IMG/VR virus record: IMGVR_UViG_3300006139_000013 | Span: 5,354 to 69,353 of that record | Reading direction: 5' to 3' (one strand) | Origin: a virus | Lineage: Duplodnaviria; Caudoviricetes | DNA: 64,000 nt | Shown: piece by piece, positions 1-64,000 of the stretch | Position numbering within the stretch: position 1 is the stretch's first letter | How the letters are laid out: each line of letters begins with the position of its first letter | Translations under genes and position numbers: made by a program | Notes under the pieces: generated by a model | Databases searched by the model: none | What the model saw: only the letters and a program-made list of their open reading frames with translations | Told to the model about the DNA's origin: nothing

Positions 1-13
1 CTTCAGTAGTCAT

Positions 14-1072
14 TTACTCACCATCCCCATAATAATCAGGAGGTAACTTAATGAACTCTGAAATCTTTTCCCTATTGACTAACGTTGTATCATCTTTAAA
101 AATTCCATAAGGATCACCATACTGTTTGAGATATTCGGCAACCTTATCATCATAGAACTTATATACATCAGCATAATCAACCTCTGGCTTACCCTCCAAG
201 CGGCGACAATAATTCACATAGCACCAAATAATGAAATCTGGAGCATCATTTGGCCTGTATTTGAATTGCGGAAGGATTCTTGTTATATCCTGCTCTCGTT
301 CAAATTTCTGAAAGAACTCTGAAAAACACGTGACTCCACCTTGAACATCAATAGCGTTTAACTGCTTTAATGCTTCAGAAGCCAGCTTTGACCATTTTTC
401 AGCATCAGCAATTCCACCAGAACTTGTTGCAATTTCTTCTTTGGAAGCAAACCGAACGTACCGCAATAAAAGATTCTTTTGGCTGGTAGAAATATTAGGA
501 TAGTCTTGTTTACTGTCCTCATAAATCCGTTTCATGGTTTCATATTCTTTTGCTGTATATCCTTCACCAAACAACCGAATTACATCTTCTGTAACAACAA
601 AATCTTCATCAGATAAATAATAAACTTTTTCGGCGTTCATTGACTTTCGCCGTGAACTTTCAATAGCGGATTCTGAACCGCCACTAAAATTACTATCTTT
701 CCAAGTTTTGTTTCTATGTTGCTGCAAAGAAATGTTTTTCAAATACTTTCCAATAATGCCATCATTAGATACATCATCAGAACCAACATTTTTCTTTACT
801 TCTTCTTCAGATTTATCCCACAATGCTTGAATAAAAGGTTTATCTAATTGACGCAATAACGATTTGAAATTTTCAATATCAAATTCGTCATCATCATTAT
901 AACAGGCATTCTTAATACAATCTTTACACATAGGGATTCTTCCATCTTTATGTAATGGATTATAACTTACAAAGAAATCACGTGTAATCGGCTTTTCTTT
1001 TCCACAAGCAGAACACACCTTTTTAACAACTGGTTTTCTGGCAGTATTAGAACTGCCTGTTTTTCTCGCCAT
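14..1072 (-). CDS. Zn-finger phage protein, possibly terminase small subunit-related
   Basis: 352 aa; N-terminal CxxC...CxxC; function inferred only. Confidence 0.45.
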   Translation of the reverse strand: MARKTGSSNTARKPVVKKVCSACGKEKPITRDFFVSYNPLHKDGRIPMCKDCIKNACYNDDDEFDIENFKSLLRQLDKPFIQALWDKSEEEVKKNVGSDDVSNDGIIGKYLKNISLQQHRNKTWKDSNFSGGSESAIESSRRKSMNAEKVYYLSDEDFVVTEDVIRLFGEGYTAKEYETMKRIYEDSKQDYPNISTSQKNLLLRYVRFASKEEIATSSGGIADAEKWSKLASEALKQLNAIDVQGGVTCFSEFFQKFEREQDITRILPQFKYRPNDAPDFIIWCYVNYCRRLEGKPEVDYADVYKFYDDKVAEYLKQYGDPYGIFKDDTTLVNREKISEFIKLPPDYYGDGE

Positions 1073-1090
1073 ACTGCCACCTCACTCAAT

Positions 1091-1513
1091 TTATATATTT
1101 AAAATATTTTCGATCAGAAAATCAGATTCATAATTCACTCCAATTTTCTTTCCGCTCTTTGTATCTTCAAACCGAATAGTAATTGCCGTCATAGGATTAT
1201 CAGGAGCCTTCATCAAATAAATTTTATCTCTATCAAGACTATACAAAGCAAAATAATCAATTTCAGAATTTGAATATTTTCTTCTTCCTCCGTTAGTCCT
1301 ATGTGCGGTTGATGATGTTAAATCAAATATTGAACATCCATTCTTAGATTTAATAGATGTTTTCACCTGAATTTTGTTCAGCTTTCCATTAAATTCAGCA
1401 ACTAAGTCAGCTTTTTCATCATCACCAAATGGAATATAAATAGGGATACCCATTTCAACAAATTTAGCAAGAACTTTTGCTTCTCCAATATTCCCAATTC
1501 GTTTACTATTCAT
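1091..1513 (-). CDS. PD-(D/E)XK endonuclease, free-standing homing endonuclease-like
   Basis: GNIGEAKV...ADLV...KIQVKT motif; GGAGG RBS. Confidence 0.8.
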   Translation of the reverse strand: MNSKRIGNIGEAKVLAKFVEMGIPIYIPFGDDEKADLVAEFNGKLNKIQVKTSIKSKNGCSIFDLTSSTAHRTNGGRRKYSNSEIDYFALYSLDRDKIYLMKAPDNPMTAITIRFEDTKSGKKIGVNYESDFLIENILNI

Positions 1514-1532
1514 ATATCCCTCCTAATCACAA

Positions 1533-1569
1533 ATATAAAAAGACCAAGGACTATTGATCCTTGGCCTTT
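1533..1569 (-). terminator. Rho-independent terminator ending the tRNA cluster
   Basis: CCAAGGA/TCCTTGG stem followed by T-run on minus strand. Confidence 0.75.
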
Positions 1570-1671
1570 ACGTTAGATTCACCAGAATTGCACTGGAGCG
1601 GCTGCAACCGTGACCCTTATCTAACACAGATCATATTACATTTTGGAGGAAATGTGTAAACAAGAATACTC

Positions 1672-1746
1672 TGGTCTGGATATTCAGACTCGAACTGAAA
1701 CCTACATGATCCCAAATCATGCGCTCTACCATTAAGCTACATCCAG
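1672..1746 (-). tRNA. tRNA-Pro(UGG)
   Basis: Cloverleaf; CATGA-TTTGGGA-TCATG; TTCGAGT T-loop; CCA. Confidence 0.93.
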
Positions 1747-1963
1747 ATAAATCCACAATAGGCCGAGCGACACTTCGGCATCTCCTTTTCGCCAGTACGC
1801 ACAATCTGGCATGGTGATAGCTGCCCATTCTATCCTCTATTGTGGTATTGCTGTCTAAAACAATTACTTTTCAATGTGCCTTGTCAAGTCATATTGTAAC
1901 TCCAGCAACAAAGTTTGTTATAGCAAAGAAAGGGAGAACATCACACCGCTTACCCAAGGCGGC

Positions 1964-2049
1964 TGGTACGGGAGAAGGGGATCGAACCCTCACGACCACA
2001 GGCCAGCGGATTTTAAGTCCGCATCGTCTACCAATTCCGACACTCCCGC
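1964..2049 (-). tRNA. tRNA-Leu(UAA)
   Basis: GCGGA-CTTAAAA-TCCGC; long variable arm; CCA. Confidence 0.95.
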
Positions 2050-2060
2050 ATATAAACTAT

Positions 2061-2291
2061 TTACTCATCCCAAGGAACAAGATCATACAAATCAACTGGC
2101 GAATTTGCTATTCTAACCTTTACAAATCCTTTATCAACAACTTTCCATAAAGTAAATTTCATCTTTTCTACATTCTGGCTGATCTGATATTTCTGACCAG
2201 ATTTTGTCATACATAACACGCCAGCACCATTATCAGATGTAGGAATATTTTTTACAATCTTTTCAGTTATTTCTTCTGCTTTCTTTCTCAT
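2061..2291 (-). CDS. hypothetical protein inside tRNA cluster
   Basis: 76 aa ORF with AAGGT RBS between tRNAs. Confidence 0.65.
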   Translation of the reverse strand: MRKKAEEITEKIVKNIPTSDNGAGVLCMTKSGQKYQISQNVEKMKFTLWKVVDKGFVKVRIANSPVDLYDLVPWDE

Positions 2292-2312
2292 AAAGTACCT
2301 ACCTTAAAAATA

Positions 2313-2386
2313 TGGCAGGGGTAGTAGGAATCGAACCTACGATCAAGGAGTCAAAGTCCCCAGCCTTACCGCTTGGTTATACCCCT
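2313..2386 (-). tRNA. tRNA-Gln(UUG)
   Basis: GGGGA-CTTTGAC-TCCTT; CCA. Confidence 0.92.
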
Positions 2387-2461
2387 ATATAAAATCCCGC
2401 TGCGTTGCAAGCCACCTTCACGTCACAGTGAAATGCACTAAGACCATTATAATACGGGATA

Positions 2462-2537
2462 TGGAGACATTGGTGGGATTTGAACCCACGATCATAGTTT
2501 TGCGGACTATTGCCTTACCAATCTTGGCTACAATGTC
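2462..2537 (-). tRNA. tRNA-Cys(GCA), atypical C33
   Basis: ATAGT-CCGCAAA-ACTAT; GACATTG/CAATGTC acceptor; CCA. Confidence 0.88.
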
Positions 2538-2715
2538 ATGTCCTGATTATTCAGGACTATTTAATTACTTGAGATTCCGCATAGTCGATTGAAGCCGCTT
2601 TCCCTTGGCTTCTTCACCTCCCGGCATTTACAGTCCAAAGAATTTCTCCACCTCCACGCAAATGCGCCCTTTGTTCAACCCGGCGCACTCTGCTGACCAC
2701 AGAGTTTTCTTTATT

Positions 2716-2802
2716 TGGTGCTGGTAGTGGGACTTGAACCCACACGGTATTGCTACCAACAGATTTTGAGTCTGCCACGTCTGCCAATTCCATCATACCA
2801 GC
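2716..2802 (-). tRNA. tRNA-Leu(CAA)
   Basis: GCAGA-CTCAAAA-TCTGT; variable arm; CCA. Confidence 0.95.
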
Positions 2803-2805
2803 ATA

Positions 2806-3039
2806 TTATTTCTTTTTATACATCTCATAAGCCTTCTTATAAGGAATATTTTGATCCATCAATTCACGATAACACTGAATACAAAAATCAACTTCATCCG
2901 TATCTGGTTTTGCTGTAGTCATAATTCCAGTATGTTGACAATCTGCGCCACAACGATCACATTTTTGTTCCCATGACCACCATTTACCATCGTTACGACA
3001 ATTCCCTTTAAAATCCGTTTGCTTAATATTGTATTTCAT
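2806..3039 (-). CDS. small Cys-rich hypothetical protein
   Basis: GGAGG RBS then ATG at 3039; CxxC pairs. Confidence 0.65.
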   Translation of the reverse strand: MKYNIKQTDFKGNCRNDGKWWSWEQKCDRCGADCQHTGIMTTAKPDTDEVDFCIQCYRELMDQNIPYKKAYEMYKKK

Positions 3040-3063
3040 TTCTATCCTCCATACCGAAACATT

Positions 3064-3147
3064 TAAAGGGTGAGACTCGAACTCACGCACCATTTCTGGC
3101 CTAATAGATTAGCAATCTATCCTCTTCACCAGCTTGAGTACCTTACC
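3064..3147 (-). pseudogene. 3'-truncated tRNA-Ser(GCU)
   Basis: D, anticodon (ATAGA-TTGCTAA-TCTAT), variable and T arms intact; acceptor 3' strand CCTTTAA instead of CCTTACC; no CCA. Confidence 0.8.
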
Positions 3148-3265
3148 ATTGACACCCATTTGGTTTTCAGTAGAGCATCTGGTAGCCTTCGCCTACTACC
3201 ACTGGCTGAAACCTTGTCTTTATATACCGTAGGACAGCATTGACGGTTTAGGAATTTAATTCCTA

Positions 3266-3344
3266 TGGTTGCGGAGATGGGATTTGAACCCATGATTTCC
3301 AACTTATGAGGATGGCGAGATAGACCAGACTTCTCTACTCCGCA
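3266..3344 (-). tRNA. tRNA-Met(CAU), some initiator-like features
   Basis: CTCATAA loop; TGCGGAG/CTCCGCA; A11-U24; lacks the three G-C anticodon pairs; CCA. Confidence 0.9.
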
Positions 3345-3428
3345 ATATATAAAGCAAGCGGTGGTTTATGGGCTATATGACGAGAACACCACAAAACTTT
3401 CATATCCCCGTATGCACTTGCTTATTTA

Positions 3429-4178
3429 CTAATCAGTTAATTTCAAAAGAATTTTTGCATGAGTTGAATCAGACAATGTAAATCCAAAATCTTTCCAAAC
3501 TTGATCCCTAAGAAACGGAAGTGTATAATGTTCAAAATATACAACCTCATACTTTGTAGGAATCTTACTCAAAAATTCTTCAATGCTATGTGGGAAGTAA
3601 TTTTCTCTAACTTCACGATCCCAATTTTCCACATAACGATAAGTCAATAGGTAATGCAAAAAATTTTTGTTACTGGTCAACCCCCCATTAAAAGCCTCAA
3701 ACTCTGAAATCTTATCAGGATTTTCACGCTGAAGAACTTTTGCTAAAGAAATAGGATTGGTTGGATGACAAGAATGTTTAGAATAAAACATATCTCGAAT
3801 TGCAATATATGTTGCTCCACTATCAAAAATGTTTCGATAATCCCATTCAACATCGGGCGAATACGCATGAATTTCATGGAATACAGATGAAGCATTTAAA
3901 ACAGTATTATGTAAGTTCGATTTCGGATCAGTTGAAAGAAGATCGGCATTAGGAACATTTCGCTTGGCAATATCAATCATTTCCTGACTAATATCATATC
4001 CATCTAATTTCATACTCGGACAGATTTCGCCAACCATTTTTAACAGCGATCCATCTGCGCAACCATAATCGTAAATGGTACTTATGTTGCCATCAATCTT
4101 ATCCAAAAACCAAATCTTATCCAGCATACTTTTTCGCATTCCATCATTGTAAACATTCATATTTGCAATCGGAGTCAT
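3429..4178 (-). CDS. class I SAM-dependent methyltransferase
   Basis: IYDYGCADG motif I, GYDIS motif II. Confidence 0.8.
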   Translation of the reverse strand: MTPIANMNVYNDGMRKSMLDKIWFLDKIDGNISTIYDYGCADGSLLKMVGEICPSMKLDGYDISQEMIDIAKRNVPNADLLSTDPKSNLHNTVLNASSVFHEIHAYSPDVEWDYRNIFDSGATYIAIRDMFYSKHSCHPTNPISLAKVLQRENPDKISEFEAFNGGLTSNKNFLHYLLTYRYVENWDREVRENYFPHSIEEFLSKIPTKYEVVYFEHYTLPFLRDQVWKDFGFTLSDSTHAKILLKLTD

Positions 4179-4204
4179 TTTACATCTACCTTTTCATTTG
4201 ATTT

Positions 4205-4279
4205 TGGTAGGGCGTATGGGAGTCGAACCCATGTTTCTGGCGTGAAAGGCCAGCGTCTTTACCGCTTGACTAACGCCCC
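4205..4279 (-). tRNA. tRNA-Glu(UUC)
   Basis: CTGGC-CTTTCAC-GCCAG; CCA. Confidence 0.95.
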
Positions 4280-4296
4280 GTTTTATTGAATAAACT

Positions 4297-4400
4297 GTTA
4301 TTCACTTTTAGATCATTGTCAGTTCCTTGCTCCTGACATTATTTATTATAGTTGAATATACCGTTATTGTCAAGGGGTATTTTAAATTTTGTTTCAAAAA
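4297..4400 (-). repeat. 104-bp promoter block, copy 1 (inverted copy at 43024-43127)
   Basis: Identical by direct alignment. Confidence 0.93.
4345..4373 (-). promoter_or_regulatory. sigmaA-type promoter for tRNA genes
   Basis: TTGACA-17-TATAAT. Confidence 0.9.
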
Positions 4401-4405
4401 ATTTT

Positions 4406-4480
4406 TGGTGGGAGAAAAAGGACTCGAACCCTTTCCCTTTGAGCTTCAACCAAATGCTCTACCTGTTAAGCTATTCTCCC
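4406..4480 (-). tRNA. tRNA-Phe(GAA), atypical G37
   Basis: TTTGG-TTGAAGC-TCAAA; CCA. Confidence 0.9.
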
Positions 4481-4514
4481 ATACCGGGCAGGAGTGGTGA
4501 TCCTCCTGCACCAA

Positions 4515-4787
4515 TTATTTAACGCAATCTGTCAGAGAATTGCCGGGACGAATTTTTACAAAATCATGTGCTGGAATAACTTTCCTATCTTTTGTTCCAA
4601 ATCCATGCCCAACATACTCTTTCTTTTCTCTGCGTTCAATCTTCATAAACCCATATAATGAAACAGAATCACCATTACGAATTGCATTTACAATCGCTGC
4701 CTCATATGCGTCCATAAAAGTTGCAACATCCTTTTTAGATTGCTCCGTCCTGCTTGCAATATCTGAGATCAATTCATTTCTATTCAT
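4515..4787 (-). CDS. hup: HU-like DNA-binding protein
   Basis: MNRNELISDIA...GDSVSLYGF...VKIRPG pattern, 90 aa. Confidence 0.9.
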   Translation of the reverse strand: MNRNELISDIASRTEQSKKDVATFMDAYEAAIVNAIRNGDSVSLYGFMKIERREKKEYVGHGFGTKDRKVIPAHDFVKIRPGNSLTDCVK

Positions 4788-4795
4788 ATATCACC

Positions 4796-5983
4796 TCACA
4801 ATTTAATCGCATATTCAATAGCTTTGCCTTTGCCTTTTTCAAAGACAAGAAAAGTGGCTCCAGCATTTGAGGTTTTATGAATAGACAAAGAATAATCATC
4901 AACACCAATAATACTTGGAACATTAATTACTTCCTGATTAATACCAACAGTCTCACTACGAGAATGATGTTTATGACCAGCAATCAAAAAGTCAAGCTGA
5001 ACACGATATATCTGCGAAAAATCTTTAATAGCCTGTTCCATACTTTTTACTTCACCATGAATACCAAGTAACTTATACCCAAGAATATCAGCATAAATGT
5101 ATCCTGTTGGATTCTTAGTAAATGTAAAATTAGGGTTGTTCGCAAGCCTTGTAGCAATAATTGATTCTACCACAAGACTCATATTTTCTTTGGTAAACGT
5201 CCCTTTAGGCTGACCAAGCATACGTAGTTCTGTATGATTTCCGTTAGTGGTTTGAAACTCGACCTCAACGTACTTACTTAATTCATTTAGCCAATTTGAA
5301 ATAAATTCCGCATATCGAACAGTTCCTTCTACTACGCCATACCGAAGCTGCATCAACTGTTTAACTCGTAATAAACCATCCTCAAAATCACCCAATGAAA
5401 ATACATGAATTCTTGAAAATCCTTCTTTTCTAACAATAGAAATAGTTTGATCTAACAAACTCCACATTCTATTTTCAAATATTTCAGGACTATAAGAATT
5501 AATTACCTCATTATTGAGGCCACGAATTTCAAATTCAGTACCGTAATGTTCATCACCAAACAGCAACACCCCTTCTCTGTCAGACAATTCTGTATGAATT
5601 GGTTCAGGAATCACTAAAGGTTCCAACTGTGCAACTGCTTGACAAATATGTTCTACAATTAATTCATCACGAGCATTCTCACGCAGCCAACGATTTAATT
5701 CTAACTTTTCAGTTTGAACTTTATAGCGTTCTTTTCGTAATTCACGCATCTGAACAGTTGCTTCAGTAGGAGTGACAGCAGAACTTTCCAGCGGATTTTT
5801 AATCCAACCAGCTTCTAAATACTCATAAAACAATTTTGCTCCCTTACGAATTGTATCACGGTGTTCATCATCACCTGTATATTCAGCACGTAAATCCGCT
5901 ATATCCTGCCATTCAATAGCAGGATCAGTCAAACGTTGAGAGAGCAAATCAAACTGTCGGCTTAAAAACTCTGTTTGTTCCAA
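4796..5983 (-). CDS. calcineurin-like metallophosphoesterase (SPbeta YonJ-like)
   Basis: GDEHYG, LGDFEDG, GNH, GIHG, GHKH motifs. Confidence 0.8.
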   Translation of the reverse strand: MEQTEFLSRQFDLLSQRLTDPAIEWQDIADLRAEYTGDDEHRDTIRKGAKLFYEYLEAGWIKNPLESSAVTPTEATVQMRELRKERYKVQTEKLELNRWLRENARDELIVEHICQAVAQLEPLVIPEPIHTELSDREGVLLFGDEHYGTEFEIRGLNNEVINSYSPEIFENRMWSLLDQTISIVRKEGFSRIHVFSLGDFEDGLLRVKQLMQLRYGVVEGTVRYAEFISNWLNELSKYVEVEFQTTNGNHTELRMLGQPKGTFTKENMSLVVESIIATRLANNPNFTFTKNPTGYIYADILGYKLLGIHGEVKSMEQAIKDFSQIYRVQLDFLIAGHKHHSRSETVGINQEVINVPSIIGVDDYSLSIHKTSNAGATFLVFEKGKGKAIEYAIKL

Positions 5984-6020
5984 CTGTTATCACTCCCTTC
6001 TGAGGGCAAATATTTTACCC

Positions 6021-6203
6021 TTAATCTTCGCTTGCAGAATCATCACCCTTTGCATCTGCGTCAGGGGCATAATCCATACACTCTTCCATTGTCAGTGTAA
6101 TCATCATATCTTTCTTTGCGCTTTCATGAAACTTCATCAGAGGCTTCAACTTTTCGCAAACCATATAGTGATCACAGCGTTCACACATAAAATTATTAAT
6201 CAT
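6021..6203 (-). CDS. hypothetical protein
   Basis: 60 aa, CxxC, RBS. Confidence 0.6.
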   Translation of the reverse strand: MINNFMCERCDHYMVCEKLKPLMKFHESAKKDMMITLTMEECMDYAPDADAKGDDSASED

Positions 6204-6235
6204 AATATCATTCCTCTCTATTGAATATATAGTTA

Positions 6236-7063
6236 TTAGTCAAGCAAATCAGCCATTGCAGCCGTTTCACTTCGTTCTGTCTTGAGCAATTTTACATAAC
6301 CAAAACGTTTATGCCCCTTGAGCCGATCCACAGCAATCATAAGCCCATTGTTTTCAGCAAATGTTTTATGATCTGTCTGTTTATAGTCACCGTTTAACCA
6401 AAGAGCAGAACCATCACCAACACGGCCTAAAAGAAGCTGAACGTGTTCCTTCGTCATATTCTCAGCTTCGCTACACATGATAATCGTATGCTTAATATCA
6501 CGTCCACGAATAAAACCTAAGTGTTCAACCTCGACCTTGCCTTCATCCATTAATGATTCAAGTCCGTCAACTCCGCCAACATGATCTGCCAGCGGCATTG
6601 CAAACGGTAACAGCTTATCAAACGCATCACCCGGCAAAAATCCAAGTGGCTTAGAATTTTTGACCTCAACATTATTCCGAACCCACATAATCCTATCATA
6701 CTTTCCCTGCAACACTAAATCCAGTGCTGCTGATGCCATAAGATAGTCTTTACCTGATCCAAAGCAACCAGATAGAATTTTTACCGTAATATCATCATTA
6801 TAAAGCAAATCCATAGCAAGTCGCTGTTGGGGATTTCTTGGCTTAATATTTCCAGTATAAGAATTCTTGATTGCCTTGTAAGCAACAGGAACATATGTAG
6901 AACCATTCCATTGATAAAAGTCCTTAACCTGACCCTCAATGTCATAAATCAAAACATATTCATTTTGCAGACAATCGAAAATGTTATCGTTACGATTTCC
7001 ATAGAAATCATTTAAGCGTGAATCATCACACATAATTTCCTGAAATCCACGGTATTCATCCAT
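6236..7063 (-). CDS. phoH: PhoH family ATPase
   Basis: GCFGSGKD P-loop; FIRGRDI; SEAENMT; LGRVG; GDYKQTD. Confidence 0.92.
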   Translation of the reverse strand: MDEYRGFQEIMCDDSRLNDFYGNRNDNIFDCLQNEYVLIYDIEGQVKDFYQWNGSTYVPVAYKAIKNSYTGNIKPRNPQQRLAMDLLYNDDITVKILSGCFGSGKDYLMASAALDLVLQGKYDRIMWVRNNVEVKNSKPLGFLPGDAFDKLLPFAMPLADHVGGVDGLESLMDEGKVEVEHLGFIRGRDIKHTIIMCSEAENMTKEHVQLLLGRVGDGSALWLNGDYKQTDHKTFAENNGLMIAVDRLKGHKRFGYVKLLKTERSETAAMADLLD

Positions 7064-7076
7064 ATCCTAACCACCT

Positions 7077-7715
7077 TTACAGAATTTCGTCAAGGCTACA
7101 ATCCTCGCCAATAATATAGTCGCAGAATCCCTTCTCCTTGGCCTCATCTGCAAACAAATACCACTCAACACGAAGTTTGCTATCATATTCCTCAGACGTA
7201 ATCTTGCTTCTGGACAAAACATATGCCTTAATTCTCTGCTCAATGCGCTTATTAAATTCCATTTGATCTTGCGCCTTTGCACCAGAATTAATAACAAAAT
7301 TTGTTCCATCGTGCATCAAAAACTTAGCTGTCTTAGACGCATAACGCTTGTGTCCTGCAAGGCCAATCAAGAATCCCATAGAATACTGATAACCAAGATT
7401 AATTGTGTAAACAGGTGTCTTGCTTTGGAGAATTACATCAACCAGTTCAAACCCCGGATCAATAGAACCGCCATTAGAAGAACAATACAGTAGAATTGGC
7501 TTACGATCCTCAACAGGTTTACCCTTATCATCTGCATTATACTGGAGGATATGTCGTACCACATTATCAATGACACATTCATCAATATCTTCATTAAGAT
7601 ACAGCTTTCTATTTTGCAAATTACGCAAATAGAAAAGTTCGTCAACCCCCCAAGATTTCAGAACTGCCCCTTCATCGAAGCTGCAATCAATATCATAAAA
7701 CCCACGCTGGCTCAT
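7077..7715 (-). CDS. clpP: ClpP-like protease
   Basis: SNGGS, YSMG nucleophile, FLMHD; start reassigned to ATG after GGAGG. Confidence 0.85.
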   Translation of the reverse strand: MSQRGFYDIDCSFDEGAVLKSWGVDELFYLRNLQNRKLYLNEDIDECVIDNVVRHILQYNADDKGKPVEDRKPILLYCSSNGGSIDPGFELVDVILQSKTPVYTINLGYQYSMGFLIGLAGHKRYASKTAKFLMHDGTNFVINSGAKAQDQMEFNKRIEQRIKAYVLSRSKITSEEYDSKLRVEWYLFADEAKEKGFCDYIIGEDCSLDEIL

Positions 7716-7728
7716 AAATCCACCTCCA

Positions 7729-7950
7729 TTAATGACGGTATCTGTGCTTATTACGCTCACGTTCCTTATCAATCTGCTTGCAGATTGTAGCTGCTGCATA
7801 GTTACTATCAACAATCAACTGCAAATACTTTTCGGCTTCTGGCAGATAATAGTGATGCCGCTTACTTTTCTGGATACAGGTTCTTACGATCTCTGCATGA
7901 GGGAACACCTCACGCACACGCTCCGATTCTGCCTTAGTAATAGAAATCAA
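7729..7950 (-). CDS. hypothetical protein
   Basis: TTG start after AAAGGA. Confidence 0.55.
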   Translation of the reverse strand: MISITKAESERVREVFPHAEIVRTCIQKSKRHHYYLPEAEKYLQLIVDSNYAAATICKQIDKERERNKHRYRH

Positions 7951-8114
7951 ATTATTCAGTCCTTTACAATAAATTTTTGAGTACAGAAAACCACCCAATT
8001 TGGGACTTTTGTGTTCTATCCCTTCTGCCCATTTAGCAAATCATAAAACTTCCCCAAATTGGGGACATTTTTAACTTGTAATAATAATTTTTGACGAATT
8101 TGAATTCGCCGTTT

Positions 8115-11100
8115 TCAAAAATTGGATAATCTATCTTTATATTCGATAATTTTTCTATATACTTCAATTCTTTTTGATTTAGAAAGATTCTTTTTCCCAT
8201 TCAAAAATGAACTGAAATTCCTTGGATCATATGGAATTCTATTCGCAAACCAATTTGATTGAACTCCATATTCTTTTATAAAATTCACTACATAATCCCT
8301 AAATTCATCTTGATTATCATACGGCATCAAAGTCAACCCCTTTTCAAACAAATAATCATAAATTTGAATGTCGCCGCTTTTGCATTCACTTAAAACAGAA
8401 ATTGGCGTACTACTTTCTTGAATAATACGATAGATACTACGCCTCATTCGATAATTTTGCATATCCATCATAAGCAAAAACAAATGTCGTTCTATATCAC
8501 TATAATCTTCTTCAAGATGAGCAAGAATATGATGAATAGTCTTGTCTGAAATCGCAATCTGCTGAACACTTGTAATCCACTTGCTTCTTAAATCAATAGT
8601 GCGCTCTCTTTTTTCTTTGCTTGAATAATTTTCATCACCCCACACACCCTTTATATCTTCACGAAGTTGTTTTGCACTATCTATAATTTGCGATTCTTGC
8701 ATTTGGTTGAACTTTCCATCTACTTCACTTTCATCCACTAAAATATAAGACATTAATTTCTTGCGCTTTCTTGGCATCTTAAACTTATTAATACAAGATT
8801 CTAAATAATCCATGCTTGTTGCAAACTTTACATATGACATTCTTCCACGTTCAACACAAATACTTGCATCCTTCTCTTTCATTGCTCTGACTTCTTTATA
8901 AGTTTCAACTACACACTGTTTAACAAACTCATCATCTTCTTCACGATAAATATAATAATCATCCCGATACCCCTTATATCCATCAATATACTTAAAGAAC
9001 ATCGGTCTAATATGTCTGCCCTTACTATCTCTCAAATCATACTTTTTCTTTAAACACTGTAATTCAAACGTATTGTCCGCTGGATTTTCTCTTTTGGCTG
9101 AATCAATTTCCAAATTACTCATAACATCTAACTGAGCAATATCACAATATAGACCCATTACGGACTCAATACTGGCTCCATTATGTAATCTATCCCATAA
9201 AATCGAATTAAGTTCCTGTGACAAATTAATAATCTCGCCAATTTTATTTACACTGGTCTTAATGTCCAAGTCGGCCTTTTCTGCATCTGTATACTTTCGT
9301 TTATGTGTAGCACCCTCAACTAACTTTGTAGGAACAGGGAAATTGTAATAATTGCGTTTCGCTGCATTAATGAGAATTTGATTGTTTGTCAATAACATTG
9401 TATCACTATCAAAATCTGCACCAGAAAGACGCTCTAAAATATTCTCATGAATACTATTCAAATACACAATTTCATTTGTGGGATTCATATAATGAATAAT
9501 TTCCTCACGCAACACATTCTTTACTAAAAGAATATTTCCCATTGTCACGTGTGGACTTCTACATCCAAGAAGTTCCGATCCATCAGCAAAACGAATTGAA
9601 TGAACTGTTTCTTTTTCAATAACAGATGTTCCATCAAATGTTCCAATCGCCTGTTTAAGCATCTCAATAGGATTACCGCATAATGTACTGTAATTTCCTT
9701 GAATAAGGATATGCCCACATCTCAAATTCTTAATAAAGGCTTTAATTAAATCATTACAAAACTCAACATACATTTTAGTTTTTGTAAACTTATCAGTAAT
9801 GCCAAGCATTGTATAAATTACATCATTCTTTGAAGCCATACTTTCGGTATAATGAATCTGATCAGGAGAACGATACGCATAACTAATTTGAAACCTAAGT
9901 GCAGCAGGATCAGTTTTAATTAATCTTGCAAAATCAATAGAAGGTTGAACCAACGCATTAACTTCTTCATATGTCATCTGGAGCGTATTCAATAACTGAT
10001 AATGTGTCTGTACCATCCTACCGTTAAAAAAATGTGTCGGCTTTTCATATTTCACAACACCAAATGTAGGCTCCAAAATATCTAACCATTCATCCAATGT
10101 TCCAAATTTTACATATTTTATAGAACTTGGCGTAGTAATCAACTTAATATCTTCAATCCGTGTGGCACGTGTTTTTCCGTTAAGTTGTTTAACATTTGTA
10201 ATATTGTTATCTTTAAACCATTTCTGAATATTAGAATTAAAACAACAAGATTTAAAAAACCTACTACGTAACAAAAGCATTCCGTGTTCTCTGGCTTCTG
10301 GTTTTATGCGCTGTTGACACTCCTGAAATTTTAAAAACACACTCCTATCCATTAACGATTGTCCATCCCAAATACTATTTGAAATTTCTACATCCTCAAT
10401 ATTAGTTACAAGCCTACCATCAACAAAACGAGTAGCAGCAGCTTTATCATGAAATACACTCTTATAATCATCAATCACCAGAATATTTTCAGGCCGAAGC
10501 TGGATCGTATCTACAATACTACTTAATGTGAGTGCAATATAAGGCTCCAGCGCAGCCAAATCAATATCTTGTCCCTCTTTTACCTTAATACCACACATTT
10601 CCCACTTGTGCATTTTAGGATATAACCGTTCATCTATGAACAAACACTTACCAACACGACTCGATCCAGCACTACGTTTAAATCTTACATATTTAATACC
10701 ATCACAGTAAAATCCATTTTTGTATAATTCTTCTCTAATGTTCGCTACACTATTAATTGTCCGAATATTACTATTAGCCTTATATGTTTTACCATCAAAT
10801 TGAAACGCTATACCATACACACTTTCAGGAATAGCATTTTCTACAGGAGAATCAACTTCAATTCCTGCCAACTCACCATCTGCAAAGGCTACACAATCAT
10901 GGAATACCAAATCATCATAAGTATACTTATGTAAAATATAAAATACTTTATCGCCTTTTTGAATCTTATTGTATTGCTTATTACTATACTTGAATGTTAC
11001 ATTAATAACCCTATAAGTATAATCCTTTTTATTTTGATAAAACGAAAACTGTTCACTTGGACATATCTGAGCAAACACCTCTTGCATCTTAATAAGATCA

Positions 11101-11273
11101 AGACTGTAATCTAATGTGTTAATAAACCGTCCAAGATTTAAAACTCCTGCTTGGTTTCTGAGTCTATATCCGATTGGCTTTCCATTTTCATTGACTTTTT
11201 GATTAACACAATGATTTGATATGTAAATATCTTTTCCGTCTAATGATGGAATGCAAACGCCGCTTTCAAGCAT
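8115..11273 (-). CDS. RdRP-like single-subunit RNA polymerase (SPbeta YonO-like) with C-terminal HTH-like segment
   Basis: 1052 aa; WDGQS, LRSRFFK, CRSPH, GADFDSD motifs of two-barrel RdRP family. Confidence 0.85.
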   Translation of the reverse strand: MLESGVCIPSLDGKDIYISNHCVNQKVNENGKPIGYRLRNQAGVLNLGRFINTLDYSLDLIKMQEVFAQICPSEQFSFYQNKKDYTYRVINVTFKYSNKQYNKIQKGDKVFYILHKYTYDDLVFHDCVAFADGELAGIEVDSPVENAIPESVYGIAFQFDGKTYKANSNIRTINSVANIREELYKNGFYCDGIKYVRFKRSAGSSRVGKCLFIDERLYPKMHKWEMCGIKVKEGQDIDLAALEPYIALTLSSIVDTIQLRPENILVIDDYKSVFHDKAAATRFVDGRLVTNIEDVEISNSIWDGQSLMDRSVFLKFQECQQRIKPEAREHGMLLLRSRFFKSCCFNSNIQKWFKDNNITNVKQLNGKTRATRIEDIKLITTPSSIKYVKFGTLDEWLDILEPTFGVVKYEKPTHFFNGRMVQTHYQLLNTLQMTYEEVNALVQPSIDFARLIKTDPAALRFQISYAYRSPDQIHYTESMASKNDVIYTMLGITDKFTKTKMYVEFCNDLIKAFIKNLRCGHILIQGNYSTLCGNPIEMLKQAIGTFDGTSVIEKETVHSIRFADGSELLGCRSPHVTMGNILLVKNVLREEIIHYMNPTNEIVYLNSIHENILERLSGADFDSDTMLLTNNQILINAAKRNYYNFPVPTKLVEGATHKRKYTDAEKADLDIKTSVNKIGEIINLSQELNSILWDRLHNGASIESVMGLYCDIAQLDVMSNLEIDSAKRENPADNTFELQCLKKKYDLRDSKGRHIRPMFFKYIDGYKGYRDDYYIYREEDDEFVKQCVVETYKEVRAMKEKDASICVERGRMSYVKFATSMDYLESCINKFKMPRKRKKLMSYILVDESEVDGKFNQMQESQIIDSAKQLREDIKGVWGDENYSSKEKRERTIDLRSKWITSVQQIAISDKTIHHILAHLEEDYSDIERHLFLLMMDMQNYRMRRSIYRIIQESSTPISVLSECKSGDIQIYDYLFEKGLTLMPYDNQDEFRDYVVNFIKEYGVQSNWFANRIPYDPRNFSSFLNGKKNLSKSKRIEVYRKIIEYKDRLSNF

Positions 11274-11286
11274 TTAATCCCTCCGT

Positions 11287-11649
11287 TCAAAATGGGGTTT
11301 TAAGATTATTCGCAAACCTAATATGGTCTGGCGTATAGAACTCTGCTGTATCAGGAAGTTCATCACGAAATTCATCTGGAATCTTCCCCTGATACCATAA
11401 ATTATTTGTTGTCAATGTTGAACCATCTTTGAATCTGATCCAGAATCTACGACCAGAAAATCCACGAAAGGCTCCGGGGGCATTTTCACCTCCATCACAA
11501 TAACATTCTCCATGAATAATAATGTGCTTATCTTTTTCAGCAATGATTTCACGCCAAAAATTAATTGTAAAACACCTACTGCTACAAAGAATGTTGCCAT
11601 GATATTGACTATTCTCAATTTCTTTACCGCAAATTTCGCATTTCAGCAA
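11287..11649 (-). CDS. Zn-ribbon hypothetical protein
   Basis: CEICG...CSSRC; RBS. Confidence 0.65.
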   Translation of the reverse strand: MLKCEICGKEIENSQYHGNILCSSRCFTINFWREIIAEKDKHIIIHGECYCDGGENAPGAFRGFSGRRFWIRFKDGSTLTTNNLWYQGKIPDEFRDELPDTAEFYTPDHIRFANNLKTPF

Positions 11650-11690
11650 TCTATCATCTCCTGTTGCGCGATTATTAACTATACTGTTAT

Positions 11691-12134
11691 TTATCGTTTA
11701 TAAAGCACAACAGTATGCTTTTTAAAAATATCCTGAATAAGCTGGTGAACAATATTCCAGTCAGCACCCCCATGACCACAACCAATCTGATACGGCATAG
11801 CAATAGCTTCAGATGTGGGTACAATCGTTGCCAAACTATTCATAGCCTTACTAAGCGCAGCAATATCGGTATACTGTTTCCCATACCCAAACCGTTCTTG
11901 TCCAAACAAGTTACAAATTACCTTGCCGTCATCCGCAGGAACAATCAACATCTTTCCAAGAAGATTTTTTGCACGATGATCTTCACAATACTCATGATAA
12001 CGGCGGTATACATCTGGATACTTGTTTTTAATCTGTAAAGCAACCCCACGTCCCATTGCTCCATAACAATTCACTTGATGAGCAATATAAGTTTCCTTGG
12101 CCTCCAGCAAATCACCATTAATCAGTTTTACCAT
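11691..12134 (-). CDS. macrodomain ADP-ribosylhydrolase (DarG/Poa1-like)
   Basis: GDLL...HQVNCYGAMGRGVA...IGCGHGGADW. Confidence 0.88.
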   Translation of the reverse strand: MVKLINGDLLEAKETYIAHQVNCYGAMGRGVALQIKNKYPDVYRRYHEYCEDHRAKNLLGKMLIVPADDGKVICNLFGQERFGYGKQYTDIAALSKAMNSLATIVPTSEAIAMPYQIGCGHGGADWNIVHQLIQDIFKKHTVVLYKR

Positions 12135-12609
12135 TTTCAATTTCCTCCATAACTTTATAAAATTCGCTGCCTTTGATTTCAGTAAATACATCAGATGGCA
12201 TTTCAATTTGATTAGCACTAAAAGAACAATACAAAACACCATTATGATCAAACAAACGACTTGAACTTCGTCCCATATATTTATTGAGCCATGCAGGAGA
12301 AGGCTTATGAACATTTTTCAAACCAGCAGCACGTTTTACCCATTCCTTGTTAATGACAGAATTTTTCTTAAAGAACCGAAGTCCTTCATTTGTCTCTTTT
12401 GAACAAAGTTGTTTTGCAAACTTAATCTTATCATTTTCAGTCGGCACAATTCCAATTACTGTAGAATTTTGACAATACAAATCCGCTTCAATACCAAATT
12501 CTTTGAAGAACTCATCTACTAACTTTTTATTTGGTGCAAGGCAATTTTTCCAAGCCCAATAATCATCATATAGTGATGAACCCTCATTAACTGTATAAAA
12601 TTTGTCCAA
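12118..12609 (-). CDS. hypothetical protein
   Basis: TTG start after AAGGAG. Confidence 0.65.
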   Translation of the reverse strand: MDKFYTVNEGSSLYDDYWAWKNCLAPNKKLVDEFFKEFGIEADLYCQNSTVIGIVPTENDKIKFAKQLCSKETNEGLRFFKKNSVINKEWVKRAAGLKNVHKPSPAWLNKYMGRSSSRLFDHNGVLYCSFSANQIEMPSDVFTEIKGSEFYKVMEEIENGKTD

Positions 12610-12622
12610 TAAGATTCTCCTT

Positions 12623-13195
12623 TCAAATGTGTGTCCAAATCTGATTATTAACAATTCTTGAAATAAGCCCAACACTTACTCCAAAATAATCAGCTAATTG
12701 CTTGCGATTGCATTGCTGCCCTTTACCTTTAGGAATGTAATGTTCACGAATATATCTAACATCTTCCTCGGTTAATTTTGCCATTCCATTATTACTGCCA
12801 CGATATTGACCATAATGTGAATCAGACGCAAACTTCCATGTGTGAATCGGATTAATCAGTTCCATATCCATTGCGTGTTCGTAGTTATATTCTCGTGAAC
12901 ACCATTCAAGATTTGATAACTGGTTGTTCCTCTTATTTCCATCCCTATGATTTACAATTTCAAGATGATCTGGATTGGGAATAAATGTTTCTGCTACACA
13001 TCTATGTACTCTAATATTCTTATTCTTTCCACAAACTGAGGTGCAAATTTGTAAATATTCATTTGTTCCAGCATGAAGCACATATACTCGCTTAGTCTTG
13101 GCGTTCCGAATCCTACCCCATGTCGATACTTCAAAACGCCAAGAATAATCTATGCCATCATACCAAGCACCAGCCCATATTTCTTGTTCCATCAC
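12623..13195 (-). CDS. NUMOD4/HNH homing endonuclease
   Basis: EVSTWGRIR; VHRCVAETF; VNHRDGNKRNNQLSNLEW. Confidence 0.9.
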   Translation of the reverse strand: MMEQEIWAGAWYDGIDYSWRFEVSTWGRIRNAKTKRVYVLHAGTNEYLQICTSVCGKNKNIRVHRCVAETFIPNPDHLEIVNHRDGNKRNNQLSNLEWCSREYNYEHAMDMELINPIHTWKFASDSHYGQYRGSNNGMAKLTEEDVRYIREHYIPKGKGQQCNRKQLADYFGVSVGLISRIVNNQIWTHI

Positions 13196-14337
13196 ATCAT
13201 CGCCTGAAGCTGCTGCACACTTTCAAAAATTGCATTAGCAGTTTTTATCATATCATCGCTACAGTTGTTTGCTCCCATAGAAATTCTGATAGTGCAGCTT
13301 GCATCTTGATCATCAAGATACAATGCCTTTAAAACATGAGATGGATCAAGAGAACCAGCAGTACAAGCAGACCCAGCAGACACACAAATGCCTTTTTCAT
13401 TTAACAATAACAACATTGCTTCACTCTCGCACTTTGGCAAAGTTAAACTAATAATATTTGGTACACCGCCAGAACAATTCACAACATAATTGACACCAAG
13501 CCGATCTAACTCGCCCAAGAACAGCTTTCTCAAATGTTCATAATAGGCTCTATCTGCATCAATATTCTTTATCATTTTTTCCGCAGCCTCACCCATAGAC
13601 ACGATCCCCGGCACATTTTCAGTTCCAGCACGAAGATGATGCTCTTGGCCTCCACCTGTAATAACAGGCTCCAGATTAATTCCACGCCTCACATATAATG
13701 CGCCAATACCCTTCATTGCATGAATCTTATGACCAGACATTGCCATCAAATCAATATGACTTACATTTACATCCAAATGAATATGTCCCAATGCCTGAAC
13801 TGCATCTGTCATAAAAAGTACACCATATTCCTGACAAAGATCGCCAATGTCATCAATAAGCTGAATAGAACCAACTTCATTATTAACTGCCATAATTGAA
13901 ACGAGGCCAAGAGTATCCTTGAAAATTTTCATAACACGTTCCAATTCTTCAATATCTACTCGCCCATCCTCATCGACTGGCATATAAATAACTTTAAATC
14001 CATCCTTTTCAAGAACTTTACAAGTATTAAGAACCGCATGATGCTCAATCTGGCTTGTGATAATTGTTGTCTTACCACTTTCTTTCAGATAAGGTGCAAT
14101 ACCACGCAAAGCTAAATTATCACTTTCACTACCACCAGCAGTAAAAACAATTTCATCATCCATTGCGCCTATACATCTTGCGATTTGTTTTCTGGCCTTC
14201 GCAACCATCTGTGCTGCTTCAGTTCCCGCCTTATGCAAACTACTTGGATTTCCATAACAATCATGAATTGTCCAACAAGCAGCTTCAAAAGCAGTTTTTG
14301 AAATTTTAGTAGTTGCTGCATTATCAAGATAGATCAT
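13192..14337 (-). CDS. iscS: cysteine desulfurase (IscS/NifS)
   Basis: IYLDNAATT; SGHKIH PLP lysine; GSAC catalytic loop. Confidence 0.93.
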   Translation of the reverse strand: MIYLDNAATTKISKTAFEAACWTIHDCYGNPSSLHKAGTEAAQMVAKARKQIARCIGAMDDEIVFTAGGSESDNLALRGIAPYLKESGKTTIITSQIEHHAVLNTCKVLEKDGFKVIYMPVDEDGRVDIEELERVMKIFKDTLGLVSIMAVNNEVGSIQLIDDIGDLCQEYGVLFMTDAVQALGHIHLDVNVSHIDLMAMSGHKIHAMKGIGALYVRRGINLEPVITGGGQEHHLRAGTENVPGIVSMGEAAEKMIKNIDADRAYYEHLRKLFLGELDRLGVNYVVNCSGGVPNIISLTLPKCESEAMLLLLNEKGICVSAGSACTAGSLDPSHVLKALYLDDQDASCTIRISMGANNCSDDMIKTANAIFESVQQLQAMM

Positions 14338-14599
14338 CTAATCCCTCCATCTCACTTTCTTCTTCAAATTCAGGCTCTAACATTTCAGATGGATCAATAT
14401 TCCCATCACTATACTCGCCTACATATTCTGCATATGCTTTTTTATATTCTTGACGATTTAATTCAATACCAGATTCAATTTCATCATCTGTCAATGACTC
14501 GCCGCTACGACCAGAATCAAAAAAATCACACAGCACATCACTTTCACATTGATCATGCCAAATACAATCTACGCAAGAATAATTTTCGCTATTTTCCAT
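14324..14599 (-). CDS. acidic Cys-motif hypothetical protein
   Basis: CxxCxWxxxC...C; overlaps iscS start. Confidence 0.6.
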   Translation of the reverse strand: MENSENYSCVDCIWHDQCESDVLCDFFDSGRSGESLTDDEIESGIELNRQEYKKAYAEYVGEYSDGNIDPSEMLEPEFEEESEMEGLDDLS

Positions 14600-14658
14600 T
14601 TCAAAAATCCACTCCTATTCATTATGCTATTCCTCCTTTTCTATTGAATATATAGTTA

Positions 14659-16464
14659 TTAGTCAAATATCAAAGCAACAAAGTCACTTTCTTTAGACTC
14701 TTTCCCATTGTACTGTTCAGTAGAAGAAATATGCAATATTTTTTCTGCTCTCGTAATTGCAACATACATAAGCCGCTTTTCCTCATCAATGTTTTCGCTT
14801 TTCTCATGGGGCAACAATCCTTGATTAACTCCAGCAACAAATACAATCGGAAACTCAAGTCCCTTAGACTTATGAATCGTCATAAGCTGGACGGAATTAG
14901 GATCATGCTTTTTCTCCTTTGAAAATTTCATCATAAAGGAAATAAACCGCTTTGCATCATTGTAATTCGAGGCCATACGCTGAAGCGTATTTAAGTTATC
15001 AGTGCGGCTATCATCGTTGTCACACAAATCCTTTGAAACATAAGAATCCAGATTCAACGTTTCCCGCAAATCAGCAATCATATCTGCAACTGTTTTATAC
15101 TTTGACTCACTAATTGACTTGATCGTTGCATGGATACTATTTACGCTATTTTTAACTTTCCAATTAGTTCTACTTACTCTAAACATAGCACAATAAAGAG
15201 ACATTTTTTCTTTTCTGGCAGTACGCTTAACTTCTTGTAAAAACGATTGACCAAGATAACGATTAGGACGATTATAGATATATTCAAATGCTTCGTCATC
15301 ATTTATATCACAGACCAACCGCAAATACGACAGAACAATTTTAATTTCACGGCGATCAATAAACGACATACCATCTACAATCGAATATGGAATTTCGCTT
15401 CGATACAGTGCCGTTTCAAAATTCTGTAACTGAGCATTTGTTCTGGTCAAAATTGCAATATCTTTATAATCATATCCTAATTCAATATATGTCTGAATCT
15501 TTTTCGCAATCCCGCTTGCTTCTGCATTTTCATCATCATACCTTGTATACTGTGGTTCTTCAAACTTTTTCTTATCAGCAATGCTTTCTACATAATGTCG
15601 ATGCTTTGATTCTGGAATACATTCAGCAAAATGATTTGCCGCTGTTACAATATTCTGACTACTCCGATAGTTCTTGTTCAGGTGAATAATTCTTGCGTTA
15701 GGCCAGTCCTCATCAAAGTTCATTACAAACTTGTTATCGCTGCCCCGCCACATAAAAATATTCTGGAGTGGATCATCAACAACAAAAACATTCTTATACC
15801 TTGCACCAATCAATTTTATAATTTCATACTGAACTGCATTCGTGTCCTGCATCTCATCAGCCAAAATAAACTGATACTGCTCCTGACAATACCGAAGCCC
15901 CTTTTCGTTAGTGCTTAAAATTTCATAACACTTTACCAGCATATCATCAAAATCCAACTGATTATGCTCGGCTTTATATTTCTCATAATACTTATATACT
16001 TTCCCGAACTTTGTTGATGTGTCTGGCTTTTTCATCTGATTCTTTTGAATCGAAATATAACTTAAAATATCTGCAATTTCTTGTCCATCAGGCTCCTTTT
16101 CTCTAAAATAATGCTGTAAAATTTCCTCAATAATCTTAACTTTTTTCCAATCCGCATCAAGAATTTCAAAATCCTCTCGATTAAATTTTCTTACAATGCG
16201 AAATCCAAAGGAATGAAAAGTTTCGACATTGATAAATTTCACATACCCCGGAATCATTTTAGTAAGTCGCTCAACCATATTCTCTTTTGCTTTCTTGCTA
16301 AATGTAATTGCCAAAATCTTTCCGGGTTCAACATCATAATCCTCAATCAACTTTACAATCCGATTTACAAGCACTCTTGTCTTACCGCTGCCAGCCGATG
16401 CAATCACATTACAACAGCCCTCATAAAAATCAACAGCTTCTTGCTGAACTTTGCTAAGTTCCAT
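14659..16464 (-). CDS. pcrA: UvrD/PcrA superfamily 1 helicase
   Basis: ASAGSGKT, DEMQDTN, NYRS, MTIHKSKGLEF, YVAITRA. Confidence 0.93.
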   Translation of the reverse strand: MELSKVQQEAVDFYEGCCNVIASAGSGKTRVLVNRIVKLIEDYDVEPGKILAITFSKKAKENMVERLTKMIPGYVKFINVETFHSFGFRIVRKFNREDFEILDADWKKVKIIEEILQHYFREKEPDGQEIADILSYISIQKNQMKKPDTSTKFGKVYKYYEKYKAEHNQLDFDDMLVKCYEILSTNEKGLRYCQEQYQFILADEMQDTNAVQYEIIKLIGARYKNVFVVDDPLQNIFMWRGSDNKFVMNFDEDWPNARIIHLNKNYRSSQNIVTAANHFAECIPESKHRHYVESIADKKKFEEPQYTRYDDENAEASGIAKKIQTYIELGYDYKDIAILTRTNAQLQNFETALYRSEIPYSIVDGMSFIDRREIKIVLSYLRLVCDINDDEAFEYIYNRPNRYLGQSFLQEVKRTARKEKMSLYCAMFRVSRTNWKVKNSVNSIHATIKSISESKYKTVADMIADLRETLNLDSYVSKDLCDNDDSRTDNLNTLQRMASNYNDAKRFISFMMKFSKEKKHDPNSVQLMTIHKSKGLEFPIVFVAGVNQGLLPHEKSENIDEEKRLMYVAITRAEKILHISSTEQYNGKESKESDFVALIFD

Positions 16465-16732
16465 TATCTTTTTCCTCCAAATTCATTTTTGCTCCACAAT
16501 GCGGACAATACTTGGTTTCTCGTTCATTCCACATATCACAACAACTGGATACTACGCCGCTGCTTACTAATACGCCAGACCGATATTGTTTAGTCCATCG
16601 TCCATAATGAACAGGTACAGCTTCTATCTCTTGTTGCCTATTAATTACCGACAGTGCATTGGCCTGAAAACCAGTACCGCGCATCTCGTACATCATATCT
16701 TCATAAACAGCAGCACGATCAATCAGTTCCAT
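16454..16732 (-). CDS. Zn-ribbon phage protein
   Basis: YCPHCGAKM C-terminus. Confidence 0.7.
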   Translation of the reverse strand: MELIDRAAVYEDMMYEMRGTGFQANALSVINRQQEIEAVPVHYGRWTKQYRSGVLVSSGVVSSCCDMWNERETKYCPHCGAKMNLEEKDNGT

Positions 16733-17843
16733 CCCGTTTCCCTCCAGTTCCATATTCTACTTCATAACCATACCTCTCTTTCATGGTTTCTTGATAGTCT
16801 TTTTCTTGAGCGGACGGTAGCATTTTCATAACGTCATCTGCTCCATACAGCAATGTAATATCAGACAATCGTTTAAACTGTTCTATGTAGTTGCTACCCA
16901 AGGCCGCATTCTTTTCCAACCGCTTTTCAGCATTGGTATCCATGATTGCTTTCAACACCACACCAATTTCCTGCCGCCGCTGATCAACAGTCTTTTCATT
17001 AAAGCTACGCAGAATATTTTTGCATTGTTGTTCATCTACTCGCCACAATTCAAAAGCACGACAAACAAACAAAATTCCATGCTCTTTCATAAGACGAGTT
17101 AATTCGCTGGCATAGCGTAACGCTTTTTTCCCATACCATTTTTCACTATCTGACAAAATCTTTGCTTTGCGGCTGGCCTTCTCAACCAGTTTAGAATACA
17201 GTTTCATTTCATCATCAGTGGCTTTTCTAATTTGGGCTTGCTCCACAATGATATGTCCATTCTCAATTTCGGCGGTCTTAGGCATAATTCCAATCATATG
17301 TACTTCGTTGTAGATCACACAATTCATTGCTGCCAGATATTTGATACATCGCCTAATATAATCATCAATTCGATTATCAGCCTTATTGAAATACTCTGAA
17401 AGAATATTTGCATCAAAATCCGTGTCAATTACTACTGAATCCTGATTGTACTTCATCTTGGTATAGTTTGAATTTACCATGCTAACAACCTGTGCTAAAT
17501 CCATTGATGTAATTACTGCCTTACGATCCTTATACCCCTCACCAAAAAGGACTTCATACAAAATCAGTGGCGCAAGATATTGGTAAATGCCCCTGTGTAT
17601 TTTGGAATCATACAATGATTTTGGATACTTGTAGACCTCCAGCACTGTATACTTTTTGGTTGTTACATCATACTCATAATCACAGTACCTTGCCAACGTG
17701 TCCAAGAACATACTTTGATATTTGCCGCTGGCAAACTTTTCTTTTCGGTGATAGGATCGCCGCTGTGCCTCAGAGCAGACTTTATCTACAAGTACACTTT
17801 CATTGTAAGTCCCACGCTTTAGTCGAACTTCACGTTTCTCGAT
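16719..17843 (-). CDS. hypothetical protein, possibly replication-related; probable ATC start
   Basis: Frame open 44 codons upstream of the called ATG (17711) to ATC 8 nt after AAAGGAG. Confidence 0.6.
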   Translation of the reverse strand: MEKREVRLKRGTYNESVLVDKVCSEAQRRSYHRKEKFASGKYQSMFLDTLARYCDYEYDVTTKKYTVLEVYKYPKSLYDSKIHRGIYQYLAPLILYEVLFGEGYKDRKAVITSMDLAQVVSMVNSNYTKMKYNQDSVVIDTDFDANILSEYFNKADNRIDDYIRRCIKYLAAMNCVIYNEVHMIGIMPKTAEIENGHIIVEQAQIRKATDDEMKLYSKLVEKASRKAKILSDSEKWYGKKALRYASELTRLMKEHGILFVCRAFELWRVDEQQCKNILRSFNEKTVDQRRQEIGVVLKAIMDTNAEKRLEKNAALGSNYIEQFKRLSDITLLYGADDVMKMLPSAQEKDYQETMKERYGYEVEYGTGGKRDGTD

Positions 17844-18153
17844 TTTTTACACTCCTTTCAAAATTGCCGAAGTTGCTATCCACCCGAAAATTCTTGAAAC
17901 CGTTGCGGCACAATAGATTCAGCGATTTTTGCTATGCACTTTTTAGCCATAATTAAATATATATAATATTATGGCCTTTTGGTGCATACAGGAATCCCGC
18001 AGAAGCAAGCCAAATTGGGACTGTTTCAGGACTTTTTCTGGAGGGCAACTATCAAACACAGTTGTATTATTTCATGAACTTGCCGCAGGCAAGTGAATGA
18101 CAGCGAAGGCAACGCCGTAGGTGTTGGCAAGCTGAAATCTTACCTCCCGCCGA

Positions 18154-18933
18154 TTAAAGCCCATGTCTTTCAATAAAAGCATCCATTTCAGACTGATCCC
18201 GCTTTATATAATGATAGGTAGTTCTAATATTACTATGCTGTAAGAACTGCGATACCATTACTTCATCCTGTGTATCTGTACTTGTAGAGATCATGTGATA
18301 AGGATTAGTTTTACGCAGCGAGTGTGTCCCCATGTGCATATCAATGTCCAGTGCTTTAGCTGCTCTCTGGAGCATACGCCGCATTCCATCCACTGACATA
18401 GGCTCTGTCGGTTTCTTCCCATTCGGGAATAGCCAATCAGACATTTTGTACTGACCAAGAGTATTGAAATATAAAGTCAGTGCATCTCTGGCCTTAGTAT
18501 TCAACAACACAATAGACTTCTTCCCGGTCTTTTGCTCATGGTCAAATGTCACGTGTGTTTTAAATGACCCATCTGGATTCAGAATGTCATATACATGGAG
18601 TGCTAATATATCCCCCGCCCGTCTGCACATATTCAAAGAGAACACAAAATAGGCGTAGTCCCGGATGTTATTGTTCATCCAGCCTTTACGATTCAGAAAG
18701 TAATTCTTCAGTCGTTCAATATCATCCAGCGAACGAATAGGATCAGTAGGATTGTGATTGCAATGATCACGTTCTACATAGTCCTGATCCATGATAGGAG
18801 CAGCTACCTTTTGTGTGGCTGTTGTTTTTTCTTGCATTAGCCGTCCAAGCATCTGTTCCAGTTCAGGAGAAAAGGTGATAGTCATTTCACCAGCATTGAT
18901 AGCTTTTTTGCTGTTCATCGTAAAGCCCTCCAT
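18154..18933 (-). CDS. tyrosine recombinase (integrase/resolvase)
   Basis: RRAGDIL, KTGK, HSLRKT, LQHSN...YHY catalytic set. Confidence 0.92.
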   Translation of the reverse strand: MEGFTMNSKKAINAGEMTITFSPELEQMLGRLMQEKTTATQKVAAPIMDQDYVERDHCNHNPTDPIRSLDDIERLKNYFLNRKGWMNNNIRDYAYFVFSLNMCRRAGDILALHVYDILNPDGSFKTHVTFDHEQKTGKKSIVLLNTKARDALTLYFNTLGQYKMSDWLFPNGKKPTEPMSVDGMRRMLQRAAKALDIDMHMGTHSLRKTNPYHMISTSTDTQDEVMVSQFLQHSNIRTTYHYIKRDQSEMDAFIERHGL

Positions 18934-19002
18934 TTTGATTGATTACACCGTTATTTGCTGCGATCAAAAAACATCCCCGAAATAGGTGCTTTTCTATTAT
19001 CT

Positions 19003-19031
19003 ATTATACATGATTGCATATATAAAGTCAA
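19003..19031 (-). promoter_or_regulatory. sigmaA promoter of recombinase gene
   Basis: TTGACT-17-TATAAT. Confidence 0.8.
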
Positions 19032-19743
19032 GAACTTTTTTGAATATTCCGTTATTAATTTTTAGCGTATCTTTGTGATCATCGAGTTAGCCGGGATACA
19101 TATTTCCCATTTTGGGAGATTTCATCGGCCCAGCTTTAGATTAAAAAATGAAATTATGCTGGCCTATTTAAATTTGCGGTTGGATACTTTGACCCCATTT
19201 TAGGAATCTTCTCCGATGACAATTCCGATGACAAAATGCGGTTTGGATGTTGAGTAGGTGTACTTTACCTTTTTGGCAAAATGAAAAAAGTTTCAAAATG
19301 TAAACTAACCCCCACGCATAGCGGGAGGGATCAGGCGGGAGGGCGTGGGCGGTTTGTCCCCATTCTGGCGGGTTTGTTCGGCATACACCAAAAACCGAAC
19401 AAACAGCCAGCAGCCAGCCAGACGGCGCAACAGGGCGGACGGGATCAGCCCGGAGGCCAGCGCAGACGATCCCGGCACATTCCCGGCATTTCTGGCGGGT
19501 TTATATGGTGCTTCGCCGTCAATCGTTTTTAAGGCCGTTTCTCGCCGTTTTGACGTTCTCCCCATATCCCAATACCAGCCAGCCCACAAAAGCCCTTGAA
19601 GCGGCCTTAAAACGCCGTATAGAGGCCAGCGCACACAATACAGCGATCCGCCCACACTGGTACAAATTGCCCATATAACGATTTAGTCAATAATGCACAA
19701 AAATATCTTTTGTTTTTTGTGCAATTTTGAAACAAATTTATTA

Positions 19744-19772
19744 TTGACTTTTCCGTTATTATGCGTTATCAT
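19744..19772 (+). promoter_or_regulatory. sigmaA promoter for rightward early region
   Basis: TTGACT-17-TATCAT. Confidence 0.7.
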
Positions 19773-20141
19773 TTAATCACCGCAAGGGACAACGGCACAG
19801 CGGCAGCGGGGTTGATACCGCTTAGAGTTTATCAATCAGTAAACCTTGAGCCATACTAAAGGTGAAGGGCTGCTTGACACAAGCGAAGCAATTATTCCAG
19901 CGTTACCGGGCTATTGGAGCATAGCAGATCAAAAAGGCAGTTTGTGGTAAATCTGCGATAATTAAAAGGCCACAAAAACCGATTGAACAACGGTATTTTG
20001 ACACATACACCACAATAAATATATTGCGGAGTCCATACCGTGACTATAAATCACTGGTTTTCTGGCGGGTTTTCCAGTACAAAAAGCCCGATCCCATATC
20101 CCCAAAATAACGACATACTCAATAATATGGAGGTTTTGAAA

Positions 20142-20699
20142 ATGACAGTTAAAACAGAGTTTCAAGCGTGGGAGGCTGTTGCCGCATTATTCCCCACGGA
20201 GTACAAAAAAGATGAAGAGGCCAGCAAAAGAGCGGGTTATACCATTTATAGAAGCACTGTCAACTACTACGATTATTTTTGTATGTTGGGCGATAGGATC
20301 GAAGTCAATTTCTCCAATGGTAAAACCGTTAATGTATGGATCAAACCCGATCCGAAGCCCGAAGTTAGAGCGTACAAAACCGAAGCAGAATTGCGGGAAA
20401 TGGCCGAAGCTATCAGTGAAGAAATTGTGATCCGCACGATTGAAAACGGCAATAGCAGAGACACACGGCGCAAGGCAAGCAAGCCCGAAAAGGCCATAAT
20501 TTACAAAATCGCCTATGGTGCATTGTTGGCATTAAACCACGGCGAAAAAGCCAGATCGTCACAACTGGCGGAGCAATCTATAGTTGACGGCGCAGAGTTT
20601 ACGATTGATTTATTTATCCCTGATTGTAACGGCTATGATACCATGTATAGGCCGCTGAAAAAAGCTATTGCAGAATGGACGAAGGAGGCCACAAAATGA
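20142..20699 (+). CDS. hypothetical early protein
   Basis: ATG after GGAGG. Confidence 0.7.
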   Translation: MTVKTEFQAWEAVAALFPTEYKKDEEASKRAGYTIYRSTVNYYDYFCMLGDRIEVNFSNGKTVNVWIKPDPKPEVRAYKTEAELREMAEAISEEIVIRTIENGNSRDTRRKASKPEKAIIYKIAYGALLALNHGEKARSSQLAEQSIVDGAEFTIDLFIPDCNGYDTMYRPLKKAIAEWTKEATK

Positions 20700-20923
20700 A
20701 AAACGCAAATATTGACGTTCACGGCGTTTATAACCTATTTAACACTGGCGGGATCGAAGTACACATTGAAGAAGGCTATGATCCCTTTATCCTCTGGCGG
20801 TTTTCTATCGTTGACACGGAGCCGCAAAAATGGCACAAGGCAAAAATCAGCTACACCCAAAAAGGCGCATTTTTTCGGGCTGCTGGTATGCGGATTTATC
20901 TATCTGAAGTTATGCGAGTATAA
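20696..20923 (+). CDS. hypothetical early protein
   Basis: AAGGAGG RBS, coupled to previous gene. Confidence 0.65.
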   Translation: MKNANIDVHGVYNLFNTGGIEVHIEEGYDPFILWRFSIVDTEPQKWHKAKISYTQKGAFFRAAGMRIYLSEVMRV

Positions 20924-20978
20924 CGGTTTAATCAATAGCTGACCTAACGGCTACACGGGGAGAAAGTGAAGGTATGTC

Positions 20979-21311
20979 ATGAAATACAAGACAACAAAAA
21001 AGGCGATCCGGGAAATGGGCGATCCGGTTTATTGCGTGGGATATGCTAACCTTCAGAATTTGTTCCGGTTTGTTGATCCCTTTGCCTATAGTACACGGGC
21101 CGAAGGTTGGGCTTGCGATTATTACAGCGTGGGAAACGTGATTATTTCAACAGGCTATTCCCCCATTGGGCGCAAGACTGATTATAAACTTTGTCGTGAA
21201 TATGACAAAAAAGCGGCGGAAATTTTGCGGGACTACACTCTCAAATGGGAACAGCAGCGGGATCAGTTGGAAAACCTGATTGAAGAATTTGTTGAAAAGT
21301 TGACGGCATAA
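20979..21311 (+). CDS. hypothetical early protein
   Basis: 110 aa, RBS. Confidence 0.7.
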   Translation: MKYKTTKKAIREMGDPVYCVGYANLQNLFRFVDPFAYSTRAEGWACDYYSVGNVIISTGYSPIGRKTDYKLCREYDKKAAEILRDYTLKWEQQRDQLENLIEEFVEKLTA

Positions 21312-21328
21312 AGGGGAGGAAAAACAAA

Positions 21329-21727
21329 ATGAAAACGATCAGAAACAAGACTGTAAACCAGACAATCCGCAAGTATCTTCTTGACAATATGGATTTTAGC
21401 GGATATGTGGGATATTTTGACGGCATGGACACGGAGCCGAAAACCAACACGGAAAAAACGCTTGCAATCTGGAAAATTTTCCAGAGTGAAAAAGGTTGGG
21501 AAGTGGATCGTATCGGAAAACAAGCCGCTTTTATAAACTGGCTGCAAGGGCTGGCCTCTGCTATGACGGTAGACTTCACCTATTACGATCAAATGCGCTT
21601 AATGTCTGCATGGTTTGACGTTGACGAAGATACAGCGTTAGAAATGGCGGAGCGTGGGGATTTTTGGAAACGTTGCACAACGGTATATTTTGAAATGCTG
21701 GCAGACGCACAAAAGGCAGCGGCATAA
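21329..21727 (+). CDS. hypothetical early protein
   Basis: GGAGG RBS. Confidence 0.7.
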   Translation: MKTIRNKTVNQTIRKYLLDNMDFSGYVGYFDGMDTEPKTNTEKTLAIWKIFQSEKGWEVDRIGKQAAFINWLQGLASAMTVDFTYYDQMRLMSAWFDVDEDTALEMAERGDFWKRCTTVYFEMLADAQKAAA

Positions 21728-21743
21728 AAGGGAGGTTTATAAA

Positions 21744-21995
21744 ATGACTATTCATAAGGCAAAAGCCAGCGCATACAACGAAGTAACAACAGCGGCAGTA
21801 TATGATTATATGCGACAGTATTTAGCGGAAATTTCCCGTATGATAGAGCCAGAAGAGGACGGAGGAACAGGCAACGCATACAAGGCAAAACTTCAGCAGA
21901 TGGAAAAAGTAAATCGTACAACATTAAAGACTTGTGCGGCAGAATTGGAAACGATTGTTAAACGGCTGAAATATGCTATTGATGGACAATATTAA
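21744..21995 (+). CDS. hypothetical early protein
   Basis: GGAGG RBS. Confidence 0.65.
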   Translation: MTIHKAKASAYNEVTTAAVYDYMRQYLAEISRMIEPEEDGGTGNAYKAKLQQMEKVNRTTLKTCAAELETIVKRLKYAIDGQY

Positions 21996-22101
21996 AAGCT
22001 GGAAAAATGAAGCGGTTTTCTGAAGGGTTTTCCCCGCAACAAATAAAGCCCTATCCCATACACCTATAAACCACAACGGGGAAATTATGGAGGTTTTAAT
22101 A

Positions 22102-22350
22102 ATGAAATATTATCGGGTCAAGCCAGAATTTGACGGGAAAACTCTGTATAAAAAGCAAAGGCAGCGGGGATATAGCAGCACTTATAAAGTCCCTAACGGC
22201 TACAATTTAATTGCTAATGAATTGTTGACGGAGAAAGAAGTGGAAAAATTGAACGTGCCGCAAGTGTGCATTGATCCCGTGGACGTGAAAAAGAGTGAAG
22301 TATACTTCTGTTTTGGCGCACGTTTTCGGGCGCAAACAAGGAGGGTTTGA
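22102..22350 (+). CDS. hypothetical early protein
   Basis: GGAGG RBS. Confidence 0.65.
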   Translation: MKYYRVKPEFDGKTLYKKQRQRGYSSTYKVPNGYNLIANELLTEKEVEKLNVPQVCIDPVDVKKSEVYFCFGARFRAQTRRV

Positions 22351-22535
22351 AAATGGACTATACCAAAAAGAACATAAAGCAAGCACTTTCTAAATTAAAA
22401 AGTGCTGAAGAAAAAGAGAAGTTTTTGAAAAACCATAATATTAAATTTACACATGATAGTTTTAATAAACTGGTTATCTGGTGTAAAGATGGAATTTTAG
22501 AAATGATCCCCATTTATAGGAGGTTGGGAAAATGA
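22347..22535 (+). CDS. hypothetical early protein
   Basis: Overlapping start/stop. Confidence 0.55.
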   Translation: MKMDYTKKNIKQALSKLKSAEEKEKFLKNHNIKFTHDSFNKLVIWCKDGILEMIPIYRRLGK

Positions 22536-22664
22536 ATAATAGCAAGTTAAATGAATTGTTTGATATATGCTTTAATTGCGAAAATGAAGAAAGTACATGG
22601 TGCGATGATTGTCCTATAAAGAAAAAAATAGATTTGCTACAATATAATGAAAGGGGCAAAAATC

Positions 22665-22898
22665 ATGATTTATGAAAATATTATTTCTGATATTGATAGT
22701 TGCATTTATGAACCGTGGAGAATGTGCGGCGAATATGAGGACGGATTTACTGTTACCGTGGGCGGGAATGATGAAGAAGATTGTATGCAACGGCTGATTG
22801 ACCTACAGGAAAAACACGGTGATTTAACATGGTATTCTGGTTATGTAGATCAGGACTATGCAGCGGGAGAATATATCGGTAGAGAAAATTTTTATTGA
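22665..22898 (+). CDS. acidic hypothetical protein
   Basis: AAGGGG RBS. Confidence 0.6.
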   Translation: MIYENIISDIDSCIYEPWRMCGEYEDGFTVTVGGNDEEDCMQRLIDLQEKHGDLTWYSGYVDQDYAAGEYIGRENFY

Positions 22899-23170
22899 TT
22901 AATTGGAGGGCTGGAAAAATGGTAAAGTTTGAAATTAGACAAATTGACGCATTGAATTTTGAAGGCGAAGGCTGGCATTGGAATACCTCTTATAAAATGG
23001 GCGAGTTTAAGACAAGCGCAACAGATCAAAAAAGAGCGTTCTTGTATGCCCTTCACAAAATGGGGATCGTGTGCAAGCGTGGAAGAATGGCGGTTGTTAG
23101 TGACGGTGATATGTACGAATTACAAGATAGACGCACAGGGGAGCCGTTGTTTGCAGCTATTCCATGTTGA
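22895..23170 (+). CDS. hypothetical early protein
   Basis: ORF in operon; start may be 22919. Confidence 0.6.
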   Translation: MINWRAGKMVKFEIRQIDALNFEGEGWHWNTSYKMGEFKTSATDQKRAFLYALHKMGIVCKRGRMAVVSDGDMYELQDRRTGEPLFAAIPC

Positions 23171-23496
23171 TAGTGGAAAAATAAGGAGGATTTAATATGG
23201 ATCGTCAAGAAGTATTTAATAATATTCTTTCTAATCTGGAGTATGACAATATTAACTATGACGTTGTTTCAGAATGCGGGAAAACAGTTGTTTATATTCA
23301 TTGTTCTAATGGGACTATGAAATTGACAGTTGATTGTTAGGAGGAAAACCATGATTGATAATAGCAAGATCAGAGCGGCGGAAAAATGCCTGATTGATAA
23401 TGGCATAGAGCCAGACGAAGCAAGCACTGTATTACAGGCAATCGGATATATTCTTCTTGATACAGAATTGTATCCTGATACATTGGAGGAAGAATA

Positions 23497-23763
23497 ATGT
23501 TTGTTTATAGTGTGATTGGTTTTCCTATTGGTGGAGGTTGGGCGACATTCCATAGAGAATATAAACGGCGCAAGAATGCGGAAAAACAACAAAAGAAATT
23601 AGCGGTTAGCGGAAATTTCAAAAGCGTTATGTTAAGACAAGAGGAAGTCTTAATTGACAATGGGAAAGATTATATATCTATTGACAGTCCTCTTTATTCA
23701 TTTGAACGTGACGCAAGCGGAAAAATCACAAGAAAAGATTATGGACGGAGGGTAACACAATGA
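23497..23763 (+). CDS. hypothetical early protein
   Basis: GGAGG RBS. Confidence 0.6.
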   Translation: MFVYSVIGFPIGGGWATFHREYKRRKNAEKQQKKLAVSGNFKSVMLRQEEVLIDNGKDYISIDSPLYSFERDASGKITRKDYGRRVTQ

Positions 23764-24464
23764 AAATCTATGCAAGACAGATTATGCCTGAATTTCAGGA
23801 TAGCAGGATTTTTGATGATGATGGAAACGGCGTTGAGTATATCAATGTATGGGGAAATAAGGACTACCAGAGCCGTACAAGCAGCGTGTTTGATAGGGTA
23901 AAAGAGTGTCTTGATGCTGGAGAACTGGCAGAGGATATTGAAGCGGTTATGGAGAAAAATCCTTCGGCAATCTATGGCAATATCACGGAGGCCATTAATA
24001 ATCAGTTGTGGCGTGACGATGGAAAACCCTATAGCACACGGCAGATCGGAAAACTGAAGCAGCTTGTTCTTCGGTATAGTGAATGCAGGAGCAGCGAAGA
24101 GGATCAGATTTTGGTTGACGTTCTTTCTATTGTAACAGGGGAAGAATGGGACTATAGGAATATTCACGGCTGCTGTCAAAGTGAATGGAATACCGTTTAT
24201 TATCCCGTCAAATATTGGACAAAGGAAAGTCTGGACGCTTTTGAAACAATGTATTTCAACACTGGATCAGAGTGGATCGTGCATGAGGGCGACACGGAGC
24301 CGACAAGCCCTGAAGAAATTGACGGTTGTGCTTACTATTGCGTGTCGTGGAATGATGAAGGAATTAAAAAGGAGTTGGCAGAAGCAGCGGGAGGAAATGT
24401 GGAGGACGTTGTACTTTATAAATATTCTGGATCGGTTAGCATTCCTACTTATAAAGTAGCTTGA
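23760..24464 (+). CDS. hypothetical early protein
   Basis: 234 aa, GGAGG RBS. Confidence 0.75.
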   Translation: MKIYARQIMPEFQDSRIFDDDGNGVEYINVWGNKDYQSRTSSVFDRVKECLDAGELAEDIEAVMEKNPSAIYGNITEAINNQLWRDDGKPYSTRQIGKLKQLVLRYSECRSSEEDQILVDVLSIVTGEEWDYRNIHGCCQSEWNTVYYPVKYWTKESLDAFETMYFNTGSEWIVHEGDTEPTSPEEIDGCAYYCVSWNDEGIKKELAEAAGGNVEDVVLYKYSGSVSIPTYKVA

Positions 24465-24507
24465 CCATAGCGGAAAAATAAAGCCATACCGCAGAAGGGA
24501 AAATAAA

Positions 24508-24786
24508 ATGGAAAAAGGGTTTAACAGATCGGGATTTATGGCTTATATGGAGCAGGAATTTCATATGGAAAACTGTATGTTGCGTGGGATTGTGGAAAAC
24601 CTGATTGAGTATGGGCATAAGCATGAACAAGTTAGCAAGGATCAGTTTGTGCAATGGCTGGCTGATATGATCCCGGAAATTTCCTTCGGAGAAATTGCCG
24701 CTTTTATGGAGGATGATTGTTTGACAGAGCATGGAAAAGCGGAAAAACAACAGGCATTGCAAATGATGGAATGCCCTGCATATTAA
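24508..24786 (+). CDS. hypothetical protein (copy 1)
   Basis: 92 aa; duplicated. Confidence 0.7.
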   Translation: MEKGFNRSGFMAYMEQEFHMENCMLRGIVENLIEYGHKHEQVSKDQFVQWLADMIPEISFGEIAAFMEDDCLTEHGKAEKQQALQMMECPAY

Positions 24787-24798
24787 GGAGGCGGGAAA

Positions 24799-25044
24799 GT
24801 GGAATACATAGATAAAGAATGGGAAGAACTGGAGCGTAAAGCGGAAAAAATAGAAAAGATCGTGCGTACTATTTCAGGTTGGGCAACAGCAATATTCTTT
24901 ATCCTGATTTTGGGTAAGGCGGGAGCGTCCGATTGTGGCGCACCGTGGGAAGAAATTTTCCCGTCAACCTTTATCTATTGTGGATTGATGATCGTATCAT
25001 TCCATATATGGGAGGCTGCTGGAGGCAACCGAATAAACAAATAA
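24799..25044 (+). CDS. small membrane protein (copy 1)
   Basis: Two hydrophobic segments; GTG after AAGGAGG. Confidence 0.65.
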   Translation: MEYIDKEWEELERKAEKIEKIVRTISGWATAIFFILILGKAGASDCGAPWEEIFPSTFIYCGLMIVSFHIWEAAGGNRINK

Positions 25045-25190
25045 CTATATAATCAATAAGGAGGCGGAAAAGTGATATATACAATTTGTGGCGTTCCTTG
25101 TATTGAAGTCTGTATAGAAAGTGACCACAAACAATCATTCTTCTATGCTGGCAGATACTTTGTAAAATTATCAGACTACTACACAGAGGA

Positions 25191-25643
25191 TTGATGAAAA
25201 TGAATTGTCCACAATGCGGAAAACCCATCTTAAACAGGCATTATGGCGGGTTATGTCAAGGTTGTTACAAGTATTTCAAGAGCGGTGGAACGATACACAG
25301 TATTCCAGTAGCGGGAACAATCGCCTATGACGATCAGGGAAAAATCATATGTCACATTTGCGGAAAATCGTTTGTGCGGTTGGGAAGTCATATCAAAGAA
25401 AGTCACGGCTTGACTATAGCAGAGTACAAAGAGCAGTTTGGTTTGTGTCACGGCACACGGACAACGGAAAAATCCTATTCCAACATAATGAGCCGACACG
25501 CAAAGAACAACGGCATGGATCAGCAGCTTTTAGAAGCAGGAAAAGCAACACGTATTAAAAAGGGCGATACGCATATGCGAAAAGGGAAAGAAGTTAGATT
25601 GCAGGAGCGGATCGACAAGCGCAAGCGGAGATTTAAGAAATAA
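25191..25643 (+). CDS. Ros/MucR-like Zn-finger protein (copy 1)
   Basis: ICHICGKSFVRLGSHIKESHGLTIAEYKEQFGL. Confidence 0.75.
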   Translation: MMKMNCPQCGKPILNRHYGGLCQGCYKYFKSGGTIHSIPVAGTIAYDDQGKIICHICGKSFVRLGSHIKESHGLTIAEYKEQFGLCHGTRTTEKSYSNIMSRHAKNNGMDQQLLEAGKATRIKKGDTHMRKGKEVRLQERIDKRKRRFKK

Positions 25644-25687
25644 TCCATAGCGGAAAAATAAAGCCATACCGCAGAAGGGAAAATAAA

Positions 25688-25966
25688 ATGGAAAAAGGGT
25701 TTAACAGATCGGGATTTATGGCTTATATGGAGCAGGAATTTCATATGGAAAACTGTATGTTGCGTGGGATTGTGGAAAACCTGATTGAGTATGGGCATAA
25801 GCATGAACAAGTTAGCAAGGATCAGTTTGTGCAATGGCTGGCTGATATGATCCCGGAAATTTCCTTCGGAGAAATTGCCGCTTTTATGGAGGATGATTGT
25901 TTGACAGAGCATGGAAAAGCGGAAAAACAACAGGCATTGCAAATGATGGAATGCCCTGCATATTAA
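25688..25966 (+). CDS. hypothetical protein (copy 2)
   Basis: Identical to 24508-24786. Confidence 0.65.
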   Translation: MEKGFNRSGFMAYMEQEFHMENCMLRGIVENLIEYGHKHEQVSKDQFVQWLADMIPEISFGEIAAFMEDDCLTEHGKAEKQQALQMMECPAY

Positions 25967-25978
25967 GGAGGCGGGAAA

Positions 25979-26224
25979 GTGGAATACATAGATAAAGAAT
26001 GGGAAGAACTGGAGCGTAAAGCGGAAAAAATAGAAAAGATCGTGCGTACTATTTCAGGTTGGGCAACAGCAATATTCTTTATCCTGATTTTGGGTAAGGC
26101 GGGAGCGTCCGATTGTGGCGCACCGTGGGAAGAAATTTTCCCGTCAACCTTTATCTATTGTGGATTGATGATCGTATCATTCCATATATGGGAGGCTGCT
26201 GGAGGCAACCGAATAAACAAATAA
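25979..26224 (+). CDS. small membrane protein (copy 2)
   Basis: Identical to 24799-25044. Confidence 0.6.
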   Translation: MEYIDKEWEELERKAEKIEKIVRTISGWATAIFFILILGKAGASDCGAPWEEIFPSTFIYCGLMIVSFHIWEAAGGNRINK

Positions 26225-26370
26225 CTATATAATCAATAAGGAGGCGGAAAAGTGATATATACAATTTGTGGCGTTCCTTGTATTGAAGTCTGTATAGAAA
26301 GTGACCACAAACAATCATTCTTCTATGCTGGCAGATACTTTGTAAAATTATCAGACTACTACACAGAGGA

Positions 26371-26823
26371 TTGATGAAAATGAATTGTCCACAATGCGGA
26401 AAACCCATCTTAAACAGGCATTATGGCGGGTTATGTCAAGGTTGTTACAAGTATTTCAAGAGCGGTGGAACGATACACAGTATTCCAGTAGCGGGAACAA
26501 TCGCCTATGACGATCAGGGAAAAATCATATGTCACATTTGCGGAAAATCGTTTGTGCGGTTGGGAAGTCATATCAAAGAAAGTCACGGCTTGACTATAGC
26601 AGAGTACAAAGAGCAGTTTGGTTTGTGTCACGGCACACGGACAACGGAAAAATCCTATTCCAACATAATGAGCCGACACGCAAAGAACAACGGCATGGAT
26701 CAGCAGCTTTTAGAAGCAGGAAAAGCAACACGTATTAAAAAGGGCGATACGCATATGCGAAAAGGGAAAGAAGTTAGATTGCAGGAGCGGATCGACAAGC
26801 GCAAGCGGAGATTTAAGAAATAA
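26371..26823 (+). CDS. Ros/MucR-like Zn-finger protein (copy 2)
   Basis: Identical to 25191-25643. Confidence 0.7.
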   Translation: MMKMNCPQCGKPILNRHYGGLCQGCYKYFKSGGTIHSIPVAGTIAYDDQGKIICHICGKSFVRLGSHIKESHGLTIAEYKEQFGLCHGTRTTEKSYSNIMSRHAKNNGMDQQLLEAGKATRIKKGDTHMRKGKEVRLQERIDKRKRRFKK

Positions 26824-26874
26824 TCCATAGCGGAAAAACTATCAAAAACTATATTTATTAAAAGGAGAATTATC

Positions 26875-28005
26875 ATGAATAGACTTAATGTACAGTGGAC
26901 GGCAAAGACTCTGGTAAATCAGATGAAGCGTGGAAACGTCAATTTTGACAATGCGGTGCAGCGTGGCCTTGTGTGGGACGTGGAAAAGAAGTCTCTTCTC
27001 ATTCACAGTATGGTTTATGGTTATGCGATCCCCGCTATGTATTTCACACGTGATGAAAACAAGGTGTATGACAGTCTGGACGGAAAACAGCGGAGCAATG
27101 CAATCTGTGAGTTTATGAATGATGAATTTGCCCTTGTTACCGATACGCCTCCCGTGTATGACGATGACGGAAACATGGAAGATATTAGCGACATGACATT
27201 TAGCCAGTTGCCTGAATGGGTACAGGATCGGATCAATGAGTATTCTCTTACGATTTACTATTATGAGGATATGACAGAGCAGGAGATCAGGGAGTTCTTC
27301 AGGCGGTTGAACAATGGCAAGCCCTTGACGGCGGTTGAGTTGACCAGAGTAAATACGCCTTGTCTGATGGTGTTTCAGCAGCTTGCAGAGCATGACGCTA
27401 TCCAGAATGTTGTCACGGCGGCTGGCAAGCGGCGGTTTACCGATGAAAACATTGCTATGCAGCTTTATCATATGGCAACCGTGGAAAACCCGGACTTCTC
27501 CACAAAGTCTTTCCGTGAATGGGCAAAGTCTGTCGAGACTGACAATGAGATTATCGGAAAAATCCAGTCTGGCCTTGATGCCTACTGCGAGTTCTTTACA
27601 GGGCTTGATCCCGCCGCTGATAAGAAAATCCTTCGGACGATTAAGACACGGACGCACTTTGTTAGCTGTGCTTACTATTGCTATCTGGCAGTACAGGAAG
27701 AGACTACACAGGACGAGATCAACCAGACGTTGCGGACGTTCTTTAGCGGCAATCCTTCCACCTCTGAAGATTATAACAAGACTGTCGGTAGCGGCAGCGC
27801 AAAGCCCGGAGCGGTTCAGACACGGCAGCGGATCATGCAGGAGTTGGCTGGTGTAGAGGTACAGAAAGATACTGATGTAACGGAAGAAAAGATTGAGGAC
27901 GCACAAGATCAGCAGGATCAGGAGCCGTTGCAGGAGTCCGAAGTGGAAAATCATGGTGAAGCTGGTGAGCAGCTTACCATTGAGGACGGAGAAAAGCAGG
28001 AATAA
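26875..28005 (+). CDS. DUF262 (GmrS/SspE N-terminal, ParB-like) protein
   Basis: VQRGLVW; LIHSM; LDGKQR; FRRLNNG; no HNH domain seen. Confidence 0.85.
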   Translation: MNRLNVQWTAKTLVNQMKRGNVNFDNAVQRGLVWDVEKKSLLIHSMVYGYAIPAMYFTRDENKVYDSLDGKQRSNAICEFMNDEFALVTDTPPVYDDDGNMEDISDMTFSQLPEWVQDRINEYSLTIYYYEDMTEQEIREFFRRLNNGKPLTAVELTRVNTPCLMVFQQLAEHDAIQNVVTAAGKRRFTDENIAMQLYHMATVENPDFSTKSFREWAKSVETDNEIIGKIQSGLDAYCEFFTGLDPAADKKILRTIKTRTHFVSCAYYCYLAVQEETTQDEINQTLRTFFSGNPSTSEDYNKTVGSGSAKPGAVQTRQRIMQELAGVEVQKDTDVTEEKIEDAQDQQDQEPLQESEVENHGEAGEQLTIEDGEKQE

Positions 28006-28060
28006 GTCATAGCGGAAAAGCTGTCCTATCTGGCTATACGGGGAGAAAGGAAAAGTCAAA

Positions 28061-28708
28061 ATGAAAATTAGGACATGGATTAAATATGAAGAAAGTTATA
28101 TCCCGAAGGGGTGTAGGAAATTTCGTTATCGGGAATGTGAGGATCATGTAAATATTACATTAGCGGAAACGTCAAAGGACAATCTGCGACTGGCTTTTGA
28201 AGATAATTCCTTTCAAGGGCAAGGCAAAATTTATCTGTATAACGGAAAACTGTGGAGACTTGCAACTATCAATGATATTTGTGCTGGCGGTGAAGATGAA
28301 TATGGTTATCATACTCCGCTGGAGGCCCTTGTATATTGGCGTGAGCATAGCAGTTCATATTTTAGGTTTGGTTTTGATCGTGAACGTGGGAAGAAAACCG
28401 GCAGAGCAGCGGTGATTGGAAAAGCTATAGCTGATATGAGAGAGTATCTTTTGGTTGACGGAAACTTGTATATAAAAACCAGTGTTCCTTTTTACTGCAT
28501 TACAACATTCGGTTTAGGCATGAATCATGGTGGAACTGGTTTGTTTGTTCATTACAATCGTAAATGGAGAAAGAAAGAATTTGACGCATTACACGGAAAA
28601 GAAGCTGTACAAAAAGCAACAGAGATTGCACTTCAGCGTGGAGATACAGAAAGTGTACCGCATTTTCATGAAATGATTGTGGTGCATATGCCTGAATTAG
28701 TGAGATAG
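28061..28708 (+). CDS. hypothetical protein
   Basis: 215 aa ORF. Confidence 0.7.
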   Translation: MKIRTWIKYEESYIPKGCRKFRYRECEDHVNITLAETSKDNLRLAFEDNSFQGQGKIYLYNGKLWRLATINDICAGGEDEYGYHTPLEALVYWREHSSSYFRFGFDRERGKKTGRAAVIGKAIADMREYLLVDGNLYIKTSVPFYCITTFGLGMNHGGTGLFVHYNRKWRKKEFDALHGKEAVQKATEIALQRGDTESVPHFHEMIVVHMPELVR

Positions 28709-28717
28709 GAGAACGTC

Positions 28718-29056
28718 ATGGAGCGGAAAAAGCGGTATCAGGTAAGACACAGTAAGAATGAACGGATCGGTACATTGACCAGACTTTTGAATAGTGAAGG
28801 CAATGAGATTAGAACTGGCGATTATATCAAATTAAGGGGAACAAATTATGATGGTATTGTTCTTTGGCATAGAGAAGTGAAGTGCTTTGGAATTTTCTTT
28901 GGCTTGTGGTACTTAGACAGAAATCCTTATAATGCAGATTGTTATGAGAAATTTATTGCAATCAACAGCGATCAGGGTATGAGAATGGATTTGATACCGA
29001 TAGATCAAAGTGAAGCCGTATATGATAACATTAATATTGAAAGGTGGAAAAATTAA
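28718..29056 (+). CDS. hypothetical protein
   Basis: AGGAG RBS. Confidence 0.65.
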   Translation: MERKKRYQVRHSKNERIGTLTRLLNSEGNEIRTGDYIKLRGTNYDGIVLWHREVKCFGIFFGLWYLDRNPYNADCYEKFIAINSDQGMRMDLIPIDQSEAVYDNINIERWKN

Positions 29057-29256
29057 TGAAAAATATTGCTATGTTACCAGTACGTTGTATTTCAATTCGT
29101 GAATCAAATCCAACGCAAATTACAGTTGGACATGGATATGTGGTTGATCGTTTATCAATTTGGATGGATGCAGATGGAGATGCTTATGGTGTTGTCTATG
29201 ATTGTAAAGGAAATCGTCTTGGAAATATGCTATTGAAACATTTTAACTGCTTATGA
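29056..29256 (+). CDS. hypothetical protein
   Basis: TAATG coupling. Confidence 0.6.
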   Translation: MKNIAMLPVRCISIRESNPTQITVGHGYVVDRLSIWMDADGDAYGVVYDCKGNRLGNMLLKHFNCL

Positions 29257-29266
29257 GGTGATTCAA

Positions 29267-29491
29267 ATGGAAAAGACAATCTTTGGTGATAGACCTAATA
29301 ACCCAGCAGCTTATTGTAAACTTCATTGTGGATCATTGACGGTAAAGGAAATGAAGCGTAAGGGCTGTCTTGGAAAACAATGCAGACATTTACAAAAGAA
29401 TGAGCAGCATGAATATTGGCGGCAAAGAGAATTGGCAAAGGCCAGAAAGAAAAGTGTTAGTGGTTTAGAAATAAGTGATTACTTGTCTTGA
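29267..29491 (+). CDS. Cys-rich hypothetical protein
   Basis: GAGGTGAT RBS. Confidence 0.6.
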   Translation: MEKTIFGDRPNNPAAYCKLHCGSLTVKEMKRKGCLGKQCRHLQKNEQHEYWRQRELAKARKKSVSGLEISDYLS

Positions 29492-29706
29492 AAAATTGAT
29501 TTAGACAACGTATAATAGCAAAATAAACACAAAAGCAAAATGATATATGGGGGGGCAAAAATGAAACGGTGTTTTTATCTTACTTGCGAAGGGATGAAAC
29601 AGGGGTATCTTGTTTCAAAAGATAATAATTTTAGCGTAGTTGTTGATCTGGATGGTAATGAACTCATATTAAAAAATTGGAAGGTTATGGAGGTGCAATT
29701 TTAATA

Positions 29707-29883
29707 ATGTATGAAGTATGTGGATACTATGTTAGTAGTGTATTGAGGAAAACCTTTAATACAATTTCAAGTGCGCTGAACTATGCGTCAGAATTATGCA
29801 ATGATGGAAAATCTATTAGCGTGGAAATAAAAGACACGCAGAAAAATGAGATGTTATATGAATTTATTCCAGATCGAAAATAA
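29707..29883 (+). CDS. hypothetical protein
   Basis: GGAGG RBS. Confidence 0.5.
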   Translation: MYEVCGYYVSSVLRKTFNTISSALNYASELCNDGKSISVEIKDTQKNEMLYEFIPDRK

Positions 29884-29918
29884 TAATAAATTTTTATATG
29901 TTATATAGGAGGTTTGCG

Positions 29919-30242
29919 ATGACTTATAGTGATTTATTAAAAGAAACCGCTATTAAAAAGCGTAAAGCTATTGCAGAAATTAATACAGCATTAAAGGGGC
30001 CGTGTGGTTTTTTGATTGAGGAAGAGATTAAGAAAGACCCCGGAAAAGTTGCTTGGAGTTATCTTGCTAAAGAGTTTTGTGAAAAACTTGCAGAACACGT
30101 AGATGAATTTATTGAGCAAGCAGGTGGAGTAGATACAATGGAGGCACGTGAAATCGGAGAGATTTATATGGCCTATGAAGATGGAGATTCGGATATTTAT
30201 AATTATTTACCAATAGAAGCACAGTTATTTGAAAAAGAATAA
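29919..30242 (+). CDS. hypothetical protein
   Basis: AGGAGG RBS. Confidence 0.65.
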   Translation: MTYSDLLKETAIKKRKAIAEINTALKGPCGFLIEEEIKKDPGKVAWSYLAKEFCEKLAEHVDEFIEQAGGVDTMEAREIGEIYMAYEDGDSDIYNYLPIEAQLFEKE

Positions 30243-30276
30243 GATAACAGGCTATATGCCAGAAAGGAAAAGTAAC

Positions 30277-30579
30277 ATGAATAATGAAATCTTTTATGTA
30301 TTGGTTGACGATCATATTGTTACTCGGCAGGAAGTGGAAATGGCGTTTTATGTGACGCATGGGTATCATAATACGCATAAGCATGAGCAGGAATTTTTGA
30401 GGTGGTTGTATTCCTTGCTTGGGAAAACTATTAAACAGGCGATCTTGGAATATGATATGCAAGTGGAAAAACTGGCACAGTGCCGTCCGATTCTTGCTAT
30501 GAAGCTGTATCGTGAACGTTATGGTGGTACTTTGGCTGATGCGAGAGATTATGTGGAAAATCTTCAGAATAAGTCTTGA
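30277..30579 (+). CDS. hypothetical protein
   Basis: AAGGA RBS. Confidence 0.6.
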   Translation: MNNEIFYVLVDDHIVTRQEVEMAFYVTHGYHNTHKHEQEFLRWLYSLLGKTIKQAILEYDMQVEKLAQCRPILAMKLYRERYGGTLADARDYVENLQNKS

Positions 30580-30604
30580 CAATAACGGTATAATCAATTA
30601 TAAT
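30576..30604 (+). promoter_or_regulatory. sigmaA promoter with operator-like motif in spacer
   Basis: TTGACA-17-TATAAT. Confidence 0.9.
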
Positions 30605-30606
30605 TA

Positions 30607-30813
30607 ATGAGCGATGTAAAAATGAAAAATAATGTTTTGATTATTAACTATTCGGCAATCATCACTTACCGCAACGGCGAAAATCGTGGATATACAATTC
30701 AGGCAGGGAGCCAGAAAGAAGCATTTGAAAAACTGATGAATCATGTAAATTTCAATTTGGTGCGGAAAGTTGAAATTGCTGAGATCATCGTGGATGAGGA
30801 TATGATTAAATAA
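30607..30813 (+). CDS. hypothetical protein
   Basis: Directly after promoter; possibly leaderless. Confidence 0.6.
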   Translation: MSDVKMKNNVLIINYSAIITYRNGENRGYTIQAGSQKEAFEKLMNHVNFNLVRKVEIAEIIVDEDMIK

Positions 30814-30827
30814 GGGAGGATTCAATA

Positions 30828-31271
30828 ATGAACGGAATTGTTATAACCGAAAAGAATTTTAATAGCGTGGCAGCAAGAATGGTTAAATTCTTTAATGGTG
30901 CAGATATTATTCAATGGCATTCTTTTGATTGCGGTATGAAGCGGCATATTCCTACTGATTTTATTTCTAATTCTGAAATCGAAAGAGGAAAACATATCAG
31001 ATGTGTATATCGTTATCCGTGTGTCTCTGCTAAAGTTGGTGAGTCTGCTGGAAGGAAATACATTGCGATTCGTCTTAATAATGATTGCGGTTGGTGTTAT
31101 GAAATCGGTGATGTAGTTAAATTTTGTGGAAATCGAATTCAAACACGTACTAAATTTATCGGTAGCGGCTTTGAATGGTGTTATGACACATATCAGCTTT
31201 GGGATGAAAACGGAGGCTTTAAGGATATTCAGCCCGAATATGAATGGCCTATTGATGATTGGGACTATTGA
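30828..31271 (+). CDS. hypothetical protein
   Basis: GGAGG RBS. Confidence 0.65.
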   Translation: MNGIVITEKNFNSVAARMVKFFNGADIIQWHSFDCGMKRHIPTDFISNSEIERGKHIRCVYRYPCVSAKVGESAGRKYIAIRLNNDCGWCYEIGDVVKFCGNRIQTRTKFIGSGFEWCYDTYQLWDENGGFKDIQPEYEWPIDDWDY

Positions 31272-31290
31272 TCGGAGGTAGTGAAAAACT

Positions 31291-31635
31291 GTGGACAATA
31301 TTGTAGAAGTTAGATTCTTCCAGTGTACGTGCAGCAGATGTAAGCAAGTTGTTAAGAATAAACGTGGCTGGGCTGATTTGCAGGATAACGGATGGAAATG
31401 GATTGGAAAAATGCTATTATGTCCAGAGTGTTATGCTCCATATGAAAATCTTAATCCCCAAATAGGCGATACCGTTCGTTGTTTGGTAAAAAGAGATTCA
31501 TATAGACAGGTACAATACATGGAAACATATCAAGTTTGTGAGCGTATTGAGAATGAACCCGGAGCAGTTTATGTAGACCTTCGGGATGGATGGCAAGCAA
31601 GATTGGATCGTGGCGAATATGAAATTGTTAAATAA
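31291..31635 (+). CDS. Zn-binding hypothetical protein
   Basis: CxCxxC...CxxC. Confidence 0.65.
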   Translation: MDNIVEVRFFQCTCSRCKQVVKNKRGWADLQDNGWKWIGKMLLCPECYAPYENLNPQIGDTVRCLVKRDSYRQVQYMETYQVCERIENEPGAVYVDLRDGWQARLDRGEYEIVK

Positions 31636-31646
31636 GGAGTATTATT

Positions 31647-32036
31647 ATGGACGATTTGACACTTGGAATTATTGATGCTGTTAAGCGTGGCAAGAAGTCT
31701 GGTAAAGAATCTATTATTGATTTTCTTTCAGAATACACAGGAACGCCGAAAGAGCATTATTCTGATAGCAAACTTATACAGATCATTCGCAATGCGTTTA
31801 TAGATTATTTAAAAACAGCGGATAATCCAGCGTTTGATGTATGGCAATACTTTGATGCAAAGCGGCAGCAGGAAAACTTCAAAGATGTTTTTCCAGCGCA
31901 GCATAAAAAGTATGTGGAACGTGATAATTGTATGGACATTGATACAGAGGCAATTCTTTCTGCATTCCGCTTGGCCTGTGTTCAGAAAGACGGCAAATAT
32001 GTGAATGGATTTAGAGATTGGAAGGAGCAGAAGTAA
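31647..32036 (+). CDS. hypothetical protein
   Basis: AAGGAG RBS. Confidence 0.65.
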   Translation: MDDLTLGIIDAVKRGKKSGKESIIDFLSEYTGTPKEHYSDSKLIQIIRNAFIDYLKTADNPAFDVWQYFDAKRQQENFKDVFPAQHKKYVERDNCMDIDTEAILSAFRLACVQKDGKYVNGFRDWKEQK

Positions 32037-32224
32037 TGAAAAGGTTAGGTAAGTTTACTGGAAAAATATATGATGATGACTATGATTTTTCTAAATGTCT
32101 GGAATGCTGTGTTTGTATTTCTCCAGAACAGGCTAATGATGAAAAATATATCGCAGAGCGTCATGCGAAAGATTTGCTTGATTGTTTAAAGTGTATGGGT
32201 TGTCCAGCAGCTACAATGTATTGA
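32036..32224 (+). CDS. Cys-rich small protein
   Basis: TAATG coupling. Confidence 0.6.
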   Translation: MKRLGKFTGKIYDDDYDFSKCLECCVCISPEQANDEKYIAERHAKDLLDCLKCMGCPAATMY

Positions 32225-32243
32225 TATGAAAGGAGCAAGTAAA

Positions 32244-32462
32244 ATGAATTATGTATATAAGATCGCTTATTTAGCTAAAGATGGAGGCACGTTCCACGGA
32301 TTGCCTTATCTTCATGATGAAGCATTTTCAGATATTGATAATGCAAGAAAAACGCAAAAGGAATTAAAAGAAGCTGGTTTCAAAGGTGTAGAAATTTTTA
32401 AAGTTCCAGATGTTCCAGATGAAATCACATGGGGTTATGTTGAGGCCAATAAAGTTGAATAA
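32244..32462 (+). CDS. hypothetical protein
   Basis: AAAGGAG RBS. Confidence 0.6.
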   Translation: MNYVYKIAYLAKDGGTFHGLPYLHDEAFSDIDNARKTQKELKEAGFKGVEIFKVPDVPDEITWGYVEANKVE

Positions 32463-32476
32463 GCGGAGGTAATATA

Positions 32477-33499
32477 ATGGACATTATTGAAGTTTTGATT
32501 CGCCCGGAGTATCGGTTCATTCAAACAAACCCTCATCTTGGGGGGTCGATGCTGTTTGCAACATTTGGCGGTAGTCATTCATACGGTACAAACGTAGAAG
32601 GATCAGACATAGACATTCGTGGATGTGCTTTTAATTCCAAGACTGATTTGCTTGGTAGAACAAATTTTGAACAAGTGATTGATAATGCTACAGATACTAC
32701 AATCTATTCGTTCAATAAGCTGATTGGTCTACTGGAAAACTGCAATCCAAACACAATCGAAATGCTTGGCTGTAGGCCAGAGTCTTATATGTTCTATCAT
32801 CCTATTGGAAAAATGATGGTAGATCAGCGAAAGATGTTTCTGTCGCAAAAGGCAGTTGGTTCTTTTGGCGGTTATGCTACACAGCAGTTGCGGCGGCTGC
32901 AAGCTGCTCTGGCACGTGATCGGTATGACCAGAGTGAAAAGGAAAAGCAAATTCTGTCTTCGTGCAAATCTTCTATGACTACGTTTAATGACCGCTATAA
33001 AGAGTTTGAGGAAGGTGCAATCAATCTTTACATAGGCGATTCTGAACGTGATGATTTGGACACGGAAATCTTTGTGGATGTTTCGCTTCAGCATTATCCG
33101 TTGCGTGACTATAAGAACATCTGGAGCGATTTGAATACAGTTGTAAAAGAGTATGGAAAGATTACACAGCGGAACAAGAAAAAAGATGATGCGCACCTGA
33201 ACAAACACGCTATGCACCTGATCCGTTTGTATCTTATGTGTATCGACATTCTTGAAACTGGTGACATTGTAACCTATCGGAAAAATGATCTACCTTTGCT
33301 GATGGCTATTCGGAATGGTGAGTATCAGAAAGAAGATGGAACATTCCGACAGGAGTTTTATGATATGTTGGACGTATATGAGCAGCGGATGCAGTATGCA
33401 AAGAAGAACACCGATCTGCCTCCGAAGCCTGACTATAAGAAGATCGAAGAATTTGTGATAATGGCAAATTTGGAGGCCATTCAGATTACAGGAGGATAA
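32477..33499 (+). CDS. Pol-beta superfamily nucleotidyltransferase (RlaP/PF10127-like)
   Basis: GGSHSYGTNVEGSDIDIRG motif; KHAMHLIRL. Confidence 0.8.
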   Translation: MDIIEVLIRPEYRFIQTNPHLGGSMLFATFGGSHSYGTNVEGSDIDIRGCAFNSKTDLLGRTNFEQVIDNATDTTIYSFNKLIGLLENCNPNTIEMLGCRPESYMFYHPIGKMMVDQRKMFLSQKAVGSFGGYATQQLRRLQAALARDRYDQSEKEKQILSSCKSSMTTFNDRYKEFEEGAINLYIGDSERDDLDTEIFVDVSLQHYPLRDYKNIWSDLNTVVKEYGKITQRNKKKDDAHLNKHAMHLIRLYLMCIDILETGDIVTYRKNDLPLLMAIRNGEYQKEDGTFRQEFYDMLDVYEQRMQYAKKNTDLPPKPDYKKIEEFVIMANLEAIQITGG

Positions 33500-33649
33500 T
33501 TATATGCGATGGCTTGGCAACTTTGTTGGTGAAGAACAAGTCGTAAGAAAATTTGCGTTTTTGCCGATAGCTGGAGTTTGTCGCTATTCATCAAACTTGG
33601 CTTGGTGGATCGTGGCATAATGATTGGTTTGAGGACTAAGGAGAAATAT

Positions 33650-33919
33650 ATGTTTTTGAATGTGGTAATTGGAACACCTTTAGTTGCTCCAGAGGAATTA
33701 TTGGCGTTCAATCTTGATGATTGGAACAATAACGAAAAGCAGCATACTTTATTTACAGAAACAAGATATTTGCCAGCGGTACTTAAAGAAGCTGGTATAG
33801 TTTCTTCAACTAATGAAGTGCGGAAAAACAAACCAAAGTTAAATATTACGCTGGATAGGCCAGATTGTATGATGATTAAGTGGGGAAAGAAGTTTTTGTT
33901 TATTGTAGTAGGAGAATAA
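33650..33919 (+). CDS. S4-like RNA-binding domain protein
   Basis: LKEAGIVSSTNEVRK...IKWGKK; ATG after AAGGAG. Confidence 0.55.
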   Translation: MFLNVVIGTPLVAPEELLAFNLDDWNNNEKQHTLFTETRYLPAVLKEAGIVSSTNEVRKNKPKLNITLDRPDCMMIKWGKKFLFIVVGE

Positions 33920-33920
33920 A

Positions 33921-34286
33921 ATGAAAAATAAGGTTCGTGTAAGATATTTTAATCAAAGAGGTTCACGTTTTAATCACAGTAGTTTTAAAGAAGTTTTTCG
34001 TTATCAAATTTATAGAAATCTTACTGTTTCAAAATCAATAAATGGCGTATGTTGGTGGTTTCATTCAGAAAATAAATGGTTTAATTGGAATGATGCTATT
34101 AAATTAGGATTGTTAGATAAAAATGGTCGAAGTTGTTCAACTCATAGTAAAGAAATACGTAGTGTTAAAGCGGCTATTCGTCATGCAAAAAAACATATTG
34201 AACTTCCTGTAGGGACTGTTCTTTCACTTTGTTCTAATTTTGCTGGCATAGGAGTTGAAATAAAGATTATTGGAAAAATAGATTGA
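33921..34286 (+). CDS. hypothetical protein
   Basis: AGGAG RBS. Confidence 0.6.
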   Translation: MKNKVRVRYFNQRGSRFNHSSFKEVFRYQIYRNLTVSKSINGVCWWFHSENKWFNWNDAIKLGLLDKNGRSCSTHSKEIRSVKAAIRHAKKHIELPVGTVLSLCSNFAGIGVEIKIIGKID

Positions 34287-34300
34287 ATACTGGAGGAAAC

Positions 34301-34555
34301 ATGGATATTAAATTTGAATTGTCTTTTACAGAAGCTATGCAAGCTGTATTGGATGGAAAATTTGTTCAAGGCGAACATTTTGTTTGGAACGCTTATCTTG
34401 CTGCAAAAGATGGAATTGTGATGATTAATTCTTTCCATAGTGATGAAGCGATTAAATATCATGTGGATGGAAAATTTTTTATTACAAATGGCGTACTCTC
34501 GCAAAAATATAGAGAAGTTTCGGTGTTAAATGAAAGTGGACTATTCCATATGTAA
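34301..34555 (+). CDS. hypothetical protein
   Basis: GGAGG RBS. Confidence 0.6.
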   Translation: MDIKFELSFTEAMQAVLDGKFVQGEHFVWNAYLAAKDGIVMINSFHSDEAIKYHVDGKFFITNGVLSQKYREVSVLNESGLFHM

Positions 34556-34752
34556 TTAGGAGGTATAAGATGATTTTAATTGACATGGAGATGCCTACTG
34601 GTTGTGATGAGTGTCCTTGTTGTCAGCCAGACGCACATTTTAATAGATATACTTGTGGTGTTGATGACGATGATGATGTGATGGATGATGAGACTGGTGA
34701 GATTTTTCAAGTTCGTCCGCCTTGGTGTCCATTAAAAGAAATGTAGGTTCTT

Positions 34753-36096
34753 ATGGGAAAAATAATTAATATTCCAGATGCTCCAAAGCAGCTTATGAAG
34801 ATTCTGTTGGATGCAGGATATGAAGCCTATGTAGTGGGTGGCTGCGTTCGTGATTTTCTGTTGGGACGTGTGCCGCATGATTGGGATATTTGTACGAATG
34901 CACTTCCAGAACAAATGAAGGAGTGTTTTGCTGATTATCATGTAATTAAAACTGGCCTCCAGCATGGCACTCTTACAGTTATGGTGGATCATGTTGGGTA
35001 TGAAATTACAACATATCGCACTGATGGAGAGTACACAGATCATCGGCATCCAGATTCAGTGCAGTTTGTCGGCACACTTCAAGAAGATTTGATGCGCCGT
35101 GATTTTACAATCAATGCAATGGCTGCTGATATTAGTGGAAAAATCCGAGACTTTTATGATGGACAATTTGATTTGGAACATAAGTGGATTCGTTGTGTAG
35201 GCGATCCGAATAAACGGTTCACGGAAGATCCATTGCGTATCCTTCGTGCTATGCGGTTTGAATCAAATCTGGGGTTTGCCATTGAACCTTATACAGAAAT
35301 GGCTATGAGGGATCATCGGTATCTGCTCCAGCATATATCCGCTGAAAGAATCAATTCGGAACTATGTGGTATTTTGATGGGCGATTGCTATTCAACGCTG
35401 GCCTGTTACCCTGATGTGCTGGCAGTGTGTATTCCAGATGTTGAACGGTGTATTGGGTTTAAGCAAAACAATCCTCATCACAATAGAAATGTTTGGAATC
35501 ATATTGTGTACGCTGTTTCGGTTGCACCTAAAGACCTTTATGTTCGGCTGGCATTATTGTATCATGATATTGGAAAGCCGTTGTGTTATACAATAGATAG
35601 TGGCGTAGGACATTTTTATGGTCATGCTGCTATCAGTAGAGACATAGCAGAAAAGTCTTTGCGAGAACTACGATTTGATAATCAGACTGTTAAGCTGGTG
35701 ACACAGCTTGTAGAAGCCCATGACAGGACGATTGAGCCACGTAAGCCAGTGATTCGCCGCTGTATGAATAAGCTGGGGCTGGAGCAATTTCTTCGTTTAT
35801 TGAATGTAAAAGAAGCCGACTATGCCGCACAAGCACAGTTGTATGGTGATAGATTGCAAAAGGTAGAGATTCTTCAGATGGCAAATGAAATTCTGGCAGC
35901 ACAAATACAGCAGGAAGAATGTTTCACCTTGAAAGATTTAGCTATCAATGGTAATGACTTGATTCAGCTTGGATATAAACCCGGAAAGAAAATTGGAACT
36001 GTGTTAAATCAGTTGCTTGAGATGGTGATTGATGATAAAATAGCAAATGACAAAGTTCAGTTGACCTTGTGGGCAATCAATCGGATGGAGGAATAG
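34753..36096 (+). CDS. cca: CCA tRNA nucleotidyltransferase with HD domain
   Basis: VGGCVRDFLLG...DWDI; RRDFTINAM; EDPLRILR; LYHDIGK. Confidence 0.93.
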   Translation: MGKIINIPDAPKQLMKILLDAGYEAYVVGGCVRDFLLGRVPHDWDICTNALPEQMKECFADYHVIKTGLQHGTLTVMVDHVGYEITTYRTDGEYTDHRHPDSVQFVGTLQEDLMRRDFTINAMAADISGKIRDFYDGQFDLEHKWIRCVGDPNKRFTEDPLRILRAMRFESNLGFAIEPYTEMAMRDHRYLLQHISAERINSELCGILMGDCYSTLACYPDVLAVCIPDVERCIGFKQNNPHHNRNVWNHIVYAVSVAPKDLYVRLALLYHDIGKPLCYTIDSGVGHFYGHAAISRDIAEKSLRELRFDNQTVKLVTQLVEAHDRTIEPRKPVIRRCMNKLGLEQFLRLLNVKEADYAAQAQLYGDRLQKVEILQMANEILAAQIQQEECFTLKDLAINGNDLIQLGYKPGKKIGTVLNQLLEMVIDDKIANDKVQLTLWAINRMEE

Positions 36097-36099
36097 TTT

Positions 36100-36405
36100 A
36101 TGTTGCTTTTAAAAGGAGAAAGAAGAAAAAGTGTTGTATGTGATGCAATTCTTAAAGGGAACAAAAATGCGGTTTGTTACCAATATACAAGAGATGTTGT
36201 TCCTACATTGAATTCATATATTGTTTCTTCAGATAATCCACAAGAACTTTTGGGAGAGAAACTTTTAAATGAAGTTCAATTAAGCAATCCAAATATGCTT
36301 GTAATATATACAAATGAAAAACAAGCGGATTTAGCTGTTCTTCAAGAATGGATAGATAAAATTGAAAATTCTTCTGGTTGCTTAGTAATTTTAGCGTGTA
36401 GGTAA
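36100..36405 (+). CDS. hypothetical protein
   Basis: GGAGG RBS. Confidence 0.6.
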   Translation: MLLLKGERRKSVVCDAILKGNKNAVCYQYTRDVVPTLNSYIVSSDNPQELLGEKLLNEVQLSNPNMLVIYTNEKQADLAVLQEWIDKIENSSGCLVILACR

Positions 36406-36414
36406 GGTGATATT

Positions 36415-36760
36415 ATGGCTGAATGGCGATACAAGTTAGAATTTCATGGCAAGGATTTACGTGAGAAAATCAATAATGGCGGAGAGGATTTAGAGTCATG
36501 TAAAGCCACGCTTCAGGCTTTAAAGGATTGTTACGATTAAATAAAAAGACTGGTCAAGGATGATTGGTGGAACTTTGAAAGTGACTATGAGTCTGGAGTA
36601 TTACATTGGTGTGTTGAACAATCCAGATGAGGGCGCACGTGAAGATGCTTTGCTGGATGGTGGTTATAATGGTTTTAATCCCGCACTTGAATGTGTAAAT
36701 GATAGCCTTCGAGCCTTTTATGATCTTTGTGATTATTATAGGATTTGGGTAGGTGTGTAA
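36415..36760 (+). pseudogene. disrupted hypothetical gene
   Basis: In-frame TAA at 36538-36540 then a frame switch near 36590 joins the 36560-36760 ORF. Confidence 0.55.
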
Positions 36761-36761
36761 A

Positions 36762-37025
36762 ATGACAGAGCAAGAAAAATATATTCTTTTGCAAAAATGT
36801 ATTGAAACTGCGAAAGAATTACAAGATAAGGCAACTGAAGCAGAAAATTTGATTTTCGAGGCATTAAGCGATCTTGGTATTGATCCTGCAAAATATACTA
36901 CGGCAGCAGAAAATGCCAGCGACTTAGCAGAAGCGATTTCTTGTTATATAAGTTATGGAGAATATTCTGTAGATGGGCTGATGCAAGAAATTCGGAAAGC
37001 ATATGAGGAAGAGAATAATGGGTAA
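36762..37025 (+). CDS. hypothetical protein
   Basis: ORF in operon. Confidence 0.6.
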   Translation: MTEQEKYILLQKCIETAKELQDKATEAENLIFEALSDLGIDPAKYTTAAENASDLAEAISCYISYGEYSVDGLMQEIRKAYEEENNG

Positions 37026-37224
37026 GGTTGGACGATATGTAAAATGCCCTTGCGGACATTCTGATGGCGGTGATGATATAATTGATAGCTATTCTGTACT
37101 TGACCGCAGCTACAATGGCTCTGAACTTGTTATTCGGGAATCAAGAAAGTGTGATATTTGTCATAAATATTACTCTGTGATTATGCACTACAAATTACAG
37201 TATGAAGAGGTTGAAAATAGATGA
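37018..37224 (+). CDS. Zn-ribbon small protein
   Basis: CPCGH...CDICH. Confidence 0.6.
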   Translation: MGKVGRYVKCPCGHSDGGDDIIDSYSVLDRSYNGSELVIRESRKCDICHKYYSVIMHYKLQYEEVENR

Positions 37225-37751
37225 GGTTTAGAGATATTCCACAATTTATCAGCGATGGATCATATCAAGTCAATATGTCGTGGGAATATTTAATTGAGTG
37301 GTTGGATCAGAGGGTAAAAGAAGAAGGGTTACAACTTAATCCAGATTTTCAGCGAGGTCATGTCTGGACTGAAGAACAGCAAATTAAATTCTTGGAGTTT
37401 ATTCTTCAGGGTGGTAAGACTGGACGTACTCTTTATTTCAACGATCCGTACTGGCATAGTGTTAGACCAAAGACTGGATATGCTGATTTCGTGTGTGTTG
37501 ATGGCCTCCAGCGAATTACAGCTATTCAGCGGTTTATGAATGATGAAATTCGTGTATTTGGTTTGCTTCATTCTGAATTTGAGGGTGAAACAGATTTGGT
37601 TCGGCACAGTATGTTGCTGAATGTAAATGATCTCAAGACGAAGAAAGAAGTTTTACAGTGGTATGTTCAGATGAATGCTGGCGGTACACCACATTCCGCA
37701 GAAGAAATTGAGCGTGTAAAAAAGTTAATGGAGGAATGCGAAAATGTGTGA
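37221..37751 (+). CDS. stand-alone short DUF262 protein
   Basis: NPDFQRGHVW; VDGLQRITAI; MNAGG. Confidence 0.85.
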   Translation: MRFRDIPQFISDGSYQVNMSWEYLIEWLDQRVKEEGLQLNPDFQRGHVWTEEQQIKFLEFILQGGKTGRTLYFNDPYWHSVRPKTGYADFVCVDGLQRITAIQRFMNDEIRVFGLLHSEFEGETDLVRHSMLLNVNDLKTKKEVLQWYVQMNAGGTPHSAEEIERVKKLMEECENV

Positions 37752-37941
37752 ACTTTGTGAGCGGTTTGATTTCGGCTCTGCTGCTTATGAAATAGACCGA
37801 CATGGAACAAGAATTGTTATGGCTGGAGGTAACTATCGTTTTCCAGAAGAAAGACAGTTTAATTTTTGTCCTCGATGTGGTGCATCCCGTGTTGAAGTGC
37901 TGACAAAACGATCTAATAATAGCCAGAGTTTATCTATTTAA
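37744..37941 (+). CDS. Zn-ribbon small protein
   Basis: CELC...CPRC. Confidence 0.6.
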   Translation: MCELCERFDFGSAAYEIDRHGTRIVMAGGNYRFPEERQFNFCPRCGASRVEVLTKRSNNSQSLSI

Positions 37942-37968
37942 CGACATAATAACGTAATATTCAATAGG

Positions 37969-38775
37969 GTGAATGAAATGATACGAGTAAATGAAAGCGA
38001 ATTAAACCTCAAGACGATCATGGATAGTGGTCAGTGTTTTCGCATTTTCAGTGTTGAAGATAGTTATTTTGCTGCTGTCTATGATGTTCTGGCAATGAAT
38101 AAGTATGTTCGTGTCTATCATGTCAAATCTGAAGGTGCATATTTCTTTAATTGTGACAAAGAAGAATGGGATTTTTGGCGAATGTATTTCGACCTCGATA
38201 CAAATTACCAAGATTTCTTTGATGCTATTTCAAGATCAGATGATGGTTTTCTAAAAACAGCAGCAGAATATGGGAGTGGTATGCGGATACTAAAACAATC
38301 TTTTTGGGAGGCATTGATTTCTTTTGTTATCTCACAAAACAACAATATTCCACGAATTAAGAAGTCTATCGAATTGCTCTGCGAAAAGTTTGGCAAACCT
38401 ATTGAGAAATATGGAATGGTTCGGTATTCATTTCCTACCGCAAAGGATTTAGAGAATATTTCTTTGGATGATTTATCGGATTTGGGATTAGGGTATCGTG
38501 CATCTTATATTTATGGTATATGCAAACGAAACTCAGCTTTAATTATGCCTAACTATGATATGTTGTTGGCTATTCCGGGGATCGGTAAAAAAGTGGCCTC
38601 CTGTATCATGTTATTTGGCGCATATGATTTGACGCAATTTCCGATTGATACTTGGATGAGGAAGTTGTTAGATGAAGTTTATGACGGCAAATTTGACACT
38701 ACACCATATAAGGGCTTTGAAGGATTTGTACAGCAGCTTCAGTTTTATTATTATCGTCATTTGAAAGGAAAATGA
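37969..38775 (+). CDS. 8-oxoguanine DNA glycosylase (OGG1-like, HhH-GPD)
   Basis: SGQCFR; ISQNNNIPRI; LGLGYRA; IPGIGKKVA; FPIDTW. Confidence 0.92.
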   Translation: MNEMIRVNESELNLKTIMDSGQCFRIFSVEDSYFAAVYDVLAMNKYVRVYHVKSEGAYFFNCDKEEWDFWRMYFDLDTNYQDFFDAISRSDDGFLKTAAEYGSGMRILKQSFWEALISFVISQNNNIPRIKKSIELLCEKFGKPIEKYGMVRYSFPTAKDLENISLDDLSDLGLGYRASYIYGICKRNSALIMPNYDMLLAIPGIGKKVASCIMLFGAYDLTQFPIDTWMRKLLDEVYDGKFDTTPYKGFEGFVQQLQFYYYRHLKGK

Positions 38776-39171
38776 AAATGCGACAACCCACAGTAGAAAA
38801 TAAATATGATCTTACTATGGCGAAAATCCGAAAGCTGAAAATCACAGATAGAAGTCAGATTGGCAAGCCGTTGTTTTGGCGTAATGATGTAATTGGAGCA
38901 TGGTGCATTGTTGGGGGCTACTGGTAGCGATATGGATATTCAATTCGGAACAGATAATGAGTTTTGGATTGGTATATACGATGACAATGCCAAAGCATAT
39001 GCTGGTAAATTTCGAGTTCATTTTACATCTTATGGTGGAATGTGCGGCTATAAATTCAATCAATTCTTTAGAGAAAAAGACATTGAGAATGATAATGACT
39101 TACTTATTCAAGAGAAGTTTCTTAGCAAAATAAATGAGTTAATTGATTTGGGGATTCTAAGTCAGGAGTGA
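38772..39171 (+). pseudogene. hypothetical gene frameshifted at G5 tract
   Basis: 38772 ORF joins the 38893-39171 ORF if GGGGG (38913-38917) loses one G. Confidence 0.6.
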
Positions 39172-39175
39172 TATT

Positions 39176-39652
39176 ATGTGGGGTTATGTTCTGTTAGTAA
39201 TTATAGCTATAGTTCTAATTTGTGTTTTCATTTGTTTTTATATTGATTGGCAAACAGATAAAGAAATTGAAAAGGAACACAAAGAACGTGATGCGGTTGA
39301 AAATCGACTCACAGAATCTTTGAAAACGTTATGCACCCAACTTGGTATTGGCCTATCGTATCACAAAGAACTTGGTATTGCTGCTGGACGTATTCTATAT
39401 CATTCAATGAATGGGCGGCTTTTTGTTGATAATGCAAGGATTGAGATTTTAGAGAAATATGAACATAAACCGTATGTTCTTGCACATGAACTTGGACATT
39501 ATATGGCAATTAAGCAGCGACAAGATAATTCGGAGAGTGGAGCAGACCACGAAGCCGAAAAATTATGTCGGTTGATACTTAATAAGAAAGAACAAGAATT
39601 TCTTTCAATTAGTTTAAGATGTTACTTTCATGAAACGGAGGAAAATAAATGA
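39176..39652 (+). CDS. membrane-anchored HExxH metallopeptidase-like protein
   Basis: N-terminal TM; LAHELGHY; EADHEA. Confidence 0.7.
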   Translation: MWGYVLLVIIAIVLICVFICFYIDWQTDKEIEKEHKERDAVENRLTESLKTLCTQLGIGLSYHKELGIAAGRILYHSMNGRLFVDNARIEILEKYEHKPYVLAHELGHYMAIKQRQDNSESGADHEAEKLCRLILNKKEQEFLSISLRCYFHETEENK

Positions 39653-40098
39653 GTGTAGTTGTTATGTCCCGTGATGCTGCAATGCGGTATTGTAATGAGT
39701 ATCATAATAATCCAGCTATTATGATTTCAATTTCTGATCCATGCATAACTTATCCATGCGATCCATTTTGTTCAAAGAGAAATAATCTTATTGCGATTCT
39801 GCCCCTGTTTTTTACTGATGCAGATAAACCGGGGAAGGATGTGTATGATCGAGAGGTAACAGAAAATGATTTGATTACCGATGCGGATGCACAACTTATT
39901 AAGCAACTGCTAAATAAATATCCTGATACAGATGTGATTGTTCATTGTGATGCTGGTATTTCTCGTTCCTCTGGTGTAGCTGCGGCGATTCTGAAGGCAA
40001 GTACAGGTGACGATTCACAAATCTTTAATAGTCCTAAGTATAGGCCGAATATGCGCTGCTATAGGATGGTGCTGGATGAGTTAATGTCGGAGGACTGA
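39649..40098 (+). CDS. protein tyrosine/dual-specificity phosphatase-like
   Basis: HCDAGISRS (CX5R). Confidence 0.85.
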   Translation: MSVVVMSRDAAMRYCNEYHNNPAIMISISDPCITYPCDPFCSKRNNLIAILPLFFTDADKPGKDVYDREVTENDLITDADAQLIKQLLNKYPDTDVIVHCDAGISRSSGVAAAILKASTGDDSQIFNSPKYRPNMRCYRMVLDELMSED

Positions 40099-40268
40099 TA
40101 TGTATTGTGATGGTCAGTGCAAGAATTTAGACGAAAAGAAGCATAAGTGCAATTTAACTGGTGAGAAATTGTCCTATATGCGCTATGGAGGGCGTAAAAC
40201 AGGGTTTATTGTGCATGAACATAATGGTGTTTGCGTACAAGATGAAAATAAAAAGGAGGATTCTAACA

Positions 40269-41138
40269 ATGGGTAACAAAAAAGATAGTCTTGGGGATCG
40301 CATGAAGCGATATGAGAATGTATCTAAAGTGAGTTTGGTACGGCGTATGCCCGTTATTATTCGGTTGGATGGCAAGGCATTTCACACGTTTACAAGAGGG
40401 TTTATGAAGCCTTTTGATAGTCTGTTGATGCAGACCATGAATGATACTATGAAATACCTTTGCGAGAACATTCAAGGCTGCGTGATGGCCTATACACAGT
40501 TCGATGAAATTACGCTTGTCTTGATTGATTATCAGACACTTACAAGTGATGCTTGGTTTGATAATAATGTTGAAAAGATGTGTAGTATTTCAGCTTCTAT
40601 GGCTACATTGGCTTTTAATGCTGCTTGGCGCAGGAATGTTGACGCATGGGCTGCAAGTAGGATTCCCGGATGGTATGATGGTGGTACGAATGATCCTGAT
40701 AGTGTAGATCAGGCTGTTTTGAAACAAGCAGAACTGTATGTATCACGTTTTGATCGTGCGCTGTTTGATGCTCGTGCTTTTAATGTGCCGAAAGAGGAAG
40801 TTATGAACTGCTTGATTTGGCGGCAGCAGGACGCTACTCGTAATAGTATCCAGTCTGCGGGTCAGGCCCAGTTCTCACACAAGCAGCTTATGGGAAAGTC
40901 TTGCAATGAAATTCAGGATATGCTTTTTACTCAAAAGGGTATTAACTGGAATGATTATCCTACATCTTGTAAACGGGGTACGTGTTGCATTAAAAAGCCC
41001 GTAACTTTTGATGCCAGAGACAAGTCAGGGAAAGTTACAGGTATTTGTTCTCGTAATAAGTGGGTAATTGATACTGAAATTCCTATTTTCAATCGGGAGC
41101 CTAATTATATCAATTCCCGTGTATTTGTTGGTGGTTAA
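40269..41138 (+). CDS. Thg1-like tRNA-His guanylyltransferase (3'-5' polymerase)
   Basis: RLDGKAFHTFT; QFDEI; FDARAF; WRQQDATRNS; GTCCIK. Confidence 0.92.
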   Translation: MGNKKDSLGDRMKRYENVSKVSLVRRMPVIIRLDGKAFHTFTRGFMKPFDSLLMQTMNDTMKYLCENIQGCVMAYTQFDEITLVLIDYQTLTSDAWFDNNVEKMCSISASMATLAFNAAWRRNVDAWAASRIPGWYDGGTNDPDSVDQAVLKQAELYVSRFDRALFDARAFNVPKEEVMNCLIWRQQDATRNSIQSAGQAQFSHKQLMGKSCNEIQDMLFTQKGINWNDYPTSCKRGTCCIKKPVTFDARDKSGKVTGICSRNKWVIDTEIPIFNREPNYINSRVFVGG

Positions 41139-41140
41139 GT

Positions 41141-41851
41141 ATGATTTATTGTACTGGTGACATTCATGGTGATGTACGAACACTATTGAATTGGCTTGAC
41201 AAATGCCGCATTCCTCATCAAAAAGACCAGATAATTGTTTTGCTTGGTGATGTAGGAGTGAACTACTTCGGTAACTTACATGACCAAGAAGCAAAGGTTC
41301 TTTTGCAAGACAGTAATCGGACATATTTTTGTATTCATGGTAATCATGAGCGTAGGCCAGCAAGTATTGCTACATATCATTCTGATATTTGGCATGGTGG
41401 AGCAGTTTATATTGAGGATGAATATTCTAATCTTGTCTTTGCACAGGATGGTGAAGTGTTTGATCTTGAGGGGTTACAGACACTTGTACTTGGTGGAGCC
41501 TATAGTATTGATAAATGGTTTCGTTTGCAAAGTGGATACCACTGGTTTGATGATGAGCAGATACCAGAGCAGCGGCGCATAGTTATTCTGGATAAGGTAA
41601 AGCAGCTTGACAAAGTTGATCTGGTTCTGTCTCATACTTGTCCGTTTCAATGGCGACCAACTGATTTGTTCTTGTCTGACGTAGATCAAAATACTGTTGA
41701 CAATTCTATGGAACGTTGGCTTACAGAAGTTGAAAAGAACTTAAATTATCGTTATTGGCTGTTTGGACATTTTCATGATGATCGGTCAATTAATGATAAA
41801 GCGCAGATGCTTTTCAAGAATGTAATTGATTTAGAATTTTTGAAGGAGTGA
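41141..41851 (+). CDS. calcineurin-like metallophosphoesterase
   Basis: GDIHG, GDVG, GNHE, SHTCP, FGHFH. Confidence 0.88.
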   Translation: MIYCTGDIHGDVRTLLNWLDKCRIPHQKDQIIVLLGDVGVNYFGNLHDQEAKVLLQDSNRTYFCIHGNHERRPASIATYHSDIWHGGAVYIEDEYSNLVFAQDGEVFDLEGLQTLVLGGAYSIDKWFRLQSGYHWFDDEQIPEQRRIVILDKVKQLDKVDLVLSHTCPFQWRPTDLFLSDVDQNTVDNSMERWLTEVEKNLNYRYWLFGHFHDDRSINDKAQMLFKNVIDLEFLKE

Positions 41852-41855
41852 TTCA

Positions 41856-42047
41856 ATGAAATTTATATTAGGATTCTTTGTTCTTGCGTATGTATTTATG
41901 TTTTTCTATCCTAAATTCACTGTTTCAATCAATGGTGTTCCTACCGATAGCTTTACAATGAGAATTTTAGGTGCATTGGCTGTAGCGGTTTTATTGACAG
42001 TGTTTATAGGTTTGCCACTTTTGGGTGTAATTTCCATATTTACTTAA
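41856..42047 (+). CDS. small membrane protein
   Basis: Two TM segments. Confidence 0.6.
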   Translation: MKFILGFFVLAYVFMFFYPKFTVSINGVPTDSFTMRILGALAVAVLLTVFIGLPLLGVISIFT

Positions 42048-42059
42048 TGGGGTGATTTT

Positions 42060-42452
42060 ATGGGATTTGTTTTTACTGAGGATGGTAAGGAAATCATTAT
42101 TGGTGATCCTGAAAAGAATATCCAGCAAAGTTTAAATTCTATCAAACAATCTGTGGATTACCTTGTTCGAGATAATAAGGCTCTGCGCTCACAGATTAAG
42201 GAATTTAACAAGGATGCTGAAATTCAGGCCAAGGATAAGGAACTGAAATCTGTGCGAGATCATGCACTCTGCGTTATGTCTGATAAGGAAAGCAAAGCCA
42301 GACGTGCATTTATGGAACGGCATTATAAGTCTTGTGGTAATGCAGGAACATATATTTATGAACTGTCTGGCACTGGTATTGGCACAGTTATTAAGATAAA
42401 ATGTCCTATTTGTGGAGTAGAGGAAGATGTTACAGATATAGATAGCTGGTAA
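42060..42452 (+). CDS. hypothetical protein
   Basis: Coiled-coil; KCPICG. Confidence 0.65.
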   Translation: MGFVFTEDGKEIIIGDPEKNIQQSLNSIKQSVDYLVRDNKALRSQIKEFNKDAEIQAKDKELKSVRDHALCVMSDKESKARRAFMERHYKSCGNAGTYIYELSGTGIGTVIKIKCPICGVEEDVTDIDSW

Positions 42453-42464
42453 AGGAGTGATTAG

Positions 42465-43085
42465 ATGAATAAACCGTATGATTCTGGTTTAATTGTTGGA
42501 CGCTTTCAAACATTTCACAAAGGTCATCAACGGCTTGTAGAAACCGGGCTTACCTTGTGTGATAGGTTGCTTATTCTGGTTGGCTCCGCACAGGAATGTG
42601 GTACTGTTAGAAATCCTCTTAATATTCAAACACGTATTGATATGATTCGTACTGTGTACGACACAGATAGGATAATGATTTATGGTTTGAGTGATATGAC
42701 AGATGAAAATGATATTCGCCCCGAATGGGGTAGGTATCTACTTGGTAATGTAGATCGTTATTTGTATAAGGCTCCAGAACTCATGATTTATGGTAATGAT
42801 GAATCAAGAAGTCGTTGGTTTGATGTAGAGGATATAAAAGATACGTCTGAATTTATTGTGAATCGTGGCAGTTTACCTATTAGTGCTACCATGCTGCGTA
42901 CTATGATGGTTCAAGATAATCGTAAAGACTGGATGCAATGGGTTGATCCCCGGCTACATAAAATGTATGATCGTATTCGTACAGAACTGATGACCGTTTC
43001 GTATTATCAGGACATGGCTAAAATTTTTGAAACAAAATTTAAAATACCCCTTGACAATAACGGTATATTCAACTATAATAAATAA
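42465..43085 (+). CDS. NMN adenylyltransferase-like (NadM/NadR cytidylyltransferase fold)
   Basis: GRFQTFHKGH; GSAQ; NP; ISATMLR. Confidence 0.85.
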   Translation: MNKPYDSGLIVGRFQTFHKGHQRLVETGLTLCDRLLILVGSAQECGTVRNPLNIQTRIDMIRTVYDTDRIMIYGLSDMTDENDIRPEWGRYLLGNVDRYLYKAPELMIYGNDESRSRWFDVEDIKDTSEFIVNRGSLPISATMLRTMMVQDNRKDWMQWVDPRLHKMYDRIRTELMTVSYYQDMAKIFETKFKIPLDNNGIFNYNK

Positions 43086-43127
43086 TGTCAGGAGCAAGGA
43101 ACTGACAATGATCTAAAAGTGAATAAC
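43024..43127 (+). repeat. 104-bp promoter block, copy 2
   Basis: Reverse complement of 4297-4400. Confidence 0.93.
43051..43079 (+). promoter_or_regulatory. sigmaA promoter
   Basis: TTGACA-17-TATAAT. Confidence 0.9.
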
Positions 43128-43149
43128 GACATAATCAATAACTGAAAGG

Positions 43150-43821
43150 GTGCAAAATATGAACATCGAAACCAAAGCAAATGTTGGCGACACTATTTAT
43201 TTTTTGAAACGGATCAATCGTGTAACTTGTCCCTTATGTAATGGAGATGGCAAAATTATTCTTGCGCCAAAGGTAAGCGCAAGTTCGATTGGTGAGCAAA
43301 TTGTTGAGCAATTTATGAATGCTTCTATGGGTAATGTTAAAGAGTATGATTGTCCTGAGTGCGGTGGTAAGGGTACTGTAAAGGCTACTGGTCAGTCTCA
43401 ATATGAAGTTGGTAAGGGTACTGTGATTTCTATTGAGGCCACTATGAATCAGGGGCATGAAAAGGTTATTTATCGTGTTGCAGATTCTACCAGTGCTACT
43501 AACAGAACGCTTACGGATGAAAAGCTGTATCTGGATCAGGAGGCCGCTGAAAAGCAATGTAGATTTATGAATCTGGAGCGGCGTGTAATTCCTCTGGAAT
43601 GTGTGCAGATTCCTCCCTGCTTCGCCAAGACAATTCCTTGCAACGAAAAGTTGATGAAGCGTCTGAATGAGTGGCGTAGTCATCGAAAGTTTGAAACTGA
43701 GATTTATGTGGATGAGAACCTGAATTTGTTTGATGGCTATACGTCTTATCTGGTGTATCGTATGCTTGGCATTTTTGATATTCCTGTTGTGATCTGGCCT
43801 GAAGATGAAAGGAGCAAGTAA
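43150..43821 (+). CDS. DnaJ-type Zn-finger plus ParB-like C-terminus
   Basis: CPLCNGDG, CPECGGKG; LFDGYTSYL. Confidence 0.55.
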   Translation: MQNMNIETKANVGDTIYFLKRINRVTCPLCNGDGKIILAPKVSASSIGEQIVEQFMNASMGNVKEYDCPECGGKGTVKATGQSQYEVGKGTVISIEATMNQGHEKVIYRVADSTSATNRTLTDEKLYLDQEAAEKQCRFMNLERRVIPLECVQIPPCFAKTIPCNEKLMKRLNEWRSHRKFETEIYVDENLNLFDGYTSYLVYRMLGIFDIPVVIWPEDERSK

Positions 43822-43994
43822 ATGATTGCTGTTATTTTGCTTATGATTTGTGGTGCATTTTGGATTGTATCGAGTTTTATTAATAAAACAAAAAATGTGG
43901 CATCTACAATGTTTTATAACGTAGTCCCGTTTGTTACTGGCGTAATTGTATTTGGTGTTGCGCTGGGTATGCTGGGAGTGATTAATATTCCAGT

Positions 43995-44189
43995 ATGACA
44001 GATATTACAATAGGCAGTACATATTATGATAGACAGATGAATCGAATTCATGTTGTTGATATTGCAGAAAATTTTAACAACAAATCTGGTGAAAACTCGA
44101 AAGTAGTTTTATACAGAAAGAATAAAGACAAAAAGATTCTACAGTCTTTTCATGATGTACTTATATCAACATTAAAAGAAAGGAAATGA
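43995..44189 (+). CDS. hypothetical protein
   Basis: ORF in operon. Confidence 0.5.
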   Translation: MTDITIGSTYYDRQMNRIHVVDIAENFNNKSGENSKVVLYRKNKDKKILQSFHDVLISTLKERK

Positions 44190-44196
44190 TGTAACA

Positions 44197-44592
44197 ATGA
44201 AAAAGAAAATGATTGCTATTTTAATGTGTGTTGGGGTATTGGTCTGTTTGTTGTGTGGGTGTCAGCGTCAGTCAGATCGAGTTGCTTACAATATTTCAAA
44301 AGAGGCAGACAACTTTAATGTGACACGGCGATTGGAAGTTATTAATGCCCGTACTGATAAGCCTGTATTTGAGTTGATTGGCAATTTTGCTATTTCTAAC
44401 AATTCAACTAATGAACTTGAGATTACAGTTGAGGTTGGTCAGGGTGTATATAAGAAGCATATGGTTTATCTTAACCAGTGGACTATTTATGTGGTTGAAG
44501 ATGTAAGTGGAGCCTATGTTGATAAATACCATTATGAAGTGAACTTCCTGCCTGAGATGATTATTCCTGTTACTATTACAATGAATGATTGA
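44197..44592 (+). CDS. conserved phage lipoprotein
   Basis: Signal peptide ending LLCGC. Confidence 0.7.
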   Translation: MKKKMIAILMCVGVLVCLLCGCQRQSDRVAYNISKEADNFNVTRRLEVINARTDKPVFELIGNFAISNNSTNELEITVEVGQGVYKKHMVYLNQWTIYVVEDVSGAYVDKYHYEVNFLPEMIIPVTITMND

Positions 44593-44804
44593 GGTAATTT
44601 AGATGGATGATTTTCTGCATGAAATTCTGGAAAGCACTAAAAAGATGTTTCCGGGAGCAACCAGTGTGAATATTATAATCACAAACGGAGAAGTAAAAGC
44701 TACTGCATCGTATCATGGGGAACTGTCTGATTATTCTATGCAAAAGATTGATGGTACGTGGTGTAGCAAGCGTAAATAACGGAGTATTCAACAGGTGATG
44801 CGAT

Positions 44805-45086
44805 ATGGATGTAATTGAAAAGTATCTTCGTGAACATTCTGATGGTAAAGATTATCCAGTCTGTAGTAGTGAATTAGCGAAAGCATTTGGTGTTCCTCGA
44901 ACTACGATCAGGCGCATGATTAATACTGCACGTAGTAATGGTAGTCCGATTTGTTCTGGTCAAAAAGGCTATTACATTACAAATGACAAAGAGGAAATTA
45001 AAAGTACCATTGATTCTTTGCGTGGCAGAATTAGCAAGATGGAATGTACAATTACTGGCCTTGAAAAATATTTACATACTATTTGA
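44805..45086 (+). CDS. HTH DNA-binding protein
   Basis: SSELAKAFGVPRTTIRRMI; ICSGQKGYY. Confidence 0.7.
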   Translation: MDVIEKYLREHSDGKDYPVCSSELAKAFGVPRTTIRRMINTARSNGSPICSGQKGYYITNDKEEIKSTIDSLRGRISKMECTITGLEKYLHTI

Positions 45087-45100
45087 AAGGAGTATTCTGT

Positions 45101-45856
45101 ATGAAAATTTCTGATGAGATTTTGGGTATTCTTTCTCGATGTACAGTAGATGGGAATACACTATATCTTCCAGATGAGCAGCTTGATCGTAAGACCTATA
45201 CAGCCGTAAATAAGTGCCTCGTCAACATTGGAGGTAAGTGGAACCGAAAAGCTAAAGGTCATGTATTTGACCATGATCCGTCCGATGATTTGGATTCGAT
45301 GTTGTTGACTGGCGAAACTGTGGATATGAAAAAGGTCTATCAGTTCTTTCCTACGCCCAAGGAGATTGCGCAGCAGATGTGTCAAATGGCTGACCTTGAT
45401 AAGACGTGCATTGTTTTGGAGCCTTCGTGTGGGCGTGGTGATCTGGCAGACGAGATTTATGCAGTTGGTGTAGCAAATCTGCATGGAGTTGAAATCAATT
45501 CTGATATGCGTAGGTATTTGGACGATAAGCCATATACTACTGAAACTGGAGTTGATTTTCTGACATTTGCAGATATAGATGAAAACAAGAATGTGTATAC
45601 ACGCATTATTATGAATCCTCCATTTTCAAAGCATCAAGACGTGGATCATATTCTTGCAGCGTATAATCTGCTTGCTCCGGGCGGTGTGCTGGTGTCTGTT
45701 GTTAGTCCGTCCCCGTTCTTTAGAACGGATAAGAAATCTGTATTATTCCAGAACTGGATGAAGGAAGTTAATGCAGAAGTTGTTGATGTGCCAGAGGGCG
45801 CATTTAAAGAGAGTGGTACAATGATTCGTACTAAGATCATCAAAGCGTACAAGTAA
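45101..45856 (+). CDS. N6-adenine-type SAM methyltransferase
   Basis: FFPTP; LEPSCGRG; NPPF. Confidence 0.88.
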   Translation: MKISDEILGILSRCTVDGNTLYLPDEQLDRKTYTAVNKCLVNIGGKWNRKAKGHVFDHDPSDDLDSMLLTGETVDMKKVYQFFPTPKEIAQQMCQMADLDKTCIVLEPSCGRGDLADEIYAVGVANLHGVEINSDMRRYLDDKPYTTETGVDFLTFADIDENKNVYTRIIMNPPFSKHQDVDHILAAYNLLAPGGVLVSVVSPSPFFRTDKKSVLFQNWMKEVNAEVVDVPEGAFKESGTMIRTKIIKAYK

Positions 45857-45863
45857 AATAAAA

Positions 45864-45895
45864 CTCCCCTGCCACATTTATATGTGGCGGGGGAG
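45864..45895 (-). terminator. terminator hairpin for leftward immunity transcripts
   Basis: CTCCCCTGCCACAT/ATGTGGCGGGGGAG; T-rich tail on minus strand. Confidence 0.6.
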
Positions 45896-45901
45896 AGATA
45901 T

Positions 45902-45992
45902 GGCAGCGTGGCAGAGTGGCTTAATGCGGCGGTCTTGAAAACCGTTGGCGACTAATAATCGTCCGTGGGTTCGATTCCCACCGCTGCCGCCA
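45902..45992 (+). tRNA. tRNA-Ser(UGA)
   Basis: GCGGT-CTTGAAA-ACCGT; variable arm; GCCA. Confidence 0.95.
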
Positions 45993-45995
45993 TAT

Positions 45996-46087
45996 TGGAG
46001 AATGGTGGAATTGGTAGACACACCGTACTATGGAGCGGCGAAGGTAGCGCAGCCTTCTTGTAGGTTCAAGTCCTACTTCTCCAGCCA
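45996..46087 (+). tRNA. atypical class II tRNA, identity undetermined
   Basis: Acceptor, D, variable, T arms and GCCA intact; anticodon arm CCGT-ACTATGGA-GCGG. Confidence 0.7.
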
Positions 46088-46089
46088 AA

Positions 46090-46473
46090 TTATTTTTTAA
46101 GAATCAGAGTGATATTATTTGATATTTCCAACAGAATTTTATTACCGTCAAGCGTCAAATACTCAGAATGGCTATCATCGTATATCTCAATTATATCGTC
46201 TGTGACAGTATAATCCAAAGTATCATCTAAACCACTCATAGGAAACTCTGCTTTGACATGGCCTGAAGATTGAAATACCAGTTTAGTATCATTATTTGCG
46301 GCGAATGATTCTCCAATCCATTCAACCGCTGTTTCTGGTGATACTACTTCGCCGTCAATCTCATAGCTGTCAACTGTCCATGTACCAACAATAGAACTTG
46401 AGTCTGATCCGCAACCTGTTAAGGTGATAAGTATAGCCATAATTGTAAAAAGTATAATAAAAGTTCTTTTCAT
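46090..46473 (-). CDS. lipocalin-like lipoprotein
   Basis: LTGC lipobox; IVGTW. Confidence 0.75.
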   Translation of the reverse strand: MKRTFIILFTIMAILITLTGCGSDSSSIVGTWTVDSYEIDGEVVSPETAVEWIGESFAANNDTKLVFQSSGHVKAEFPMSGLDDTLDYTVTDDIIEIYDDSHSEYLTLDGNKILLEISNNITLILKK

Positions 46474-46475
46474 AC

Positions 46476-47108
46476 TTACCTCATTTCAAGACGTTGATTG
46501 ACCAATCGTTTCATGTCATTTTCCCAAGCTGTTTTTCTATGGTTACGTTTCCACTTAATATACTCATTCCAGCGCACGTTAGAAGCCTCATATGACAATC
46601 CAAAAACATCCTGAATATCAGATGCCGATTGAATATGAAGCTGCTCATATAATGGCATAGGACAAAGCAAGAGGGCCGCAAAGTAATCTGCTTCAGCCTC
46701 CAGTTCAGGATTAGAAAGTTTGTTAAAATTGTTCTCTGCGATCCGTGGTTCGGCTAAGTATGATAAGTGCTTTAGAATTACGTGACCAAGTTCATGCGCC
46801 AGAGTCCATCTAATACGACCAACAACATTATTGTTCGCCGTAGAGCCATTGAAAAGTACAAGGTATCTGTTGTTAGTTATATCATAGTGAGTACAACCAC
46901 TTTCGCTTTCACATAATTCCAGTACGTCATTGATAGAACATGAATTGATTTCAGCAAAAGTAGTATATGCCATTGTTTTACAGTTCTTGATTTGATCAAA
47001 GAATAGTTGCGGGTTCATTGGGAAACTGATTGTAGGTAAGCTGCGGTAAAGCTGTAGGACTTGGTTACAAATATAAGCATATCTAATCAAGCGTCTATCA
47101 CCTCGCAA
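46476..47108 (-). CDS. ImmA/IrrE-family metallopeptidase
   Basis: RWTLAHELGH; EAEADYFA. Confidence 0.9.
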   Translation of the reverse strand: MRGDRRLIRYAYICNQVLQLYRSLPTISFPMNPQLFFDQIKNCKTMAYTTFAEINSCSINDVLELCESESGCTHYDITNNRYLVLFNGSTANNNVVGRIRWTLAHELGHVILKHLSYLAEPRIAENNFNKLSNPELEAEADYFAALLLCPMPLYEQLHIQSASDIQDVFGLSYEASNVRWNEYIKWKRNHRKTAWENDMKRLVNQRLEMR

Positions 47109-47142
47109 TTATCATAGCATAGATAAAGTCCAATAATACGGA

Positions 47143-47496
47143 CTATTCTTCATTGTCATCTTTAAACGCATAGTCAAATCCAATACGAAGCATTTGCATC
47201 ATCCGCTGCGGATCGCCTTTGACCATTTTTGACTTTGCTCGTTGGATAGAAATAATATCTGGATCACCACAAATTTCATCCGCTGATGTAGGAATTTCAG
47301 TCAGGCCAAGCAGATAATCGACAGTGACTCCAAAATATTGTGCTATTGCTTTAATCTTATCTACTCCGGGCGTACTGGTAGCTTTCCATTTTTTGATTGT
47401 AGAATTTGAAAATCCACAATCACTTTCCAGACGTGCTATACTGATTTTTCTATCTTCGCACAGTTTTTGAATGCGGTCATATAAACCCATTTCCAT
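47143..47496 (-). CDS. Xre-family HTH repressor (ImmR-like)
   Basis: RIQKLC...SIARLE...IAQYFGVTVDYLLG. Confidence 0.9.
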   Translation of the reverse strand: MEMGLYDRIQKLCEDRKISIARLESDCGFSNSTIKKWKATSTPGVDKIKAIAQYFGVTVDYLLGLTEIPTSADEICGDPDIISIQRAKSKMVKGDPQRMMQMLRIGFDYAFKDDNEE

Positions 47497-47514
47497 AAAA
47501 TTTCCCCTCCACTT

Positions 47515-47631
47515 AGAATATTATCTCATTTTATGCTTGACATTGAGAAAGCTATCTGATATAGTATGACCGTGGGCTGAGAAAATTATCTCTGCACCGC
47601 CCATTATACGGTAAATAATCTAATTTGTCAA
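47515..47631. promoter_or_regulatory. face-to-face promoters with AGA-N4-TATCT operator repeats
   Basis: + TTGACA-17-TATAGT 47537-47565; - TTGACA-17-TATAAT 47631-47603; repeats at 47515, 47546, 47580. Confidence 0.8.
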
Positions 47632-47645
47632 TATAGAATAGGAGT

Positions 47646-48371
47646 GTGATCGAGTTGCATATCAAAGCTGATCCTGTAAGCAATGTAAAGATGCTTTCTT
47701 TGCTTTCTCTGTTGAGTAAGTACGACCTTTTCCATATTTCAGCCGATAATGGTCGTGAATTTAATGCGACAGAAATTGTTGGTGATAATGCAGGGTATAT
47801 GGAATTTAAACGGCTTTTTGCTAATTCGGTTCATTCCAATGGTTATGTAGTAGATATTCAGGCCATAAGTGAAATTGAGTTTATTTGCAAAACATCTTCT
47901 GTTGTATATCACATTTCCGCCTTACATACGAAGCAGCAAGATTCTATTATCAGAGAACGAAAAATATGGAAAGAAATTTCTGATCTAATGTGTGTAGATT
48001 ACTTTGGTGATCGTTTAATCAGCTATGTGAAAGAATTAGATATGCTGATATTGGTAGTTGATCCATCGCTGCTGGGTGAGTTACATCCTATGGAACAGCG
48101 GCAAATTCAACACATCATCAATGTTTATTTAAATGGCTATTCTGATTCCATGCAAATGAGCCGTACTGTGTGTTTCCAGATTAAATTACATGACGGACGC
48201 AATAGAATTTATGCGGGAGTATATGATTTGGAAGGCCAGAATTCAATAACCAGTATTCCTATTTATGATGACCGGGACAAAGAAATAATTGCTGATGATC
48301 TCTACAATAAAGCACAGGAGGTATTGAAATATGCAAAAGAGATGGCAGCAAAATTTTCCTTTCAAAACTAA
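47646..48371 (+). CDS. hypothetical protein
   Basis: 241 aa; AGGAG RBS, GTG start. Confidence 0.7.
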   Translation: MIELHIKADPVSNVKMLSLLSLLSKYDLFHISADNGREFNATEIVGDNAGYMEFKRLFANSVHSNGYVVDIQAISEIEFICKTSSVVYHISALHTKQQDSIIRERKIWKEISDLMCVDYFGDRLISYVKELDMLILVVDPSLLGELHPMEQRQIQHIINVYLNGYSDSMQMSRTVCFQIKLHDGRNRIYAGVYDLEGQNSITSIPIYDDRDKEIIADDLYNKAQEVLKYAKEMAAKFSFQN

Positions 48372-48380
48372 AGATTGTGC

Positions 48381-48409
48381 TTGACATTTGTGGTCAAGCA
48401 TGATAGTAT
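48381..48409 (+). promoter_or_regulatory. promoter of mazF-like gene
   Basis: TTGACA-17-TAGTAT with extended TG. Confidence 0.7.
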
Positions 48410-48455
48410 AATAACAGGTTATTCAATAATAGATATAGATAGGGGGGGTGCTGAT

Positions 48456-48809
48456 ATGAGGACTATAAAAAGAGGCGATATTTTCTATGCTGATTTAAGT
48501 CCAGCCATAGGAAGTGAGCAGGGTGGCACAAGGCCAGTTTTGATAGTTCAAAATGATGTAGGAAATTATCATAGTCCAACAGTAATTGTTGCTATTTTAA
48601 CATCCAAATCAAAGAAAAAACTTCCTACTCATATCAGCATTCATTCAGGTGAAGGTAATATTACAATGGATTCTACGGTTTTACTGGAGCAAATACGAAC
48701 GATTGATAAGTTTCGGCTACAAAAATATGTTGGTAGCGTTTCCGATGATACAATGGATCGTGTTGACCGGGCCATGCTGATAAGTCTTGGCCTCAGTAAT
48801 TCGGCATAA
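48456..48809 (+). CDS. mazF: MazF/PemK-family endoribonuclease
   Basis: RGDIFYADL...GSEQGGTRPVLIVQND...PTVIVA...LLEQIRTIDK. Confidence 0.93.
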   Translation: MRTIKRGDIFYADLSPAIGSEQGGTRPVLIVQNDVGNYHSPTVIVAILTSKSKKKLPTHISIHSGEGNITMDSTVLLEQIRTIDKFRLQKYVGSVSDDTMDRVDRAMLISLGLSNSA

Positions 48810-48832
48810 TAACAGTTTATTCAAAAAACATC

Positions 48833-48861
48833 TTGACAAGGACGCTTAAATCTGTTATTAT
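48833..48861 (+). promoter_or_regulatory. promoter of MrpR-like gene
   Basis: TTGACA-17-TATTAT. Confidence 0.7.
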
Positions 48862-48880
48862 ATTAATTGAGGTGATGAAC

Positions 48881-49843
48881 ATGATTGAGCAATCCGTTAT
48901 GGATAGGTATATCGCAGAATCATCCTTAAAAATGACAGAAATGAGCAGGATCAATTTTGAAAATCTCTTGACCAGATTTTTCAATCTGAAACCTTCGGTA
49001 GAATTTGCCGATCTAAGAAAAGCAGATTTGATTGAAATGTATTCTCAGTTGAATCAACATTCTATTGGCGGGTTCATTACACATAAAAGTAAAGTTAATG
49101 ATTTTGCCAAATGGATGTATGAACAAGGTTATGGATCGGCTGAATTGCTGCGTGATATTTCTGATCTAAAGTATTCGGACATAAATCACGATTATCTGTA
49201 TGATATTTACTATTTCAGAGATGTTGAAGAATTATGGAATTCTATGTCGCTGATATTTGAAGATCGAGGAACGGAGTTTGATACATTTAAGGCGGCTGCT
49301 ATAATGGTATGGCTGGGGATTGATTTGAATGATCTGCCAGACATATTAAAAATTGATATAGATGAATCAAGTCAAAGTATTATTCATCCAGTTACAAGAC
49401 AGAAAGTTGAATTACCACCAGTTGATTTGCGTGATAAAATATTTTCCTTTTTGGTTAGCTATCGTGATGCGGATTCATGCGATACAAGAAAATTTGGCGG
49501 CAGAGTTCTTCCTTATATGCAAAGTAAATATTTATTACGAAGCTATAAGAATGCTCATCTTACAGTGATTCAACTAAGGAAAACATCTGATCCAGTAAAT
49601 CAATTAGCAAAAGATCAAGAATCACAAAGAGTTTTTCAATGGAATAAAATTTACTTGTCTGGCCTGTATTATCGTATCAATCAATATGAAAAGCAGCATG
49701 GTTCAATAGAAAATGATATGAGTATGCTAAATGAGTTTTTTACGTGCAATCAGAAAAAAGAAGTTCAAAAAGAAATATCATTTGCCAGAAAGTATAAAGA
49801 ATATCAAGCGTTTATGAATGCGAAAGAAAAAATAAATGTTTGA
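48881..49843 (+). CDS. MrpR/YopR-like repressor with degenerate tyrosine-recombinase fold
   Basis: Integrase SAM-like N-terminus; lacks R-K-HxxR-H-Y set; IYLSGLYY C-terminal segment. Confidence 0.6.
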   Translation: MIEQSVMDRYIAESSLKMTEMSRINFENLLTRFFNLKPSVEFADLRKADLIEMYSQLNQHSIGGFITHKSKVNDFAKWMYEQGYGSAELLRDISDLKYSDINHDYLYDIYYFRDVEELWNSMSLIFEDRGTEFDTFKAAAIMVWLGIDLNDLPDILKIDIDESSQSIIHPVTRQKVELPPVDLRDKIFSFLVSYRDADSCDTRKFGGRVLPYMQSKYLLRSYKNAHLTVIQLRKTSDPVNQLAKDQESQRVFQWNKIYLSGLYYRINQYEKQHGSIENDMSMLNEFFTCNQKKEVQKEISFARKYKEYQAFMNAKEKINV

Positions 49844-49912
49844 ATTCGGGTTTTAAGGGGGCCAACCTCTTAAAACTTACATAAATAACGGTATAATCAA
49901 TAATAATTATAT

Positions 49913-49989
49913 CGCAAAGTAGTTCAATTGGAAGAACGCTCTGGTGATGTGCTGGGGCTATGTTGGTTCGAGTCCAACCTTTGCGAACA
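49913..49989 (+). ncRNA. tRNA-like RNA with non-canonical anticodon arm, no CCA
   Basis: CGCAAAG/CTTTGCG, GTTC/GAAC, GTTGG-TTCGAGT-CCAAC. Confidence 0.7.
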
Positions 49990-50024
49990 TCAAAATTCAA
50001 AAATCAAAAAAGGAGTAATGTAAT

Positions 50025-50672
50025 ATGACTGCTGAAACTATGACCGTACATAAGGCCCTTGCTGAACTGAAGATTCTTGGTGGTCGCATTGAGGGCGCAA
50101 TTCTGAGTGGTGATTTTGTTATCACGAAGAAGAACAACCAAGATACTGTAAAAGGCAAAACGGTAGAGCAGTATAAGGCCAAGGCTACAGAGGCTTTCCA
50201 GAAGGCATCTGATCTGATTCGCCGCCGCAACGCAATTAAGAATGCTGTGGTTGTTTCTAATGCTAAGACTATGGTGAAAATTGGCGACAAGGAGTATACG
50301 GTGGTTGAGGCCATTGAAAAGAAGAATCACGGTATGGACTATTACATTCAGCTTCGTGATATTCTTCGCCAGCAGCTTTCAAAGCAGAAAACCGAACTGG
50401 AGAAGCATAACGCCTCTCTTCAGCAGAAGGCAGAACAATTTGCTGTGGCAATGATGGGCGGCAAAGATGTAAAGGATGTAAAGACCGATAGTGATGAGTA
50501 TGTTGCTTCGATGAATACTTACATCAAGGCAAATACTATGACGCTGCTTGATCCGCTTGGTATCGAAGCAAAGATTGAGGAACTGGATGACATGATTAAC
50601 ACATTCCTGCCCGAAGTGGATGCGGCTCTGTCGGTAAGTAATGCGGTAACTACCATTACTGTCGAATACTAA
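50025..50672 (+). CDS. helical coiled-coil protein, distantly DIP1984/septicolysin-like
   Basis: KALAELK...SNA...TVVEAIEKK...VDAALSVSNAVTTI pattern. Confidence 0.5.
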   Translation: MTAETMTVHKALAELKILGGRIEGAILSGDFVITKKNNQDTVKGKTVEQYKAKATEAFQKASDLIRRRNAIKNAVVVSNAKTMVKIGDKEYTVVEAIEKKNHGMDYYIQLRDILRQQLSKQKTELEKHNASLQQKAEQFAVAMMGGKDVKDVKTDSDEYVASMNTYIKANTMTLLDPLGIEAKIEELDDMINTFLPEVDAALSVSNAVTTITVEY

Positions 50673-50681
50673 AAGCTATCT

Positions 50682-51046
50682 ACTCGCTGCGTAACGAAAA
50701 CTGCAAACCATAACACGCCTGAGTTTAGGTAATGTTCTGAGGTGTAAATTAATAAAAACATTACCGCCTATAAAAAATTACAGTCTCATAAACTGAGAAT
50801 ATACATATCAAAAAAGAATTAATATTATTCAAGTTTCTAATAGTAAATTGGAAATTGTAAATGATGACTGTAAAGTTCAAGGCTGAAAGCTGAAGGTTCA
50901 AACTTCGCAAAGTTCAAAGTTTATGAATCCTTCAAAGCTGAAAGATTAGGCAACAAAGACAAAAGTTTTACAAAATCCTTGGTATATGGTTTTTGGAATT
51001 GTTATGCTTGTCCAGCAGCTAACCACAAGGCTGTTACGTAGCGAGT
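50682..51046 (+). ncRNA. candidate 365-nt structured RNA with heptamer array
   Basis: 14-bp terminal stem, internal hairpins, nine AA(A/G)G(T/C)T(C/G)-like units; no ORF. Confidence 0.7.
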
Positions 51047-51142
51047 CGATATATAGAATGTCTGATAGATACTATCGGGCATTCTGTCCAGAACTTAATA
51101 AAATGAGTTTTGGGTAGAGTGTCCGATGTAAGGAGTGATTAA

Positions 51143-51430
51143 TTGCACAAGAAAGTAATAGCGTTCATTGATAGGTTTACATCTGGCGGCAAATTAAACG
51201 ACACAATTACCACGTTTACACAAGGATGCTGTTATTGGTTTGCGTACATTTTGCACAGCAGATTTTCAAATTCTATTATTATGTATGATCCTTTAGAGAA
51301 TCACTTTGTTGTAGAAATTGAAAAGCGGCTTTACGATATAACAGGGGAAGTCACTGGGCAATACAATGTTGTTCGTTGGAATAAGTACCCTGATAAAAGA
51401 GGCATTATTCGAGACTGTATTAAATTTTAA
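51143..51430 (+). CDS. hypothetical protein
   Basis: GCCYWFA; TTG start after AAGGAG. Confidence 0.65.
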   Translation: MHKKVIAFIDRFTSGGKLNDTITTFTQGCCYWFAYILHSRFSNSIIMYDPLENHFVVEIEKRLYDITGEVTGQYNVVRWNKYPDKRGIIRDCIKF

Positions 51431-51443
51431 AGGAGAATGTAAA

Positions 51444-52226
51444 ATGGAACTTCGTATTGATCAGAGTGTTTTGGATCAGTTTCCCAACCTGAATGTTGCC
51501 AAGGAGGGTAATGATGTAATCACAGTTAAGTTCGGTGATGGCGGCAATTCTGATTTTCTGTTTCCTTTGAATTTCCCGCTGCATAATCTTGATTCTCTTT
51601 CTTGGAGCAGGATTGATGAGATTGGTCGTGCTGGCAAGGCCAAAACCCTCTTTGCGCTGGGTGCTACTAAGAAGGATTACATGAAAAATGGGTTTATTGC
51701 CGAATATCAGATTATAGACTTTGACCATGATGATCTTGCTGATGGTAGCGGCAAGGCTCCTATCAGTTGGGATATGGTTGCGCTTTATAAGGATGAGATT
51801 TATATGAAGCGCAATAGCGAGTCCTCTTGCTGGGATGAGTGCGATGGACGTACATTCCTGAATGGCGAGTTCTATGAGAATATGTCCGATGAACTTCGTG
51901 CTATTGTCAAGCCTGTATGGAAGTTGACCGCTAATAAGAACGGCGAAATTGTTAAGTCCAAGGATTATGTCTGGCTGAAGTCTGAAAAGGAATTGTTTGG
52001 ACGTACAATTTATTCCAATGATGGTGAAGGTCACTGGTATGCGCTGTTTATGCAGGAGGATTTTCCGTGGTTCAAGTTGAACGGCGACAATGAGCGAGAC
52101 TGGCAATGGCTGCGCTCTGTGTATGCTGGCCACACGTACTCTTTTTGCTGTGTCTACACTTCTGGAGCGGCGGGTGACTCCTGCTCTGGCTATTCCAGTG
52201 GGGTCGCCCCGGCCTTCTGTACCTAA
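51444..52226 (+). CDS. DUF6273-like protein with DGR-type variable C-terminus
   Basis: WLKSEKELFG; WQWLRS...GVAPAFC. Confidence 0.7.
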   Translation: MELRIDQSVLDQFPNLNVAKEGNDVITVKFGDGGNSDFLFPLNFPLHNLDSLSWSRIDEIGRAGKAKTLFALGATKKDYMKNGFIAEYQIIDFDHDDLADGSGKAPISWDMVALYKDEIYMKRNSESSCWDECDGRTFLNGEFYENMSDELRAIVKPVWKLTANKNGEIVKSKDYVWLKSEKELFGRTIYSNDGEGHWYALFMQEDFPWFKLNGDNERDWQWLRSVYAGHTYSFCCVYTSGAAGDSCSGYSSGVAPAFCT

Positions 52227-52234
52227 GTTTATCG

Positions 52235-52291
52235 GTTTATCACCATTATCTTGTCTAAGGCGAAAGCCGGGACAGATAATGAGTGATAAAC
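52235..52291 (+). other. long hairpin with GAAA tetraloop (DGR cruciform-like)
   Basis: GTTTATCAC-CATTATCT...GGC-GAAA-GCC...AGATAATG-A-GTGATAAAC. Confidence 0.7.
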
Positions 52292-52324
52292 ATTCAAACC
52301 AAGTAGAACGAAAGGAAGGTATAA

Positions 52325-54511
52325 ATGAGGGTTTTACTTTTGCTCCGTGGCTCTGCTGGAGTGGGTAAGTCCACTTATATTAAGGAACATGATCTGGAGC
52401 AGTATGCGCTTTCTGCCGACAATATCCGTTTGATGTGCCAATCACCCGTTTTGCAAACAGATGGATCGGTAGCAATTAGTCAGACAAATGAAAAGCTGGT
52501 ATGGAATCTTATGTTCCAGATGCTTGAGGCCAGAATGCAGCGTGGCGAATTTGTGGTGATTGATGCAACCAATTCTAAGACGCAGGACATTAATAGATAT
52601 AAAGATATGGCAAAGACGTATCGGTATCGTATGTACTGCGTTGATATGACAGGAGTACCCATTGACGAATGTAAGCGGCGTAACAAACTCAGACCGCCTT
52701 ACAAACAGGTTCCAGATGAAGTAATCGAAAAGATGTATTCCAGATTTGAGACACAGCAAGTTCCAACTGGCGTGACTGTGATTCAGCCTGACGAACTGGA
52801 TACTATCTGGTATAAACCTGCTAATTTTGATCGCTACAAGCGGATTCATCATATCGGTGATATTCATGGTTGTAATACTGTCCTGCAAGAGTATCTGAAA
52901 GATGGTATGCACGATGATGAACTGTATATTTTCTGCGGCGATTATATTGATCGTGGTATCGAAAATGTTGAAGTTATTAAGTTCCTTTTCAATATCATGG
53001 ATAAGCCGAATGTGATTCTGCTGGAGGGCAATCATGAACGCTGGCTTTGGTATTGGGCGCATGGTGGCACATCTCAGTCTAAAGAATTTGAGAATGTAAC
53101 ACGGCGGCAGCTTGAAGCTGGGGGGTTGGATACTAAGGTTGCTCGAATGTTGTATCGTAAACTTAATCAGTGTGTGTATTATAGGTTTGGTGAAAAGACT
53201 GTGCTTGTTACTCATGCTGGTTTGAGTTTGATTCCTGATAATCTGACTAAGGTTGCATCTGAACAGATGATCCGTGGTGTTGGTCGATATGGCGACTATC
53301 TTGATGTAGCAGCTACTTTCGATCAGACAATGCCTGAAAATACATATCAAATCTTTGGTCATCGTAATACCGAAGATTCTCCCATTGCAATGTCAGATCG
53401 GTGTTTTAATCTGGAGGGAGCGATTGAACAGGGCGGTTGCCTAAGAGCCGTTGTTTTGGATGCAGATGGGTTCCATCCTGTTATGATCCAGAATACCGTA
53501 TTTCGCCAGCGAGAGGAAGTTGCTCCTGTTGGATATACCGCAGAAGAAAAGAGCGTAATGGATGTTGTCGATAAGCTGCGGCAAAATCGCTACATCTATG
53601 AAAAACAGCTTGGTAACATTTCATCCTTTAACTTTACTCGTGATGCTTTTTATGATAAGAAATGGAATGAACAGACTACTAAAGCACGTGGCCTGTTTAT
53701 TGATACCGCTAATGGCATAGTGGTAGCACGTTCTTATCCTAAGTTCTTCAATGTTAATGAGCGTCCTGAAACCAGATTCGGTATGCTCCAGTATAAGTTG
53801 AAGTTCCCTGTAACGGTTTACGTAAAGGAAAATGGATTCCTTGGTATGGTATCTTATAATCCTGAAACGGACGATTTCTTCATTGCAAGCAAGTCAACAA
53901 CAGAGGGTGATTTTGCGGGTTGGTTGCGGGATATGTTCTTTAAGAATGTAAAAAATCCTGATAAACTGAAAGATTATCTGAAGCGCAAGAATGTAACCCT
54001 TGTGTTTGAATGCGTGGATATGGCTAATGATCCGCATATCATTAAGTATGATACTTCTCATCTGTTTTTGTTGGATGTAGTCAAGAATCAGCTTGATTTT
54101 GAAAAGTTGCCATATACTCAAGTTGTTGAACTTGGCAATGAATACGGGTTTGAAGTTAAGACAAGGGCAGTTCAGCTTCAAAATTGGCATGAGTTCCGTG
54201 ATTGGTATAATGATGTACTTGCAGAGGATTATCAGTTCAACGGGCGTATCATTGAAGGCTTTGTAGTAGAAGATAGTGTTGGCTTTATGGTAAAGATTAA
54301 ACTTGACTATTACAAGCTATGGAAACATATGCGTGGCGTTGCACAATCTGTTTTTAGAAGCGGTTACTATCGGCGTATGGGTTCGTTGCTCACACCGCTC
54401 CAAAATCAGTTTTATGGGTTCTGTCAGGAAATTGCAAAGCAAGAAGATCATCCTACTAATATTATTGAACTGCGAGATATTTTTATGTCTCAATATAACC
54501 CAAGCAAATAA
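52325..54511 (+). CDS. polynucleotide kinase / phosphatase / RNA ligase fusion
   Basis: GSAGVGKST; IGDIHG, GDYIDRG, GNHE; KENGFLG and EGFV ligase motifs. Confidence 0.92.
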   Translation: MRVLLLLRGSAGVGKSTYIKEHDLEQYALSADNIRLMCQSPVLQTDGSVAISQTNEKLVWNLMFQMLEARMQRGEFVVIDATNSKTQDINRYKDMAKTYRYRMYCVDMTGVPIDECKRRNKLRPPYKQVPDEVIEKMYSRFETQQVPTGVTVIQPDELDTIWYKPANFDRYKRIHHIGDIHGCNTVLQEYLKDGMHDDELYIFCGDYIDRGIENVEVIKFLFNIMDKPNVILLEGNHERWLWYWAHGGTSQSKEFENVTRRQLEAGGLDTKVARMLYRKLNQCVYYRFGEKTVLVTHAGLSLIPDNLTKVASEQMIRGVGRYGDYLDVAATFDQTMPENTYQIFGHRNTEDSPIAMSDRCFNLEGAIEQGGCLRAVVLDADGFHPVMIQNTVFRQREEVAPVGYTAEEKSVMDVVDKLRQNRYIYEKQLGNISSFNFTRDAFYDKKWNEQTTKARGLFIDTANGIVVARSYPKFFNVNERPETRFGMLQYKLKFPVTVYVKENGFLGMVSYNPETDDFFIASKSTTEGDFAGWLRDMFFKNVKNPDKLKDYLKRKNVTLVFECVDMANDPHIIKYDTSHLFLLDVVKNQLDFEKLPYTQVVELGNEYGFEVKTRAVQLQNWHEFRDWYNDVLAEDYQFNGRIIEGFVVEDSVGFMVKIKLDYYKLWKHMRGVAQSVFRSGYYRRMGSLLTPLQNQFYGFCQEIAKQEDHPTNIIELRDIFMSQYNPSK

Positions 54512-54539
54512 CGATATAATCAATAAGGAGTGATGAATT

Positions 54540-55042
54540 ATAAATCCAGTGTTGTTAAGTACAGGAAATAATAATTGGTCTACTCCCCAATGGTTCTTTA
54601 ATCGTCTGAATTCAATCTTTGGTTTTACCCTTGATCCATGTGCAGATGATACTAACCACAAATGCGAACAGTATTACACTGTAGAAGATAATGGCCTTAC
54701 GAAAAATTGGGGGGGCAAACAGTTTTTTGTAATCCTCCGTATGGTCGTAGAACAAAGGATAATCCGGGTCAAGAAGATTGGATTGAAAAATGCTGGAAGG
54801 AATGTAAAGAGCATCATATTACAAGTGTGATGCTCATTCCTGCCAGAACAGATACAAAGTCTCAGCATACGTATATTTTCCCAAATGCTAAGTATGTTTG
54901 CTTTGTAAAAGGACGATTGAAGTTTGGGGACAAGGATGCAGCACCATTTCCAAGTGAAGTTGTTGTTTTTACAGAGCAAGATTATGATGATGAGATCAAA
55001 ACTTTATCAGACTTAGGATTTTGGATTAAATTGAAAGAGTAG
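54540..55042 (+). CDS. phage N6-adenine methyltransferase (PF05869-like), frameshifted at G7
   Basis: WSTPQ, LDPCA, then NPPYG in another frame; junction 54709-54715. Confidence 0.85.
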
Positions 55043-55051
55043 GTGATAAGT

Positions 55052-55813
55052 ATAAAATATGTTGGCAGCAAATCACGAATTGCCAAGCATATTGTTCCAA
55101 TTATTCAATCATATATAGATCAAACAAATGCCAGTTTCTATTTAGAACCTTTTGTTGGGGGGGCAAACGTAATTGATAAAATCTCTTGTGACAAAAAGAT
55201 TGGATATGACATAAATCATTATTTAATTGAACTGTTTAAACATAGAGATTTGATTTGTAAATTGCCCGATGAAATTACAAAAGAGGAATATGATGCAGTA
55301 CGAAAATCTTTTCAAACTGGAGATGGTAAATATCCAGATTGGTATATTGGTGCAGTAGGATTTCTTGCATCTTATAACGGAAAGTTCTTTGGCGGTAGGG
55401 CTGGCATTGTTAAAACAAAAATTGGGACAATACGTAATTATTATGATGAAGCAAAGCGTAACCTTTTATCGCAACTTCCGCAGTTGAATGATGTGATATT
55501 TGGTGAGTCCGATTATAGGCAGCTTGATATGTCACAGTTTAAACATGGTGTTATTTATTGTGATATTCCTTACAAAAATACGACAGGGTATCAAGATAGC
55601 TTTAATCACGTTGAGTTTTGGCAATGGGCTGAAGAATGTTCCAAAGAAAACATAGTTTTGGTATCAGAACAAGTTGCTCCTGATGAGTGGAGGTCTGTAT
55701 GGGCAAAACCAGTAAAAAGAACGCTGGACAATGCTTCACGGATCGACATTACAGAACAACTATACATATTTTCAAATAACGGTATAATCAACACAGAAAG
55801 GACGATGTTATGA
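55052..55813 (+). CDS. D12-class (Dam-like) adenine methyltransferase
   Basis: KYVGSK; EPFVGG; YCDIPY; ATA or GTG start. Confidence 0.88.
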   Translation: MKYVGSKSRIAKHIVPIIQSYIDQTNASFYLEPFVGGANVIDKISCDKKIGYDINHYLIELFKHRDLICKLPDEITKEEYDAVRKSFQTGDGKYPDWYIGAVGFLASYNGKFFGGRAGIVKTKIGTIRNYYDEAKRNLLSQLPQLNDVIFGESDYRQLDMSQFKHGVIYCDIPYKNTTGYQDSFNHVEFWQWAEECSKENIVLVSEQVAPDEWRSVWAKPVKRTLDNASRIDITEQLYIFSNNGIINTERTML

Positions 55814-55936
55814 CTTCTACACTTCGCATTAAGAATTTGGCAATTCTTGTTATTTGTGCTGCTATTGTAGCCTGTGTGCTGGCCTGTTGCTCACCTCATC
55901 CTGAACTTGTTCCAGTATTTTAGTATGGAGGCTGGC

Positions 55937-56669
55937 ATGAACAAAATTTCCCAAACTTGGGGGGCAAGCAGAACCATTTGAAAACGGTAAGCTGAGAGAC
56001 AATGTTATTTTCAATGCTGATTGTATTGATGGTATGTCGCATATGCCAGCTAAATCAGTAGATTTGATTGTAACTGATCCTCCGTACCTCATTAACTATA
56101 AAAGTAATCGGCGTGTAGTCAAAGAAAAATTTGATAGAATTCAGAATGATAAAAATGCAGAGCGGATCATTCAGGATGCGTTAAGTGAATATTATCGTAT
56201 TCTCAAAGATGATTCTGCGATCTATATGTTTTGTAGTTGGCATCATATTGAATTCTTTAAGACGGAATTTGAGAAGTATTTCAATCTAAAAAATATTTTG
56301 ATATGGAACAAAAACAATCATGGTAGCGGCGATTTGCGTGGATCGTATGCGCCAAAGTATGAAATGGTTTTATTCGGTCATAAGGGCAGAGCATTGTTCC
56401 AAGAGAAGCGAGTAGCCGATGTTATTGATTGTGCAAAGGTTTCTTCCTCAAAGCTGGTGCATCCAACTGAAAAGCCAACAGATTTGTTGGAGTTGTTTAT
56501 CAAAAACAATAGTAAACCGAATGATATTGTTTTTGATGGATTCATTGGCGGCGGTTCAACTGCATTAGCAGCATTACATACAGGGCGAAAATTTATCGGC
56601 TATGAATTGGATGAGAAATATTATCAGATTGCTTGTCAGCGAGTAGATCAAGAAATGAAAGGGTGTTGA
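55937..56669 (+). CDS. N4/N6 DNA methyltransferase, N-terminus frameshifted at G6
   Basis: TDPPY; HPTEKP; DGFIGGGST; RBS-linked ATG 55937 out of frame by G6 at 55959-55964. Confidence 0.85.
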
Positions 56670-56670
56670 A

Positions 56671-57964
56671 ATGCAACCTGTTTATCCTGAGTTTATTAAG
56701 TTCTTAGATAGTCATGGTTGCGATACAAGTTGGTATCAGGAAGGTATATTCTGGTTAGACAACAATATTATCAAAGCCTTTATAGTGGGGGGGGGGGCAA
56801 ATCGTTTGTCTATTTAGAATTACTGTTGATGATAATTTGAATTTATCCTTGAAGAAACATAGAACAAATAAAGGATATGCAGAGTTTGAGTCGTGGAATG
56901 AAACCATTTGTCGCAATCAAGAGCATTTGAAAGAAATCGAGCATGAGAGTCTTTCATTATTACAAGAGCATTGTATAAGTGCAGATAGAAAGATTGTCAA
57001 TACAAATTCCACTGGCAAGGACAGTATGGTAGTACACCATTTGGTAAAGAAGGCTGGTGTAAGTTGCGAGACTTATTTCAATGTTACAACACTTGATGTA
57101 GCAGAAAGCAATCAAATGGCAAAAAGAAATGGTTTCAAGCATATTTATCCTGATCCGCAGCATGGAGGTTTTTACAAGTATGTTCATGATAGTGGGATTA
57201 TTCCAACAAGATTTGCACGATTTTGTTGTACATACTTTAAAGAAAAACCAACCGTAGATTATTTCCCCGCAGATGATAAATTGTTATTCCTATTCGGTAT
57301 CCGTAATGAGGAAAGCAGCCAGCGGTCAAATTATGATGACGTTACTAAAAATCCTATGTGGGGTGATCGAGATTGGATTGGTGTTCTTCCTATTCGTAAG
57401 TGGACTGAGTTAGACATTTGGCTTTATATACTTTCCGAAGGCATTGAGGTCAATCCAAAATATAAATATGGCTACACAAGAGTTGGTTGCGGTATTGCCT
57501 GTCCTTACTACACGAAATACACTTGGGTTCTTGATAAGTTTTGGTATCCATATCTTTATAATCGCTGGAGAGATATTCTAAAGCAAGACTTTATAGAGAA
57601 AAACAAGTGGCTCATTATGAACTGCACTATTGATGAGTATATCATTAAAGCATGGACTGGTGGAGTATATCGTAAAGAGCCAACAGATGAAGTTGTTCAA
57701 GAATACGCAAAGTATACTGGGTTAGATGAAGATGTGGCAAAGAAGTATTTTAACAGATATTGTGAAAATGGATGTTTGAATACCAGAGGCCAACCGCTCA
57801 AACTTAAAGATAAGAATACTCTTGCAATGAATATGAAAATATTTGGTAGAGATATTCAGAAGTTCAAATGCAAAAAATGCTTAATAAAAGAATTTGGTTG
57901 GAGCAAAGAACAATGGGATCAGCAAGTACAAAGTTTTAAAGAACAAGGTTGTAAATTATTTTGA
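56671..57964 (+). CDS. PAPS reductase-family protein, frameshifted at G11
   Basis: STGKDS PP-loop; RFCC; GIRNEES; RVGCGIACP; junction 56787-56797. Confidence 0.85.
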
Positions 57965-57974
57965 CGGAGGTTGT

Positions 57975-58181
57975 ATGTTCGGCAAGAAACAGCGGCAGAT
58001 TTTTGAATTACAAAATCGTGTTAGAGAGTTAGAAAATATTCTTTGTCCGTTTAATCAGCATGATTTTGTTGAAATAAATAGAGTATATGATGGCGGTGAT
58101 CCGATTTATTCAGGAGAAGAATGGATTGTATCATGTGAATGCAAAAGGTGTCATAAAAAGATTGTTAAAACAGAAATTTAA
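57975..58181 (+). CDS. hypothetical protein
   Basis: GGAGG RBS; Cys motifs. Confidence 0.6.
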   Translation: MFGKKQRQIFELQNRVRELENILCPFNQHDFVEINRVYDGGDPIYSGEEWIVSCECKRCHKKIVKTEI

Positions 58182-58192
58182 GGAGTGATGTA

Positions 58193-58594
58193 ATGAAAAT
58201 TTATTATGCTCATCACGTTTGGAAGTATGGTACGCCGATTGAGGATTATGAACTTGAATGTATCGAAAAGAAATTCGATTCTGCCGAGATTATCAATCCT
58301 CGTACATCATTGCCACAAGATAGGCCGGAGTCGGTAATTTTGCAATCAGCATACGATACAATTAAGGGCTGTGATGCGCTGGTATTTTCAACGGTGTCTG
58401 GCATGATTGGGCATGGAGTTTTTAATGAGATTACTGTAGCTGTTAATCATGGTATTCCGATTTATCAGCTTGAAGGTAATGATTGCTATAAAATTGCTAA
58501 TGCAGATTTAAAGGATATTATCTTTCGTGGTGATAATCGAGTTTACGCACTTGTTCATACCCCGCACGAATATCAGGAGAATACGGATTGGTGA
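58193..58594 (+). CDS. nucleoside 2-deoxyribosyltransferase-like protein
   Basis: IYYAH; IINP; CDALVF...GVFNEI pattern. Confidence 0.5.
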   Translation: MKIYYAHHVWKYGTPIEDYELECIEKKFDSAEIINPRTSLPQDRPESVILQSAYDTIKGCDALVFSTVSGMIGHGVFNEITVAVNHGIPIYQLEGNDCYKIANADLKDIIFRGDNRVYALVHTPHEYQENTDW

Positions 58595-58597
58595 ACA

Positions 58598-59470
58598 ATG
58601 GGACTAAAAGTATTATCAATCTGTGGCGGGTTAGAAACTGGTTTACTCGCTTTAAAGGAGTTAGGGATACCAGTTGATGAATACCATACATATGAAATTT
58701 ATGCTCCAGCAATCGAGTTAAGCAAGCGGCATTTCCCGGAAGTACAGCATCATGGAGATGTAATAGGTGCAGACTTCTCGCAGTTCAAAGGTTTTGATCT
58801 GGTAATTGCGGGAACGTGTTGCCAGAGCCTATCAAAACTTCGGCAAGAGAATAAAGATGTTTGTTCTGGCCTTAAAGGTAAGTCTGGTATCTTCTTTGAG
58901 TATGCCAGAGCAGTTCAGGAAATAAAGCCCAAATGGTATATGCTTGAAAATGTTGTGCCTAAGAACAAGGCCGATCAAGATACCATTACGGCAACCTTGG
59001 GGGGGGCAGACCCTATACTTATCGACAGTGCTTTATTTTCAGCACAAGAGAGAAAACGTCTGTATTGGAGCAATATTCCTATTGCTGCCTTACCTGAATC
59101 TAATTCGCTTGTTCTTCATGATATTATGATAGATGATGCACCAGAAAAGGATTATTACAATAAACCATATATCTTTAATGGTAAAGACAAACGTGTGATT
59201 GCAACTATTCAAGATAATTGGTTAGACATAATGAAGCGTGTGTATAATCCAGATTTCAAATGTGCTACTTTAACTTGTGTTAGTGGCGGTCATCAAGAAA
59301 AGAAAGTTTGGGATCGAGGCCGTATCCGAAAACTTTCTCCTGTTGAATATGAGCGATTACAAACGCTGCCAGATGGATTTACTGAAGGATATTCTGACAA
59401 TGTTCGTAGAACGCTTTGTGGTAACGGCTGGACGAAAGAGGTTATAAAGCATATTTTTAAAGGCTTATAA
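58598..59470 (+). CDS. C5-cytosine DNA methyltransferase
   Basis: LSICGG; GTCCQ; ENV; QERKR; GNGW; in-frame G8 at 58999-59006. Confidence 0.9.
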   Translation: MGLKVLSICGGLETGLLALKELGIPVDEYHTYEIYAPAIELSKRHFPEVQHHGDVIGADFSQFKGFDLVIAGTCCQSLSKLRQENKDVCSGLKGKSGIFFEYARAVQEIKPKWYMLENVVPKNKADQDTITATLGGADPILIDSALFSAQERKRLYWSNIPIAALPESNSLVLHDIMIDDAPEKDYYNKPYIFNGKDKRVIATIQDNWLDIMKRVYNPDFKCATLTCVSGGHQEKKVWDRGRIRKLSPVEYERLQTLPDGFTEGYSDNVRRTLCGNGWTKEVIKHIFKGL

Positions 59471-59504
59471 CGATATATTCAATAACAAAGAAAGAAGGTA
59501 ATGT

Positions 59505-59810
59505 ATGGCAAAGGTTTTAGAGTTAGAAAGTGGTGTCGATCCTATTCCTACCGAAGCAGAGCAAGACAAGATGACAGATACAGAAAAGGTAATCCAAAGT
59601 TTGATGCGTAAGTCCTATACGCTGGGTGTCCAGTCTGGTATTCGTACTATGTGTGTTACTGTGCTATCACAGTTGAACCAGACAAAGAAAATGAATCCTC
59701 AGAAACAGTTGAATCTTTTGAAGCAGATGTGTATGAGGAATATTGAAAACCAGAATAAGGCTGCGCAAAACACAGAGAATCCTACAACTGAAACTACTAC
59801 AAATAACTAA
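59505..59810 (+). CDS. hypothetical protein
   Basis: AAGG RBS. Confidence 0.65.
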   Translation: MAKVLELESGVDPIPTEAEQDKMTDTEKVIQSLMRKSYTLGVQSGIRTMCVTVLSQLNQTKKMNPQKQLNLLKQMCMRNIENQNKAAQNTENPTTETTTNN

Positions 59811-59827
59811 AAAGGAGAATGAAAATA

Positions 59828-60078
59828 ATGTTTAGTCGTGATATTTTGACCGTCAAAGAGGCTCAGTTGAACGCCCTTGTCGCGGAATCGGGGGGGCAGT
59901 ATCTTTAATTACAAGTACGATTGATCGTTTGGAGGCTATCAATAGCAAGATTACTGATACACGTCAGGAGATTGCTACTTATCAGTCTGAGTTGAATCGA
60001 ATTGATGGTTCAATGGAGCAGCAGTTTGGTCATAACGCAAAGATCATTGGCAAATTTAAGAGTTTTCTGGAGGACTAA
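59828..60078 (+). CDS. coiled-coil small protein, frameshifted at G7
   Basis: Frame continues to TAA 60078 if G7 (59890-59896) is G8 or G5. Confidence 0.6.
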
Positions 60079-60647
60079 TGAAAGAATGTTTTGAAAATGA
60101 AATTAGCTGGATTCATTCAAAAAGTATTCAGCAGTTTGCAAGGTACTGTGTAGATAATCTTCCCGATTATTTCTTTACGGTTCCTGCTTCATCCAGCGGC
60201 AAGTATCATCCGTCCTATGCTCTTGGTGATGGTGGCCTTGTACGCCATACTAAAGCAGCGGTGGCAGTTGCGCATGAATTGTTTAACCTTGAAATGTTCC
60301 AGAAGCAGTTTTCAGAGACAGAGCAGGATTTAATTCTGTTGAGTCTGATCCTGCATGATGGAAAGAAACAGGGTGGCGGCAATGACAAGCATACTGTATT
60401 TGAACATCCTTTGTATGCTGCTGACTTTGTAAAGGAATGTAATTTTGAATGTTCTAAGCTAACTGATGAGCAAGAGCAGATTGTACGTAATGCTATTTCT
60501 TCACATATGGGTCAATGGAATACAGCACGAAATTCCAGAACTGTATTACCTAAACCCGCAGATAAGATTCAAAAGTTTGTACATATGTGTGATTATCTTG
60601 CGTCACGTAAATTCTTAGAAGTCAATTTTGATGCAATAAGTTATTAA
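60078..60647 (+). CDS. HD-domain hydrolase
   Basis: VRHT...LHDGKK...HMG...MCDYLAS. Confidence 0.85.
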   Translation: MKECFENEISWIHSKSIQQFARYCVDNLPDYFFTVPASSSGKYHPSYALGDGGLVRHTKAAVAVAHELFNLEMFQKQFSETEQDLILLSLILHDGKKQGGGNDKHTVFEHPLYAADFVKECNFECSKLTDEQEQIVRNAISSHMGQWNTARNSRTVLPKPADKIQKFVHMCDYLASRKFLEVNFDAISY

Positions 60648-60662
60648 AAAGGAGAGATGTAG

Positions 60663-61811
60663 ATGAGTTATCAGGCAAGATTTAATTTTGTTGGCACACC
60701 TGTTATTCCCAAGCAGAAGGCAGATACTAAGCGTCCTTTCTGCAAGGAGATGACTAAGAAGGATGATAAGGGCAAGAAGCGTGAAATGCTGTCTATGACG
60801 TTCGGTGTCAAGGAAAGCGATTCTAACATGGCTTTCGTGGAGGCTTTTGACAGTAAGCAGGACGTTATTAAGACAATGAATACCGATAACGAGAAGCTGG
60901 ATGTTAATTGGGATGATCGCTTTGATGAAGATATTGTTTCTCAGGTTGCCAGTTATCGAAAGTATATTGTTGATCTTGGTGAGGATCATGGTGGGCGACA
61001 GGAATTTATTACCGTCTATGACATGATTAAGCACTTGCAGGAGCATCTTCCCAATTATGAGGGGCGTGTGGTTGTTACAGGCCAGTTTACCCGTGATTGG
61101 TATGCAAAGAAGAAGATGTATTTCAGTAAGTTCCGTATCCAGAATGTCTTTGCTGCCCCGGAAGAGCGCAAGAGTCGGTTGATGATTACTGCCGATCTGT
61201 TCTATAACAAGGATAGCTTTGACGATTCTGATTTTGATGAGAATAAGAAGATTACGCTGGATTGTTATATTGAGCAGTATATCAACAAGGATGAGGGACG
61301 CAAGTATGTTCCCATTCAGGTTGTGTTCTCTGGTGCAAAGTATGACATGGAGAATGAGCGTCATAAGAAGCTGCTTAACTATAAGCTGAAGTATATCAAG
61401 GTTAAGGGCAAGGCTATGGTTCATATTCCGTGGGAAATGGTTCTGCTGCGTGGTGCTGAAGAGGCAGACTTTGATGAGTCTATGTTGACCGATGCACAGA
61501 AGGAACAGATTGAACTTGGCATTAAGACACTGGATGATTTCAAGCCCAAGGGCAATATCTATGGAGATCGTATTGACGAGTTCCGTTTGTTTGATCCGAA
61601 GCTGGAGGGTGATTTCGCTGACGGCTTGCTTGAGGCCGAGGACAAGAGCGATGAGTTTGAGGAAAGAATTTATCAGCCGCCGCAGGATGAAACACTGGAC
61701 GAGGCCAAAAACAGTTCAAAGAATGGAAAGAAGTCTAATAAGGACGATGAGCCGCCGTTCGATGAGGACGAAAAGAAGGATGACGGCGTTGATGAAGATG
61801 ACTTGTTTTAA
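60663..61811 (+). CDS. probable ssDNA-binding protein with acidic tail
   Basis: Very acidic C-terminus ending DDLF; position in replication module. Confidence 0.55.
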   Translation: MSYQARFNFVGTPVIPKQKADTKRPFCKEMTKKDDKGKKREMLSMTFGVKESDSNMAFVEAFDSKQDVIKTMNTDNEKLDVNWDDRFDEDIVSQVASYRKYIVDLGEDHGGRQEFITVYDMIKHLQEHLPNYEGRVVVTGQFTRDWYAKKKMYFSKFRIQNVFAAPEERKSRLMITADLFYNKDSFDDSDFDENKKITLDCYIEQYINKDEGRKYVPIQVVFSGAKYDMENERHKKLLNYKLKYIKVKGKAMVHIPWEMVLLRGAEEADFDESMLTDAQKEQIELGIKTLDDFKPKGNIYGDRIDEFRLFDPKLEGDFADGLLEAEDKSDEFEERIYQPPQDETLDEAKNSSKNGKKSNKDDEPPFDEDEKKDDGVDEDDLF

Positions 61812-61830
61812 TTGAAAGGAGTGATGTGTA

Positions 61831-62970
61831 ATGGCAAGAAAGTTTGGTAAGAAGCGTGAGATTTGCATTGATCCTCTGGCATATAACATTGGTCTGATTG
61901 GCGAAAGCGGTATCGGCAAGTCCACTGTTATCAAGGAAGTTTGTGAGAAGCTGGCTGGCGATGAGGGCTATATTGCTCTCGACATTGGCAAGGAAGATGG
62001 TCATGATGCTATCAATGGTATTGTGTCTGAAAAGATTCCTGATTGGTCTGCGTTTAAGGAGTTCTGTGATGATGTAATCGAAAACAAGCTGACTGATTAT
62101 AAGGAACTGCGTGTTATTGTTCTTGATACATTTGATCAGTTGCTTGAGATTGCAGAGCCAGAGGTTATTCGGATGCACAATCGGGCAAATCCTGATAAGC
62201 CTAAGATTAGTTCTATTAAGGCTGCATTTGGCGGGTTCATGGCTGGTGAAGATAAGGCCATTCAGATTGTTCTTGATAAGCTGTGGGAACTGAAAAGTGT
62301 CGGCGTTTCCTTTATTGCTATTGGACATACAAAGAAGAAGGATGTAGATGATCCTATTACTGGCGAGTCTTATTCCATTCTGACTACCAATATGAGTCAG
62401 CGGTATTTCAATGCGCTCAAGACTAAGCTACATTTCCTTGGAGTTGCGTACATTGATCGTGAGATTGTTAAGCAGAAAACAGGCAAGAAGAATGTGGTTA
62501 CTAAGCAGGAGGAAGTTAAGGGCAAAGTCATGAGCGAGTCCCGCCGTATTTCCTTCCGTGATGATAACTATAGTGTCGATTCTAAGTCTCGTTTTGCTGA
62601 CATTGTGGATCAGATTCCTCTTGATTCTGATGCTCTTATTAAGGCTTTGACGGATGCTATTCTTGCCGAGCATAGCAAGGGTGACAAGACCGTTGAACAG
62701 TCTAAGAAGGAACTGGAGGCCGCTCGTAAGGCAAAGGAGGCCGAGGTTGCTGAAAAGCTGGAGCAGGATGCAAAGAACAAGATTGACGAGGAACGCAATG
62801 CAGAACTTATGAGTGTGATCCAGAATAAGTTCTCTGATGCTGCCGCTGCCACTAAGAAAAAGGTAAAGGCAATTATGGCTGAGAATAACATTCCGAATTT
62901 CAAGAATTCTGATGATATTCCTACTGCCATTCTGGAGAGCATTGTTGAGGTTCTGAATCAGGCAGAGTAA
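61831..62970 (+). CDS. AAA_24/Sak4-like ATPase (SPbeta YorG-like)
   Basis: GESGIGKS; VLDTFD; IGH. Confidence 0.8.
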   Translation: MARKFGKKREICIDPLAYNIGLIGESGIGKSTVIKEVCEKLAGDEGYIALDIGKEDGHDAINGIVSEKIPDWSAFKEFCDDVIENKLTDYKELRVIVLDTFDQLLEIAEPEVIRMHNRANPDKPKISSIKAAFGGFMAGEDKAIQIVLDKLWELKSVGVSFIAIGHTKKKDVDDPITGESYSILTTNMSQRYFNALKTKLHFLGVAYIDREIVKQKTGKKNVVTKQEEVKGKVMSESRRISFRDDNYSVDSKSRFADIVDQIPLDSDALIKALTDAILAEHSKGDKTVEQSKKELEAARKAKEAEVAEKLEQDAKNKIDEERNAELMSVIQNKFSDAAAATKKKVKAIMAENNIPNFKNSDDIPTAILESIVEVLNQAE

Positions 62971-62982
62971 TAGGAGGTACTT

Positions 62983-63489
62983 ATGGCGAGGCCATGCAAA
63001 TGTGCTATCACAGGTGAAAAAGGAACTACTGATACATTTGTAAAGATCAATGGAAAGTATTATAAAAGCCAAGAAATTTATGATGCTGACCAAAAGAGCA
63101 AGGCCAAGCGCAAAGAACTGATTGACTATGTTTGTCGGGAGTTTTTAAGGTATGGAAATAGGCAACCATTTCCTACCTCCCTCCCCAAAAAGTTAAATGA
63201 ACTATCATTTTATGATGATGATGTGATTTTAGAAACTTTCAAACGATGTGCCTCTGATATTCATTATCAGATAGAACATAAGCAGTTCTCCGCTGAATAC
63301 AACAAAATAGCATATATGTTTGCGATTATCAAAAGTTCTATTGCAGATGTAAATGCAGAGTTCCAACGCAAAAAGAAACAAGAGAATATAACAAAATCAA
63401 CTGAAATTGAATGTGGCGATTTATCCAGCATTGGGACAAAAACCCGTGGAAAGGATATTAGTAGCTTTCTCAACGATGATGAGTTTTAA
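62983..63489 (+). CDS. replication-module protein (YorH-like position)
   Basis: CKC...; between ATPase and helicase-like gene. Confidence 0.55.
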   Translation: MARPCKCAITGEKGTTDTFVKINGKYYKSQEIYDADQKSKAKRKELIDYVCREFLRYGNRQPFPTSLPKKLNELSFYDDDVILETFKRCASDIHYQIEHKQFSAEYNKIAYMFAIIKSSIADVNAEFQRKKKQENITKSTEIECGDLSSIGTKTRGKDISSFLNDDEF

Positions 63490-63503
63490 GGAGGGTGATT
63501 GGC

Positions 63504-64000
63504 ATAGATTTAAAAAAGTATCCTGAAGAACTGATTAAAGGTCGAGATAGCGCAGAAGCTACATTCGTTTTCTGTTTATGGAAACAACCTGATTTGTATG
63601 ACGATTTTCAGCGTGTTAATGCAAATGAAGATCAGACATTGAAAACAGATGATGGTGTTTTCTACTTTTCGCTTGGTCGCCAGATGTTTAATCAAGGCTT
63701 TAAGTCTTTTGATAATGTTACTATTTATACTTTTCTGGAGGGCAAACCGACAGTCAAAAAGCATTTTGATGAACTTGGTGGCTATGCAACAGTAAGTGAA
63801 CTTTGTTCCTTGGTAAATCCAGAAAATGTTGATGCTTATTATGACAAGGTTGCAAAGATGAATACTTTGATGACTTTGTATGATAAGGGGTTTCCTGTAT
63901 TAGACAATATTGATCGGTTCTCCAAAATGACAAATCAAGAGGTGTATGATTATTTTGATTACATTTTAAATAGTGTAAGCATTAAAAACACACACGATAT
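63504..64000 (+). CDS. probable replicative helicase N-terminus (partial)
   Basis: Open to window end from ATA (or GTG 63495) after GGAGG; synteny with SPbeta-like modules. Confidence 0.55.
   Translation, partial: MDLKKYPEELIKGRDSAEATFVFCLWKQPDLYDDFQRVNANEDQTLKTDDGVFYFSLGRQMFNQGFKSFDNVTIYTFLEGKPTVKKHFDELGGYATVSELCSLVNPENVDAYYDKVAKMNTLMTLYDKGFPVLDNIDRFSKMTNQEVYDYFDYILNSVSIKNTHD

Follow-up and report, generated by a model that had tools for sequence, protein, structure and literature searches.

Based on the anatomy of the locus, comparisons to related phages and structural models of the gene products, we propose that the mazF gene found in the analysed stretch of phage DNA (64,000 nucleotides, hereafter the window) is an accessory component of a conserved p241-mazF-p322 unit, where it is controlled by repressors and tunes the lysis-lysogeny switch. 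We put this forward as the best explanation, with somewhat less than even confidence. The control of mazF appears to be transcriptional and two-layered, and its product is best described as a repressor-wired, accessory MazF without an antitoxin, the function of which we infer. The phage is temperate, ~120-130 kb in size and infects Clostridia of the mouse gut; the prophage junction of one relative places it in the genome of Flintibacter muris, with a Tn916-type integrase adjacent. In agreement with the preliminary description, which had taken mazF for part of the lysis-lysogeny switch, the gene sits within the immunity region of this temperate phage, composed as follows.

46476-47108, minus strand: ImmA/IrrE-type metalloprotease (Pfam Peptidase_M78; PHROG metalloprotease)
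47143-47496, minus strand: XRE-family repressor (Pfam HTH_26/HTH_3; PHROG transcriptional regulator)
47537..47565, plus strand: rightward promoter, TTGACA at 47537, 17-nt spacer, TATAGT ending at 47565 (promoter scan)
47544 and 47578, within the divergent promoters (47537..47631): direct repeats TGAGAAANNTATCT, presumed XRE operators
47631..47603, minus strand: leftward promoter, TTGACA at 47631, 17-nt spacer, TATAAT ending at 47603 (promoter scan)
47655..48371, plus strand: p241, 238 aa, leading the rightward unit; starts at TTG 47655 or, alternatively, GTG 47646
48381..48409, plus strand: mazF promoter, TTGACA at 48381-48386, 17-nt spacer, TG-n-TAGTAT with TAGTAT at 48404-48409 (promoter scan)
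48410..48429, plus strand: AATAAC box 1, AATAACAGGTTATTCAATAA, directly 3' of the mazF -10 element (~+1 to +20)
48456..48809, plus strand: mazF, EndoA-type endoribonuclease toxin, 117 aa, intact (PF02452, PDB and PHROG 1936 matches)
48808..48827, plus strand: AATAAC box 2, AATAACAGTTTATTCAAAAA, overlapping the mazF stop and ending 5 nt before the p322 -35 element
48833..48861, plus strand: p322 promoter, TTGACA, 17-nt spacer, TG-extended TATTAT (promoter scan), conserved in relatives
48881..49843, plus strand: p322, SroF/MrpR (YopR) fold, 320 aa from ATG 48881 or 322 aa from ATG 48875
49848..49878, plus strand: 13-bp hairpin right after the p322 stop (-15.8 kcal/mol, z -3.55)

The leftward lysogeny module of XRE and ImmA (46476..47496) lies beside the p241-mazF-p322 cassette in relatives, too. 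The TGAGAAANNTATCT repeats have no other copy in the window; they are kept in the related phages G001 and G004 and in the F. muris prophage, and are altered where XRE is 48% identical.

The mazF gene is present and intact where it had been reported, with slightly corrected coordinates; an in-frame extension from 48375 was rejected as coding sequence, the true one being 48456-48809. MazF matches PF02452 at 4e-35, its 120.7 bits lying above the cut-off of 23.1, and aligns to PDB entries 4MDX, 1NE8 and 4MZM with E-values of about 1e-36 to 2e-36, the B. subtilis EndoA and S. aureus MazF structures being ~60% identical over the full length. Alignment to these structures equates Arg26 and Thr49 with Arg25 and Thr48 (B. 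subtilis numbering), which have a catalytic role in B. subtilis MazF (PMC7354611), and the conserved loop and substrate-binding segments are all kept, as in EndoA. Judging from the sequence, the product is probably an active EndoA-type RNase, for which UACAU-type cleavage specificity is plausible given the 60% identity to Bacillus and Staphylococcus enzymes with that specificity. PHROG 1936, annotated as 'MazF-like growth inhibitor', includes the phage mazF of this record.

No MazE-sized antitoxin adjoins mazF, as had been stated before: the flanking gaps of 84 nt and 65-71 nt are too small for an open reading frame of that size, antisense open frames at mazF are not conserved among relatives, and neither this record nor the relatives G001-G004, which are 92-100% complete, contain PF04014 or PF01402, representing the MazE folds AbrB/SpoVT and RHH. 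The adjacent, co-transcribed small MazE of type II mazEF systems is accordingly lacking at this locus. The earlier claim that no arbitrium module is visible holds as well, AimR (PF22871) being absent here and in three near-complete relatives. A strict match to the helix motif M-x3-Y-x-E-M of MazE, AimX and YosL occurs in none of six phage genomes, the window contains no LexA box, and an Rfam search of 47300-50100 returned tRNA only. The designation 'orphan' is therefore apt in that no known antitoxin family was found, and too strong in that the toxin may yet be neutralised by p241, p322 or a MazE from the host.

For p241, this possibility takes the form of a type II toxin-antitoxin system with an unconventional antitoxin, in which p241 or a nested C-terminal product would neutralise MazF, p322 would be mere synteny, and the pair would stabilise the prophage or serve abortive infection or exclusion in lysogens. 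We regard this as unlikely. p241 always lies directly 5' of mazF where mazF is present, which is the usual antitoxin position, and evolves faster than MazF, the F. muris prophage matching this phage at 61% in p241 as opposed to 83% in MazF, with XRE 98% identical. Its model (AF2, pLDDT 89) ends in a long amphipathic helix, p241 and mazF are both present in contigs from RNA libraries, one of which begins at 47955, within p241, immediately 3' of a predicted promoter and 5' of the nearly invariant Met112, and isolate contigs stably carry intact mazF. However, p241 comprises 238 aa, matches no antitoxin family, lacks the M-x3-Y-x-E-M helix, and is served by a promoter separate from that of mazF. 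Moreover, it is intact in a widespread mazF-less lineage (G004, L008, L012), and thus has a function of its own. Searches of Pfam, PHROG, PADLOC and NCBIfam gave no match for p241 and the ESM Atlas no usable one, its homologues form ~70 representative clusters, all of 220-245 aa, and Foldseek against the PDB reached a TM of only about 0.16. A YojF/Hfq-like fold of the N-terminal domain (VIA, residues 9-94, Z 7.6 / Z 5.5) was rejected as too weak to name the fold.

Turning to the proposed control of mazF by repressors, the gene had been described as having its own promoter overlapped by an AATAAC motif, and as being followed by a second copy and an MrpR-like gene. This arrangement was recovered, with a consensus promoter, box 1 immediately after the -10 element, box 2 overlapping the stop codon and p322 next. 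The mazF promoter is conserved in relatives, even in those with mazF deleted, a box 2 equivalent is retained in mazF-less relatives, and the box at the mazF promoter switches to each phage's own box type. No intrinsic terminator lies between mazF and p322. Two further readings of the region were rejected, namely the box as a palindrome, since AATAAC-NN-GTTATT occurs only in the 48410 copy and the family consensus is asymmetric, and an 'inverted half-site' at 48849-48865 as an operator arm, which is the TG-extended -10 element of the p322 promoter and conserved as such in relatives.

The two boxes belong to a genome-wide family, WATAAC-N4-TAWTCAA, with 22 copies at up to one mismatch in the 69-kb record; a tighter pattern yields 12 copies at one mismatch and 21 at two, where shuffles expect 0 and 0.4. 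The copies are always oriented as the genes are, often stand right before Shine-Dalgarno sequences, and in three cases fill the spacers of consensus promoters. Across six related phages the 3' half of the box changes together with the p322 allele, and five p322 clades each have their own 3' half-box. The 3' half is GGTATAATCAATAA in this phage, and boxes of this type number 27 in G001, the p322 of which is 79% identical, and 3 in the F. muris prophage, which instead has AATAAC-AATATTTMTAAT in ~19-23 copies at homologous sites. The F. muris prophage is otherwise ~95% identical to this phage in its backbone, 98% in XRE and 94% in ImmA, and only 45% in p322. As the 3' half tracks the p322 allele while XRE (98%) and its operators are unchanged, p322 is likely the reader of the box, a conclusion that draws on this co-variation and on analogy of fold; XRE is excluded as the reader because the F. 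muris prophage has the same XRE operators as this phage. The identity of p241 varies with the box type as well (61% versus 75%), and p241 may be the reader in place of p322. Given its position before Shine-Dalgarno sequences and its co-orientation with genes, the box might alternatively be promoter-like or act at the RNA level.

The fold analogy stems from the model of p322 (AF2, pLDDT 91), whose homologues start at the position of ATG 48881. Its best Foldseek matches are YopR, MrpR and SroF, and the VIA comparison gives Z 19.2 for 9rd5_H (phi3T SroF-DNA; rmsd 4.8 A over 295 aligned residues) and Z 15.1-16.3 for 9rgl, 8a0a, 8bj6 and 8bpz (~15 for 8a0a and 8bj6, SPbeta MrpR/YopR), followed by true recombinases at Z 12 or less. 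In the family motif W-x-G-I-(D/E)-x-x-x-L an acidic residue appears to occupy the recombinase Arg-I position, as read by eye from the family alignment. p322 is most likely a DNA binder of the SroF/MrpR kind, with a recombinase fold and non-catalytic. The label 'MrpR-like' thus applies to the fold and not to the sequence: phmmer and profile searches matched no PDB entry at E up to 10, tblastn against 50,697 phage records gave no match, and sequence relatives of known function were not found.

p322 might alternatively combine autorepression with the role of MazF antitoxin, in a reversed toxin-antitoxin order like that of the downstream antitoxins of higBA- or mqsRA-type loci, which we consider improbable. 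The boxes on both sides of mazF and the missing terminator would fit such a pair, as would the persistence of the MazF-p322 pairing in a distant clade (L077-L085) and the finding that p322 occurs without mazF, and mazF without p322 in no complete locus examined. Nevertheless, a regulon of at least 20 boxes genome-wide far exceeds that of a toxin-antitoxin autoregulator, MazF binding is not reported for SroF and MrpR, and the exchange of the p322 allele in the F. muris prophage (45%) with MazF still at 83% ill fits a specific toxin-binding interface.

RNA-library contigs cover p241-mazF-p322 (47573-49849), although as assembled contigs they convey no levels, strands or true ends. Contig ends coincide with the predicted start site and with the hairpin after p322, at which the rightward unit likely ends; adapter-ended contigs terminate at 49849 (X10) and 49789 (X12), and those of two studies break at 47529-47589, in the divergent promoter region. 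mazF and p322 share one contig with a mean depth equal to that of the XRE-ImmA contig, DNA carry-over being possible. mazF could thus be expressed in lysogens, which would need a neutraliser at the protein level; this, like the stable carriage of intact mazF in isolate contigs, counts against the reading favoured here.

Taken as an accessory, repressor-controlled toxin, MazF would operate in the following manner. The rightward unit p241-mazF-p322 would start at a promoter with two XRE operators, and the start region of mazF's own strong promoter is covered by the ~20-nt AATAAC box. p322 would bind this box, along with at least 20 more in promoter spacers and gene leaders phage-wide. MazF would mainly be made when the repressors are absent or inactivated, i.e. 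upon phage entry and upon induction, and would then cut RNA, probably at UACAU, braking phage and host translation and tilting the balance to lysogeny or to an aborted cycle. Finally, accumulating p322 would shut mazF off.

How firmly the toxin is built into the switch can be judged from the relatives. The preliminary description saw MazF as internalised in the lysis-lysogeny switch, in line with its position in the immunity region, its SroF/MrpR-fold neighbour and the co-varying box at its promoter. As a necessary part, however, it fails: mazF is deleted in G004 (100% complete, with terminal repeats) and carries a frameshift in both G003 and the cultured lysogen of F. muris, p241, p322, XRE and ImmA being intact in all three. 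A ~150-nt remnant in the mazF-less L007 weakly suggests a deletion scar. As whole lineages have lost it, mazF would tune the switch without being a core part. The same record of one deletion and two independent frameshifts among ~8 lineages, combined with a moron-like anatomy in which mazF, with its own promoter, is inserted between two conserved genes, suits a selfish or decaying passenger without a present role that persists because neighbouring repressors silence it. We hold this to be as improbable as p322 being the antitoxin, given that mazF is intact in at least six lineages with complete catalytic and substrate-binding segments, and that the box at its promoter is brought into line with the type of each phage. 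Its position is, moreover, held in clade L077-L085, where the [~236 aa]-MazF-[322 aa] arrangement is found again, with MazF 54% identical to the one studied here and neighbours at ~15-17% identity, matched by hhalign to the p322 family at E 1.5e-5 and to the p241 family at E 1.3e-4.

Depletion of the cleavage motif in phage genes, raised beforehand as a check, did not materialise, with 71 sense UACAU sites against a synonymous-shuffle expectation of 70.6, and 109 antisense. In pooled orthologues the density per kb is 1.6 for p322, 1.9 for p241 and 1.9 for XRE, at a genome mean of ~1.5, and the zero count in 1.6 kb of mazF is not significant; pooled orthologues and synonymous shuffles thus reveal no meaningful sparing of lysogeny genes, p322 included. 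These figures bear on yet another explanation, in which host MazE neutralises phage MazF, or none is needed, as the toxin serves as an early weapon, for RNA shut-off or for MazE titration; host or competitor-phage RNA would be the target, and RNA-repair enzymes and tRNAs of the phage would buffer self-damage. Such a role is quite unlikely in our estimate, if a shade less so than the passenger. It accords with the 60% identity to chromosomal EndoA-type MazF, with several MazF genes and one canonical mazEF pair in the F. muris genome, with a phage PNK-phosphatase-RNA ligase 3.5 kb downstream and a CCA-adding enzyme, RlaP, a Thg1-like enzyme and ~10 tRNAs, and with solitary phage mazF genes in other contexts (PHROG 1936, Enterocloster phages). 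Conversely, the known host F. muris has 62% GC and the phage 38%, so UACAU is expected to be commoner in phage than in host RNA, the phage genes carry the motif at shuffle expectation, and no recognisable mazE adjoins the single chromosomal EndoA-type mazF that was examined.

A bolder view of the locus, which we deem unlikely to about the same degree as the p241 antitoxin, is that p241-mazF-p322 forms a decision cassette complete in itself and without need of arbitrium, and that this cassette is an ancient relative of the SPbeta system, having spread beyond Bacillus. The phage's own MazF would then be the lysogeny-promoting brake, and the repressor would read a box made up of an invariant AATAAC half and a 3' half that can be exchanged, the latter defining immunity types. 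Cleavage of XRE by ImmA would release p241, with a new fold, to inactivate p322, MazF or both, and the ~20 dispersed boxes would be rewritten in concert upon a change of repressor allele.

With MazF viewed more cautiously, as an accessory tuner under repressor control, an antitoxin-less MazF beside an integrase-fold repressor is a new form of already-known kinds of elements. New are the box regulon, its co-variation with the p322 allele, the gene order recurring in a distant clade and the RNA-library coverage. Integrase-fold master repressors and the link of MazF to lysogeny have so far been described only for SPbeta-like Bacillus phages, with a host-owned toxin, and the locus brings the fold and the box regulon to Clostridia of the mouse gut, in which such large prophages are abundant. 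An RNase gene carried on the phage, under the regulator's box, offers a clean genetic test of the lysis-lysogeny bias by MazF without arbitrium, and the different pairings of box type with p322 allele, set in a near-identical backbone, represent a natural specificity-swap series for DNA reading and immunity groups. The locus also poses the question of how lysogens tolerate a toxin without a recognisable antitoxin.

Compared to known systems, MazF is closest to B. subtilis EndoA (MazF, ydcE/ndoA)-EndoAI (MazE) and S. aureus MazF, with ~60% identity, the same catalytic Arg and Thr and the same loop segments. In contrast to EndoA-EndoAI, the gene is phage-encoded and has its own sigma-70 promoter, no RHH- or AbrB-type MazE is found upstream of it or elsewhere in near-complete relatives, and the gene upstream encodes a 238-aa protein with no fold assigned. 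Phage MazF proteins without annotated MazE are represented by PHROG 1936, e.g. the 51% identical 'mRNA interferase' of Enterocloster phage PMBT24, but there mazF is surrounded by tail genes, and relatives of p241 and p322 are absent from its vicinity. A prophage toxin held by a transcriptional repressor without a dedicated antitoxin has a precedent in RacR-YdaS/YdaT of the E. coli rac prophage, although those proteins are unrelated and rac is a cryptic prophage (PMC5700373).

SPbeta MrpR (YopR/SroF) and phi3T SroF share with p322 the two-domain tyrosine-recombinase-like fold, the size of ~320 aa and, as far as the alignment read by eye suggests, an acidic residue where recombinases carry Arg-I. 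SroF is a monomer that recognises an AT-rich box of 24-26 bp in numerous places on the phage genome, and MrpR binds SPBRE in ~10 promoter regions. Like SPBRE and Phi3TRE, the box described here is long, asymmetric, AT-rich, type-specific and spread over promoter regions throughout a ~120-130 kb phage, but its copies are two to three times more numerous, often abut ribosome-binding sites, and are predicted binding sites. p322 further differs by its lack of sequence similarity detectable even in profile searches, by hosts among Clostridia instead of Bacillus, and by its neighbours, which are p241, mazF and a tRNA-like gene, with no sro operon, AimR or LexA box; SOS input would come via the XRE/ImmA pair in place of a LexA-controlled Sar antirepressor.

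The background on SPbeta-group phages given in the preliminary description, in which host MazF promotes lysogeny and is tuned by phage proteins, is correct (PMC10769878; bioRxiv 10.1101/2025.11.27.690993): in phi3T and SPbeta, AimX and YosL inhibit host MazF, SroA/phi3T_93 sequesters MazE, and MazF favours lysogeny (PMC10769878). Unlike in this arbitrium-MazEF network, the toxin studied here is phage-owned and dispensable, AimR, AimP, AimX, the YosL-like helix motif and MazE were not seen, and the p322 mRNA is not UACAU-poor, in contrast to what is reported for the sro operon. What the two have in common is that a MazF of the same subfamily is tied, here physically and probably also regulatorily, to an integrase-fold repressor in a large temperate phage of Bacillota.

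The preliminary description named this gene as a phage-encoded MazF, and the assignment holds: mazF matches PF02452 at 4e-35, is ~60% identical to the solved structures of B. subtilis EndoA and S. aureus MazF, and aligns its Arg26 and Thr49 to Arg25 and Thr48, for which a catalytic role is described (PMC7354611). The gene lies in a rightward unit between p241, encoding a 238-aa protein of unknown family, and p322, encoding a 320/322-aa protein, next to a leftward repressor/metalloprotease pair, XRE and ImmA. Its own promoter with an AATAAC motif was likewise recovered, the box starting where the promoter consensus ends, as was the second motif copy ahead of the following promoter.

48381-48409, rightward: mazF promoter (TTGACA at 48381, 17-nt spacer, TG-n-TAGTAT)
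48410-48429, rightward: box 1, directly 3' of the mazF promoter -10
48456-48809, rightward: mazF coding sequence
48808-48827, rightward: box 2, overlapping the mazF stop codon and ending 5 nt upstream of the next -35
48833-48861, rightward: consensus promoter downstream of mazF

A 144-codon open reading frame from 48375 was rejected as the coding sequence, being merely an in-frame upstream extension. The mazF Shine-Dalgarno sequence is a G7 run (48443-48449).

The AATAAC motif recurs throughout the genome: WATAAC-N4-TAWTCAA is present in 22 copies at ≤1 mismatch in 69 kb, and a tighter pattern in 21 copies at ≤2 mismatches, against 0.4 expected. Every copy is co-oriented with the local genes; three fill the 17 nt between a perfect TTGACA and a perfect TATAAT, many stop a few bases 5' of a Shine-Dalgarno sequence, and two lie upstream of tRNA genes. 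A ~90-nt promoter module (TTGACA, box as spacer, TATAAT, hairpin, second box) is repeated, one copy 5' of tRNA-Glu and the other 5' of the gene at 43150.

4283-4371, minus strand: promoter module
43051-43141, plus strand: promoter module

The phage family is temperate, as a close relative (backbone proteins ~95% identical) makes up the initial ~122 kb of a 196-kb contig from the clostridial strain Flintibacter muris DSM 110149, with GC rising from 37% to 58% directly past a Tn916-type tyrosine integrase. The 69-kb IMG/VR virus record containing the 64 kb has an estimated completeness of 54%; related records are 92-100% complete at 118-133 kb, one with direct terminal repeats. Public runs with the exact stretch derive from mouse gut samples and isolates of one organism. 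The phage also carries a tRNA-His-like gene whose anticodon, AUG, is unusual (49912-49988; ARAGORN, Rfam tRNA 45.6 bits) and a Thg1-like tRNA-His guanylyltransferase (40161-41138).

Comparison with the F. muris prophage links box type to the p322 allele. Most proteins of the two phages are 90-100% identical (XRE 98%, ImmA 94%), with p322 at 45% and p241 at 61%. At sites whose upstream flanks are 86-98% identical, the box retains its 5' hexamer and has a different set of 14 nt at the 3' side; this phage's box is found in the prophage at chance level (3 copies), and AATAAC-AATATTTMTAAT occupies homologous places in ~19-23 copies. A related phage with a 79% identical p322 (G001) has the same box in 27 copies, each of three further p322 clades (≤58% identity) has a separate 3' half-box, and the 5' AATAAC half is invariant in all six phages. 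Some 20 dispersed boxes (window 4283-59485 versus G005:C4 1-121900) differ together with one regulator allele, and the prophage holds the same ~90-nt module with the other box type.

Two direct repeats of TGAGAAANNTATCT in the divergent promoter region (47544-47591), one in the rightward-promoter spacer and one just downstream, are identical in both phages; a further copy, degenerate, lies close to 47513. The repeats are kept wherever XRE is ≥75% identical and changed where it is 48%, and because their conservation follows XRE identity they are probably XRE operators. Since XRE is 98% identical and its probable operators are unchanged while the boxes differ, XRE is excluded as the box reader. 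The best candidate is p322, p241 also being a formal possibility. Box type also changes phage by phage at the mazF promoter and ahead of that of p322, which makes mazF a member of the box regulon.

As to p322 itself, its earlier designation as MrpR-like is correct for the fold and did not stand for family membership by sequence. Its homologues form 49 metagenome clusters (0/49 named, 0/49 with Pfam domains), and p322 has no match in 50,697 phage records and no sequence match among solved structures, profile search included. The AlphaFold model is confident (pLDDT 91), with YopR, MrpR and SroF at the top Foldseek ranks. VIA-align gives Z 19.2 against DNA-bound phi3T SroF (rmsd 4.8 Å, 295/317 residues), ~15-16 against SPbeta MrpR/YopR and ≤12 against true recombinases. 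In our reading of the family alignment, Asp/Glu occupies the segment matching the recombinase Arg-I motif.

Leftward ImmA and XRE and rightward p241-mazF-p322 are syntenic in all relatives, and among 80 viral contigs with MazF relatives the same order is found in L044-L051. A distant clade (L077-L085) has a 236-aa protein, MazF (54% identical), a 322-aa protein and a p215 homologue in succession; hhalign pairs the former 322-aa protein with the p322 profile (E 1.5e-5, 174 columns) and the 236-aa protein, weakly but collinearly, with a broadened p241 profile (E 1.3e-4, 180 columns). This recurrence shows that the arrangement is old. The phages can nevertheless do without mazF: G004 (a related record, 100% complete), L008 and L012 have lost the gene by deletion and retain its promoter, G003 has a +1 frameshift within a G-run, and in the cultured F. 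muris lysogen an additional T shifts the frame by +1. p241 and p322 are intact in every such lineage, and these losses show that the switch works without mazF. The frameshift of G003/L006 falls inside a G9-10 run (L006:7630-7640). An isolate-run contig (X15) spans the stretch with mazF unchanged, so intact mazF is stably carried. We regard a silent passenger gene as quite improbable. Separately, Enterocloster phages of ~100 kb (H1-H7; PMBT24, L001:5974-6330) have a 51% identical mazF ('mRNA interferase') flanked by the genes for the major tail protein and the holin, with no MazE annotated and no p241 or p322 relatives nearby.

The claim that no MazE-sized antitoxin adjoins mazF was confirmed. 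The gaps on both sides are too small for an extra gene, antisense open frames at the locus show no conservation, AbrB- and RHH-type families are absent from this record and four near-complete relatives (two with intact mazF), and no MazE/AimX/YosL-type helix motif was found. An unconventional antitoxin role is unlikely for p241 and more doubtful still for p322, the candidate box reader. Neutralisation by a host MazE, or early use of MazF as a weapon whose effects the phage's RNA-repair enzymes would buffer, also appears improbable.

32477-33499: RlaP
34753-36096: CCA-adding enzyme
52325-54511: PNK-phosphatase-RNA ligase fusion

The chromosomal EndoA-type mazF of F. muris (L021:1474-2160, G005:C2) adjoins alr, as in B. 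subtilis, with no recognisable mazE in the 315-bp gap; having an EndoA-type mazF without MazE may characterise this lineage of bacteria.

The region is covered by RNA-library contigs of two studies, which give neither levels nor strands. With DNA carry-over uncontrolled, they are taken only to support transcription of p241-mazF-p322 as a bounded unit. A single X10 contig (47573-49849) starts 7-8 nt past the rightward-promoter -10 and ends in adapter sequence at the foot of a hairpin (49848-49878; 13 bp, -15.8 kcal/mol, z -3.55); its leftward counterpart stops at 47586. Contig depth averages 158-159 for both immunity units versus 25-31 downstream. In X12 a contig (depth 102) begins at 47955 within p241, just after a predicted promoter (47921-47950; CTTACA, 18-nt spacer, TATTAT) and 33 nt before ATG 47988, the codon of Met112, a residue that hardly varies. 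A nested product comprising the C-terminal 127 aa may exist.

Whether the phage has internalised the RNase as part of its lysis-lysogeny switch, as first suggested, receives a divided answer: mazF lies in the box regulon, but it is recurrently lost and p322 mRNA is not poor in UACAU. The proposed depletion of the cleavage motif was not borne out, as UACAU across phage genes equals the synonymous-shuffle expectation and p322 mRNA has 1.6 sites/kb (six orthologues) versus a genome mean of 1.5, leaving it unprotected if the enzyme cuts UACAU. AimR was not found, in agreement with the lack of a visible arbitrium module, nor was a LexA box in the window. We tentatively favor a repressor-gated toxin, a reading with somewhat less than even chances, in which XRE at the unit promoter and p322 at the mazF promoter would keep an active MazF off; the toxin would be made at entry or induction and would act as a non-essential brake favouring lysogeny or aborting the cycle.

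The MazF toxin family, the repressor fold and phage-borne MazF genes (PHROG 1936) are already known. In the literature searched we found no description of a MazF that belongs to a phage and is wired, outside Bacillus, to a regulator of integrase fold, together with the allele-specific two-part box. Monomeric SroF reads 24/26 bp of its AT-rich box, and the SPBRE element is bound by MrpR in ~10 promoter regions; the candidate pairing of p322 with its box agrees with this published box reading by its structural relatives.

Follow-up and report, generated by a model that had tools for sequence, protein, structure and literature searches.

The closest described RNA is RAGATH-27 (RF03100), an orphan candidate sRNA whose motif is said to originate in the 2017 survey of Weinberg et al. 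Its model covers 86 positions and contains one hairpin, with the first 46 positions unpaired. In the literature library that was searched, no paper was found on RAGATH-27, RF03100, the function of DIP1984 or a T5 RNA at the site considered here. Many evenly repeated, short single-stranded motifs serving a multimeric or multi-copy protein, as in the locus described below, occur in the TRAP-trp leader and CsrA/CsrB systems. TRAP, a beta-sandwich 11-mer, uses GAG/UAG triplets 2–3 nt apart, and CsrB presents GGA in hairpin loops. In phage T4, gp32 binds cooperatively with about 7 nt per monomer, and its operator, a pseudoknot beside unstructured A/U-rich repeats, lies on the ribosome-binding site of the regulator itself. 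Surplus gp32, like surplus ribosomal proteins, represses its own translation.

Phage tRNA clusters, which have been described as counter-measures to tRNA-targeting immunity (PMC10264068), are also a habitat of other RNAs. ROOL and GOLLD are large phage RNAs located near tRNAs and are reported to form RNA-only assemblies (PMC12286853). ROOL, GOLLD and the skipping-rope RNAs share this habitat with the present locus, but none of them is known to have a constant partner gene or a heptad array, and none gave a sequence or model match to the RNA reported here.

In the current study, the window (the whole 64-kb stretch of mouse-gut phage DNA that was analysed) was found to encode a structured, doubly knotted non-coding RNA directly downstream of a protein gene with which it is co-conserved (table 1). 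The whole RAGATH-27 model could be aligned with positions 50683–50766 (37.3 bits; searched over 1.6 kb, E 0.0057), which is below the gathering threshold of 76.1 bits, and the RNA was absent from the gathering-level Rfam scan. Two relatives, L125 (97.4 bits) and L008 (91.3 bits), exceed this threshold, and since both also align with the window RNA over the full length, the latter is a diverged relative of RAGATH-27 and not a formal Rfam match. The 5' sequence CGAAAACU..AAAC.AUAA and the hairpin (stem B) are common to both. In contrast to the model, its first 46 positions are here part of P1, P2b and stem A and find their partners at distances of up to 350 nt, and the model includes neither the two pseudoknots, nor the heptad loop, nor a protein partner. 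The first-pass annotation, in which every listed feature was correctly placed, had assigned this layout to no named family. That view has to be corrected for the first 86 nt, the only fragment of the RNA held in public catalogues, although the family covering them is an uncharacterised orphan.

Table 1. Features of the gene–RNA module and its surroundings (window positions).
Feature	Position	Strand	Remarks
AATAAC-N7-TCAATA motif	49884..49902	+	perfect copy; TATAAT -10 at 49892-97
Atypical tRNA-like element	49913..49986	+	Rfam tRNA, ARAGORN
5' UTR heptads AAAATTC AAAAATC AAAAAAG, then Shine-Dalgarno AAGGAG	49992..50015	+	mimic of the RNA array
Partner protein gene, 215 aa	50025..50672	+	ORF; phrog_1491, E 1.7e-52
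Structured non-coding RNA, whole	50682..51046	+	365 nt; alignment A3, member of full-length RAGATH-27 family
P1, 5' strand	50682..50696	+	partner 51032-51046
P2b, 5' strand, CAUAACA	50709..50715	+	pairs with P6 hairpin loop 51000-51006 (second pseudoknot)
H-type pseudoknot	50716..50765	+	stem A 50716-23/50737-44, stem B 50729-36/50757-64, A-rich third loop
P4 (50779-85/50866-72) around variable insert 50786-50865	50779..50872	+	covariation
Heptad loop	50872..50969	+	7 units 50872-50922, linker of ~11 nt, 5 units 50934-50969
P5 (50977-81/51026-30) enclosing hairpin P6 (50995-97/51011-13)	50977..51030	+	covariation
P1, 3' strand, RNA end	51032..51046	+	covariation
Hairpin 51055-68/51072-85 and third arm copy 51116-28	51055..51128	+	3' of the RNA

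The RNA, which is present in a single copy in the window and measures 350–460 nt across its relatives, was evaluated by comparison of 20 diverse relatives. Its 53 base pairs were paired in 88.7% of cases, compared with 69.1% in shuffles and at most 41.9% when the pairing was slid, and compensatory changes were found in 43 of them. The covariation score was 0.562 (0.205 for shuffles, at most 0.141 when slid). Seven helices covary, including both pseudoknots, and P1, stem A, P5 and P6 were recovered independently by RNAalifold. The single-sequence fold was better than shuffles on either strand (z -4.8 and -5.9) and is thus not decisive, so that the decision falls to covariation; moreover, conserved G.U pairs occur on the + strand only.

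P1 was paired in 99% of cases, with 13 of its 15 pairs changed on both sides. The 14-bp closing stem predicted by the first-pass annotation (50682-95/51033-46) is real and strongly covarying, and it can be extended to 19 nt with 89% complementarity; its 5' strand leads into GAAAAC (50696–50701), the GAAA of which is invariant. The predicted GGTAATGTT/AACATTACC stem likewise proved to be real and covarying. P2b was 92% paired with compensatory changes in 6/7 pairs, stem A 82.5% (7/8), stem B 69% (8/8), P4 about 80% (4/6) and P6 98% (3/3), while P5 was paired in all cases. In distant phages, the helices were read directly from the sequences: T5 has AUCUUAC/GUAAGAU at the places of the P2b strands, and P5 covaries as CUCAG/CUGAG in My1, CCUAG/CUAGG in T5 and CUUGG/CCGAG in VCM.

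Two other stems of the first-pass annotation were not retained. The AAACCATA/TATGGTTT helix exists but is weak (75% paired, one covarying pair) and crosses the well-supported pairing of 50709-15 with 51000-06, and the TCTCA/TGAGA stem lies in the variable insert of P4 and is not conserved. A 9-bp helix between the central motif and 50786-94 falls into the same insert and shows no conservation either. The insert varies in length and content between relatives, and in L158, L131 and L134 it contains T-arm or tRNA-like pieces. In L130, ARAGORN detected a tRNA-Gln inside the stretch assigned to the RNA, the closing stem of which is formed by only 13/16 pairs.

The nine 7-nt units noticed initially are present, but the true array is larger and consists of seven plus five units. 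In the 20 relatives the consensus is AAAGYUY, with A at 100%, A at 99%, A at 79%, G at 66%, Y at 87%, U at 93% and Y at 85%, and the first seven heptads end in the invariant UUCAAAGUUUAU. The invariant AA, the 7-nt period and the constant length, almost free of indels, together with the result that RNAalifold predicted no conserved pairing in the loop, agree with the earlier proposal of a single-stranded array. At least three in-phase heptads were found in the 64-kb window only in this RNA, apart from one site at chance level; there were no other heptad targets within the window, and TCAAAGTTTA was not enriched there.

Heptads were also found on the ribosome-binding site of the partner gene. 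At least two in-phase heptads lie no more than 45 nt from the start in 20 of 27 family genes, compared with 7 of 133 other genes from the same loci that carry a Shine-Dalgarno sequence (p 4e-14, an optimistic value, as such p-values are here, since the counted sequences are akin to one another), and AAAGTTT occurs near the start in 10/27 versus 0/133. This position on the partner gene's own ribosome-binding site is in keeping with a feedback-controlled landing pad for a protein, although A/U-rich tracts upstream of a Shine-Dalgarno sequence can also act as nothing more than translational enhancers.

The first-pass annotation had proposed to look for a co-conserved RNA downstream of homologues of the protein, and such an RNA was found without exception in both search directions. 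With a search pattern built from the 3' half of the RNA alone, 46 members were obtained, and the gene lies 5' of every one of the 41 for which upstream DNA is available (protein identity 33–100%). The distance from gene end to P1 is 1–41 nt in 40 of these; the remaining one, L134, has an apparent gap of 253 nt. Conversely, all 18 bacterial-genome loci that were identified through the protein and include its 3' end carry the adjoining 3' domain of the RNA (E 1e-47 to 5e-9), a 19th bacterial locus (L223) having been left out as it covers residues 1–64 only.

The 3' domain was also detected beside the gene in the cultured phages My1 (E 1e-9), T5 (2e-6), VCM (9e-4) and Bcp1 (1e-3), where the annotations leave gaps of 396–478 nt at the RNA site. 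The T5 homologue lies at complement 35306–35932 of AY692264. In one T5 record the gene is called on the wrong strand, and the RNA site carries no annotation save putative promoters. Rfam detected no RAGATH-27 in these four phages or in L123, and their RNAs were recognised solely by the 3'-domain profile and by reading the helices. At the DNA level, blastn of the window against phage records gave one weak match only, and a loose pattern search for the RNA gave mostly chance-level matches.

The partner protein consists of a conserved 'head' (residues 1–100 and 191–215), with two SNAxT motifs and a small beta-sheet, and of a variable acidic helical hairpin. The AlphaFold2 model (pLDDT 87) is all-helical apart from the small sheet. 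The best solved fold for it was 3kdq (Z 10.0, 151 of 152 residues aligned), and comparison with the Atlas DIP1984/DUF6847 cluster gave TM values of 0.54/0.68. The predicted fold is therefore helical and clearly similar to DIP1984/DUF6847, from which (PDB 3kdq) the phage protein would differ by an additional helical hairpin of about 90 residues. Sequence searches of Pfam, NCBIfam and PDB gave chance-level matches only, DIP1984/DUF6847 (PF20935) was absent among the families listed by hmmscan of 20 members at E values up to 10, and Foldseek against PDB gave no match at E 0.001 or better.

The family comprises 2221 clusters at 50% identity and is found in phages that infect Gram-positive as well as Gram-negative bacteria. 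The whole protein is mildly acidic (pI 5.2–6.4); its tail is acidic, and of the heads of 20 members 11 are basic and nine are not. A reading as tail fiber, which is only the name of PHROG 1491, was not supported, as no tail-fibre Pfam domain was detected; the neighbouring genes in T5, My1, VCM and the window are tRNA and early-type genes and not a structural module. Fused forms were seen in two singletons, one with DNA-ligase domains, and are probably gene-calling artefacts.

Upstream of the gene, the motif at 49884 had been described as an operator. The motif as such was confirmed (25 copies in the window versus 1.2 expected), but the embedded TATAAT -10 box found in the promoter scan gives it the appearance of a phage promoter and not of a demonstrated operator. 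It is the probable start of the transcription unit, and as the next copy on the + strand is at 54507, the unit probably extends through the RNA-ligase gene. A terminator scan of this window found no canonical terminator 3' of the RNA.

The tRNA-like element scored 45.6 bits with the Rfam tRNA model (gathering score 29), and its acceptor, D and T arms are canonical. It is thus real but atypical; the first-pass annotation had noted no valid anticodon and no CCA. Judging from the sequence, the anticodon arm has a 7-bp stem and the loop UGAUGUG, in which G replaces U33; ARAGORN reported the anticodon 'atg', and the relatives L002 and L205 have ACG in the same loop. The 3' end is ACA; CCA is encoded by the ten other tRNAs of the window. 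The element ends 37 nt 5' of the ATG, and in eight loci from seven lineages a tRNA lies 35–47 nt upstream of the gene. The element is thus one case of a tRNA that commonly flanks the gene. Contrary to what the first-pass annotation had implied, it does not belong to the module throughout, for L005 is without it and ordinary tRNAs occupy this place in other loci.

Transfer RNAs were present in 24 of 30 loci. A tRNA on the same strand begins within 100 nt 3' of the RNA in 21/37 cases, and in 5/37 the distance is only 3–8 nt. In VCM and Bcp1 the RNA is followed by terminator-like hairpins with U-runs, and in T5 by a promoter. The window also carries a skipping-rope RNA, a MazF-family gene 1.9 kb upstream of the module (PF02452, E 7e-35) and a kinase-phosphatase-RNA-ligase (RNA-repair) gene.

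Taken together, the data favour, with moderate probability, an autoregulated protein–RNA particle embedded in tRNA clusters. The motif at 49884 would drive the tRNA-like element, the 215-aa gene and the 365-nt RNA, and RNase P and RNase Z would probably cut the 5' end of the mRNA and the 3' end of the RNA at flanking tRNAs or tRNA-like elements. The compact core, formed by P1, the H-type pseudoknot and P5/P6 with its loop-to-5'-strand pseudoknot, would hold both ends of the loop of about 100 nt. The adjacent protein may contact this loop with its conserved head, each copy occupying a single heptad or a few of them, which would give a particle of fixed size. Through the heptads on the ribosome-binding site of its gene, protein in excess would repress its own translation.

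The T4 gene 32 operator is similar in combining a pseudoknot with A/U-rich repeats and in the related site on its own ribosome-binding site. However, gp32 is an OB-fold ssDNA-binding protein, whereas the partner here is predicted to be helical and DIP1984-like, and the main array lies on a separate downstream RNA domain. The features of a TRAP system, whose logic had been suggested initially, were not found: the protein is predicted to be helical and the units are AAR with 4-nt spacers and not (G/U)AG with 2–3 nt. From CsrB, too, the module differs in motif, spacing and fold. Binding by the protein is weakened by its mild acidity, by the heads that are not basic in 9/20 members and by the absence of a known RNA-binding role for the DIP1984/DUF6847-like fold. 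Moreover, a host factor could bind the heptads instead, and the pseudoknotted core is more elaborate than a simple protein sponge requires.

An RNA working without the phage protein, either as a self-assembling or catalytic RNA or as a sponge for a universal host factor attracted by A/U-rich heptads (ribosomal protein S1, Hfq or the 30S subunit), with the gene merely co-transcribed, would account for a protein that is not basic overall, and a target common to all hosts would be in line with the occurrence in hosts of both Gram types. The doubly pseudoknotted complex core also resembles ROOL and GOLLD, which are reported to form RNA-only assemblies (PMC12286853). This is nevertheless considered rather unlikely, since co-transcription hardly explains a gene–RNA adjacency that is exceptionless down to 33% protein identity in very different phages, and since the ribosome-binding-site mimic is specific to the partner gene. 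The constant position directly 3' of the same ORF, the tRNA that often starts a few nt later and the terminators in VCM and Bcp1 speak for an element that acts in cis, as a 3' UTR or in processing, and stabilises the mRNA or sets ends in polycistronic tRNA precursors, with no function in trans. Such an element is distinctly improbable, as the needs of a stabiliser are far exceeded by a length of 350–460 nt, two pseudoknots, seven helices that covary and the phased array of 12 units, and the array is conserved in sequence and not merely in structure. A DNA-level element, i.e. replication-origin iterons or a small transposon, would explain the terminal inverted repeats and short direct repeats, but is hardly credible given the fixed position and orientation relative to the gene, the single copy in the window, the compensatory changes in seven helices (two pseudoknots among them) and the conserved G.U pairs, which are C.A mismatches on the opposite strand.

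Pairing of the heptads with tRNA anticodon loops, which would let the RNA collect or protect NAA-reading tRNAs or serve as a decoy for the nucleases that cut them, is suggested by several observations. The heptad has the length of an anticodon loop, its 'codon' positions read NAA, and in the rotated consensus YUYAAAG the sequence UCAAAG complements 6/7 loop bases of the neighbouring tRNA-Gln(UUG) (CUUUGAC). This tRNA is the commonest in the loci (25/184, with the loop CUUUGAC in 20/25, counts that are inflated by kinship of the loci), and an RNA-repair gene is present in the window. A U-rich loop, however, is complementary to any A-rich motif, the tRNAs immediately beside the module are diverse, and UAA-rich units have no matching tRNA in several loci, so that this explanation has little probability. 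The sponge for MazF and the type III antitoxin-like RNA considered in the first-pass annotation are very improbable in spite of the MazF-family gene upstream in the window. The annotations of T5, My1, VCM and Bcp1 show no MazF next to the module, and the array contains no conserved MazF-type site. Furthermore, the partner was modelled as a helical bundle and not as an endoribonuclease fold, it matched no nuclease family, and the repeats are 7 nt long, not about 36 nt, and lie downstream of the gene.

For the protein–RNA particle, the constant place in phage tRNA clusters, which in the window includes a probable common unit with the kinase-phosphatase-RNA-ligase gene, points to a role in tRNA biology or in defence against tRNA-cutting host nucleases. 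As a tentative and rather doubtful extension, it may represent a new phage ribonucleoprotein class, ranging from T5 to gut phages, in which about a dozen protomers on the closed heptad loop of a knotted core, self-controlled by the ribosome-binding-site mimic, would act on the tRNA pool, e.g. by shielding or capturing NAA-reading tRNAs or by neutralising tRNA-cutting defence nucleases. Counted by the protein, 743 of 50,697 phage records, or about 1.5% of sequenced phages and among them the model phage T5, carry a complex RNA of 350–460 nt with a dedicated partner. Its residence in phage tRNA clusters makes the module a specific candidate for a so far missing participant in the tRNA-targeting conflict, and the phased 7-nt array with the mimic is a candidate for a clean model of RNA-templated protein assembly and feedback.

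Public RNA libraries were available as contigs, which carry no information on ends, strand or level. One contig of library X7 spans 49875–51766, with depth in this library varying between neighbouring contigs; coverage in X10 and X12 was flat and may derive from DNA. The hairpin 3' of the RNA has a third copy of its arm just 5' of the ribosome-binding site of the next gene, and no further copies of this arm motif were found elsewhere in the window. The hairpin region is kept in a close subgroup of relatives (L002, L005, L102 and L157), and together with the third arm copy it may form an alternative pairing.

The 365-nt RNA behind the gene of the 215-aa protein is a real structured RNA. Compensatory changes in its terminal stem are already present in the close relatives L002 and L005, and an IMG/VR search with a pattern built solely from the RNA 3' half returned 86 stretches, 46 of which were family members. 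The closing stem (P1) formed at least 13 of 16 pairs in 42 of these 46, in widely different sequences. The family holds 37 distinct RNAs, 353–460 nt in length. For structure scoring, 20 representatives were aligned (alignment A3), and column shuffles and slid partners served as controls. A 53-pair structure was 88.7% paired, compared with 69.1% in the column shuffles and at most 41.9% with partners slid; 43 of the pairs showed changes on both sides, and the covariation score was 0.562 (0.205 in shuffles). The first-pass annotation had named terminal-stem covariation and co-conservation of the RNA with protein homologues as checks on its proposal, and the former was found in A3 (P1 below).

Helices of the RNA, as scored on alignment A3
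Helix	Paired	Pairs with compensatory changes
P1	99%	13/15
P2b	92%	6/7
Stem A	82.5%	7/8
Stem B	69%	8/8
P4	~80%	4/6
P5	100%	1/5
P6	98%	3/3

RNAalifold independently recovered P1, stem A, P5 and P6. An H-type pseudoknot results from the interleaving of stems A and B, and P2b pairs the RNA 5' strand with the P6 loop, giving a second one. The RNA was assigned to the + strand, shared with the gene, because of conserved G.U pairs. In locus L158 (6445-6844) the variable insert of the RNA carries a T-arm, a capped acceptor stem and a D-arm in permuted order. In locus L130 ARAGORN detected a complete tRNA-Gln (8998-9069) inside the stretch taken as RNA, and the closing stem there has 13/16 pairs only.

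The sole Rfam match to the RNA was RAGATH-27 (50683-50766), which at 37.3 bits did not reach its gathering score (76.1). Two aligned relatives exceeded this threshold (97.4 and 91.3 bits), indicating that RAGATH-27 is the 5' third of a larger RNA. Positions left unpaired in the RAGATH-27 model serve here as 5' strands of three helices (P1, P2b, stem A). A literature search found no paper on RAGATH-27.

The RNA and the protein proved to be co-conserved in both directions. A homologue of the 215-aa protein (33–100% identity) lay upstream of 41/41 RNA matches with upstream DNA, and its gene ended 1–41 nt before P1 in 40 of the 41 (253 nt was read in locus L134). Conversely, the protein by itself identified 19 loci in bacterial genomes, and in all 18 that include the gene 3' end the RNA followed directly. 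The protein occurs in 743 of 50,697 phage records, including T5-like phages (Escherichia, Salmonella), Bacillus Bastille-like phages, Pseudomonas Otagovirus and phages of Vibrio and Lactococcus. In Bcp1, My1 and VCM, 396–478 nt behind the gene are unannotated. A profile of the 3' domain matched My1 (1e-9), T5 (2e-6), VCM (9e-4) and Bcp1 (1e-3). In the T5 record (AY692264; L204 2477-3274), T5p083 is annotated opposite to the conserved 208-aa gene, and the 350-nt RNA behind this gene is unannotated, overlaid only by 'putative promoter' features. By reading of the T5 sequence, P1 has 17 bp followed by GAAAGC, the pseudoknot is formed by CCUCG/CGAGG with CAGCGGU/ACCGCUG, P2b by AUCUUAC/GUAAGAU within a GGC/GCC hairpin, and P5 by CCUAG/CUAGG.

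The 215-aa protein had no sequence matches in Pfam, NCBIfam or PDB. Its sole label, "tail fiber" (PHROG 1491), was supported by no other result. The AlphaFold2 model was confident (pLDDT 87) and showed long helices, in line with the helical protein of the first-pass annotation, plus a small sheet. The top match among solved structures was 3kdq, a protein without assigned function (Z 10.0, 151/152 residues aligned; next Z 7.0). An Atlas cluster named DIP1984/DUF6847 gave TM 0.54/0.68 to the model, and viral structure matches were uncharacterised throughout. Conservation is centred on the head, where two SNAxT motifs occur and the C-terminal Tyr is invariant. In 11/20 members the head is basic; the hairpin is acidic, and the complete protein is mildly acidic.

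The loop between P4 and P5 has no conserved pairing and consists of seven heptads, a linker and five further heptads, so that the array described earlier stands, with a unit count of 7+5 rather than nine. Per-position composition was A 100%, A 99%, A 79%, G 66%, Y 87%, U 93% and Y 85%; indels are almost absent across the family, and both loop ends are clamped by core helices. Heptads of the same kind also stand in the gene leader and extend into its Shine-Dalgarno (SD) sequence; the motif there is frequently UUCAAAGUUUA, which is invariant at the array centre. Two in-phase heptads occurred in 20/27 family leaders, whereas the remaining SD-bearing genes of these loci had them in 7/133 cases (p 4e-14), and AAAGTTT in 10/27 versus 0/133; p-values here are generous because the sequences are related. 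Elsewhere in the window, no runs of at least three heptads were found except one chance-level site.

This mimicry of the ribosome-binding site, the RNA structure and the protein linkage are shown by the results above, and the best-supported reading of the module is an autoregulated protein-RNA particle. We infer binding of the protein to the RNA, and likewise the stoichiometry, processing and function of the particle. Less well supported are a role of the RNA alone or with a host factor, a cis role as a 3' UTR, a function related to a toxin, and an element acting at the DNA level. Pairing of the heptads with tRNA anticodon loops has a single match in its favour, the sequence UCAAAG within the heptads complementing the loop CUUUGAC of Gln(UUG), the commonest neighbouring tRNA; given the diversity of the flanking tRNAs, its likelihood is rated low.

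The source record is a 69 kb viral sequence, ~54% complete, from mouse gut, and the 215-aa protein is 97% identical to a protein of a Flintibacter muris contig.

Features of the locus and further elements of the window
Feature	Position	Strand	Remark
Skipping-rope RNA	1754-1844	-	RF02924, 58.3 bits (above threshold); inside first tRNA cluster
Long-arm tRNA	45996-46087	+	directly behind tRNA-Ser; Rfam tRNA 37.1 bits; no anticodon assigned by ARAGORN ('at')
MazF/PemK-family gene	48375-48809	+	E 7e-35; antitoxin-sized neighbour not obvious; then 336-aa protein without family match
AATAAC-N7-TCAATA motif	49884	+	perfect copy; first element of flagged stretch
tRNA-like element	49913-49986	+	after promoter-like motif
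Gene leader, 38 nt	between tRNA-like element and ORF	+	
215-aa ORF	50025-50672	+	
470-nt stretch	behind ORF	+	without conserved coding potential
Structured RNA	50682-51046	+	
Heptad array loop	50872-50969	+	
Conserved hairpin behind RNA	within 51055-51128	+	third copy of arm just 5' of next gene's ribosome-binding site
Kinase / phosphoesterase / T4-type RNA ligase, three-domain fusion	52325-54511	+	phrog_8238, E 5e-224

The motif at 49884, previously called an operator, is recurrent (25 window sites versus 1.2 expected, e.g. 4284, 25040, 43122, 48410 and 54507). Its spacer carries TATAAT-like bases at most sites, with a TATAAT box embedded in the 49884 copy, and it is better read from its sequence as a phage promoter, probably this phage's own consensus. 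The + strand motif recurs first at 54507, so the transcription unit of the module probably takes in the kinase-phosphatase-RNA-ligase gene, which encodes a tRNA-repair type enzyme.

An X10 (public RNA library) contig of a related phage meets the window sequence at 51049, exactly at the P1 end, preceded by a different version of the RNA 3' end, a hint of cassette-like exchange of the module. The 3' arm of the downstream hairpin could possibly pair instead with its third copy, as a switch for the downstream gene; L002 has ~200 nt inserted between the two.

tRNAs were present in 24/30 loci. In eight loci of seven lineages a tRNA lies 35–47 nt upstream of the gene (37 nt for the window's tRNA-like element), and 21/37 RNAs are followed within 100 nt by a same-strand tRNA, five of them within 8 nt. 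This suggests that RNA and mRNA ends may be defined by tRNA-processing enzymes, a role in which the 49913 element could dispense with a valid anticodon loop or CCA. In VCM and Bcp1, terminator-like hairpins with U-runs lie behind the RNA.
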